A stretch of 58,460 nt of DNA, counting the filler, from Sphacelaria rigidula (taxonomy: Eukaryota): assembly GCA_964200075.2 (NCBI GenBank). It is 10 parts of 10 records of this genome, joined end to end, with 100 filler letters (N's around TTAATTAATTAA, not from the genome) between each part and the next. Parts side by side here need not be neighbours in the genome. Positions count along the whole stretch, not along the records: positions 35,137 to 40,892 come from CAXNAA020024694.1; 9 more parts are not named here. One strand, written 5' to 3'. Positions 1 through 58,460 of this stretch are shown piece by piece. Position numbers and translations under genes: made by a program. Below the pieces are notes generated by a model. That model ran no database searches, was not told where the DNA came from, and saw only the letters and a program-made list of their open reading frames with translations. Within the stretch, counting starts at the first letter, position 1. The number at the start of each line of letters is the position of its first letter.

Positions 1-54
1 TGTCGATCTACTTCCTCCTCCAGACGACTGCTATATCTTTTCCTCCTTTCTGGC

Positions 55-1995
55 AGATCTAGGTCCATATGGGGAGGATAAGAAGAACACGAATGGGGTA
101 GAACAACTGAAGTTCGCTTAGTATAACGGGATGAAGAGGCTGAACGATAGAGCACAAAAGCCGGAGGCGCAGTGGACATGGACTAGAAAATGCAAAAACG
201 AGATAGAACGCTCCGTTCTTGACTACATAGTGGTTGGGGTTTCGTAAGAGACACAACACTTTACGTTCTTGACTACATAGTGGTAGAGGATGGAAATAGT
301 GAAGAAATGGAAGTACATATATGCGCGGAGGACGTGGGAACCACAGATCACTGCTCGATATGGACAGAAAGCCAACAGACAAGAGCTGAAAGAAATAGGC
401 GGGGTAGGAAGTTTTACAACTGGAGAATCGATAAACTAGACATGGAAGGGAAACGGCAAGAGTTCCAAGAAGAGATGGCAAAAAATGGCAGTAAATTTTT
501 CCGAGCTGTTGGAACGCGTAGGAACAGTTGATACCGAAATGGAAAGAAATCGGGCAGGAGCGAAGATCATAGAAGGATGGGAGCAGATGGTCGAGAACAC
601 CGCGAGTGAAGTCAAAGGGAAGAAATTGATCGTATGCAACAGAGCAGTGAAACGGTAGGATGAGGAAGGAAAAGAGGGTATAAGTATAAGGAGAGCGGCC
701 CACGCGAGATGTATATCGAGTAAAACTACGCCAGGATGGGAGGAGTATACTAAATCTCGAAAGAAAGTGAAGAAGATGGTACAGCAGAAAAAGAAGGAAG
801 TTTGGGAAGATGTAGTGAAAAAACAAATAAAGATTCCGACGGCGAGATGAAACAAATGTGGGTAGGGATAAAATGGACTGTAGGAAACCAGGCAGGCAAG
901 ATGGACAAGAGGATAGCTACACTCCGGGCACAGAACGTTAAAAAAATCAGCAGTTCGAGGGAGAACGGAGAAGTGCTAGTCGAGCACTACCGTAAACTAG
1001 GAACACCAAAAACGACCACGGAGTTCGACATAGAACTCGAAAACGAAATCAGCGCGTAGGCAGAGGCAAATGTAGAGACGTCAAAACGGAAGGATAGAGG
1101 CTTGACACAATTGTAAAGAGATTTTACCAGAGATGAAGTAAAGGAATGCGTAGCTAAACTCAAGAACAGAAAGGCAGCAGGGGCAGACGAAATAGTGAGT
1201 GAATTTCCAAAGTACGGGGGGAGAGGATGATTACCATGATGGCTATGCTGTGAAACTGGATCTGGGAAACGAGTGCACACCCAAGAGGTGGAGAGAAGGA
1301 GTAGTCATCAACTTCTTCACAAAAGGAGATAAGACTGACCCAGGAAACTGTGCAGAGGGATAATGCTACTAAGCGCGGTAGGGAAAGCATTCCGTAAGAT
1401 TCTGAACGATTGAGAAGAAACCATGCTAGAGAAGGAAGAAAAAATTAGCGAGAGACAAATAGGATTTCGACCAAACAGTCGTTGCGTAGACCGTGTATAC
1501 ACACTAAGATTATTCAGGGTGATAAAGACACCGGGCTGGCAACATACTGTTTCTTTCTGGACATGCAAAGGGTTATGACACAGTAGTATGGAGGAATGGG
1601 TTGTGGGAAAAGTTGTGGGAAGCCGGGACCAGAGGAAAGGTGTGGAGAATGGTAAAGAAGATGACAGAATGTGCCGAAAGTGTTGTGATGCTAAACGGGG
1701 AAATATCGAAACACTTTGATATTTTACGAGGAGTTGCACAAGGATGTACGTTATCGTCTACTCTGTTCAAGCTATTCCTTAATGACTTGATAGTAGCAAA
1801 ATAAGCAGCAAAGCGAGGGGTCAAGGTGGGTGAAGATATGGTATCGGGATTGACGTTCGCAGATGATTTTGTGGGGGTTTCAGGAACACCAGGAGGATTA
1901 CAGAAACAGATAGACAAGGCGCTAAAATACACTAGGAAATGGAGAGTGACGGGTGGTTGAGAGAGGGGATAGGGATGAAAGCATATTTAATGGTT
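55..1995 (+). mobile_element. Decayed non-LTR retrotransposon (LINE) ORF2: C-terminal part of the APE endonuclease plus RT; RTEX/CR1-L2-group-like; many stops and frameshifts
   Basis: Plus-strand translation gives APE motifs (RSVLDYIVV; DVGTTDHCSIW) and RT motifs (KAAGADEI, DKTDPGN, QIGFRPN, WRNGLWEKLWEAG.RGK, LRGVAQGCTLSSTLF, TFADDFVG). Highly similar to the copy at 35137-36695. Confidence 0.93.
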
Positions 1996-2329
1996 TCAAG
2001 AAGAGTGTGTATTACGTCATCATAATACGCACGCGATGTGAGCGCAAGTTCAGCGCCACGCTAGCATGCACCGCCACACTTCACCCAATCATATAGAACA
2101 TAGAACAAGCGAATATCGGAATCCGAAAGCACGAGCTTCGAATTTCCGAATTTCGAATTTCCAACTTCGACAGCACAGACGGGGGAGGAGCGACGTGTAA
2201 CGTAATAATGAGCGCGGAAACGCATTCTTTGTATGTCAACATGGCGAGCAGAACGCGCTTCATGCTCGAACAAGGCAGCCACCGTGAACCTCCCGTACCA
2301 AGTTGCGGTACATGAAACCGTACCACGTC

Positions 2330-2845
2330 GTACGCAGCGTTCATTTGCCCTCAACACGGTTGAAGTGTAACGTTTCATTTTACGCAAAACGTCGGAAACG
2401 TAACGTTTATTAAGCGTTACACGTTACATTAACGTTCCAAACTACGTTTCACGTCACAAACGTGATGTTTCAAAATACGTTACACGTCACAATAACGTTT
2501 CAAAATACGTTGCATGTCACAAACGTAGCGTTTCAAAATACGTTACACGTAACAAACGTATATTAATGTGACTTGTACCGTTTATTGTGTAACGTATTTA
2601 ATACGTTACACGTTACAATAAACGTTTCATAATACATTAATGTAATGGATGAAATAATACGCCACGTCGTGTCACATTTGTGATGTATTGAGAAATTGAA
2701 CGTTACGTCACGTCACATTTTTTCACCGGCACGTTACGTTATCGCACATGTGTGACGTATTCGAAAAACATACGTTACGTCACACCCTTGTGATGCACGT
2801 TTGTGACTTGTAATGTACGTGTGACGTGTAACGTGAAGAACCCGG
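2330..2845. repeat. Dense ACGT/GTAAC/TCAC subterminal-type repeat array, probably the end of a hAT-like MITE
   Basis: Many copies of aacgttt, tacgttacacgt and cgtcaca, including near-tandem units (cgtttcaaaatacgttacacgtcacaa). Ends in gaagaacccggg, resembling the gaaaagccttgg end near 33100. Confidence 0.55.
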
Positions 2846-5756
2846 GAAGTTTTATCGACCATAGACAACCTATGCTCGTTTCCTTTCTTCCATGTGGATA
2901 CACTCGATGAAACACTACATCACTCGATGAAACACTAGAACGAGCAAATCGTGCGTTCAAGCAACGCCCTCCCTGTTCAGGCGCCACATACACGTCCACA
3001 CCCCTGACACGCACTGCGAGATGAGCTCCTTTCTCCTCAACTCTCCCAGCGTTCCCTGAAATTCTGGGGGGAAAATATTGTTTGCCGTCTGCGGTGTGCC
3101 GAGCGTGGGACGTTCCCGGGAAACGAGGTCATCACAACATGCATTGTGATTTGACGCACACAACGGAAAAAACAGCACTCAAATCGCACTCGTGGTCGAC
3201 GAGATCGTCTCTGATTTAGCCGGCCTATCGATGGACTCTCGCCCAAGTCTCGCCAACAAACCACCATCGCCCCGACCAGAGCAAAGGAAAAGAAAATATG
3301 CAGACGGGATGATGGAGGCAATAAGGGAGGAGAGGTCTGAGCCGGAGTAACTTGTTTCGGTGCCTAAAAGTATGTCCGTGTGTAATGCACTCCGACAAGT
3401 TAGTAACAGGCAAGTCTTGCTGCTTGTTATACCCAGCCGCTCTGGTAATCAACGTAAGAGAGCGTGGTATGCACTGGAACAAACGACACCATGGTGACTG
3501 TCTTGCTGTGCTTTTCTCTTCGTTGGTTACGCAGAGCCCACCACCTATGCCGCCACATGTGGCCTGCCGGCTGTACTCTGCGCTGACATGAAGCTTCAGT
3601 GTTGTGTGGACATATATAGTGAATTATTGGGATGATTTGACTCGAAATATGGACGGGACCCAGATTGCCCACCGTGTAGGCCCAAGGGTTCGCGTACGTA
3701 GCTGGGGGCAGGACGAGTTCACACTTTCCAAAGGTTTCTCGCAATCTGGTCCATGATGATACCCATAGATAATGGGAGCAATGTATTGTACTGTAGTATC
3801 ATAACTGATGCAGTTCACCGGCCTACCCGGACATATCCCTTTCGAGTATAATATCTTTTTTCAAAAAGGGATTACCCCCACAACGACCAGTTTTCGAGTA
3901 AATCAACTATAAACCAATAATTCTCAAATTTGAGGTGGTAAAATTCAGTGGAGTCCTCGTGCAAAGGGTTGTTCATATCTATATGTATAACAAAAGTTTC
4001 CGAGAAACTTTTTTTTATCTACCAGGTGATTATATTACGTCAAATGGTTGCAACAGACGGGCTGTTCGTGATAATGGCTGTCACCCACGCAGTCGCATTT
4101 TCATAGACGGGGCCCAACTGCAACTCAAAAGAACGATTTTAGTTTCGCCGGTATACGTTCCGCAAAGATACACAGGTGTATAACAGTCCCACATCGAACG
4201 TCTTTCCCTGTGCTGACCCCTACCGGCCCACGCCCCCCCCCCCGAAGCCCTGCGATATCATTCCCCAGAGTTGCGGTGGGTGCCTGATACGTCGTCATCT
4301 CTCATCCACTGCAGCACACTACACAACTTCGTCAACAAGTAGCGAAGACGGTGGACACGAGCGAGCGAAAGACGTCCTTCATAGAACAGGTGGGTGGGTG
4401 GGTGGGTGGGTGGATGGATGTGCGTCCCTCGCACATTTTTGCCCTGCTGTTGATCCACGTTGTATTTTTCGCACATGGTTGCCCTTGTTTTTTCAAGTTA
4501 CTGAATAGTTACCGCGGTACCGTATGCGCTGTGCTGACTGATGCAATGACATGTAGTCACGTTCTTGCTGATGCTTCAAACTTTCGATTAATTCATATAT
4601 GTTGCATCGCCGCTATGATTATACCTCAGGCGAGGTACGCCCCACACAGGGAGGGTACGTAGCAATATCATGGTATACCCCACAGCAGGTAAAACTTTTG
4701 GGACTGGCTCTACATGCCGCCACTTCTGTCAGACAGTTTTAGTGCGCGATAGATTTGATTTTGGAGTCGAACGGATGAGTCTATACCGTGCTGCGGACTG
4801 TTGTCATGTTGGCGGACCCACTACGATATAGTACTTCAATACTCGTAGTAGTCGGTACAGGCAGCCACAACAGTACAGTATTGGTGCTGCTACTGTTTTC
4901 GGCACTGTTTCGGGAGTCGATATGACAACAGTTAGTTTCATCAACTTGACACTCATGTTTCACACAAGACAGAACATGATCATGTGCATAGTAGAACGCA
5001 CCACTGCCGTACCCTGCAACAAAGCGCAGGGCAGCCCAGTACCCACCAGCAAGTACACAAAGTTCATGAAGCACATGTATATTCAAATCGAGTTCGACAG
5101 TTCCAACAGCAAACACACCTAGAAACCTTCGCTTGAACGCAGTCCGCAACATATACCATCCAAGCATCCTCGTTCGTGCATCATTCCTTATCGATGGCCG
5201 CAGCCGTTCCAAGACCGCCGTACATGACTGTCCTGGCCGCTGTGTAGCCCGCAGGTGCAGGGACGAAAACCTTCCAGTCAGTGGAATTTCATATTTCAAC
5301 GTGAGGAAATTCTAAATAGACCGATGCATTTGGCGAGGGCATAAAATAGACCGAGGCTAAAGGGGGTGGGGAATGTTTCATTATTTGGCGGTGTGTTTCT
5401 GTGTGTCCTGTTTACAGGAGATCTCTGCGACGTCGCTTTCACTTGTGAGTAAACAGGACATGACGGGCTATCGCAAGTACGGGGTATTGGTTTTCATTAT
5501 TTTTCCCTCATACAGAGTGCGCATGGACGAGCCACATCAACATAGATTACTCACCTTTGACCGCGACGGTAGAGGCACCGAGTTCATGGGTACGGGTCGT
5601 TATGTAATAATTAAAAAAAAATCATCGATTTTTCGTTGTTTTCCATGATTCTCGAACGGATATAACCCTGGGTTTCTGTGCTGATGGACACACGTAACAG
5701 TGTTTTCGTGAGATTGAGAGTAGATGATACGATTGAGAGTGGCTTTGATCATTCGC

Positions 5757-5856
5757 NNNNNNNNNNNNNNNNNNNNNNNNNNNNNNNNNNNNNNNNNNNN
5801 TTAATTAATTAANNNNNNNNNNNNNNNNNNNNNNNNNNNNNNNNNNNNNNNNNNNN
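5757..5856. other. Artificial 100-bp concatenation linker; also at 11613, 17469, 23325, 29181, 35037, 40893, 46749 and 52605
   Basis: N44-TTAATTAATTAA-N44 (stops in all six frames) recurs every 5,856 bp, giving ten 5,756-bp segments. Confidence 0.99.
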
Positions 5857-6261
5857 TGGGGAAGCTGTGGTGTGAGCAACTTTTAGCAGCTTTTAAGCTG
5901 GCCCAGCTCGTATGATCCACAACTTTACAACTGTGTCAAGCACCATTCCAATTTTCAAATTGGTTGTTGTCTCAGCTATTCCAGATTCGGCATTAGATTT
6001 CAGTGACAGAAAACACTCGTTTTTTCGGAATACTTTTCAAAAACGAGCAGAACTTTTCGGAGAACTGCTCGAACCAGCCATTGTATGGAGTACAGGGTAG
6101 TACACTCAAGACAAAACAATTTTGCAGTGGTGCATGAAGAACAGAGTACTACCCTGAACACAAGACAACACGGCAGTTCTGCAGTGTTTTCTAGTTTCAG
6201 AACCTGTTACAGCTTGGTTTACAGAGAGACCACGAGAAATCACGCGCCGTTGTAATCGCGT

Positions 6262-6690
6262 TCCGCACGAGAGGGAGAAGAATCAACAGCAGCAGTATCA
6301 GCAGCATCTTTACTGCCAGTAGATGTACGCGGCTGGGGGTTGGTCTAAATCAGCCGGTGCCGATTTGTGTGTGTGTCAGCGCTGTCCAGTACGGTGGCTA
6401 TCACTCGCAAGGTGCGTGGGTGTTGTCGCACGGTCGAAACGAGGACCGTCTACGATCAAGAACAGCAGCAGCAGCAGCAGCAGCATCGCGGCCGGTTGAT
6501 TCAGACCCACCCCAAGCCATGTACATTTACTGGCAACAAATATGCTGCTGCTACTGCTGCTACTGCTGCTACTGCTGCTACTGCTGCTACTGCTGCTACT
6601 GCTGCTGCTGCTGCTGCTGCTGCTTCTTCTCGTGCAGACGGTCCAAGGCACTTGACAGCCCCCCGCATATACAAAAAATCTAGAGGACCT
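6262..6690. mobile_element. Fold-back repeat element with (CAG)n/(CTG)n-tipped inverted arms; second copy at 23425-23738
   Basis: Left arm cagcagcatctttactgccagtagatgtacgcggctgggggttggtctaaatcagccgg is the imperfect reverse complement of the right arm ccggttgattcagacccaccccaagccatgtacatttactggcaacaaatatgctgctg. The copy in segment 5 aligns through ...agaggacc. Confidence 0.8.
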
Positions 6691-7708
6691 TCCTGCACTG
6701 GAGCCCTGACATCAAGGAGCCGCCAGCTTTGTCTTTCTTCTGCCAACTTTCCCTCTGTAGTTCGACACTTCAAAGGATACTCGCCATGCGCATTCACTGC
6801 AGTTACGTTGGTGTGTAGCGGCCACAACAGCTGCTGTTCGTGCTCTTGTCTTGTTTTCTTCGCAATGACGGTAAACGTGGGGTGGCAGCTCGGGGGCGTG
6901 TGCTTCCCGACTGGTACAGACAAAGGCAGGACACTCGCAAGTGCAACAAGATTGTCCATCTACTGATGTGTAGCGAGCTTTCCGGAGAAACAAAATCACC
7001 TCAACACCGACCACTCCCAGACTTGAATAAATGTACTATAAATAGGAATACTGTTCATTTCTTATGACCCCAATCGTCATTTGTAGGTGACGGTTGTATT
7101 TCCGTTGATACCGTATGACTCGTTGGATTACCGGCCACTTCTGACCTATTTAGCGTTTAGCTTGCACTTTCCATGAATATAGTACCGAAAATCTGCAGTT
7201 CCTACCCATAACTGTACTGTCTGATTATTGGCCAAGAACGAAACTGTTGTAATGCGTGAGAGGACCGCGTGCTTTGAGGACCGCGTCGGAAGTTGAACAT
7301 CCCTATGCGAAATATTCCCAGCCAAATTAATATGTGTTTTGTGGGAGCGAAAGAATTTCCAATCGAATCATTGAACTAAATCACACAAGAATCATGTTAC
7401 ATGTGTAATGACGAGTACCGAACAGAGACAGAATGGATCAGGGCTCGAGACGTCTGTCTGTGTAGCTGATACTGAATATCGAAGCGGATGCCATTAAACA
7501 GGCTGAGAGAGTGGTAGGCAGATGTAATAGCAGGCGTGCAGAACGGCGGCCTAAACGTCCAGCCATCTCACTGTCCGATTGCAGGCAGTACGAGTGTTGA
7601 AGGTGGTACACCTGGAACACGTCCTTTGCGCTGTGAGCAGTCGGAGAGAGGTCGCATCGTTTGTTTAAGTTTATACTGTACTTTGTACTGGGAGCAGTCT
7701 ACGTACTG

Positions 7709-9340
7709 ATGGGAGAACAGGCTGACGCCCTGAGTACCGGCGGCGCCGGTGCCCTTGATGACATCGCGGACCAGGAAGAATACGAACGAGAACAAGAGGA
7801 AGTCGCACCGGCTGTGAATACAGTCGCCAGGCGACAGATAAAGGAGCTCAGCCGAGAAGTGCGCACCATGCGGGGCGAGAACGATCAAGCGATGTCAAGT
7901 TTGCGCAACGAAAACCGACAATCTTTCACACAGGTCCTGGAACAGCTGTCCGGATTGAAGGACGCCCCCCGCAACCGTCACACCGCTGCGCCGCCGCAAT
8001 CGTCGTCGGCTTCCTGGCAACAGCACAACCCTTTCGTGCAACATTCCCCATCGCCAGAACCGCAGCCAGCATGCAGCCCTTTCACCATGCCAGCTACCTT
8101 CGCCGGAACCGCGGGATCCTTCGTCAGGAGTAGACGTCACCAGCTCGCATCCGCGACCGGGTTACTGGCATTATCATCATCATCATCTCCGTACTCTGCT
8201 GCTGGTCCTCCACACTCAGGTTTTGAGGGTGAAAGGACGGAGGGATTACGCCTCCAGAGGAAAGCCCAGCACAAGACACGAGTGGACGCTTGGAAAAAAA
8301 TACAAACGCGAGTGATCTGGGCGTTGCGCGGGAGAATGCCACACGCAATGACTTAGAGCGAATTGCAGTGCCTTACGGGCGACATCCTTCTCGTTACTAG
8401 CAACGTCTTTTCCGCCCTTTCGGAAATGGGTGGGTTCAACGTGATGGATTTCGCTCCGCGTAGCCGATATTACTCGTCGACGTCTACCTCCATCGTCGAC
8501 CGCCTGGCGCTGGTGAAGCACGGAATAGCAAAACTGTTACGTGCCGGCCTTGAGGCTAGCCACCCTCGAGCTGACAGAGAGGCGGCTTCATGCAACCAGC
8601 GCATATCCCAGCTGGAAGCGGCGTTTGACAAGGTATTGCAGACATTTCGCATGTATACGATGACCCGCGCTGTGCTGGTCGAAGAAAAATCTGCAATGTT
8701 CGAGAAAATGATCAACACGGACCTGCGGGGATGGATAGAGGCCATGACCAACACGTCCCATTTTTTCCTGGCTCATAATGACTCGCCCCCGCCATCACCA
8801 ACAAGCATTCCGATGATGCCAATCCCAACCTTCCCGACTCTGCAACATTATCTTGATTCTGGACATATATCAGTGGAGGAGAATTTTGAGCAAGACCGCA
8901 GGAATCGGAGTGCCCCGACTGGGGGTGGGACTGGCCCAAGAAAACGGGCGGCAACAACACTCGCCGCAAAGCGGGACCTCACTTGTTTCAAGTGGTTGGA
9001 CGGAAAATGCGGGCTCACCGAGGAGCAGTGTAAATACCGCCACGTCGGAGGTTTGGGGCGTGACCGAGCCAGGGTGGAGACAGAGAGGGCCCGCCGTTCG
9101 GCACCAGCGAGGGCCGGAGCCGGTAATAGTGGACGAGGGGGCGGTACTCAGGATCGTGATGCACAGGCGGGTAGGGGTGCGGGAACCACGAGCCAAACTC
9201 CGCGGCACGTACGGCCCTCGGAGGTCGTACATTCGGGGTGGCTGGCATTTTGGAAATTGCTTCCCCTCCCCACACCTGCCCTGTGCACAGGGCTTTTATT
9301 GATGTACAAATTCGAAAGCCGAGTACAAAGGTTGGGGTAA
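7709..9340 (+). pseudogene. About 540-codon ORF with one in-frame TAG (8354-8356): acidic/coiled-coil N-terminus, helical middle, C-x7-C-x6-C-x3-H zinc finger, R/G-rich tail; gag/ORF1-like
   Basis: Track ORFs 7661..8356 and 8363..9340 are in the same frame. ATG at 7709. Finger sequence CFKWLDGKCGLTEEQCKYRH. Confidence 0.7.
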
Positions 9341-9366
9341 GGGTTAGGGTTAGTGTTGGGGTCAGG
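9334..9366 (+). repeat. Short degenerate (TTAGGG)n-like tract
   Basis: ggggtaagggttagggttagtgttggggtcagg, about 5 hexamers, near the right TIR of the 7248-9475 element. Confidence 0.65.
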
Positions 9367-9640
9367 ATCGTGGTACCTGCAGGGACTGGCTCGATAGGTT
9401 TTGGAAAACGTCGAGACTGAGGTGTTTCGAGCTACGGTGCGGTCCTCTAAGCACGCGGTCCTCTCACCCACTACAGTGTGACCTACGGAAAACGCCAAGG
9501 TGCTCCGGAACGGTCTGAGGTGTCAACATCCACTGAGCCCTCTTCTCGGGGCAAAAACGACGGAGAACGGTAAAAAAAGCACTTGACTTTTCAACAAGTT
9601 ACATTTTCTTCGATACACAAATAACAAGTAGCCTAACTAA

Positions 9641-10223
9641 GGCCGTTTCTTCCGGTTGGTTATTTCCCCTCGTTATTTGCAAATAACGAGGGAAAATAAC
9701 AAGATGGCTACTTACGGTTGGTTATTTAACAAAATTCTCGGGAAACAAATACGAGACGGGGGACATTTTACGAGATGGGCCATCCTGGCTTGTATTTTGT
9801 GGCAAAATACGAGACGAGATCGACTTGTATTCTCGTCTTGTAGTTTTCGTTCGAGACGCTGGTCGCCCTGGTGGCTCAGTTGGTGCCCTCGAAACCTTTT
9901 GACGGTTGGGTCGTGTGTTCAATTCTTAGAGCGATCTCGGATTTTTTCTCACACCATACCAAACAGTGGAGAGCGACCATGTCGTAGGTACACAAAATTC
10001 GACTGAACGGTCGACGAGGGAAAGGGGCTGCTGAACCCCTCTCGCGATGAAAAATAAAAGCAAGCACCGCAGAAGGAACGTGGGGTACCAAAAAAAATAT
10101 AAAATATAAAGCTCCTGTGTTGATCTTCCTCCTGTGTGACCCCGGCTGATGCGCCCACATATACCGAAAGGGGGAAACCGGCGTCCAGAATAGATGGGAC
10201 GACAATAGATGGGACGACAACAC

Positions 10224-10264
<41 letters not shown>

Positions 10265-11337
10265 GCGGCGAGACTAGCAACGCCCGCCAGCCCTGAATAT
10301 GTTTGTGCCCTTCGACATCTACGGGGCTCTCCTGACAGCAATGCCGAACATCCACAGCGCCGTTTATGCACTAGACCAAACTTTGCTTCGCCATCCCGGC
10401 GCACGCGAGATGTCGTCAGGGGCTGATGATCTATTGGCATCGATCGCGCTCTCGAAAACCTGCAGCACAGACAGTACCCAGCGCAGAGATCACAGGGTAC
10501 TACTCTGTGCTGTCTCATGCAGTGAGTTGTAAGTGTCAGTATGCACACAGCAGTAGTATGCACGGCTGTAGTAAAAATGATGCGTACAACGTGAGATATG
10601 TGGACAACGTCCAATACAGACAACACCAGGCAGTACTGTACTGCCTGCACTGCCGCATTGAGCAGTAGGGTCTACATGCCATGCTGCACCCAACGACTGC
10701 CGAAAATGGTTTGGACGACGTGCAGTACAGTAGGATGGAAACGTTGGTTTGCCAGTACCGTACAGAGTAGTACAACGGCTGCAATAAATATGATGTGGGC
10801 AACGTGCAGTGCAGACATAACTAAGCAGTACGATGCTGCCTGCTTTGCCTGCCGCATACGGCAGTATACATGCGCACATGTCAGGTTGGAAACGGTAATA
10901 CACAACGACTGCACTAAAATTGATGTAGAGGAGTGCACTAGACAGTACAGTACTTTGTACTTTAGTCTGTACTGCCGCATACATACGGAATATGACAGTA
11001 TAGATACTCGTAGAAGATGTCAGTTTGCACACAGTGCGGGCTGGGCCAGCAGCGATTGGGGGAAAGTCTATGTCTCACGTCCTCTTACACAAGCACAGGG
11101 AGCTTGGTATGGCGAAGTCTTCAGGTCTTTGTACCTCGCCTTGACCTACACACCCCTTTGAATTCCCCTGACCGTCCTTTCGGTACTCCCCCCGTTCTTT
11201 TGTTACCCCACCCCTCGAAAATATGTCTGGAACCGTAAGGTAGGGTCAGCATATCTCATCGTATTTCCCTAGTGGTATTTTTTCCTCGTAATTTTTTGCA
11301 AAAAACGAGGGGAAATAACCAACCGGAAAAAACGCCT
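9641..11337. mobile_element. Non-autonomous PIF/Harbinger-like element (GGCCGTTTC family)
   Basis: TAA followed by ggccgtttcttccggttggttatttcccctcgtt; reverse complement aacgaggggaaataaccaaccggaaaaaacgcc at the right end. The right ~430 bp match 41755-42167. Confidence 0.8.
9861..10260 (+). mobile_element. tRNA-derived SINE with (AC)n tail, nested in the Harbinger-like element
   Basis: Pol III A box TGGCTCAGTTGG (9872-9883) and B box GTTCAATTC (9917-9925). A 15-bp terminal duplication (aatagatgggacgac x2) precedes the (AC)n tail. agacgc on both sides is a possible TSD. Confidence 0.8.
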
Positions 11338-11612
11338 GTCTTGGCACTTTTTTTTTCCGATCGAAAAAATGGGGCGGTGGAATCGATCTGAGCGAAATTT
11401 TCTCGTTTTTATCCAGTTGGGTGCAGATGGGTTTCCAAGCCTTCGATCCAAAAAAGACAGTGAAATTCGCGAAACGGTACAGACAGTCTATACTGTTTGC
11501 ACTGCTTGCAAGGAGGGTGTCTTGAGTACGTGTGTGCGTGTTTCGTGCAGGGGGATATAAAGGAGAAGCGGACAACGTGTAGTGCAGACAGCCCAGGACT
11601 ATCAGTTCTCTC
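11334..11612. mobile_element. End of a Harbinger-like MITE (GGGCGTGTCTTGGCAC family), cut by the linker
   Basis: Matches the reverse complement of 46263-46580. TIR core tgtcttggcac...ttccgatcga also seen at 42584 and 57283-57314. Confidence 0.75.
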
Positions 11613-11712
11613 NNNNNNNNNNNNNNNNNNNNNNNNNNNNNNNNNNNNNNNNNNNNTTAATTAATTAANNNNNNNNNNNNNNNNNNNNNNNNNNNNNNNN
11701 NNNNNNNNNNNN

Positions 11713-11778
11713 GTACTCATTCGTTGCCTGCCTTAGTCGTGTGACGATTGACCACGGATCCCTTTCGAGACGGAGCAC
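11713..11778 (-). mobile_element. 5'-truncated 3' end of the LINE family
   Basis: Reverse complement gtgctccgtctcgaaagggatccgtggtcaatcgtcacacgactaaggcaggcaacgaatgagtac matches 36630-36694. Confidence 0.88.
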
Positions 11779-12129
11779 TAGGGGCGGAGGGGCAGGGTAT
11801 CGTGCATCACCCTACCGTGCACCGAGAGGTGCGATGCAGACCAAAATTCCGAGTGGGGGTGGTGTGACAATAGACAAAAATCTGTCCTGTTGAACGAAAA
11901 ACAATCAACCCGAAGTTACAGCACCCCATGGAAGGTATACAGATGAATGTACGAATATGTGCATATATCCGACGAAGCATGCCACAACGAAGATAATGTC
12001 TTGCCCATGATACCGATCCACGGGGGGGGGGGGGGGGGGGGACGGGGGGGGAGGGCAGCGAGCCGAAGGAAAAGGAAAAAAGCAAAAAAAANNNNNNNNN
12101 NGGTGCCCCAGCCCTTCGAGGCGTGGGGG

Positions 12130-12166
<37 letters not shown>

Positions 12167-12536
12167 CAGCTGATCCACGCGACACTTAGAGAGAGAAAAA
12201 TACTTTAAAAAATACAGCCTAGAGCGACCAACCAAGATGGAGATGCGTATTTTCGGCAGTGCGTGAGAAAAAGCGAGCGCTTAGCAGAACCGCCAGCACA
12301 GCTACACAAAGACACGAGCACAAAGAATATCCCGTGTGCACATGCAACTGCAAAAACAAAAACTAGTGCACATGCACAGGAAAAAAATAGAGACAAAACT
12401 GGACTATTCACGACGGAGACCCGCCCCCCCCTCCCCCCCAATTCCTCTCCTTAATTTCCAGCCCAACCACATGCTAAATCAAAACATCCCGACCTACCTA
12501 CAAGGAAAACCGAATATTAATTATAATGTCAAGTAT

Positions 12537-12596
12537 TTATACTTCGTCGATGACCTCGTAGGTGCCGGCCACCTCATCTATGTAATTGTCCAGGCT
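12537..12596 (-). CDS. Putative last coding exon of a host gene (SLDNYIDEVAGTYEVIDEV*), function unknown
   Basis: Acceptor ...atcag, 60 nt, phase 0, ends in TAA. Phase-compatible with the exon at 13019-13108. Confidence 0.6.
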   Translation of the reverse strand, partial: SLDNYIDEVAGTYEVIDEV

Positions 12597-12834
12597 CTGA
12601 TCGGTACACACGAATGTTGACACGCGCACCACCAAAAAATGGTACAATCGGGAGAACGAAGTGGAGGGCGGGAGAGCGGGAGGGGGGGGTGGGGGGGGTT
12701 AAAAGAGCTACTGCATACACAGACGAGTCATCACTTTCCATGAGCAAGAATTTTCCGTATTTTTGCGAGGTATGTTAACGATAAAACATGACAAATATGA
12801 GGACAACTGACGGTTTCCATATTATCATAACTAC

Positions 12835-12912
12835 AATTATGATTATGATTATTATGATCATTATGATTATTATGATTATTATGATTATTATGATTATTAT
12901 GATTATTATGAT

Positions 12913-12948
<36 letters not shown>
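12835..12948. repeat. (ATT/ATG)n plus (ACT)n microsatellite within the putative intron
   Basis: Direct inspection. Confidence 0.95.
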
Positions 12949-12950
<2 letters not shown>

Positions 12951-13018
12951 GTTTTTATTGTAAGAAGCAGCACGAGCAGCACACAGGAACAGCGACGACA
13001 ACGACAGGAGTGGCTCAC

Positions 13019-13108
13019 CGCGCCGGCATACGAAGAGAGACGCTTGGAGAAGCTCGTGAAGTAGTTGCCCTTGGAATCTGTACCTGTCCACACCACGTAC
13101 ACGGTCAG
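13019..13108 (-). CDS. Putative penultimate exon of the same host gene (LTVYVVWTGTDSKGNYFTSFSKRLSSYAGA)
   Basis: Acceptor ctccttgtgtcag, donor GTGAGC, exactly 90 nt, open, GC-rich third codon positions. Confidence 0.65.
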
Positions 13109-13428
13109 CTGACACAAGGAGCTTACCCCATCTCCGTCCGACTTTAGATATAGAGATAACGGAAAATGACAATGGCGGCGGCGACAGCGTGAAGTTAGAT
13201 AGGCAAACCAAACGAGAATTCCACTTCCCAGGACAAGGGTTAGGTACAGTACTGGAGTAGTGAAAATAACTAAGTAGGGTCATGATCCAATACAGTCTCG
13301 TGTGGGAGGGGTGGGTAAGGTCACGGTACATGGATTTTGCGGGAGAAGATGGTGTGTGTTGTGTGTGTGTACATATGTAAAGGTCGTGCATTGAAATACT
13401 TGATTTTGAGGATGTGGGGCGATTCCTA

Positions 13429-15479
13429 CTGTTATGGGTGCGCCTGACCCCCCAAAATGAGCCCAAAAAGTGTCACCGACCAAAAGCACGAACAGGCACG
13501 AACAGACCGACTTCTGGGACTTTTCCAGGCTCGTGGAGTAAAATGCGCCTCACGTCATCGGAAGAGAACGGCATGGATCCAAAATTCATATCGAAAAAAA
13601 GTGGACTGCCGTCTGAACCAGAACCCTACCGTTATTTCCGTTGTCCCTCATATAATACATGCCACTGCGTCACCTTTCGTCCACACTTGCGATACCCTGA
13701 CATGCGAGGAGGCTGATTGGGTTGAACCAACCCAACGCACACCGAGAACACTCGGGCAAGGGCGGTACATACATTTTCAGAAGAATGTGAGGCCTTGGTG
13801 GACCTCAAATCGGCTTCTGCGGCGCAGATTTCAACGAAAACGCGTTGTGCGCGCCCGAGGAGCACACGGGACCGTCAGCTCTACTAAAATTCCGATTCTC
13901 GTTGTACGCACTCAAATCAAGTAATATCAACCATGAGCATTTGTGGCCCAACGCCGGTAAGTGAAACCAGGAAGCTGAACCATTTTTGGGCGGATCGAAG
14001 ATGGGTCAACATGATGTGCTCAACATGCGACGAAGTCAGATGTACTGATGAACTTCAACGAGGACGGCCCTACACAAACGAGTGGAGTACAAATAATCAC
14101 CGGGTGTGTAATGTGGGCTGGGCGGGTGCTGGTCCACAACCTCGTCATGGTTTGGGGAGCTTGATTTATCGCCTGCGATGATTCCACAACTTTTGTTGGA
14201 CGAATGACTCGCGTTTCAAAGTGTATTTGTTGCTCCGTGGGCATGGCTTTTCATTTGATGAATATGATATTAATTAGCTCTTTGACCGCGACGGTTTGGT
14301 CATATTCTGAGTTGGCATCATTTTTCACTTGAAAAAAGTATGCATGGTCCAGATGGACTAGCCTCGCGGTCTAGGGGGGTTCATCTGACTCCGAGGATGT
14401 TGTTTTGCAAGAAGGAATGAAAACAAACGGTCGTCCGTCACCCACCATTACCGATACAACAGATGCGTGTCTTAGGATGGATGGGTCCACTGAAATAAAT
14501 GATTGGGGCTTTGGTGCCATGTGGCTTCAGCGAACGTGGGCCGACGACTTTGTGTCGTCTTGGCGCAGTATACTTCCCCATTCGGGAGCGTCAGTCGGTG
14601 AATCTTGATCTTGGTCTGAAAATCGAAATCCGGATCTTTCATGGGGGCTGAGCTCCCAGCATTCTACAAGCGTCCCAGAACGCGTCCTTGTCTAAATCGG
14701 CGCCTGGGGCGCCGATTCGAGGTCTGGCAACGCACCCTTCGCCTACGAAACACATTGCACCCGCCTTGCCCGATGGTTCTCAGTATGCCTTCGTTAGGGC
14801 CAGTGTTATAGTGTGTTCTCTCCGCTTCTGCGAGGTCGCGAAGATGATTCTTACTTCTGGGGACTCAGTCGAAGGTTCAAATCCTGCAACATACCACATA
14901 TCCGAGGTATCAACCATCTGCACTATTACGAGTCATTCATGGGTGTCATCTATTCCGAGGCCGTTACAAAGGGGTGAGGGTTTCGCGTTTTGTTGAGACC
15001 AGCGAGGGTTGGGGGTGAGTGTTTACGATCTCAGCCCAATCTGTCTAGGAGATTACTCATCGTTACGGCCATCGATTGGGATGCGACTTTTTGCATCATC
15101 TGCGCCAAGACGGAAGCTACAATTATACCGGTTGAATTTTTTTATTTCATCAGGATGCGAGTTTTATAACGAATTATGTGAAAAAAAACATAGGTTTCTT
15201 GCTATCTCGATCACCGTAACGTCTTGGGTAAAACGAACCGGTATAAGTGTAGCCAGGACAAATACACGCCGGTGAGTAGCCGAGCCAGGCCGTGGTTCGT
15301 CCTCCGGAACAAGAAATCTTATAAAACGTGGAATGGAAACCCTTTTCAAATCACAAGTACTTTAAGGGATTTTGCAGCGTGCATATTCAGAGGATGAACG
15401 TCATCTCCGGTCTGTTCGTGCTTTTGGTCGGTGACACTTTTTGGGCTCCTTTTTGGGGGGTCAGGCGCGCCCATAACAG
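13429..15479. mobile_element. 2,051-bp TA-flanked TIR element, Tc1/mariner-like, no intact transposase
   Basis: About 70-bp TIRs (ctgttatgggtgcgcctgaccccccaaaa...cacgaacagaccg). TA at 13427-13428 and 15480-15481. Confidence 0.85.
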
Positions 15480-16148
15480 TACACGTACCGTTCTGCACTG
15501 CCAGTACGGTCCGTTACCAGATTTTTGAGTCTCACCATTTGTTTCCAACACCATGCTGCTTTTGCGGCAACCAAAATGGATTGATGGGTGATTACTCTCA
15601 CGTCACCCCAAACAAGCTGCGGAGCATTCCTCAGATCTCAACCGCATGTATCACACCATCACACGTTGTTCATACTGTCAAGGGAGGTTGGGTCTGTGGT
15701 CTCAAATGCCACACGACTGCGAAACATGATGCTGTTGGCAGATGAGTGTTGGTTCGGAGCTGGTTTTGGGTCGGCTTTTCAAATTGTCCGGTACACGACC
15801 TAAAAAAGTCCGAACCTTATGCACCGCAGATAACACTCGCGTGGTATCTGCTTCCGGTCAGATGCCCACAATGTATTTTTAGCCCCCATGCAGCAAAAAC
15901 AGAGGTGATAATGAGCTGCGCCGGGATGCAATATGGTCTCCACGGGTTTCTGGACAACAGTACTCGCTCTAAAATTCGTGACAGTGACATTTTTCTGATC
16001 TGACACAGCCTTGGAGGTCGGGCACAAGTTTCTGCGAAAGCCTGTCCTCCTCCGTCCCACAAGAATTTTGTTGGTCGGATGCTCTCCACACAATCTTCAT
16101 TCTATCGACAGCTACAAACGCTGCGACTTTTTTTTTTTTTAAATGTTG

Positions 16149-16405
16149 CGCACGTCGGACAGCTCGCGAGCTACCTAAACATTACGTCCTAATAGTGCAC
16201 TGATCCGGATCATGAACTAGCTCACTGCGCCCCTTTTTTCATATTTGCTGCCTACAGCGCTCGACGTCGAGCACGCAGATTAGCGCAAAGGTAGCGCCGC
16301 GGCTTCTCGGATCCCGCTTTCACGCATGTTGTGTTCTCGCCCAACGGATCTGAGGGTCCTCTTCGATCAGTCAATTTAGGTAGCTCATGAGCTGTCCGAC
16401 ATGTG
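16149..16405. mobile_element. About 257-bp MITE
   Basis: About 31-bp imperfect TIRs: cgcacgtcggacagctcgcgagctacctaaa and tttaggtagctcatgagctgtccgacatgtg. aaatgt occurs on both flanks. Confidence 0.72.
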
Positions 16406-17649
16406 AAATGTGAAATGTTGGTCAACAATCGGCATGTTTGTATCTATGCGTTAATTTTCACGACAGGAGATATTGTCAATATCTGTCCGTATGTGTCTTG
16501 CGGCCGAACCTGCCTCAAGATGTGGCTTCTCTGGTGCTTTTCCCGGGAGAATTAAGTCTCTGCTAAAATGCATCATTTTTTGTACCGTCGTTTTTTTTGG
16601 GTGTCGTCATCTTCTCACGTGGTGGACTGCAAGGCTGATGCATTGCATAGCTCATACATACGAATGCTGTGTTGGTGTAGCTCAATGTGAAACATTGGCA
16701 CAGTAGTACAGAAGAACAAGGAGCAGCATGCTACAGAAATATGAAAACTGCAAACAGCATTACTCTGTAGCTGCGTATAAGCACTGTAGCGGCAGCGTTC
16801 GTCTCCCTTCTCCCCTCCAAGACGCATTTTCAGCAGATGATGAAGCAGGGGACACGATGCAAGGTTGTACGAATGTTGTATAGTGAGACAGCAATATCTT
16901 TTTACGCAGCAAGCTTGAAAATTAATGTTACTTATTGCGAAATGGTGAAGAAGCAGCGGGAGAATGTAGCGTGGATATGAGTCACCGGTGAGTGACCGTA
17001 CGCCCACAGCAAGGCTGTGGGCGTTAGGAAGCTTCGAAATCGACTATCGGTACCCGGGCCAACACCAGCGACAAGTACTGTACAAGCTTCATGCCATGAA
17101 CACCGCAGAATAGGCTCATTCTCACATTATCCGTAAGTCAATGCTAGTCGTCTTGATCATGTCTTATTCTCATGAGTGTCCAACCCGTGGAAGCATCTGC
17201 AAGCGGTCGAGGCCGGGGTGAATACACAGTTGATACTGATATTCAACAACCTCCATCACAGGGTCACAGTATATTCAATCACATGTATCGCATTGTATGG
17301 GAAGCCAGAGCATCTAGATGCTCACCCGGCGTAGTCTCTCAAGCCAGTTTTGGGGTCTGCAGCGGGTATCCGGTGTTGAACCAGAGCAGGATTTATATGC
17401 TTACTTCCTCTGTCCCATAAGTAAAGTCCGTTATGGGCTTTTAATCGTTTGTGCATTCAAACTGTTCCNNNNNNNNNNNNNNNNNNNNNNNNNNNNNNNN
17501 NNNNNNNNNNNNTTAATTAATTAANNNNNNNNNNNNNNNNNNNNNNNNNNNNNNNNNNNNNNNNNNNNCGAACACCAGGCGCTGCACGGCCATTTTTTTC
17601 GTGGCACTTATAGCTGGTTTTGGGGGGGGGCTATCGTAGAAAGTGTCAC

Positions 17650-20600
17650 CACAAGTAGGCGCCTTTCGGGAGGACTTCCTGCTTCGCGCGAATATTTTTT
17701 TCTCAATGTTTGGTGGCTACTAATTCATAGCCGTCAGCGACAAAGCCTCAACCTTTGTCACGGTGAAGTTCGCGTGCTGCTGCGCCGGGGCGCATGTTGC
17801 GATATTTCTTGCTGTCAGCAAGATGTTGCTGCTGAGGTTGTGTCCAGTACAGGAGAATTGCTTGGCGGTGCAACTGAAGGTCGGATTCGCGTTCCCAAGA
17901 TGCTCTCCGAAGGCCTCGCCAGTGAGTTTTGTACATGACAGAAATCTTACCGCCTCGACCGCGAGTGATCTGGTGACCAGAAATGTGGGACACGGCGAGA
18001 CGAAGGGGTTGTTCCGTCACATCGTCGGCAGTAACGTGATAAGGCGGTGATTTGGTCGAATAGCTGTTAAGTACGTACTGCGTAAGACCGTCAGGCAGAT
18101 ATTGGGCATGTCTCTAGTGTCATGCGGATTGATGCAAGGTTTACAACGGTGCACAGAGACGCGAGATTTGGCCTCATGTCTTCGAAGATCGCGAGGAAGA
18201 TCGATATAAAGAAGTTTGTCACCAACAGGTTTGCCATCAGGTGAAGATGGCGAGGGCCCTACGGTCAGAATATTGAATGGTCTTGTCCACTTGGGAGATA
18301 CCTTAGTCTTCAAGACTGTCTCGTTGGCAGCTCTGTCAGCGCCTTGACGAATGGTTGCCAAACTGTTGTAAACCCAGACCCAACCTCCAACCTTCCACGT
18401 AGGTCGTTTGTGCATCAGATTGTAGAGAGCATTACCAGATCTCTCAAGGCGCGAGGCGTTGATAGCGTGTTGTTCACCCACGAGAGTGAAAGGTTTGCGC
18501 TGGCGTGCACGCGCTAGGTCATGGTAGGATATCTGATCCTGATCCAAGCCTTGGTGGCCATCGAAGGTGTGTCTCTCAAACACGGTGATGGGCAAACGCG
18601 GGTAGCGGCCGAGTTGTAATTCGTTCGGCGAAAGACCGGTAGCAGCATTGACGGAGTTGTTATAAGACAACACGACATGTGAGAGATGGAGATCCCAATC
18701 GTTTTGTCGATCGTTGACTACCATAGACAGCATCTGGGCCATGGTGTGGTTAACTCTCTCAGTACCACCGTTACCATTAGGGTGGTAAGCGCTTGTGGCT
18801 ATCTTTCGAATGCCCAGGAGCGTACACAGTTCGTCCGAGAGATCGGAGCATAATTGCTGACCATTGTCAAAGAGAAGCCGTTTCGGGCAGCTATAATGCT
18901 TGATACAGTCATGAACTAGGATATTAGCTGTGCCCGCTGCTGTGAAGTCTCCAGCGGTGACTGCGTACATGGCTGCGTGACGGCTGAAGCGGCCGGTAAA
19001 GAGTAAGATGTAGGTGTTGCCACGGTCAGTGGGCGGTAAAGGACCACAAAAGTCGAAAGACACGACGTGACTAGGAGCGTTGGGAAGTGCCATCGAAATA
19101 ACTGGCCAACGTATAGTCTGTCGTGAGGTTTTGCGAGCTTGATACTTGAAGCAACGCCGAATCCAGAAGCGAGTGGATACTTCCATACCTATCCACCAGT
19201 AGAAACCTTCGAGTAACGCTAATGTGCGCGTGACACCAAGGTGACAAGACAGGTCAGTGTGGCAGCCTTGCATTACCCACGGTCGCATAAAAAAAGGGAC
19301 ATATATCCGAGTGGGTTCATCGTCGAGTAGGCATGCATGGCGTCCAGTGGGCGCGGGTGAAGTTACACCCTGCTGGGGCGTAGGACGGCGGAGAAGCAAT
19401 TCGATTCCGTCATCAGTTGTGAAGATAGTACCTTCACGTGCGAGTTCGTACACCTCACCAGCGTTTGGTGGTGGCAGTGTGCCAATCGGGGCCAACACAT
19501 TGGCCGGGATAGGAGCAGGGCAGCCAGCACGGAGGTACCGCATGGTTGCGCGGCATAATGGTTCTGCTTGTTGTTCACGAGCCCAATCACGATGGGAGTA
19601 ACTGGCGAGAAATTCGCGCAGTTGGCATCCCGTCGGAGAGCTAACCAGACATGGTGGCTCAGGAAGCGGTGGAAAAGGCAACGAGGGGGAGGTGCCAATG
19701 TCGATGTGAACATCGGAAGCATCAGAAGGGGTGGGCACTGACGGGGCCACGGCGGGCGGCGATGTCGCAGTAGTCCGCGCCGAAGATTGCGCTCGGCGCT
19801 TGCGGTGAGAACGGCGCGTGGCGGGGGTTGTCAAGGCTCGTAGTGCGGTGTTGCGGGGAGCCGGTGCTACGCTGCTCGCAGGAGCAGTAGGTGTTGTCGG
19901 TGGCGGCGGGGCGCGGAGAGGGTTAGCGCGGGCGGCAGACCGAGAGCGCGTGTTGTCGGAAATGAGATGGACAACTGGAGGTGGCGAAACTGCAATATTT
20001 GCGCGAGGACTGATAATACGGAAATCAGCGAAATCGGCGTCTGCGGGTTGTAGCCCACCCAAGACTGCATCATACGATAGGGGGCGGGGGCCGCCCATGT
20101 GCATACCCGTCTCTGGACAATGAAGGTCAACGGCGTAAATGGGCGTTGAGAAACGCCGGATAGGATACACGCCCGTTGGAGGAAGGGGCAAGCGGGAGAG
20201 AAGGTCAGCACTCCCGTTGGTTTTGCCAGGGCGGTGTTTGACAGTATACTGATAAGCTGTCAGGAACTCTAACCAGCGTTGCACACGCGGGTTATGTTCG
20301 CCAACTTTGGCGAGTTGTTCAAGTGCTCCGTGATCCGTGTAGATTTGCAAAGGTACATGGAACAAATATTGTCGAAGGCGCTTTATGGCCCAAGTGATGA
20401 CTCCGCCTTCCAGCTCCAGTGGACTCCAGTTGGCCTCGTTTGGAAGGGTGGCGCGACTGATATAGAGGATGGATAATAGAGCCATCGAGTTGAGGCTGAT
20501 TCAGGACCGCGCCGAACCCGTCGGTGCTCGCTCGCGCCTGTATGTAGTTGAAAGAGGAGAGAGCCGTCTTGTACAGCATCCCAGTCCGGGAAACAAAATG

Positions 20601-23324
20601 ACCGGTTTTTTGGTGAGCGTTTTCAGCAAGTCGCGCACGATAGCTTCCATATCTTTGGTGAAGACAATTGCGGCGCCTTTTTTAAGCAAGTCCGTAATGG
20701 GGCGAAATCGTTCGGACAGGTTAGGCAAAAATTTGCGATAGTAGGACAGTCCACCTAATAATGAGCGGAGCTGGGTAATGTTTGTGGGCATCGGCAATTC
20801 AGTCATCGCCCTGACTTTGTTGGTTTCGGGGTGTAGACCCGCCGGTGAATATTGATTGTCCCAGAAAATCCAGTTCAGCCGCGCCATGGCGAGCTTTGGA
20901 TGGAGACAGTTTCACATCGTGCTTCCGCAGGCGAGAAAGAAACTCCCGTAAGGTGCGCACATGGGCAAGAGGAGAGGCATCGAATGTGATAGCGTCGTCC
21001 AAGTACATGATGACGTGTTCGAGATTGTCTGTAACGCGTTGCATTAAGCGTTGAAAACAACCTGGTGCAGTGGCGGCATCTTGTGGTATACGGAGTCATG
21101 CGTAGAGCCGACAAGATGTACAAAACGCTGTCAGTGGGACTGTATCAGGGTGGGTGGCATTCTGGAAAAATCCAGAAGCGAGGTCAAAGGTACTGAATAT
21201 TTTTCCTTCGCCTAGAGAGTCGAAGACTTCATCTATGCGAGGAATGGGAAGTTTTCCCACTACAGTGACGCGATTCAACCGTTCGTTGATAATTCACGGT
21301 GATGCGTATGTTTCCATCCTTTTTTGGGACTACCACCAGCGGCGAGGCCCACGGAGAAGAGGAGTGTTGGAGTAATCCGGCACCTAAGTACGCATCTAAA
21401 ATGGCATTAACGTTTTTGGTAAGTATGGGGTTTGTCCGATACGGTCGAGAAGAGATTGGCGGAACGTCAGGTTGAAGGGTGATTTCAAAGGGCAGCGTTT
21501 TGCAATGCCCCAGATCCGTTTTGGATCGAGAATATCTGTCTTGGTACTCCAATAAAACATCGCTCAATTCTTTGATTACAGCGGGTTCCCAACCGGGTCC
21601 ATGTAGGTCAAAGTTGATGTCACGTAAATGGAATGGAAGTTGATCCCACATATGCAGGAAACTTGTCCGAGATTCGGGCGGTAGGCGTTGCAGCACTTCA
21701 GGAGGAGGGCCGGACGTTGACGGTGCAGGGTTCACGGTGTGGATACGTGATGGAGACGAAGAGGTTACGTCGAAGTAGGGCTCATCGACGCAATTGACAG
21801 AACCGTCTGTCGGAGGCGCCGAGTTGGGCGTGTAGAGGGTTCAGTGGCAAATGTCTCAAGTGGAATGTGCATGAGGGGATCAGCAGCAATACCCAAAACA
21901 TCTCCGGGTTCCAAGTTAGCGTGACCCGTGAGTGGCAAACGTTGTTTCCCTGCAGAGACAGAGTATTCTGTGCCGGCAGGCGCACCAACACGAGGAAGCA
22001 TTTCAGTGAGGTAATGTTCCATAAGGGCAGGCATGCCATTTCGGCGAACTAAGGCAACTTCTAGCAGTTGAGGATCATCGGAGAGGGTAACACCAGAAGT
22101 ACCATCGTATCTTAGGTGGTAAGCAGCTCCGGTAGCTTGTTCATGTTTTTGATAGGCTAAGGCGCCGTGAAGAGTACCGAAATGCTCAAGGTTCGGTTCT
22201 CCACGAGGCGCAGACTGTGGCGATAATGCTGGTAGCGTGCGGTAGGTGCGTTGATCCAAACGCATATAACTATCTCGGCCCATGAGTAAGGCGTGAGCCA
22301 TGGTGCTGTCGGGGACAACATATGCCCAGACTGCAAGGCTGGCAGAACGGGTTGTGTTGTGAAAGAATTGCATACTGAGACGAACTGATATTCGTGTGGT
22401 CAAAGGTGCGGTTGAGCCCCCAAAACCCCCCCATACTCGAAGGTTTGGTGGTGATTTCACAAGCTGCTGAAGCAGCGCCAATGTGTTTCATATGTTCCCA
22501 CATTGATTCACGAATAAATGTTTGTAGGCTGCCGCTGTCTAACAAAGAGACGCATTTAGCAGTCATGGTTGCGTATGGTCCACAATGGAGCGCTACGCGA
22601 GTAGTAAAAGTGGCAGGATCAACAGACACTTTACCGCCGACAAGATCCGGACCGTTTTGAACCAAGGTAAATTGATCGGAATCAGTAGTGCTGACGGCGA
22701 AAACGGAGGGCGGGTGATCCGCCGGGGGGTCAACTTTCTCACCAGAAAGTTTGGTTGATGATGTGTAGTCCCCAGAGTGAGCACAGCTCGGCTAGCCATT
22801 GGAAATTTCGTATATGACCGTGTTGGGAAGGTAGGGATCAACGTCTGAAGTAGACCCGTCTTGTTCAGCGTAGTCCGCAGAAGAGATAGAAATATCCGAA
22901 ATATCTTATTTGGATTATTCTGGGACACTTGATAAATTCATCGAGCTCAAAGTCGTCGCATTTTGGAGAGGGTGAGGTCGAGAGTTTCCACTCGAGGGAG
23001 GTGTACGTGTTGATGCGCGCGCTTCAGTGGGGGCATGCTCACGGGGCTTCCTCTCTCGTCATGACAAGGGGCGGGGAACTTCCAACGTGTTTGAGGAAAA
23101 CCCAACTGCGTCCAGTTGAGTGGGTGGGGTCAGCATCGGAGCATGAGTCATCCTACGATAGGGGGGGGAGTATTTTGAGCCATTCCTCGCACGAAATTCC
23201 AGGTCAAAGCGTCGTTGAAAGCAGCAACGGTTGCTCGAATAAGCTTGTTATAGATACGTGACGCTCATTCATGTCGATTGACATCGTTTCGAACCAAATA
23301 CAAGCGCACCGCGAGTGTGGCAAA
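17650..23324 (-). mobile_element. pol: Ty3/Gypsy chromovirus pol (protease, RT, RNase H, integrase, chromodomain), frameshifted; LTRs not in segment
   Basis: Protease LLDSGS (22270-22665 ORF). RT PWASPLVVVPKKDG, PRIDEVFDSL...FDLASGFFQ and YLDD. RNase H GFGAVLNQ, WSPLELE and IYTDH. Integrase H2C2 region and D-D-E (SFDFCGP, FDNGQ, GTERVN). Chromo YKTHWRG...SWERESDL (17748-18020). Confidence 0.95.
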
Positions 23325-23424
23325 NNNNNNNNNNNNNNNNNNNNNNNNNNNNNNNNNNNNNNNNNNNNTTAATTAATTAANNNNNNNNNNNNNNNNNNNN
23401 NNNNNNNNNNNNNNNNNNNNNNNN

Positions 23425-23738
23425 AGCAGCATCTTTACTGCCAGTTGATGTACGCGGCTGGGGGTGGGTCTAACTCAGACGGTGCCGTTTGTGTGTGTGT
23501 CAGCGCTGTCAAGCACGGTGATTATCACTCGCAAGGTGCGTGGGTGTTGTCGCACGGTCGAAACGCGGACCGTCTACGATCAAGAGCAGCAGCAGCAGCA
23601 TCAGCGCCGGTTGGTTCAGACCCGCCCCCAGCCACGTATGTTTACTGGCGATAAATATGCTGCTGATACTGCTGCTTCTCGTCCGAACGGTCCACGGCAC
23701 TTGACAGCCCCCCGCATACACACAAGATCCAGAGGACC
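23425..23738. mobile_element. Second copy of the (CAG)/(CTG) fold-back element
   Basis: Aligns along its length with 6300-6690. Confidence 0.8.
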
Positions 23739-24299
23739 CAGTTTGACATTTTGCTGGCGTCGCGTCAGCGACCCGAACATCCCCCCCCAGAGCGGAAAAC
23801 ACCCTTTCAGTACATTTTGGGTTATTTGCGAGTCAGCATCACGCTCAAACGCGAAAACCAAACTATGCGGCGTAGCTTGGGTGTGTGGGAAGCGCGCGCA
23901 AGAAACCGCAGTCCAATCCCCCGCTTCGGTGTCGGGTTGTACGCGTTGCGCGATTGGCACTGTTGGGTTGAGGATCAGTGGCGTCTTTCGAGGTCGAAGA
24001 TGGCAAATTCAAAAACATCGGTGCGCATGGCGAGTATCCTTTGAAGTGTCGATATCGCAGACGCAAAGATGTACCTGTGTTAGACACGCAGGGACCTCTA
24101 CCGGTCGGGGACACGTTTCACACCAGACTTCGCTGGCCACCTAATTACCGTGACACTTTCACTCCGATACGGTCAAACCCACGGTAGAAACCACGCAACA
24201 CTGGTTAGATCTTGCCTGTCTGAGTCCTGACGCAGAAGTGAAGATATGCGCAAGCACCTTGCTCAGCATGTGGGTCGATCCTTGGTGGAGGATGGGTGT

Positions 24300-24535
24300 T
24301 GTTAGCAGCGGGCAGCAAATGTGAAGTGCAATACAATAGTCGGGAGACGATTATCAGTTTGCCTTCAGAAATGGTCTTTGCTTTCGCGTGTTTTCACTTT
24401 TGTCCCGGTGGGGGACGAAGTCACACGGTATAATTCCCCCCAATTCATCATTAGACTGAAGAAGGTGTAGCCATGATCCAATTGCTCTATAGTCTACTAT
24501 ACAGGGTCATTATCCACCCTGTAACATCCCCCCTC
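24300..24535 (-). repeat. Polypurine tract plus putative 3' LTR of the segment-5 Gypsy
   Basis: Minus strand reads GAGGGGGGA then TGTTACAGGG at 24526. The far boundary is uncertain (tgttagcag at 24300, or tgttag at 24078). Confidence 0.6.
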
Positions 24536-24856
24536 AATGGATTTGCCAAGTGTTTCACCAGGCATCAGTTATTGAGTAGAGACCAGCGCAATCGATCGAA
24601 GGCCGTGTGAAATGGAAGGAGGAAACCACACGCACACCTCTATGGTTGGGAATACGGGATAGAGGCCCGTTTCGGCTACACCCAATTTCGGTTGCACCCA
24701 TGGGACCGGGAAACTTTCTCATCTTCGATAGCGTATCCGAGCTTGAGTGCTCGTTCCCCCTTGTTCAACATTGCTTTGGGTTCTTCACCTGTGGGGCACT
24801 CACTCGGGAGGATACGCGTCTGATGGCGTAGATTCAGTGACGGGGTGTGTTGGGTA

Positions 24857-27800
24857 TCACTTACTTCGAAAATGTAAATTACGCATTTCCCTCCTGCTGA
24901 ACTCCAACCACTCACCGTGAGGGTATTTCACTCGCCAGCAGGGATCAAGGCAATCATATACCTCGCCGGTCCCTACTCCTTCGCCCACTCCGTCGTCCGC
25001 AGACCTTTTTACCTGTGTTCCTATCGGGTACATGATCAGCGCCTCTTCCCTGTCTTTTGTCTGTGTGGACTTGTCCCTGTTATATTGTGGGTAGAGTCTC
25101 ACCGACGGGTGACACATATCCCATATGGCATGAAACACATCTAGTTGGAGGGGGGGAAAGCTGTCCAACACTTCCGCTTCCGTCAGCCAGTCGGATTCGT
25201 GTCCATCCTGGTACCTGCCTTTATACTCCCACACCGTTGGGATAGGTGCCGTAGTTGTACGCTTCCTGTTCGTTAGTGTGTACAGAGGTGAGGCTACTGT
25301 AGAGATGTCAGCGAGTCCTAGGTCCGGTCCCCATGCTGAGCGAACTCATCCTCCATCGCGTGTCTCAGTTCAGGTCGACGCTGATGGAACGGTTTCAGAG
25401 CCGTGGTGGAGACGGTCCTGTGGCGTAGTTTCCTTCCTTGCATCGATACCTCTACACTGGAATAGGGGTGACTGTTACCTCCCACGGACCCGTCCATCTT
25501 TCGTGTGATAGTTTTTGGTGCTGACCATTCCTATGCAACGTACTTTCTAGCTCTCGAACTAGCATCAGATCTCCCACTTTAGCCGACGTTCCTGGGGAGT
25601 GCCTTATGATTTTTGTGTTATGTCTCTGTCTTTCGTTTTGTTTGTTCTGCTCTCTTGTTTCCAGGACCCGCTTAACCTGGTCTAGTTTTCGTTTCCTCTG
25701 TTCAACGAAGTTGTCCAGGCCTGTCGCGGAGTCATTACCGTCTATCTGTGGTACTAGGATGTCTAGAGTGGTTCTAGGATCACGGCCGAAAAGGATTTGA
25801 AACGGGGACATGTTGGCAGGGACGGATGGGTCTGGAAGTGTACGTTTGATCCAGCATGGGTGATCCACACACTCGTCCCACCTGTCAGGCCATGATTTGC
25901 ATAGTTCGGATAGTGTGTCATGCATCCAAGCCCCCGCCCTGTCAACTGCACCCTGACCTCTCGGATGATCTGCGGGTCCGTAGTCCAGAGATACCCTGAG
26001 CCATCTGCATAGATCCCTTACTGCTGTTGCTGCGAACTCTCCCCCTTTGTCGCTGCGGATAGATCTGGGCATGCCGAATGTTAGACACAGGTTCAACAGG
26101 ATGCGGGCTACCGGTGCTGACTCCTTCGTAGGTGTGGGATATGCGAAGAGGAACTCCGAAGCTCGGTCGACGATCAGTAGTATGTATCGATTGTCTGATG
26201 CGGATGTCCGGTGCATATATATCCTGAAATTCGATTTCTAGCACATCCCAGGGAAGTAGAAATCGGCTCGGTAGCATTGCCACTTGTTGAGTTTGTGCTC
26301 TTTTCCTGCGTCTGCATCCGCATAAGAGAACGCAGTCACGGCAGTCTTTGTTCATACTGTTCCAGTGAAAATGGTTTCGTGGCAGAATCGTGGTGTGCGC
26401 TACTCCCGTGTGTCCGTAGTGTGCGTGTACAAGTGCTATTAGGTTAGGAACAAGCTGTCGTGGAATGGCTAGCGTTGGTCTATTCTTTTTTTCCGGTGTA
26501 CCATAGGCCATGGTCGTCTATGATGTAGCTATCTGATGTAGTTCCTGATGCCTTTTCCGTCTCGTTGAGTAGAGGAGCTCGGATCTGGCTCAGGTAACGG
26601 TCGTTTTCTGGTTCTCGATTAGGCTGGGTAAATCAGATAGAGTATTGATCGCTCTGTTAATGACTGAGTCGTGACCACTGGGCGAGTCACCTCTGGAGTG
26701 GTTGTTTTTGTGTTCCTCGACGATAATAGGACTCGATTCCTGGCTGCTCAACAGTGTCTGCTGAGAGTTTGTGTTGGTTGGGGGGATGCTCTGCGGTACG
26801 GAAATGGCTTCGTCGGTTATGAAATCCTTGAGTCTGACAGAACGGGTGCGGGCTCTGCTAGATCTGCGTGGTTCATTTTGGACGTCATGACACAGAGCTG
26901 CCACCTTTTCTAGGGCGAATGGCATTTCCGACAGCTGAGTCATCGTTCCGCTTACTTCCGCTTCATATATTTGTGGGTCAGATATCTAGCCAGGTTCTTG
27001 CTGTGTGAATTCATTTGTAGGGGGGTCCTTGCTGTCTGTCGGGGCTGTGATTGACCACAACGCTGTGATGGAAGCAGATCCCACTAGTATCCCTGTCTCT
27101 TCCCCTAGTTGGCTCAAGAGGACTCCATCCAACACCGGTGTGCCTCCTTCAACTTCTCGAAAACTTGTTGCTTTGCGTCGTTCCAAGGGATTTTCAGTTT
27201 TCTAACGCGTTTTGACTGAAAGCGAGGATCACGTAGGACGTCGGTCAGGGGGGCCGCGATAATGCTGTAATAGTCGACGAAAGATCGCATGTAACCGGTC
27301 ATGCCGAGGAAAGCCCGTAGCTCTTCTACCGTGTTCGGGGGTGAGAGTTTACTGACTGCCTCGATTTTGGGTGGGGCCGGACGTCTTCCCTCGCGGTCGA
27401 TCACCATCCCCAGGAATTCCTGGTTAGGCATGCACCATGACGACTTCGCAAAGTTAACAGAGTATTTTGCTTCCAACAAGGCCGAGAGAACTTTCCGTAT
27501 TGGGTATAGGTGTTCAGAGAGTGTTTTGCTGAAGATGAGGATGTCGTCCAACCATACCTGAACTTCTTTACCCTGTGAGGGAGCCTAGGGTTTTGGATAT
27601 ACCTCTGGTGAAGCCGGATGGGAGGTTTTTCAATCCGAAGCTACACCTGTTGTATTCCCAAAGTTGCCCGAGGGCGTCTCTGAAGGTTGTTTTGTGTTTG
27701 TCATTTTCCTCGATTTCGAGTTGAAAGTACCCTGAGGCGAGATCTAATGTGAAAAAAATATTTGTTACCACTTAGCCTGTCGTGCATGCTCTCAATGTCC

Positions 27801-29180
27801 CCCAGACCCCCGCTGTCTGTTTCCGTGCGATCATTCAGTTCCCTGTAGTCATGGCAAAGGCGTCGTGTGCCGTCCTTTTTCGGTACCGCGAGTGATCTTG
27901 CTGCCCATTCTTACTCTGACCGACGAATGATACCTCGTTGGTACAGTTTTTCTACTTCGGCTTGCATTGCTTCAGTTTCGGCGGGAGAAAAACGTCGCTG
28001 CTTTGTTGCCACAGGTTTATATCGCTCATCTCTCAATGGAGTGCGAATCTTACCTTAGTCACAGGGGCGGACTTTTTTGGGGTCTGCTGGGAAGATTCCT
28101 TGATGCCGGAACTCGTCTAGCAGTGCTAAAAGCTTTTATTTTTCAGGGGTGCTGAGCTGTCCGAGGTTGGCGTCATTGAGATTGGACATGATTGTGTTCT
28201 CGTCCGCCTCTTTTCCTTCCTCGTTGACTTCATGTGAAGTCCATGTTTGTGTATAGTATGATGTGTCGTCCTCGCTGTTTTCGGGATTCGATGGGAGGAA
28301 AAGCGCGTGGAAGCTTTCCTCGTCATCGATATTGACCGCCACTATCTGTGCTATTTGTTTTCTTGCCTCGATGAGGCTCTGGTTGGGGCTCCTGTTCACT
28401 ATCTTGCATACTACGGATGTACCTGGCTCCCACCACTGAATACCTCTCGCTACGCCTAGCAGGGCACCTTTCTCTAAATCGTAATCCTCGGTAGGTAGTA
28501 TCAGTACCAGTTGCCGTACTTGAGAGAGGGGACCCTTGGTGCGTCCCTCTACTGCTGTGCTGACAAAGCCTGGTAGTTGCAGCGGCGAGGGTAGGGAGAA
28601 TGCCCACTGCAGAGTACCATCGTCTTCCCAAACTGCCTTACCCATGAATTTGTTACTTACTATTCTGTATGTGATGGTTGCGATGGAGGGGTTGTAAACG
28701 TCTAGTGTAGACGGGGTGTACAGCTCTGGTTCTTCAAACTTTTCCCCCGGGTATGACAGCACAGAAAGTGTCCCATAATACCTCGGCTACGTCAGGTGTA
28801 ACCTTCGGATCATTCGGCGCTTGTACACCTTCTGCCGATAACGGGGCTGATTCCGATGGTGTGCCATTTGTTGTGACACTCTGGGCTTCTGTGGTGGCCC
28901 TTTCTACGTCAGATATTTTCTCCGAACCATTTGATGCTTGAATGTCTTTCGCAGCCAACGGGGTCGCACTTGATGGTTCAGTATTAGGGGGGAGTATCGA
29001 GCTACGGGTGTCGAGCGGTATCCATGGTGCGTCGGGTGTGGGGCGGAATCCTTGATGTTTGTCAAATGATAGGACGCTTGAGTGTTTGCGGAAGAATGCA
29101 GCGCCCAGTACCAGTGCGTATGGAAAGCCCTTGACTACACGTACTGCGATGTTGCGTACTTTATCTTCCGGGGGAAAGAT
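24857..29180 (-). mobile_element. pol: Ty3/Gypsy pol, decayed: protease C-terminus, linker, RT, integrase, chromodomain and Tudor-like domain; RNase H apparently deleted
   Basis: Protease end VVKGFPYALVLGAAFF. RT FTLDLASGYFQ, SFGLKNLP and (L)DDILIFS. Integrase VHAHYGHTG...CVLLCGC, IRSDKGGEF and HPRGQGAVDR. C-terminal ORF 24857-25234. Confidence 0.93.
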
Positions 29181-31317
29181 NNNNNNNNNNNNNNNNNNNN
29201 NNNNNNNNNNNNNNNNNNNNNNNNTTAATTAATTAANNNNNNNNNNNNNNNNNNNNNNNNNNNNNNNNNNNNNNNNNNNNACAAAATACCCCCCCCCCTC
29301 CTCTTCTCTCCCCCCAAACAACACGGTTAGCTCCCCTCTCCCTAAAAAAAAAAAACACCCCCCCCCCCCCCCCCCCCCCCCCCCAACCATCTCTCCTCCC
29401 ATCGCACCGGGGGATGAGACGAATCTTCCGGGCATCCTAAGCGAATAGTGCCAAAACGCTCGTGATTCCTTCAACGCAATACAAGAGTGGAAGCAATAAT
29501 AATACGGGCGATTATATCACATTGTATAGCCCCATTGTGCAATTTTGGCTCACGCTTTTTTACGGGAACGTTAGGGGATTCATTTTTACAAACCAAACTG
29601 CACGCGATTTTTAAATGACAGCTGAAGACGTTCAACAAAAAGTGCACGCACTTTTGGTCGTCCTCCACAAACTCGATAATCGAACGTGCATTCCCCCACA
29701 TTTTTGATAGCGCCGCTAGCTACAGTATCATAGCCCAATCACTAGTGCCCCCGTTGATAAAACAAAATGTGATACCGAAATTCACAGTGTACCAACAAGC
29801 ATTAACATGCAAAATCAATTAGAACCGGCGAGTGGTGCGCACCGCTGGGGTTTGGCAAATGCCCTCTTGTTTCGAGGTGTCGAAGGAGCCGTGAAATATC
29901 GCTGGGCAACATATTGTGTGCACAACAAAGTCCAAGGCAGTGCTCCGCAACAAACAGCACACAAGACTAAGTGCAGTATATTTCGAGCGCTTCAGTGGAA
30001 CTTCGGATAAAGACAGCATGATCGTCTGCAGCTATCGAACATACGCTGGGGCTTTCTATGAGTGTCGCTACGCTGCGCAGGCATAACGTGAGGCCACAAC
30101 TGGTTTGCATTTATTTTGTCCGCACTCCGCAACAAACGCCGATTTTTGACATCCCATATGTTCGGCCGTGAATGGACATTTCTTCCTCCGTTGCTCGGTA
30201 ATCATTAGCACTCGACACTAAAATGTAGACCGCCGCAATGTGACCATCTTTTACTGATATTATGAAAATAGAACTTTCCAGATTATACAGAGCGACGATC
30301 TTCATGTTCTCGTGAAGACGCGGGACGACATTACGAGCTGGGCCAGCAGAAACGGATTTAAGCTCTCAAAGCAATATCTCATCGACACAGACGAGTTGGG
30401 CCGTGATCCGCATTTCGTATTTATCGTGTAATCAAGGAGAAGGTAGCCATCTGCTCAAAAGTCTGGGTCAATATTTTCTCGTTGATTAAATCCCATGTCT
30501 AGTAATTCCTATACCGTACGGTTATATCGCCCATACCAAAATCTATATAAAAACCTGAACGATACATTCAGCGGATGACGACGACTTTTGGTGTAGACGT
30601 TCCTTGGAGCACGGGGAGACTATAGATACCCTCACCTTCACCTAATTACTTTTCTACCTCGAGATATGGCGCACATAAGATTTCATACTAAGATCAATAT
30701 ATTACGAGCAGACACACTGGATGCCCCGAATTTAAATATCGCGTCTCAGTGTTCGAGAGTTGTGCTATGAAATTTGGTATGAAGAACCGGTAGTGCATAG
30801 TAGAATGAAATAAAACAGGCTTTATTATTTCTCCCAATTTTTTTCATTTGTTTTCGTGTTTTTAGGGAAGTTTTGAGGAGAAATGGACATTGCTCTTGGG
30901 CCTCGTCTCAATTTTTCACCTCAATTTTTATAATTGTGATCTGAAACTTGGGCCTTTTTTTTTATGTATTAAAAACCCGTTATCACAAAGCCCTTTTTCA
31001 ACAGCACGTTTTTCAACATAATTTTTTCAAGTAACCCTTGTTACGTGATTGACGCTATCAACATTGGAAAAGCAGTGTTCACCGCTCTCTACAAGGCGTG
31101 TGGGCATAATTTCAAATTCTGGGGCGCGCGAGAGAGACAAATCGCTCTGCTGGCGTGTCGTGGTGTACGGCCCGCTTTATCTGTCTGTACTACTGTAACA
31201 TATTGACCGAACAACAAATGATGGGCTGCGTGACGCAAGACGAGCAATAAGAACACCAGCTTGCTGCACCAAGTGACTGTAGAGCTGACGGATGGGCTTT
31301 TCTGCTACATCGTATTA

Positions 31318-31790
31318 TAGTACTCGATTGTACGGACAGCTAGGACAACAGTACAGACAGTGCGGTATTGTATGCATTGTATGTACTACTGCAACAACAG
31401 TAGCACTATTTAAAGCATTGTGTTTACTGTCAGTACGATCCTGTATCTGCAAGGCTTGGGTGTGTAGGCAGTCTGTACTGCACAGCGACATCTGTTTGCA
31501 ACACGCTGCATGCACAGACCTGAACCAAAGGATCTGACATACCCTTTGACCTGAACTGAGCTCCAATTTCACTGCACCGTAGTACTCGATTCTATGGACA
31601 GCACGGACAACAGTACAGACAGTACTGTATTGTATGCATTGTATGTACTAAAGCAGTAGCATCACCCATCTGATGGTTTTCGTGTGTACTGTCAGTCCGG
31701 TCTTGTCTCTTCAAGGCTTGGGGTGCGTGGGCAGTCTGTAAAGCATTGCGACGGCTGTTCACAACACGCTGCCTGCACGGACCTGAACTT
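31318..31790. repeat. Tandem ~263-bp duplication (about 1.8 copies) of a GTACAGACAGTAC-rich repeat
   Basis: tagtactcgatt...cagtacagacagt...caaggcttggg...caacacgctgc...gacctgaac occurs at about 31318 and 31581. Similar motifs lie inside the Harbinger-like elements (10600-10980, 41780-41830). Confidence 0.85.
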
Positions 31791-32959
31791 AGGTACAATG
31801 TTGTACGAACTACATAGAGACTGTCCTGTCTGTACAGCACTCGTCATCGACCCTGCCCTGTGCTGTTCTCATGGGGTAAAGCGCCACCACGCTACTGGCG
31901 GGCAACGCGTTATTCGACACTGTTTTTTCAATACATAAGTAGCCTTAGTACGTATGGAGAACCACGGAGGTATGCTGAAACAAGAAAATAAACAGGCCTC
32001 CACTTTTTGTTTTGTTTTGGGAGAGGGCCGCGCGTTCTCGTAAAAAAAATCGTTACCATACTAAAACGCCCTAAACCAGTGATATATATATATAGAAATA
32101 CAAACCTGACTCACTTTTTGGTTCATTTTGTCCTCGCGAGGTCCTACACGAAGTTTCAGTACACAAACACCAAACGTGGGCCGGTAAGTGGCCTGCAAAA
32201 TAATGTTCCGAATTTCTACCGACCCACCGCAGCCGCCTTGGATTTGTGTGGCCTGTGCCTCTCTCTCCACCGCTTCCTCCCCCCTGTTATTCTGCGAGCG
32301 TCTTAAGGTTTCTACAGACCGCATGGTGCGACGTTAAACCAACCAAATCCAAAAACCGACAAGTTTCCTGAGTGAACGTTTTTTGTAGACTTGTCTGAAA
32401 TCAGAACAAGGTCGCAGTGCTGCTTCAGAGGCTTCCTTCCTGTCAAGGGCTCCAGGGACTTCAAGACTTGAGCAGTTACGCAAACAGCTGTCTTCGTTAA
32501 CACCAGAAGTGATCCCTTTTCTCCTTTCACACACATCACATGTCAAGCAATTATAGTCATACTCCAGAGAATATCCCATGACCAAATCTGGCGTAGCCTC
32601 GTATCCAGTGTATCATGTACTTGCACGTGTACTGGAGATGGACTACACTACAGGTTACTAAACGGCACATTCACCGGCAGTATTCAGAGTTGGACCCTAA
32701 AATTTAGTATGGAACAACAGGGCATGATGAAAAAATACCCATGCACAAAAAAAACTGTTTTTAATGAGTTATAGGCAATAATCAGTTTCAGGTATCAATA
32801 AAATGCCATTATATCATTTAAAAATAAATATATCGGTGTGTGCAGGGGTATTTATTTATTATGCTCTATGAATTGTTCATACCAAATCTCAGGGTCCGAC
32901 TCTAAATATTGGCCGGCGAATGGACCAGCAAACTACAAATCCGCCTCTAGGCTGGCCAA

Positions 32960-33480
32960 GCTCGTACTCCTTCCCGTAACAAGGGGACGGGGTGGGAAGT
33001 TCTTGTCATTATACCCCACCACCGATCCCGTGCCGTCGTGTTGTCAGGGGCGTACTTCTTGTCCCGTCCCGTCTCATCCCGTTTTACCCTGAAAAGCCTT
33101 GGTAGAGAACTCGATAGCTCGTCAGGTAAGATTTCAAGGAGGGTGTATTCTGTGGGGTGCACCAGCAGCAATTCGGGTCTATACACATGTGAAAAAGAGG
33201 TGTTTTATCGGTAAATCCCATCCAAACCGTACCGGATTGTTCGCAACAAGGCTTGATACAACAGTACCAGGCCGGAATGTTTGGTACACATTTCGGTATG
33301 GTTTATTATGCCAACCAAAAATTCCCCACTTCCGGGTATACCCTTAAGAACACGACCTGGAACCATTTCGTACATATATCGAAGAACTATCGGATACCGG
33401 TATGGAGTGATCAAAACTCGCAAATGTGTCGGGTACGGGAAATACCCAGGTAAGTACCCCGGATACACAAAAACTTGTAC
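32960..33480. mobile_element. Two adjacent hAT-like MITE fragments (CCCGT-rich and TACC(C/G)G-rich)
   Basis: cccgt repeats end in gaaaagccttgg. 33225-33353 is similar to the reverse complement of 57740-57886. Confidence 0.55.
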
Positions 33481-34016
33481 ACTGCAGAACACAACCTTGT
33501 CATATATTCGCACTGCGATGTATATGCACAACAATGGAAAATTCATACGAGTACTGGCAATTAGGTGTCAGTTCATGGGTCGGACAAATAATGATTCGTC
33601 TGATAATTGCTGTAGTGTAATTGATTCGTACGGTATGAATCAATCCTTGGGTTGTGTTTTCAGCGTTCCACCCCGCAGGCACGCGAAACCCACGGTGTTA
33701 CTCCTTTTCGATGTTATGGAGGCGGTGTATCACGGTGAGGTGTACGTTATATTAGCTGGAGTCATATTGCGCAGTTTCAATCATTTCGAGCTCACACAGG
33801 AGGCCATCGTGGGAAGAGGATTGGGCACTGTTAGCTTCAACAGCTCGCTTCACGGGCGATGCCGCACATGGGAGAAAGCTGCATGACGCATGAGATTCGT
33901 TACAGCACATGTCGCAAGCGGTTTTTGCTGAAAATATATCTGTATCCGCTATGACAGAGCGAGTTGGTGCAGGGTTCTCTAGATGCGGGCCCCACTCTGT
34001 GCGCATCGGTCTTGAA

Positions 34017-34017
<1 letters not shown>

Positions 34018-34051
<34 letters not shown>
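34018..34051. repeat. (AC)n microsatellite, possibly a retroposon tail
   Basis: Direct inspection. Confidence 0.9.
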
Positions 34052-34052
<1 letters not shown>

Positions 34053-35136
34053 CCTAGTCTGTTGTACATGAAATATGCTGTTGGCTGCTACAGTATATGT
34101 TCGACACTGCGTACCAACCGCGCCATTACGCCTTCGGCGGTACTACCTGCTCACTGCACAGCGGCAGGGTGCAGGGTGACAAAGCACACCACAGAACGCC
34201 ACATCATTAGCCTATCCCTGTCCTGCATTGATTTTGCGTCGTCCTATGCAGTTCGCCACATCATGCACGCAACCGATTGTATCTGCGGTCAACGTGTACG
34301 CGGGATATCACCCTTCGTTGCGCCCTATATCGCTACGACACATTTTGTAAAGCTCTCCGTGTTGCAGCTACAGCGTGCGCTTGCCCCAGGTTGCGCACGC
34401 AGGAGTGAAAGGTCGCCTCTGCTGCTGTCATGGCTGCCTGTATATTGGGCAAAGCTGAATGGTAACACAGCCACTATGGCGCGAAAGCCGCCTGTGGCAT
34501 TTCATACCCTGGAGATTTTTACACACTGTTGTCTCGGAGTGTAGCGTTGCAGTTACCGGCTTGAGGTACGAGTATTACACAAATTATAGTGGGCAATATA
34601 TTGTATACTGGGCGCAGTACACTTTTAACACCGTGTTTGTACTGACTGTACAATCTTCGTCCAGGGTCCGGGACATTTCAACATATTATGCAGCATCTGA
34701 TACATTTTCACATATAATTTGGCGTGGTGAGATGGTGGAAAATCCACTACATCTGGGCGAACTGCAGGTGAGGCGATCGCCAAAAATTCACCTGTGACCT
34801 CTTCAACAGTGCACCGTAAGTTGATATCGCTAGAAGGACGCCACCGTGACTACCGTGCCGGCTGCCAAACTGTCAGAATCTTGTATCCGCTAGCATTGCT
34901 ACTGTCTGGAAGGGGATGTTGCCCACTTGTCGGGTACGTGGGGCAGGATCCATGGCAGAACGCAGCGGTCGCGTGAGATAGGCTTAACCCTGACGTGTCG
35001 AGCTTTTCACACCGGCAAAGGTTCAGCCTAGACCCTNNNNNNNNNNNNNNNNNNNNNNNNNNNNNNNNNNNNNNNNNNNNTTAATTAATTAANNNNNNNN
35101 NNNNNNNNNNNNNNNNNNNNNNNNNNNNNNNNNNNN

Positions 35137-36695
35137 GAGAATGGTGAAGAAGATGACAGAATGTGCAAAAAGTGTCATGATGCTAGACGCGGAAATATCG
35201 AAATATTTCGATATCTTGCAAGGAGTTGCACAAGGTTGTACGTTATCACCCACTTTATTCAAGATATTCATTAGTAACTTGGTAATAGCAATAGATGCAG
35301 CAAAGCAAGAGGTCAAGGCGGGTGAAGATATTGTATCATGATTGATGTTCGCGGATGATTCTGTGGGGGTTTCAGGAACACCAGAAGGATTACAGAAACA
35401 GATCGACAAGGCTCGAAAATACACTAGGAGATGAAGAGTGACAGCGAACGTCAACAAACGCGCGGTACTTGTCTGTAACGAAGATAAGAAAAGTCCGGTA
35501 GAGTTTAAATGGAAGTGAGGAGAAGAGGAATTGCTGGTCGTAGACCAGTATACATACCTTGGCGTAGAGATATCAAAACACTGTTCTTGGGATGCGCACA
35601 TGAACGAAGTAATAGAAAAGGGCAAAGCACCAATGGGTAGAATGGACGTGATCCTGAGAGACCCGCACCTAGACACTGAGAGCAAGAGATGTATCCTGAT
35701 GAGCGTGATCGTACCAAAGCTGCAATATGGAGGAGAAGTACGGGAGGGGAACGTAAAGTCGGTGGAGAAGTTGGAAACAGTACAGGTGGCAGCAGCTAAG
35801 AAAGTACTTGGATGCTCGAAAATGACGAGTAATACAGCTTTGAAAGCAGAGTTGGGAATGTACTCACTTAAAACAAGTAGAGCCACGAGGAAATTGCGAT
35901 GGCAGTATAGCGTGAAGAACATGCAGAGAAAGAAGTTGCCAGCTATTGTTGAGACGGCTGTACGGAAGAAAATTACGAAAGGACGGGCTGGAACAAGGTG
36001 GGACGAAGAAGTCGACAAAGTACGGAAGGAGACAGGAGGAAAACGAGACAAAATACTGTCCATAGGTGAAGGCGCGGCGTACAAGACAAAAGTAAGATAC
36101 ATGATAGGAATAAGGGGAAAAGGAGCGCTCAGACGCAAAGTAGAAGAGGAATAGCACCCGACGATATACGGGTGGTTGAGAGAGGGGACAGAAAAAGGAA
36201 ATAGATTTGCATGGCCCCATGGATGCTGCGAAAAATCGGAGACTGCGACATCGGGTGGGGGACCTGGACCTTGCCAAGAAGAAGAAAGAGATTTACCAGT
36301 AGTCGAAAGGAGGAGGACGTGGGTGCACAGAACTGTCCCTGTGGCAAAGCGATAGAGAGCAGAAGTCATATAGCTGCAGAATGTGAACTATACAGAGGGG
36401 AACAAGACGTGCTAGAGGGGGAAATGCGGGACGTGAACGAAGATGGCATGAAATCGCTTGATGCAATGGACAGTAGGGGGGAAACGGTGGCTGTACTAGG
36501 AGATAGATGGTGGCCAGAGACGGCGAAACAGGACGGGGATAAGATATGTAAAAGGGCTTTGTGTATTTTATGGAAGAAACGTTGTGAGCGCCGGAATGTT
36601 GGAGGCGTCCCTATTTGGAGTGGGAACGATGCTCCGTCTCGAAAGGGATGCGTGGTCAATCGTCAAACGACTAAAGCGAGCAAAAAATGAGTACG
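35137..36695 (+). mobile_element. Decayed LINE ORF2 3' half (RT C-terminal domains plus terminal zinc finger) with its natural 3' end
   Basis: LQGVAQGCTLSPTLF, MFADD, YTYLGV, ALKAELG and CPCG...ESRSHIAAECELY. Stop TGA at 36688-36690, then GTACG and a C-run. Confidence 0.94.
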
Positions 36696-36871
36696 CCCCC
36701 CCCCCCCCCTCCCCCCGAAATGGTGAGACATTCATGAGGCCCTGTGTAACCTGTGGTTGTCTTTGGAGTTGGCGATAGCAGAAAACGAAGCAACTCATTG
36801 GATGCTGTCATACAAATGCAGGATAATCAGTAGGCTTCGGGCCGAACAATTTCAGCAGGATGCAGCTCACT

Positions 36872-37320
36872 CTTTATGCGACTCGCTGAACACATGACGG
36901 CGTTTCGCGTTTGGTGATTGATTGCGAGCCTGGTCCGGCGTAAACCCGGCGTGCTCCGTCTCGGGTTTATAGGGGTGCGAGGTCAATGGCCTCATAACCA
37001 GGGCATTGCTGATCATGAGTACCCCCCCCTCCCCCCCCTTCCCCCCTTCAGCCTTGTACAGCGAAAACCTAGCGTGCTCTGTCCCGGCTTCGTAAGGATG
37101 CGAGGTCAATGATCAGATGACTACGGCATGCAGGATCATGAGTACACGCCGGCCTCCCCCCGGTGCATCCTTCATGCGACTCGCCGAACACATCACTGCG
37201 CATCACGCTTGGTGATGGCGAGCCTGGTCCGGGGAAAATCAGCGTGCTCCGCCTCGGCTTCGTAGGGATGCGAGGTCAATGGTATCATGACTAGATAAAG
37301 ATCATGAGTACAACCCCCCT
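36872..37320 (+). mobile_element. Three head-to-tail copies (about 150, 100 and 150 bp) of a retroposon 3' end related to the LINE end
   Basis: Units at 36872-37022, 37050-37150 and 37170-37311 share cgtgctc.g...gcgaggtcaatg...gatcatgagtac and are separated by C-rich tracts. Confidence 0.85.
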
Positions 37321-37519
37321 CTTCATGCTTTAGGGCGACTAAAATCGTCATGAAAAAGACTTTGCCTTTTGTGGGGGTTCCAGTCCTCGAAACCCGCTCT
37401 GAATTGTACTTCGTGTGCACCAGGTTCACCAAAGGGGCGCGATAGTTGGACATTGTTCCACATACTATTTGCAACGTGAGAAGTTTTTATCTGTGCTGGA
37501 CGCAGCATCATGTCCTTTG

Positions 37520-38030
37520 AGTTCGCGCTGAATTTGGTGCACTTGATCTCTGGATGAAGACCTATTCCGTGGTACACGTATACGTACTCCCTACTATTGG
37601 TGCGACATGCATACAAACATACACCCGCATGCACGGTAAGAAACAGAACTCGTCTTTGCACTACTGCACAAGACCGATTGCGGTATTTCCACTACCAGTT
37701 GGAGTACGTTTGGGGCATTGAGTGCAGGCTAAAGTTGATTTATAATCTATTATACTCCGAAGTACTCTTTTCTGCGATGTGCGCACTAAAACCGATACAC
37801 CACACACTAAACCTAATACACTTGGGGTGTCGATGATGCATGCGCAACTCAATACATGTGATCCATGGATGATGACCTCCGATACGCACTAAACTTGGTG
37901 TATTGAATCCCTGAGTGATGACCCGCCATGCACGCTAGACTTGGTGCATTTGATCAATGGAGAATGACATGATGACATGCGATGCACACTAAAAATCAGT
38001 ACACATCATCAGAGGATGATAATAACCTCG
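37520..38030. repeat. Degenerate ~40-45-bp minisatellite-like array
   Basis: Recurrent gcactaaacttggtg(c/t)a.ttga...gatgatgac units. Confidence 0.55.
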
Positions 38031-38950
38031 TTCACGTTGTGCGGATGTCTGCGCAGGCAGAAGAGATGGGCAGCGTAGTCGAAGAGGTGAAGGAGGTCGG
38101 AGCGGGGAAGCCGACAAGGAGCAAGACTCCGTTGATGAGCGGGGTAGGGACGCACGTGACAGGTCAGTGCTCTCCAGTCCTCATCGCATATGCATGGCAA
38201 TCCGTCCATTGCTTGATATGCCATCCTATAGCGTAGTGACTCCCTGGAAAATACCGTATCCCTTCCACTTCCTGGAAATGATTTCCGTCATCTCGATATC
38301 GACCCCTCTCTCCCTCATGATACTTGTCTCGATGTTTTTTATATTTTTTACGCCTTAGTCTACAATGTCGTTATGTTCGACTTTTGTTTTTGTTCTTTTT
38401 TCTTTCCTTCAGCGAATGCTTCATTTTTTTTTTCTTTCCTTGGGTACTTCTATCGTGTGAGCACGGCTGGACTCCTGGGGGGTCAGTCAAAGTGCGACAA
38501 TCAATAAAAAAATCAATCAATCACGAGTGTGATGAGGCATTGAATATGCACCCCACAAGCCCGCCCGTATCCATGGTCAGGGTCTTGTTTTCTAGCCATG
38601 CCCTCACGATCTCAACGGTGGAAAGCATGGTTGGGTATAGATAGCCACCATATCTACATATTTTGCGAGATTCGCACGCATCGGCAGCCTGATCCAACTG
38701 GCCTTGCCTGACCCGCCTGGCCGTTGTCGGACGAGAATCACCGCCGAGGCAGGGTCACCACATTCCTTCTGTATTCGGCATTCGATATTTGCACGTCAAC
38801 ATATCCACCCGCTCACGAGTGCGCCCCGGATGCAAACTAAAAGCAAGGAATGATGCCCAAAAACGCGAGGGGGAGATGTACAAGCCTCATGACCTAATGA
38901 CCACAGCGCCGCAGTGATAAGACCTTCGCATAGATCGTGCATATCCAGGG

Positions 38951-39015
38951 GGCGTACTCATTTGTTGCTTGCCTTAGTCATTTGACCATTGACCACGCAT
39001 CCCTTTCGAGACGGA
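38951..39015 (-). mobile_element. 65-bp 5'-truncated LINE 3'-end insertion with TSD
   Basis: gcatatccaggg at 38939-38950 and 39016-39027 flanks the reverse complement of tccgtctcgaaagggatgcgtggtcaatggtcaaatgactaaggcaagcaacaaatgagtacgcc. Confidence 0.92.
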
Positions 39016-39376
39016 GCATATCCAGGGTACGGACTGAAGAGGGGGGGGGGGGGTTGGGGCCGGGTGGGGGCGTCGATGCTGAACCTTCCAAGAAGTAGTA
39101 TCTTTGTGACTGTGTCAGGACGGATGAAGGTGTCGCCTGCAAGGAACTAGCAGCGAGCAAATAGCCGATTGAGCCTCAGCGACCAGGATGATGCGGGAGT
39201 AATCGTGAGCAGTCGTCCACATCCGCGTGGGTTGCCCGGATTACAGTTGCGGCAGTACTCGTGAAGCGTGGATTTTGCGACATCTATCTTCCAAATGATT
39301 CCGGTGCTCAGCTCAGCTTCGGCGCGGATTCGTGAACGATCGAGCTTCAAACGGACTTGATTTTTTCCCTACCAGG

Positions 39377-40180
39377 CTCCGGGGCTCGACATGTTTGAAG
39401 ATCCCCTCTGACGGGGCGGCAAGAATGATGGCGTTCCTTTTTGGAACAATTTCGCCATACCTCGTCTGTTTTCGCAACCGTTTTGAGCGAATAAAACGTG
39501 CCATGCCAGTGCTACAGCCGCAAAACTGTTCCGCAATGGGACGAATGAGTTTTGATGTCCGGTTCCCCCGCAGCTGCGTCGCATGGGTGACACGGCAAGA
39601 TTCCTCAGGTCCTGCGGTGTGATACCGGACGGATTCAACTTTGGAAAGCTACGTTCGATTAACGTGCAAATGTCCACCTAGTTTCGGAGTGTCTGAATGA
39701 GTCGCGCGGGATGCGCATACGCGGGGGGTAGTTCCTGATTTTAGGCCTCTTCGAGTTTCCATATCCTTGTGCTGCACAACGTTGGGTCAAAGACTGCGTT
39801 CAGGTGACGCCTCACCGTCGGCAAAGATGCATCCCCTTTACCGCCATATCGCACGCTGTAGTCCCATTTCATGTGTAAATTAGCTCTTAAGCATCCCCCC
39901 CCCCCCTCCGTATTATTAGCGTCCACTCTATCCCTTTCATGAGCATCATGCGGAAGTCCGAAAAAGCCGAAGCACTGGTCTGATGGTATAGCTGGCGGCT
40001 GCATGAAAGTGGTGTACACACACTGGCATTCCTCAACTATTCTCCACTCTCGGGAAACCCCTATACAAGCGATCGCGGCGGCACCAAGGTCGCAATAAAT
40101 GTACTTCCGCTTCATCCCTACATTTTCCCTGTTAAAGACATCAGTAGCACCGCCCACCACCCATGCGCTGTTCTCCAGGG
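39377..40180 (+). pseudogene. Possible decayed CACTA/Plavaka-type transposase C-terminal region
   Basis: Stop-riddled translation gives F*ASSSFH (39739-39762), EALV*WY (from 39969) and YIFPVKDISSTAHHP, in the order of motifs I associate with that region. Confidence 0.35.
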
Positions 40181-40992
40181 ATGCGAACGAACCTTGGCTA
40201 GGCTATTCTACTCCTGAAGCGGTGGCATCGGGGGCAGGCGGGGGCGGTCGCGATGGTACTGGTGATGGGGGTGGGACAGACTCTCAAGACGGCTTTTCCG
40301 GCAGGGGTGGGGCGAATGTGGGGAACGGCGGAAACTCTGCCGGTGACGTAGACGAGTTGGAGTTTAACATGGACGCTATCGACCTGTCCGACATGAAGGT
40401 GACCCCTGCGCTTCTTCTCCATGTGCTCTTCATGCGTTATGCCATGAGTTTCTATCTTGATTTCGGGGCGAGTTATCATAATAATGATATTAAAATGGCT
40501 ATTCCTGTTTTTTCGCACATTAGCCCGATCTCTCGAACCCGCGGTCACAGACGTACGCTCGCCTCTCCAGTACCTTCACATGAGATCCCAACATAAACAA
40601 CAATATAATAAAAAGAGAGGGATGTCAAGAGAGTAGGAGAGAAAAAAATACCCCGCCCCCCCCCGCTGGTCCGGCGAGAACCCGGCCTGCTCCGTCCCGG
40701 CTTTGTAGGCGCAGACCCTCGATGAGGTTGGCGTCGGTTGGCGATGAGGCTATATAACACATCGCTCACTACGTAAGCTAGGCAACCAGGTTACCGATTT
40801 TTTTGCGCGCTTGCACTTTTTTGCGGTAACCATAATGGTAGTCGAGCTAGATCATGTTGTGCGGCGTGGGAGAACCTCAACTCCGCACAATGNNNNNNNN
40901 NNNNNNNNNNNNNNNNNNNNNNNNNNNNNNNNNNNNTTAATTAATTAANNNNNNNNNNNNNNNNNNNNNNNNNNNNNNNNNNNNNNNNNNNN

Positions 40993-41048
40993 CCGGGGAG
41001 CGGTGGATTCTCATTTCAAAATACGTTCTCATTTTTCTGGCAACCCTG
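40993..41048 (-). mobile_element. hAT-like TIR end
   Basis: ctggcaaccctg is the reverse complement of CAGGGTTGCCAG, a typical hAT terminus. Confidence 0.55.
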
Positions 41049-41062
41049 TTTACACCCCAAAA

Positions 41063-41350
41063 TGCCTCCGGAGGGGTGGGCGGCCCTCCAGGGGGGAAAA
41101 AAGCCACCGGAGGCCTTCAATCCCTGTGGTGGAGACCAAACTCTACCGACCCGGAGGGCCGCGCACCCCTCCGGAGGAATGTGGGGATATGCGCGACCCT
41201 CCAGAGGCAAGAATATAAGCCTCCGGAGGCATTCAACCCCTCTGGAGGGAACGAAACAATATCCTCTGGAGAGCCGCGCACCCCTCCGGAGGCGTTTAAT
41301 TCCTCTGGAGGCTCGAAAAGTGTGCCCACCTGGAGGAAGTTTGGAGGTAG
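41063..41350. repeat. Array of about 13 palindromic CCTCCGGAGG-like motifs
   Basis: cctccggagg, cctctggagg and cctccagagg variants recur every ~19-30 bp. Confidence 0.85.
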
Positions 41351-41367
41351 CCGAATGGCCGCGTGTG

Positions 41368-41590
41368 ATATGAACTATAATATATGAACTATAATACTAT
41401 GAAATGTAATATAGTTCTTATAATAATATATGTATTAACTATAATATTTTTAAATTTTTAAATATGAAATATAATATATGAAATATAATATATGAAATTT
41501 GATATATGAAATTCAACATGAAATCCAATATATAAAATTTAATATATAATTTAATATAGGAAATATAACACATGATACAATATGAATATA
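41368..41590. repeat. AT-rich low-complexity tract
   Basis: atatga/ataata repeats. Confidence 0.9.
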
Positions 41591-41591
41591 A

Positions 41592-42167
41592 GGATCTCTA
41601 CAGTCTACGGCAACTGACCGCATCCGCCAACGCTTCGGCAAAAACCAGGGGGCACACGGCTGGGTGTCCCCCCCCCCCCTTACCCCCCACCTCAAAAACT
41701 CGAATTTTCGATCTTGTGGCCCACGTGTCCCGAAAAAAAAAAATCGCTGCCCTGCTGCACTAGAATTGATCTGGAGTAGTGCAGTACAGACAGTACTAGA
41801 CAGTACAACACTTTTGTCTGTACTGCCGCGTACGTGACATGGCAGTATAGATTGAAGATGACCGGTTACACGCAGTGCGAGCTGGGCCAGTAGCGATCGG
41901 GGGAGATCTACGTTTCAGGTCTTTTTACATAAACACAGGGAGCTAGTTAGATCTTTGTACCTCGCCTTGACCTCCATATCCCTTAGGTTTCCGCCGACCG
42001 TTCTTTTGGTATCCCCCCACCCTTTTGGTGCCCCCCTCCCAAAAGAAATATATCTGCAACCGTAAGCTAGGGTCAACATCTCTCATGGTATTTTCCTAGC
42101 GGTATTTTTTCCTCAAAATAATATGTTGCGAAATACGAGGGGAAATAACCAACCTGAAGAAACGGCC
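41592..42167. mobile_element. Harbinger-like MITE sequence with a GGATCTCT left end and a GGCCGTTTC-family right end
   Basis: taa|ggatctctacag... matches the reverse complement of 57927-58056. 41755-42167 matches 10908-11337 and ends gaaacggcc|tca. Confidence 0.72.
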
Positions 42168-42170
42168 TCA

Positions 42171-42580
42171 GGTCGGATGTTATGTCAAACAGATTTTTGC
42201 CCCACGTGTTGTCCCGATTTGGGACGTTTGACCCACCTTTTGACCCCCAAGCCAAGAAAACCGCCAACACACGTCTCGGACACTTTGCATCACCTCACGA
42301 AGAGGAGCCTAGTCTCCTTTTCAGATTCGCTTGGCTCTGAGGTTCGAAATTGGCCGCGGAACAAAGATTTGCGCGTAAAACTCCTTGTTCCGCGGCCAAT
42401 TTCGAACCTCGGAGCCGAGCGAATCTGAAAAGCAGACTATGGGCTCCTCTCAGTGGGGTGATGCAAAGTGTCCGAGACGTGTGTTGGCGGTTTTCTTGGC
42501 TTAGGGGTCAAAAGGTGGGTCAATCATCCGGAAAGTGAACAATCCGTGGGCCAAACATTTGTGTGCCATAACATCCGGCC
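42171..42580. mobile_element. 410-bp almost wholly palindromic MITE, flanked by TCA/TAA
   Basis: Arms pair from gg(t/c)cggatgttatg inwards to ttcgaaattggccgcggaacaa and ttgttccgcggccaatttcgaa. Confidence 0.92.
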
Positions 42581-42658
42581 TAAGGGCGTGTCTTGGCACA
42601 TTTCTTTTCGATCGAACATGTGCGGTCGATTTTTTTTTTGCCGATCTGATAGGTCCAC

Positions 42659-45600
42659 TGTCACGATGTTATGGTGCTTTAACCGAGGGGCACTCTCAAT
42701 TTGGGTACAGAAACGCGTCCAGCACGGCACCCATCACCGACCTAATCAAGGTCCGACCACCCCTCCTGATGCTGTTTGCGTGGATTTGATGAAACAACAA
42801 CTTGCAGATCTACAACAGCGCATCTCTTTTTTATCAGCCATGGCTTCTTCTGATACCAAGACCACCCCTTCTGCCGCCACGACCAACGCCGCTGCGCCGC
42901 CGACAACAACGGCTCCTGCCACTCTTCGCCGAGTGGATGACACTGACGCCGACAGTACCGGAGCTCGTTCCGCCACCCCCTCGGCACCCGTTGCAACGAC
43001 GGGACCGACATCTTCGCGCCCCAAGTTGGGGCTCGAGCGCTGCCCCGTGGGTTGCCCACAGTGGATTTTTTATTCTTTTGACCGCGACGAACAAGAACGG
43101 GCCTGGAAAGACAGCGTGCCAAGGCCACAACGTCACGGACGGCCGGGTGGGCTGCGTGATGCGGCACCGGGGCTGGCAACAGTTGAGCGGCGCGGTGCGG
43201 CACCAGGGGTGGAAACTGTTGGATGACGTGATGCGGCACTGGGGCTGGCAACAGTCGAGCGGCGTGGTGCGGCATGGGGGGTGGAAACAGTTGGGCGGCG
43301 GGATGCAGCACCGGGGCTGGCAACAGTCGAGCGGCGTGGTGCGGCCTGAGAGGTGGAAATAGTGGAGTGATAGGGTGTCGGGTTTTATTCGGAAGAAGGG
43401 GATCGAGAGACGGAGCGTCCGGATGCGACCTGACTGGGTGCATTAGGGGCGACCGCGGTGGCGGCGGCAGGGGCGGCCGTAGAGCGCAGCAAGGTATTGC
43501 AAAGAACCTGCAGGGCGGCGGCCACGGTCATATCCGGAACAACCGTCGGTGGTGGCGACAAGTCCGCATTGGATTGTGCCACAGCGGCCAAGACAGTGGA
43601 CAGAACACTGGCTGTTGATGTAGCTGGCATGGCAGCAGATGGTGAAGGGGCCGCCGACGAAGCGGCGGGGGCAGCAGTGCCGGTACGCGGAAATTCGGGC
43701 ATGGGTAACACCTGCATGCCCGAACGGGGCAGATCTGAAGCCGAAAGTTTGTGCGCCTGGGTAGCGGTGGTGGCACCCAAACGCCGTTGGGTGGTAGGTT
43801 GTACGGGCGTGGAGTGGGCGCGCACGGGTAACACCTGCGTGGCGGGGTGGGGTTGAGGTTCGGTGAAGGCGGAAACGGAAGAGAAAGCCGCGGGGTCCGC
43901 CTGTGTGGAGCCTGGAACAGCGGGTAACACCTGTGCTGCGGGTCGATGGAGGTGTGAATTCGTGGAAGGATGTGACGAGGAAGGCGCGGATTTCGCCGGA
44001 ATGGTGGGATCCGTAGCGGGTGACACCGGCGCTACGGAGTGGGGTGATGAAGCGGGGAGTCCAGGGCGTGGTTCCGGTGTGGGGCGGGCGTCGGTGACGC
44101 GGGTGGAATCAGTGAGCCCAATCACAGCATGCATGGGTAAAAAGGATAATTTGGACACGGCGCGTGTCGGTGAAGGGTGCGCCAACGTGGTGGGGCCAGA
44201 AGGAGGTGAACCCGGATATGAAGGAGAAGAATTGGAATCCTCGTCAGGGTCGGAAGTGGAACTGAAAAGCGGTGGAGTAGGTAGACCCAGAACAGACTGT
44301 TCATGTAATGCAAGTGAACGAGCTGCGGATGCGGGTGGCTTCCGCAAAGCAGAGTCGGAATCATTCCCAGTGCCAACAAAAGTGGCGACGCTTTGACCTG
44401 ACTTCGTGTAATACGGGGCGAGAGCTTGCCCGCGCCGGGTGAAGACGTAGCAGAAATGCGTTGCGACATCTTAAATGTGTGCTAGCAACAGCAACTGCAA
44501 CGTGAAAAAGAGCGTAAAGCAACAGCCAAAGCTAGAACGCAAGCCTGAGGATTTTTTTTTTTTTGTAACTTTTGTGACAAAAATATAAGGGGATAATATA
44601 ATACCGCAGTAGAAGACCACGAATCAACTTCACACTCGAAAGGGGTACCAAGACAAGAAAACAGCAGCTCGAGATGCGAGAGCGTACTGTGCCGGGGAAA
44701 ACAAGACAAGGGAGGGAATCGACAGTAATTCCAGGGGGGGGGTCTCCGTGAGAATTCCAGAAACTAGGGCAGATGCACACGAATACACCTACACCAAGAA
44801 AGCAGAACGAAAAACAGGGGAGCGAAAAAAATAGTAGAGGATGGGTCAACACGACTGCTGTATGTGTGGAAAAGAAGGGGAGTGGCAGCAAGGCTGACCA
44901 AACGGCAGCTGTGTACTGTATCGCCAGACGGAGTGAACGGGGGGAAAAAAAAGAAACCAGGAGTAGATGAACGTCGGGCGAATGACCTGGGTGACTACGG
45001 GAGGTAGAAACAGATCTACAATACGAAAGTCCAGGGGTACACAAAAATATCACAGAGTACAGCCAAAGAGAGAGAAAGCGTACGCTGCGAGAGATCAACG
45101 AACGCGATACAAGTGCCCAAAGAGAGAAAGTCCAGAGGAAGGTCACAAGAGGGATTGGCAGACGGGGTGGAAGGCAAAGGGCTGGAGGGGGAGGGGGGGC
45201 ACGTGCACAAAAGGCGACTGATGAAACGAGACGCTGCCGGGAAAAGCAAAACTGTACGAGAGTAAATGAAACAGAATCTGACAGTAGTCCAACTGAGGGA
45301 ACAAACACAAACGCAGGGAAAGCACAAGAAAAGAAGAAAGCGAGGGTACTAGCAAGGTGAAAGGTATCAAAGCTAACCAAGCAGAAACTCCGAGTCAACG
45401 CCAAATGTCACGATGTTATGGTGCTTTAACCGAGGGGCACTCTCAATTTGGGTACAGAAACGCGTCCAGCACGGCACGTCAGACTCCTTATCTGGGGCAC
45501 AACTCGTGAGGATTTCACGCACAATAGGTTGATGTCTACTTGACTCAAGGCTCTTGTTAATAGAATGCTTTTTCTTCTTGTTCAATGCTTTTTCTTCTTA

Positions 45601-45828
45601 CTCAATGCTCTTCTTCTTGCTCAATGCTCTTCCACGCTTGTGGCTCAACAATCGGACAATAGTCAGATGTTGATAGCTCCTGGGTGCTCGAAAACAGTGC
45701 CTAAGGGTGCGCTCTGAACTGCTGCTCATACCCTTTTTATAAGTATACACACTATATCTGATCCTCCGATCAGACCCATCATCCAAAATCCGAACATTGA
45801 AAACTCAATGCTGCTTGTCTTCATGACA
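42659..45828 (-). mobile_element. Internally deleted LTR retrotransposon: 423-bp 5' LTR (45406-45828), PBS, P/S/A-rich gag-like start, 72-bp 3' LTR remnant (42659-42730)
   Basis: Identical 72-bp direct repeats start tgtcacgatg. Ends are tgtcac...atgaca. TSD CCAC at 42655-42658 and 45829-45832. PBS-like TGGCGTTGACTCGGAG lies 2 nt inside the 5' LTR. Minus-strand ORFs start at ATG 44469. Confidence 0.85.
43158..43372. repeat. 36-bp tandem repeat, alternating A/B units (about 6)
   Basis: gatgcggcaccggggctggcaacagttgagcggcgc and ggtgcggcaccaggggtggaaactgttggatgacgt. The minus strand encodes PHHAARLLPAPV-like 12-mers. Confidence 0.9.
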
Positions 45829-45834
45829 CCACCG

Positions 45835-45896
45835 CATTTCTGTTACTAAAAGGCTTCAACTCAGACATTTCTGTTACTAAAAGGCTTCAACTCAGA
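45835..45896. repeat. Perfect 31-bp tandem duplication
   Basis: catttctgttactaaaaggcttcaactcaga x2. Confidence 0.95.
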
Positions 45897-48800
45897 ATAT
45901 AATTAGTGGCGCGCGGAGAAAAACTATTTGACAAGAAAAATAACCCTTTTCGATCGAAAACATGCGGGCGAAAGGCACGAAGCGGCACTTGACTCCTATC
46001 TTACAGACCACTACGACAGATAACAACTGTTCACAGGACGATGCAAACTCCATCCAACTCATTCTCAAACCGTGCAGCATACGAGTAGATCACGAGTTGT
46101 GCACAGGGATAGATACACCGCAGTAATTGGGTATACTTCGTTTATTTTTTGTTGGCGAGAACTCGGGCATCTTCTTTCATGACGGAGGTCACCGGCAGAA
46201 CTGCGTGGTACGTTGGGCAACTACTGCACGTTGTTGAAATCCTTTTCACGTCGCATTGTAAGCAGAGAAAACAGATAATCCGGGCTGTCTACTGCACGTT
46301 ACCCGCTTCTCTTTAAAATCCTACTGTGCGAAACACGCACACACGCACACACGCACACACGCACACAAGACACACTGCTGCGAAGCAGTGCAGACAGTAC
46401 AGACTGTCTGTACTATACATGGGTGACCATGTACAGTTTCACGAATTTCACCGTCTTGTTTTGATCGAAAGCTTAAAAATTCGCTTGGACCCAACTCGAG
46501 AAAAATGAGCGGTTTTCGCCTATGAAGCAATTTCACCGCCCCACTATTCTTTCGATTGGAAAAAAAGGCCAAGAGACGCAATGAGGTTTGAAAATTCGTA
46601 GTCGTTTTATGGGCTTGTGAATCCGAGACCGTGTCTTGTCGATACCCAAAAATAAGAGGGAAAAGAAACAAGCGTCCAAAAGTACAGGAACAAACAGCGG
46701 ATCATCTATGTTGAGGATGGAGATTTTCATTGAGGATGAGAACCCGGANNNNNNNNNNNNNNNNNNNNNNNNNNNNNNNNNNNNNNNNNNNNTTAATTAA
46801 TTAANNNNNNNNNNNNNNNNNNNNNNNNNNNNNNNNNNNNNNNNNNNNCAACCCCTTCGCTTCCGCTTAGGGCAGCAGTCTATACATCCCCCCAGGGTAG
46901 GTGCCCAGCACCGTGTAATATCTTCGATGCCCCCCGCCCCCCCCCCCCGGCGCGCGCGCTGTCCTTTCTGGCACGCGTGCCGAGGACGAACATACGCAGA
47001 AAATATCAACGCCCACACGAGACAGTATTTTTCCGAAAACAATCGTCTATCCCGATTGATTTCCTCGTGTTGTATCTTCCCTTCCTCCGCGTTCCGTCTC
47101 GTCTCGCCCCTCCCTTATCCCCCCTCTTGCTCATTCTCTCCCACCCCTGGTTATTTCTGGAGGGGGGGTACGCTGTAGGCCTGTGCTGTTGACGTCCCTC
47201 CTCCCCCTACTCCTCAACACACGCTCGCGACGCACGTACCCACAGCGACAATAGCTTGATTTGAACGAGCTGCTATGCCAACTTCCCCGAACCTCAACAT
47301 TCTTAGCCACTCCCGCCCTCCTCCTCGTTTACCCCCCGGCTCTTCTGTTTCACCCATAGCAGTTTGGAACGGATAGCGATACGTTACCGAACGTTTCGAG
47401 CTCTCTGCTCGATATTTCCGTGTGCATACGCCCATAGTGGACGTACACGATAGTCCCCCGACAATACCGAAGGAAATCACCACGCGAACTTCCGCTCAGG
47501 AAGAGACACCCACCGCCCCCAAATACTGAGCATCTGAACAGGGTTTGCTTGTGATGGGGAGTCTCCCAAAAAACAATTTTCTCCAATACGTCTAACGCAC
47601 TTCGAATCTCTCCGAGGTACATACATTGATATATATCCTTGTTCATTCATCTACAGCTGCTGACTCACGTAGCATCTTTTCTCATTTTCAAGCCCGATGA
47701 CCAGCATTCCTGATCTTCCCCTGAGGCCTGCTTGTTTTCATGCACAACCCCATACCGATATAGAAAATTAATCTCTAGCCCCCCCGGGCCTACTTTTTTC
47801 GCACATTCCTCACTTCGATGTTTTGTTATTGGATAGTCCCGCCTAGGCCTAGCGTCCACTATTCACTGAATCCTCGCTTCAATATCTTGTCCTAGTTTAG
47901 CTCTCCTCGGGTCTAGCGCTTTCACATTCCTTCGCTCCGTCATGTGGCCACTGTCGAGCCCCTCACCCCACCCCACTCATCCCCCCCTGGAGGTCGGTTG
48001 CTCTGTTCCGGTTGACCGGCACCACTACCGCACGGCATTTTAGGTCTTCTGGTCTCTCTCCAGCTCAATATGGAAACACCATGTATGTAGCGAACAAAGT
48101 AATGATGGATCCAGCGATCATTACCTTTGGTTCCAAAACCGAAAATGAGCGGGATGCGAGGAAGACCACATCCAAAACGCATCCCGTGCTTCCTCTTTCA
48201 GCATGCGTACAGAGGAAAAAGAAAAAGGGACAGACCTCCCGCTACCGACATACTTCGAAGTACAACAACAGTAGTTCCTCTCGCAGAAACCAAAAACAGA
48301 AACAAAACAGAGAGGGGGTCTTCTTCTCCTACTGACCGACAGCAGTGTTCCTTCCGCACAAGAAGTCAATAAACCTTGATGTCAGTGACCGACGGCATCG
48401 ACACAGACAATCATCTTCGGCAACATGACACGGACAAGGCACGACTCACCTCTCTCTCCCCTACACACACTCTCTCTCTCTCTCAACATTCTCCTTCTCA
48501 CCAGTCATAAACACGAAATGTCGTAATTTTCCTCTTGCACGATCGGGCAGGGCACGTGAATCAAGCACGTATACAGCAGTAGTATGTACGTATGTATCAC
48601 CGGCTCGAAACACTGCCAACACTCAAAACCGTGCAACCCTGCTGCCAGCGGGTACGTCCACCAAACAGCGCAAAGACAAGGATCCTGTAACCCGCCACTA
48701 CCAATATGCACATGCTGGAAAAAAAAAAGTTAAATACAAAAACGTTCAAACAAAAAGTCCTTCATACCTTCAACAAAAACGCAACCGTTCATAACCCCAG

Positions 48801-51534
48801 AAGCAAGCGCGAGACCGCACGCAACCTAAGATCGGCATCGAAACGCACCGGCTACATAGTACTCCTCACGCCTCCCCTCCCCCCGCTCCGCCGCCTCTGC
48901 CAACCTCGTCTCTTGTCGCTGTACTTTCGGCGCCCTAGAGCGTCTGAAACTGTCGACCGTTGGGAAAATTTAGCACTTCCGCACATATTGTGGAAAAAAA
49001 AAAAGGATTTGTGATTTTGGGGTGGAACGTTGGAGTCACCGTGCTCGTGCGTCCAAGCATGTTGCTTCAGGGTATCTGATGCGTCTCCAAACCCCGGTGC
49101 ACGTACGCTTGTTAGTCCAAATCCATAATATTCCCCTCTCGCCGCCCCCCCTCCCGCCCATCCTCGACCCCGCTCTGCTCCCGACACAGAACATCTTTCA
49201 TAAAGCATTTGTTTTCACCTCGACAAGAAGGGCGGGAAGGGGAAGACAGCACATGAATAACCCAAGAATAAAACATACACCGGCAGCAGGAACAGACACC
49301 ACATGTATCCGCACGCACGCATACAGCAGATATACATTGCAGAAAAAAAAAAAAAAAGCTCTCGCACATGAAAAGGGCCACTCTCGATGCCAACTTCGTC
49401 AAAAGTTAGAACAAAAAAAAAAGAAAAACGGCAGTTGGCTTTCGAACAGAAGTTATGCTCGTTTCCTTTCATGCCGTCTACAAGAAAGTGGGGAAAACAA
49501 GTGTTGATAACCCCGCGTTTCCCCCCCCCCGCCAATGTTGTCTACTCATGCTCAACTCTGAAACATGGCAGATGCGGGTTTCGCGATATACAACCCACAC
49601 CTATCCTTGCTTCCGAGCGGTATACATGACCCCTATCCCCATAACATGCGGCGTCAATATATTTCTCAATCGGTGGGAAAAACAAAATATGAAGTGTACG
49701 CAAGAGGAACGCACACAAAATGATCCACGAAGCATATTGGGTGTTAAAAAAAGGTACGTAAAAACATCGCTGCTAAATCGCCATCCCCTGCTGGGTGGGA
49801 AAAAAGCAGACGATAAACATGACAAAGACACAAACTACAGGGTAACAGATGAAAAGGAATACGTATACTCCCGAACACCCTCCTAAAAACAAACGCAAAC
49901 GTAAAAAATGGAATGACTGCGTATATATATATATATATATATATATGACTAACCGATGATATATACACATCGCCACCATGTACTCCACAGAAAAGAGACA
50001 GAAAACTGCGAGACATGCAAAAACACCAGAGAACGAAGACCCAGGGTTTACGCAACAGATTTGGGGATATCAACGTTTTCAGCAGCATGAGCGCCGAGAA
50101 TTCTTATATTCCCCCTTCGCGTCAGAATCTTCATATACACCTACACAGTACACGTGCACATGTACATCATCAACCAATAACACACAAGGCATCTTGATCC
50201 GACACAAAAAGGTACCGCCCACCACTACAAAAAAAAAAAATCTAATGAAAAAATAAAGAATAAAAATGAAACGAGTAAAAAGAAAAAATTAAGTACAGTA
50301 ACAGCAATAACGATCGTGTTTTTTCGTTTGTGCAGGGTGTGCCTCGTACAGACTCATCAAAAACCGCGAAACGTTTTCGACACATAACATACTTATCTCG
50401 AATGATGAATAGCTATCCGACGGGATCGTACAATGATGTACTAGCACCACATGCGAGCATGGATAGCACCATTTTTATCCCTAACCCGCATACTTGAGCC
50501 CACCAGCTCCAGCCCTATCCTCTTCCCCCTCAAACCAAAATGCGTAACCCGACAACTCTCGGGTCGGATGTTGGCGACAAGGTGGACGGGAGGGACGGGA
50601 GGGACCGGAGGGACGGGAGGGGGAGTGGGGGGAATAAAAAGACAGTCGACTGCACGTGACATGAAGTGAGAAGGCCCTATATAAGGTATCCCAGTCTTCC
50701 ACGCCAAAAAACAGCATAACGTTAAATTTTGGCTGCATGACGAGGAGAGGAAAGGCCTCCCTACAGTACTCAAAAAAAAGTACCCCCCGCTCCCCGCTCC
50801 CCCTTCCCACATACACACGGCACTCTTAACATACTAAAGAAGGTATATTCAACCGCCACTACCAAGCTCTCAAGCGAAGAAGTGATCGTCGTTGCGGCAT
50901 ATGGTTAACACGTACTTGACCTCTGTCAGGGACGTCCTTTATAGGATGACCCTCTGTACATGAGGGGGAGTTGTCGTTTCGTGTGCAGATCCAGTTTGCC
51001 ACGAGCACTACCTCACCCCTCACCCCCTCCCCCCCCCATCCCCTCGACCCTCCGACTTTCTACAGTATAGAACCTTCCACAAAAGCGCGTACGGTACTAC
51101 AGTATAATGCGAATTTCCGTGTAGGTGCAAACATATTTAATTGACACACAAGAAAAAAACGTGAGAAAAGTGGGTAACGCCTAGCTCGTGCAGTGCTGCC
51201 AAGTCAACCAACCTCCCAGTATTGTCCTTATGCATCACACCCTGGACAACAAGAAAACATTCCATTTGTAAAAAAGTGCATTGCATACAGTATCGACTAC
51301 TACTGCGTGCGCCTGTTGCAATAGACAATAGATTTCCATACTGTACGCAGTATCGACTATTGTATCTATTCCAGTAAGACAACAGACTCCATACCGTACA
51401 CAGTACAATAGACTCCATACTGTACCCAGTACACTTTTTGACAACGCGACCTTCTGTCCAGAGTGTGCCATGTATATATAACACCAAATCGAAACATGCG
51501 TGCTTTCAAAAACATCACACCTTGAGCAACACGT

Positions 51535-51657
51535 GGTCAATAGTTGCAGTAAGGAAAAAGTATATTGCGTGAAGTACAGCCTATTGCGCCTACTGGAGTA
51601 GGCGCAATAGGCTATGCTGTGCGCAACACCCTCATTTTCTGTTGCAACTATTGACCC
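51535..51657. mobile_element. About 120-bp hairpin MITE
   Basis: Outer arms ggtcaatagttgca/tgcaactattgacc. Perfect 17-bp inner stem agcctattgcgcctact-gg-agtaggcgcaataggct. Confidence 0.8.
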
Positions 51658-52418
51658 TATATTGTCCAGAGTCTGAAAAACATCGTAACCCAGGGGCGCA
51701 ACCGATTAATTCAGGGTCACAGCGGTCGTATATATATATGCACGGAAGTATTCGTTATATAAGATAGAACTCGAATAGTACACTTCTCATAGCCAGACGG
51801 CACACCGTAGACGCACACAATATAGTTGCTCGACAACGTAATTCCACACTAAATTACGAAAATTCTGCAGCATTCTGACCCTCCCTTCTTTTCACCATCC
51901 GTCCTCGCAGCTCTGTAAAAATGAGTTCACGCTGCCCCTCCAGCCTCTGCAAAATTACAAAAAAATATACCGCGCTGTCGAGGGGGAAACGGCATGAAAC
52001 CTACAAAAATTACAGGGAAAAATAGCGGGGGAGGGGGGGAAAGGCATCGCAGGGTTTTCAAAAGCCGGCGATGATAACCCCTCTCTCTCGCCGGCCTCTT
52101 CAGACACACCTGCTTCCATCATCACATGTTACCATCATCCCAAAACACGTGAACTTCATCCAAGAAGACTCGCCACGGAGAGGGGTAGAGGGGGGGGGGA
52201 AATGCCTTGCCTAGCTAGCTACATCGCGCCTTTTTGGGGGGGGTATTTGATGCATCGCATCACCATCTGTTTTTTGTGCACAACACAAACGGCACTCACT
52301 GCACGCGCCTATTTTTTGCGTGCAACAAACTCGAAACGAATCCATTTGGCCACACACGAAACACAAAAAAAGGCACGATTTCTCTGTATTTATCGTGACC
52401 CCCCCTCCTCCCTCGACA

Positions 52419-52464
52419 AGGTCAATGGTCACACGACTACGGCATGCAAGATCATGAGTACACG

Positions 52465-52511
<47 letters not shown>

Positions 52512-52600
52512 CCCCCCCCCCCACCCCCCCCCCCCGCCCCCCCCCCCCTCTCCCCCCACACCCTTCCCCCCACGTACGCCTCTTCCCGCCCCCCCCCCCG
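52419..52600 (+). mobile_element. Retroposon 3' end followed by a long poly(C) tract
   Basis: aggtcaatggtcacacgactacggcatgcaagatcatgagtacacg, then about 45 uninterrupted C and a further C-rich run. Confidence 0.82.
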
Positions 52601-52704
52601 CTACNNNNNNNNNNNNNNNNNNNNNNNNNNNNNNNNNNNNNNNNNNNNTTAATTAATTAANNNNNNNNNNNNNNNNNNNNNNNNNNNNNNNNNNNNNNNN
52701 NNNN

Positions 52705-52742
52705 GGCATGCAAAAAATGAGGACGCCCCCCCCCCCACCCCT
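52705..52742 (+). mobile_element. Retroposon 3'-end remnant plus C-run
   Basis: ggcatgcaaaaaatgaggacgccccccccccc. Confidence 0.6.
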
Positions 52743-53930
52743 TAACGATCAAGCAGTTGCCGGTTGATCAAACATTTTGACTGCAAGGGTGGGGGTCGCC
52801 CATTTGAGAGGCGTCATTTTCAACAAAAAATGCGTACAAGACTCACATGACGCCCCCTGACGGTCAAGAGCTTAAAGCACCGCTCACGCCCCTCTGTGAG
52901 GTCATGGCTAGTACGTCATCACTACCTTCTCTGTCTCCTGGATCAGAGTCTTCGGGTTTACATGGACTCTTCACCGCGTCCGCTTGTGGAAAGCTTTTGT
53001 TTTCCTTGGGTTTTTTGGGTTGAAATTCATGTTCTTCCTTCCCCCCCCCCCCGCCCATCCCAATTCTCATCGTTTGTACCATGCCGTCGACGACCGGCAA
53101 AAAATCAGTCCGCCTGAAAATGCCGTATTTCGCCCCTTCTTCCGAGGACATGAAAACCGATGGGAAAATCGAAGAAACATACATGAAAAGTAGTCGTCTT
53201 CCGCATCGCTGGAATTTGACTCTCAAAATAATTGCCGGTCAATTCCCAAAAATGGTCATGACCCGACTCTTGGACCAAAAACATACCTCGTTTTTCTTCT
53301 TGACGTTATTCCCACACGTTCTTTTGTTGCTACAAAAACAACGTTAGTGTCGAATTGTTTCCACACGCCGTTGGGGTGGACGCTACGAGTAAATCAGAAG
53401 ACCCCAAATTATGAGACAGAAGAAGTGTATCATACATGCGTCACGAGTTCACACACCCAAAGAGACTTGACTTGCCAAAAACACAACGGAAATTGTGGAA
53501 GGCAATCGGGAAGAAACCCTTAATAAGGATGACTCATTCATTGTGTATCCCTTGCCCCCCTTGCTTAATTGCGCCACGGCACCAACCCAACATACCGTGC
53601 CGATACCGATTTTGAGCAAATTACTTTGTTCCCGACTTACAATCCCGTAATAATAACCGTCTACTCACGAGGAGGTCGGGGACTTTGCCGTGCAGTATGG
53701 GGGCAATCATCTGTTGTATATTTTCTCTGCCCCAGGAGTGAAGTCCGTTATGTCTAGAGGGGCCCGTAATCGTGCTATATGCATTAGGCGATAATGGTTT
53801 TGAAATACTTAGCTTTCTAATTCATAACTCTTCTTTATATGTTCACTCACTACAATAGTACCCTTCGAACTTGGTGAACATTCGAAAAAATATCAATAGG
53901 CCCGAGAACGGCCGTATTTAGCCCCTACTC

Positions 53931-54005
53931 CGGGGGGTGTACTCATGGGTGTACTCATAAAAATGTATGCCATAGTCATCATGTACTCATGGGTGGGGGG
54001 GGGGG
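53931..54005 (-). mobile_element. Nested or slipped retroposon 3' ends
   Basis: Reverse complement reads C-run, acccatgagtaca, tgatgactatggcatacatttttatgagtac, acccatgagtaca, cccccc. Confidence 0.65.
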
Positions 54006-57000
54006 CAAAGAAGACTGACACAGAGCAAAAACGGGTAGCCGTCCTCGTCGCCACTGGAATTTGACATGAGATAGACCCAGGCATTATTGAAGGCCTCATT
54101 ATTTTCGTATTTTTCAAACCCTCTCCAACGTTTCCGCCCTCTGCCACACTGTAACCCCAGTATGCTGCACAGTTGAGTCGCCATCATCCAGCTCACGGAG
54201 TGTTTGAATGGTGAACCTTGAGGAGGCGTTGCTGAACCCTTCCAACGTGTTTTCGTCGTACTTCTTTGTGCTGCTTGGAGATAGTCTCCGCTAACACGTC
54301 TGTCGAAGCGGCATTCATCCTCCATCATACCCTTGACTTGAGAGGTCCCAAGAAGATACAGTTATTTGTTGATATCCATATTCAAGGTGAGTCTTCGTCA
54401 CGAGCTCTACTGTCCAAACCGCCCTCATCCCCGCGGAGCGAAGATATATCGAGATGGATACGAATTTCGCCATTGGTTTTCCCCGTATGGGGGCTCGCGT
54501 CGCCTTGCTGCATCAGTACTACTACTAGCCGCGAACGTGGCTACGACATCTTGATCTCGGTAGTGAGCGACTAAAAGTCGAAATTCTGAAAAAAAATTGA
54601 AACGAAATCCCAAAATATCCCCAAAATATGGGCAATGTCATCCTGAACATTTCGAAAATCATGACTGCGGTATGGTCTCCATGAGCATCTCCTCATAATA
54701 TATTCATTTTACCATTTACCTTTAACAGCACCGTAGGAACCTCCGTTGGAGAGAAATGGTCTTAACCCCATGACCGAATATATTCTTGGGGGAAACAGAG
54801 AAGTACATATAGAAATGCACGGAGTGGTCGGTCCATAGGCATAAATGGGATCAAATAAATGCAATGCTGCATGCCCTTAAGTGAAAGCCAAATTTTCATC
54901 TCAATACCAAAGCTTTATTCTGAGACACACAGTCACATCATCATCTGCTGGTCGGTATCTGTCTCTGTAGATGGTTCTTCTTCGGTCCTCTACATGCCAC
55001 CTCTCACGATAACTCTCACTCAATTTTTCGATTTGTTGTTCGACAAACTATCGTGGCAGGTGATAAAACAAAGTTGAAACATGGAGTTGGTATCACGCGA
55101 ACGCGGAGACAAAATGTTTTCGTCAAAAGAAAAGAGTGATTCCAAAACGTTCCGGTTTGAGAAGACGACCTCCCCTCCATACGATTCGACCACGTGACCC
55201 AACTCACCGGCGATCTGGCGAACCGTAATATTTTACATCCAGATCGTCAGCCATAAGAGCCGGTCTTAACTGCTTTTCATGCCAGCAATGTGATGAGAAG
55301 TTCTCACAGTCAAAGTGCTGAATTAATGGCACCGTCGAGGGTTTGGAACGTACCCGATCGTAGGTTTTCTTCCTCGCGGAAAGGTGACGCTCAAACCACG
55401 CATTTTCTCCATGGGTTCCCTCCACTGCCTTCTCCGCCTCTCCCTCCACCAATGCCACCACCAGCTCTGCCTGGGATTTGTTTTGATCAAACATAGCGGG
55501 AACGAGTGCGAAAGTTCAACCCTTTGACTGCAACAAAGGATTCCATTTGAGGCATGGCGTATCGCTCGGAACGTTTCGTGGCTGTTTCATCTTCAGGTAT
55601 AAGTGCTACTGGTGCATGAAAGACCTAAAAACAGCACGTCGCAGTCGAAAGGTGAACCACTTGACCGCTTGGCGAAGACGTATCCATTTGGGTCCACAAT
55701 GTACATTCATTCATTTGCTTTGTTGTGTTTTAGTGGCTCCTGACCAAAGCGAAGACCCTTCGTGATCTCTCCGAGTTGAAAGGGTCAATCGTTCGACCCC
55801 CGACCTCGTCTCGGAACAGCTTCGTCGGCTGACAATCCTGAGGTTGATCGATTGTGACAGTAACCGAACCCCAAGGGGTCTCCCTACCCGTGGTCGGGCC
55901 GTTTCTTGTGCTACGAGGAGAATCAGTTTGAGAAAACGTTCTCGCCGTTTCTCGGATAATTTTCTCCAACACCGTTTCTTGTGTCACGTTTTGTTCACAA
56001 TCATCGCTGATGCGAGAAAAAATGCCGAAAATCTTCATTTTCCCAACTGGATAATGGTTGATCAAGAAAACGATACAGCTGAACACGCCTTCGTATATAT
56101 CCACGCGGTGGGTTGGAGAAACGGAAGATGAAGAGTCTGTTGGGAACTATGCTCGAGTCCAATGAAAAGCTCATACCATCACTTGGGTCGACCGTGGTGC
56201 ACCAGATACCCGCCTCCGCAAATTCACGCCCGCCAGTTGGCGTGCGAAACGTTTTGAACTCCCGTGAGGGACCGTTTCCAAAACGTTTCGGTTTCGCCCA
56301 AAAAACAACCTGAGGAGAAGACACTACTTCTCGTTTTCTTATCAAACTTCATAGAAAGCGACCTCATAATATGTACCCAAGATAACCAAGAAGAGAAGAA
56401 AATATCCAATGATGGGAAGGCACTTGAGGGAATCGAGGAGTTTCCAAAAGGGCTGGGGGTGCCGATTCCCTCGTCAGTGGAGGAGCTTCCGACGTTAGCC
56501 GTGCGTGTTTACAGGAGAAATCTCGAAGGACGAAAACGGCGTGAAATCTTCTTCGAAGCCAAGAGGCAGGTATCATTAATCTGACCAATCAAAAGCAGCA
56601 GGACGAGGTGCTTCATTCCGTTGCAAATTGCCGAATATTCCTTCCTGCAGGCAGCAAGGGTATGCTTTTTCACATTTGAGACATACACGACGACGTCCTT
56701 CTCGGGGGTGGTCTTTGGCGCATGTGCCTTCCCCAGGATTGTCAATGCCATCACATTATACTACATAGAGCTGCACCGAGCACATCCTGGCAATGAACGC
56801 AAACGGTCAAGAACACATAACAGGGTGCAGTAGACACAGGCATTTAGCTTTTTTCGGGCAGGAATCCTTGGTTCCTCCGATCGTTGAGAGCTGGACTGAG
56901 GGCATGAATAGCGAGAATGCAGAAATACACGACAGTTCACGCGGCGGGGGGGGGACTGATGAAACCTGCGATGCCAAGATGCAATGAGGTACGACCATGT

Positions 57001-57126
57001 CTAATCGACACAAAAAAAGCGAGCAAAACGAGCAGTCATGATGTCGGTTACGAGGCACAGTATCAGCTACTACGCGTGACACGTTCAACCCATGCGTATA
57101 ATTTTTTTCTTCTTCACGTGGTGTAA

Positions 57127-57314
57127 GGCCTTTTCTCACCAAGATATTCTCGATCGAAATTGTGCGGCGGAAAGACGAAATCCGGTCTGATGGATCGTCG
57201 TTCATGTCCACGTCATCAACGCTGAATTGACGACTTACTGAGTGTATTTCAGACCGGAATTTTCCTTTCTAGCCACACCTACTCGATCGAAAAGTGCTGT
57301 GCCAAGACACGCCC
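57127..57314. mobile_element. 188-bp Tourist/Harbinger-like MITE with TAA TSD
   Basis: taa|ggccttttc...tcgatcgaa ... tcgatcgaaaagtgctgtgccaagacacgccc|taa, with an internal inverted aaatccggtctga/tcagaccggaatt. Confidence 0.8.
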
Positions 57315-57739
57315 TAATATCTCAAGGACGCTCCGCGGGTTCATTACACCCTTCCGGTCTGGAAGGGACCCCGTGGTGACAGGAACCTCACACGTAAAAG
57401 TGCCAGGATCAAGGATCGGACGAATTTATGATTACTTAGGAAATAACTTGGTTTCAGTGTAATTGACTCGTACTTCACGAATCGATCCTCAGGCTTTGTT
57501 TTCAGCGTTGCGACCTCGGTACGCGCAGCCCGGGAACGTCGAATGGCGCAAAGTTTGCGTAAAGACTTTTTTTTCTCTTTCGAGGAATCAGGCCTGAGAA
57601 ATCGTGGATTTGATTTGGTGATTCGAGCTAGCGATGATTCGCCCGAACCGTGTAAAAGTGTGAAAATCGAGTGCACCGTCAAGCCAGTTCCGGCAGCACC
57701 GCCTACTTGCTCACTTCTTCGGCAATCCACTGCAACGCA

Positions 57740-58056
57740 GTGTTCTTCAAGGTACGGACGGCAGTGGGGGATTTTTGGTTGGCATACGAAACCATACCTA
57801 AATGTGTACCGAACATCAGAACATTCCGGTATGGTCCGGCAGGATATCGAGCCCTGTTCGGAGCAACCCGGTATGTATGGTTCCGAACAGACCCGAAGGA
57901 TGTTTACTAGAGTCTGTCAAACAAATATTTCGGGACATAGGCCGCGAAATCGAAAATTCGAGCTTTTGAGGGGGGGGGGGGGGCATCCAGCCTGCTGTCC
58001 CCTTGTTCACGGCCGAGGCGTTGAGAATGCGGTCGGCTGCCGTGTACAGAGATCCT
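57740..58056. mobile_element. MITE fragments shared with segments 6 and 8
   Basis: 57740-57886 is similar to the reverse complement of 33225-33353; 57927-58056 is similar to the reverse complement of 41592-41735. Confidence 0.7.
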
Positions 58057-58460
58057 TGGCATGGAGACCGCTGAGATGACGGGCACACCACCCCTCCAAG
58101 CTCATCACCTACCATGATTATATATATGGGATCATAGTCCGTGTCGTGTGCCTCGACTATCGACCATTAGTCCGGGCAAATTTGGCGATTCGCGAGATAA
58201 TGTTGATGTTGCTACTTTGGCTACAGGCTGTCGCTACCGTGCGCTCGTGTATTGTACATAAATGTGTGTGAGCGTTGCCGGCATCCGAGGCCATCGGGAC
58301 AGGGCGGGCAAGGAATAAAAGCAAATATACGAACCTCGCGAAAGCTCGCCAGACTTTTCGGTTTCCGTCAGTGTTTGTTGATCAATTTCTTTCAAGGGTC
58401 GGACAAGTAATGATTCGGCTGGAAATTACTTGGTTTTAGTATAATGAGTCGACTCGTGAC

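Follow-up and report, generated by a model that had tools for sequence, protein, structure and literature searches.

A probable RTE-X LINE of brown algae with a C-homopolymer tail a few nucleotides behind its stop codon

The LINE described here, sampled from the brown alga Sphacelaria rigidula, carries its coding sequence almost to its 3' end and continues into a run of C's in place of poly(A). This terminus is confirmed as real and unusual, and we hold the identity and anatomy of the element with high confidence. To account for it we propose poly(C)-dependent target-primed reverse transcription (TPRT), in which an oligo(C) RNA end would pair with G-ended nicks and the element would home into its own tails. 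A 68-nt tail-only unit with a sharp start at GTGCTCCG would be a minimal retroposition substrate, arrays would form via repeated homing or template jumping, and the family would be a main source of long C/G homopolymers in brown algae. We give this combined reading a probability of about one in three.

The window, by which we mean the whole stretch of DNA analysed (58,460 nt of assembly GCA_964200075.2), is made of ten unlinked segments of 5,756 nt joined by N44-TTAATTAATTAA-N44 spacers. As the segments are unlinked, the sites reported below are ten samples of one genome rather than a single locus.

Results

The reading frame closes four nucleotides before a conserved end that leads into C's

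In the best-preserved 3' end, the frame at 36205-36690 closes with ...KASKK and a TGA stop (36688-36690). This is followed by GTAC (36691-36694), a single G (36695), C14 (36696-36709), a T and C6 (36711-36716). The C tail C14 T C6 (36696..36716, + strand) was read directly; contigs carrying other copies go on behind 36709 and 36716 with C12-C17 and then diverge. The arrangement announced in a preliminary description of the sequence, an ORF2 stop followed by a few nucleotides and a C tract, is thus what is found, with the stop placed 4 nt before the conserved end and then G and C14.

The conserved end is marked by the octamer ATGAGTAC, which occurs ten times in the window against 1.27 expected (mean of 100 shuffles, maximum 5, with none of the 100 attaining ten). 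A C-run of at least five lies within 15 nt downstream at 7 of the 9 exact sites whose flank is visible. At 200,000 random positions the corresponding background rate is 0.0175 per site, and simple arithmetic puts the chance of seven in nine below 1e-10. The two sites that lack a C-run (53958 and 53990) fall inside a minus-strand cluster (53990-53932) whose own end is A+C6. A variant octamer, ATGAGGAC, is preceded by tail homology and followed by G+C11 at 52717-52724; the same eight letters at 12797 and 38184 have neither tail homology nor a C-run. Poly(A) follows the terminus at no site in the window, in two related metagenome loci (L039 and L067) or in the contigs of the sequencing runs considered below.

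Enrichment of C-runs over background had been named beforehand as a point on which the preliminary description could fail, and it holds, as does the statement that the downstream flank is C-rich and never poly(A). All of the places at which that description saw the terminus recur carry it, with some of the positions shifting slightly: 37150 becomes 37138-37145, 38951 becomes 38954-38961 (-) and 52460 becomes 52454-52461. The positions 37022 and 37311 correspond to octamers at 37015-37022 and 37304-37311, and 11713 to one at 11713-11720 (-). Position 53940 resolves into three minus-strand octamers (53990-53983, 53958-53951 and 53946-53939), and 52720 is the variant ATGAGGAC.

Between GTAC and the C-run, copies carry nothing, G, A, AA or ACG, and the C-run itself ranges from 5 to more than 46 nt. 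Such variability is what would be seen if the reverse transcriptase (RT) added G's to the nicked DNA end before or while engaging the RNA, so that the C's would not be part of the RNA at all. We think this very improbable; it leaves the preference for C-rich 5' flanks, described below, unexplained, and a homopolymer of one base would call for an unusually strict transferase activity.

The element belongs to a family of single-ORF LINEs found across brown algae

The terminus above closes a LINE copy that extends from the C-terminal half of the RT to the end of the single ORF (35137..36694, +), as delimited by tblastn, an RVT_1 match and homologues. The copy is decayed and frameshifted, and its left side is lost at the segment edge. 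Residues 845-1360 of the homologue P0003 align to 35138-36687 at 58-64% identity (tblastn), and the RVT_1 match is weak. A second decayed copy, in segment 1 (56..1957, +), corresponds to P0003 residues 333-948, from the end of the endonuclease into the RT; it has a deletion inside and no 3' end.

A 211-aa piece of the ORF has seven longer homologues (P0001-P0007) at 57-64% identity. Three of these are annotated 'unnamed protein product [Ectocarpus sp. CCAP 1310/34]', and the 90% cluster of P0004 contains Ectocarpus proteins. P0003 (1360 aa) is a single ORF with Exo_endo_phos at 170-414 followed by RVT_1 at 740-989, and P0004 (1328 aa) has the same domain order in one ORF. The endonuclease-then-RT order is therefore that of close relatives rather than of the sampled copy itself, which spans only residues 845-1360. 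Complete relatives all end in ...GAPSRKG(C/R)VVNGQMTKASNK, matching the sampled copy.

With the C-terminal 161 residues, a search among shorter proteins returned 2,395 relatives, two of them from Sphacelaria rigidula. This species belongs to a brown-alga order other than that of Ectocarpus, which makes the family broadly phaeophycean. A HMMER search against representatives gave 95,793 RT relatives, all without names, the next closest at no more than 39% identity; the tail-coded C-terminus is absent from these distant LINE RTs (≤39% identity, 17 C-termini inspected). The protein atlas returned generic RVT_1 clusters only. Judged on these similarities, the element is probably an RTE-X-type LINE of brown algae, with a single ORF encoding an APE-type endonuclease and then the RT. 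RTE and RTE-X elements are marked by a 3' UTR of very few nucleotides that is closed by a simple repeat, and this trait is present, here as the stop, 4 nt and R + (C)n.

Independent copies lack a 3' UTR

Metagenome contigs searched with an 18-nt tail pattern gave at least 119 loci, of which 117 were chance matches and two, among the matches listed, were related. In both, L039 (C7) and L067 (C11-G-C5), an intact ORF end is followed by the C-run and, past it, by unrelated sequence. TGA, GTAC, G and a C-run are thus common to these loci and the sampled copy (C14), with CTAC for GTAC in L067. The loci come from one ENA and one JGI metagenome contig, and neither extends to the 5' end of the element. 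The same pattern had one match among viral contigs, a chance one.

The proteins point the same way. The tail-coded block is present in 59 of 125 proteins, the other 66 ending short of it, and 51 of those 59 stop at the same place. The eight that read on all continue with MST, EYA, RVR or GVR and then become proline-rich; the extension is what GTACG plus a C-run gives on translation.

Contigs from four public runs (three studies; one run labelled 'algae metagenome', and one of the other three tentatively assigned to RNA) were aligned to 36450-36760 at a likeness of at least 80%, yielding 49,290, 20,727, 37,809 and 2,060 pieces per run, figures that show presence and neither abundance per genome nor RNA ends. 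Read in that sense, the summed contig depth rises about 15-25-fold from 36560-36614 to 36626-36669. Behind 36709 and 36716, the consensus of the loose ends goes on for 12-17 further C's before agreement becomes low. This loss of agreement means that there is neither a conserved UTR nor poly(A) beyond the C's in these contigs, where the discovery of either would have spoken against the preliminary description. Its claim of essentially no 3' UTR stands, with the stop 4 nt before the conserved end in the sampled copy, L039 and L067 and at a common place in most of the proteins.

The breadth of these sources also bears on whether the C-runs could be sequencing or assembly artefacts caused by errors in reading homopolymers. 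A 10-N gap at 12092-12101 has C/G homopolymers alongside it, as such errors might produce. Even so, this structure and the unique sequence that lies past it appear in the window, in the ENA and JGI metagenome contigs and in the contigs of all four runs. It is seen too in the read-through proteins and in the manually curated library published for Ectocarpus (entries in PMC12477816). We regard an artefact as next to inconceivable.

A 68-nt tail inside the last codons is kept in coding and non-coding copies

The conserved 3' tail occupies about 68 nt (36628..36695, +), as defined by an alignment of eight tails, by contig depth and by the C-termini of P0003 and P0004. Its limits are GTGCTCCG on one side and ATGAGTAC with a following purine on the other; it matches the last 21 codons, has the TGA inside it, and is common to the LINE and its non-autonomous partners. 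With the cis-acting tail lying inside the last 21 codons, no 3' UTR is left. P0003 and P0004 are identical in 309 of 422 aligned columns (73%) and in 20 of their last 21 residues, a block that ties for the top of twenty 21-column blocks.

Because blocks of the tail, the octamer with its TGA included, are kept in partners that do not code for protein, the constraint falls on the nucleic acid. Judging by this pattern of conservation, the octamer is evidently a cis signal and more than a stop codon. A specific 3' tail in coding and non-coding copies alike is a feature of stringent LINE/SINE pairs. As to its form, a fold of the full tail predicts 11 pairs with one compensatory change; the first hairpin, properly aligned, has 6 predicted pairs, no compensatory change and 3 broken cells. 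Single-sequence fold z-scores for the tail range from +0.10 to -0.95, and neither covariation nor z-scores demonstrate a conserved RNA structure in it.

Non-autonomous partners and tail-only copies share the tail

Directly downstream of the LINE lie three non-autonomous units, A to C. Unit A (36872..37046, +; self-BLAST) has ATGAGTAC at 37015-37022 and a tail of C7 T C8 TT C6. Its start is possibly as early as 36717, immediately past the C tail of the LINE. Unit B is truncated at its 5' end (37049..37161, +), with ATGAGTAC at 37138-37145 followed by ACGCCGGCCT and C6. Unit C (37162..37319, +) has ATGAGTAC at 37304-37311 and then AA and C6; self-BLAST matches 37170-37321 to 36872-37031. Searches of 36500-37500 against Rfam (E up to 1) and for tRNAs (ARAGORN) gave no match, and units A-C do not have the head derived from tRNA, 5S or 7SL RNA that marks a true SINE. 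A further piece of such a unit lies at 40656..40709 (+), where C9 and G precede a fragment of the non-autonomous body (40666-40709, 86% identical to 36930-36973).

Other copies consist of the tail and little else. One of about 66 nt lies, together with its flanking repeats, at 38940..39027 (-), the copy itself occupying 39018-38954 and its octamer 38961-38954. It is 93% identical to the tail of the LINE, and its final 19 codons match the end of P0003 at 100% identity. Another begins at GTGCTCCG (11713..11779, -), with a C-rich 5' flank and its octamer at 11713-11720; its 3' flank is lost at the segment edge. At 52419..52604 (+), a 5'-truncated tail (52419-52461, octamer 52454-52461) with a C-rich 5' flank leads through ACG into a C-rich stretch of more than 130 nt (C46, C11, C12, C12 and so on) that reaches the segment edge. 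A copy end at 52705..52740 (+), its left side lost at a segment edge, shows ATGAGGAC (52717-52724), G, C11, A and C4. Finally, a compound cluster at 53932..54005 (-) runs C11 ACCC, octamer, a 24-nt tail piece with its octamer, ACCC, octamer, A and C6, and reads as very short stacked copies.

Insertions probably carry C's with them and mostly lie in C-rich sequence

An unambiguous target-site duplication (TSD) is present in one copy within the window, the 66-nt tail-only copy, and what is said of C's inside a duplication applies to this single case. The 11-nt repeat CCCTGGATATG stands at 39027-39017 and again at 38950-38940, and it begins with CCC. A G and two C's separate the octamer from the 3' repeat, within the bounds of the duplication, indicating that at least a few C's arrive with the insert (n=1). 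The C tail in place of poly(A) that had been proposed is borne out here, with C's inside a clean TSD of one copy, and it is quite likely that the C's belong to the inserted copy. A TSD that starts with CCC is the pattern expected from a bottom strand nicked after GGG and priming on C's at the end of the RNA. The reversed orientation, in which the element would start with G's, is ruled out by the direction of the ORF and by the TSD.

At their other end, copies are preceded by C-rich sequence at seven of the eight visible 5' junctions. Likewise, in 358, 290, 306 and 66 contigs (runs X1, X3, X4 and X7) the loose ends before 36630 agree on a C-run followed by G. C-rich flanks on both sides are equally well suited to C-runs that are mere targets.

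The C-runs could accordingly be nothing but target. An endonuclease that cuts C/G homopolymers, with an RT that starts at GTAC(R) unpaired, would leave the C-runs as split or duplicated target sequence. The C-rich 5' junctions fit this, as does C-rich sequence at every 3' junction and the abundance of C-runs that adjoin no tail; table entries in PMC12477816 also give TSDs as 'C-rich' and RTEX-2 as having '(C)n termini/TSD'. Against it stands the 66-nt copy, which lies in a non-homopolymer site and yet has G+CC before its TSD, and the LINE ends in metagenomes carry G+C7 and G+C11 as well (at sites whose target is unread). We consider this explanation unlikely. Pairing of a G-run with oligo(C) at priming, as the preliminary description proposed, is plausible; the CCC-starting TSD, the C-rich 5' flanks and the head-to-tail arrays described next point to it indirectly, and it may be correct, at odds that we put at about even.

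Tails accumulate head to tail

Units A-C (36872-37319) are arranged head to tail, each in the C tail of its neighbour. Tandem Repeats Finder (TRF) reports 36927-37161 as an array of period 123 with 74% matches, a level at which the units are diverged and no young duplication is involved. Among the run contigs, joints that go back from 36705-36716 to 36629-36632, with periods of 76-87, likewise mean that tail-only units follow one another head to tail.

Amplification at the DNA level offers another route to such structures, with unequal crossing-over and replication slippage multiplying a single insertion into arrays and long C tracts. The TRF array would be accommodated, as would the C homopolymer at 52465-52571 and the periodic joints of the contigs. 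However, the three units differ in length and in 5' truncation and are only 74-78% alike, as separate events would leave them, and the contig joints vary widely in C-run length and in filler letters. Differing truncation points together with this level of likeness favour successive insertions over recent DNA duplication, and we find amplification of one insertion improbable.

Discussion

We hold as likely our explanation as a whole, an RTE-X-type LINE that ends in (C)n and shares its tail with short partners. The mechanism that we propose within it, the most likely one in our view, can be set out as a sequence of steps. TPRT would begin where the nicked bottom strand ends in G's, and these G's would pair with the oligo(C) that closes the element RNA. 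The RT would recognise the 68-nt tail, making this a LINE of the 'stringent' type. Since each insertion would leave a fresh C-run, later copies could land in earlier tails. The expected outcome is C-rich target duplications and head-to-tail arrays, with slippage giving rise to long C tracts.

Parts of this scheme resemble well-studied systems. In mammalian L1, the poly(A) tail anneals to a T-rich nicked strand. The present family is similar in that its tail is a homopolymer, its TSD opens with bases matching that tail, and its target strand is rich in a homopolymer and could prime; the poly(A) of L1 itself is absent. Microsatellite-targeting LINEs, for example those of the R1 clade, insert in a repeat that matches their own tail. 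They share with our family the identity of tail repeat and target repeat and a homing into simple repeats; they differ in belonging to other clades and in being strict, whereas the sampled family has one copy in a non-homopolymer site that starts with CCC.

The requirement for a specific tail sets the family apart from L1 more clearly. In L1, of the 'relaxed' type in the classification given in PMC3747384, poly(A) suffices and unrelated RNAs are mobilised, whereas the sampled family has a specific 68-nt tail plus C. In this respect it is closer to UnaL2/UnaSINE1 of the eel and to other stringent pairs described there, in which a 3' tail common to LINE and SINE is followed by a slippage-prone short repeat. 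The tail of UnaL2/UnaSINE1 lies in a 3' UTR and has a proven stem-loop (PMC3747384); the sampled tail is coding, with no stem-loop demonstrated.

The closest parallels outside brown algae are found among RTE and RTEX elements. In RTE LINEs of Lepidoptera the 3' UTR is extremely short and consists of simple repeats, as stated in PMC2887409. Table 3 of PMC3747384 gives tails of green-alga RTEX elements as (CA)n, (CAA)n, (CCAT)n and similar, and its entries for plant and green-alga LINEs as a whole are (A)n, di- to heptanucleotide repeats, or none. From what these two sources report, the lepidopteran, plant and green-alga elements resemble the sampled family in having one endonuclease-RT ORF and a very short simple-repeat 3' UTR, and also in their many 3' partial copies, in SINE partners with the tail of the LINE and in slippage that seeds simple-repeat families. 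The differences, on the same footing, are that their repeat units are di- to heptanucleotides such as (CA)n, (CAA)n, (CCAT)n or (TTG)n, where the sampled family has a single C, and that in the sampled family the recognised tail overlaps the end of the coding sequence.

The family and its C tail are already known, as entries in an Ectocarpus catalogue published in 2025 (PMC12477816) make clear. That survey of the transposable-element landscape counts seven LINE/RTE-X families with 16,418 copies, 3.41% of the genome, and among its LINE groups RTE-X is the most abundant. Its supplementary table describes RTEX-1a_Ec32 as 'single EN-RT ORF; (C)n 3'' with a 'C-rich' TSD. Among the non-autonomous entries, RTEX-N1_Ec32 (607 bp) is noted as '60 bp 3' end 83% RTEX-1/RTEX-2' and 'can be present in tandem', and RTEX-N2_Ec32 (188 bp) as 'could be SINE'. 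The best blastp matches given for the Ectocarpus families are RTEX-4_NV and RTEX-1_BF, and the authors report finding no origin for the heads of the non-autonomous elements. The preliminary description knew of no described family like this one, though it allowed that there might be one, and an existing record of this tail had been named beforehand as counting against it; with (C)n 3' ends on record for RTEX-1 and RTEX-2 of Ectocarpus, the idea of an undescribed family is wrong.

Set beside the sampled family by the descriptions in this table and by protein similarity to Ectocarpus proteins, RTEX-1/2_Ec32 and RTEX-N1/N2_Ec32 share with it a single endonuclease-RT ORF (here seen in close relatives), a (C)n 3' end and C-rich TSDs. 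They further share a 3' end of about 60 bp that is common to short non-autonomous elements, can lie in tandem and reach very high copy numbers. The sampled copy is decayed and 57-64% identical in protein, and may represent another subfamily or another brown alga. The main-text passages of the catalogue mention the shared 3' end and contain neither 'C-rich' nor 'homopolymer', and those passages and the supplement parts drawn on here describe no missing UTR, octamer, priming mode or tail-only units. Literature searches brought up no relevant discussion of poly-C tails in retrotransposons, and the catalogue was the one paper returned for RTE-X in brown algae. Both the mechanism and the arrays of sharply bounded tail-only units are absent from these catalogue passages and from the literature found.

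The value of the present analysis lies in independent confirmation and in anatomy that those parts of the catalogue do not spell out, namely the absence of a 3' UTR, a tail within the last 21 codons, an octamer kept in non-coding partners, a CCC-starting TSD (in one copy) and tail-only units in arrays. A LINE with a C-homopolymer tail is rare among described families. It would provide a natural counterpart to the poly(A)/T-primer system of L1 in which to consider how tail, primer and target co-evolve. Furthermore, RTE-X probably seeds many C/G homopolymers, which bears on assembly gaps, replication slippage and structure-forming DNA; that a poly(C)-dependent TPRT family is a main source of them in brown algae is the more tentative claim, held at the strength given at the outset. 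The window itself contains 87 C-runs of at least 6 nt, both strands counted, and 21 of at least 10 nt; judged by eye from the list of runs, about 9 of these 21 adjoin a recognisable tail.

Short derivatives of the LINE

The conserved tail of about 68 nt also occurs as a unit of its own, and these tail-only units begin at a common base, GTGCTCCG, both in two window copies (39018-38954 and 11779-11713, each on the minus strand) and in hundreds of contigs from public runs that lie over window positions 36626-36716. Random 5’ truncation would not give so sharply defined a start. An RT stop could account for it, as could RNA processing, template jumping or the existence of a minimal element. A C-run often stands immediately 5’ of the unit. 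Head-to-tail arrangement of the units is frequent, with periods of 76-87.

A second peak of contig depth lies 5’ of the LINE tail, at 36505-36548, and joints at which contigs skip 61-90 relative to the window link 36545-36555 to 36617-36633. Together, the peak and the joints indicate an abundant deletion derivative of the LINE, in which the ...GDRWW... region, a portion of the ORF end, is fused to the tail. This derivative may be an element like RTEX-N1, the non-autonomous Ectocarpus element.

Three protein relatives (P0013, P0176 and P0177) share 79% identity with the LINE C-terminus and are filed under bacterial metagenome-assembled genomes, labelled Parasphingorhabdus sp. and Hyphomicrobiales bacterium. 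The most likely explanation is mis-binning of algal contigs into these genomes.

Other repeats in the window

Long C/G homopolymers with no recognisable tail adjoining are found at 12125-12164 (C31, minus strand), 12022-12051 (C8+C20, minus strand) and 29358-29384 (C27, plus strand); a 10-N assembly gap (12092-12101) adjoins one of the three. A dispersed repeat has copies on opposite strands at 41590-41735 and 57928-58057. In it, a run of C12-C14 separates two conserved parts, ...GGCTGGRTG before the run and ...CTCGAATTTTCGAT after it; the repeat could be a further element with a C tail, or else a composite.

Ty3/gypsy-type pol ORFs occupy 18017-20500 (domains RT_RNaseH, Integrase_H2C2 and rve) and 25452-26237 (rve), both on the minus strand. 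Self-reverse-complementary stretches occur at 2559-2644, 9659-9700, 51535-51656 and 42157-42594, the last and largest being a 438-nt palindrome (85.5%). Finally, a coding-looking microsatellite of 9-nt and 3-nt units, (ATTATGATT)n/(TAC)n, spans 12842-12949, with His/Asn-rich and Ile/Met-rich frames.
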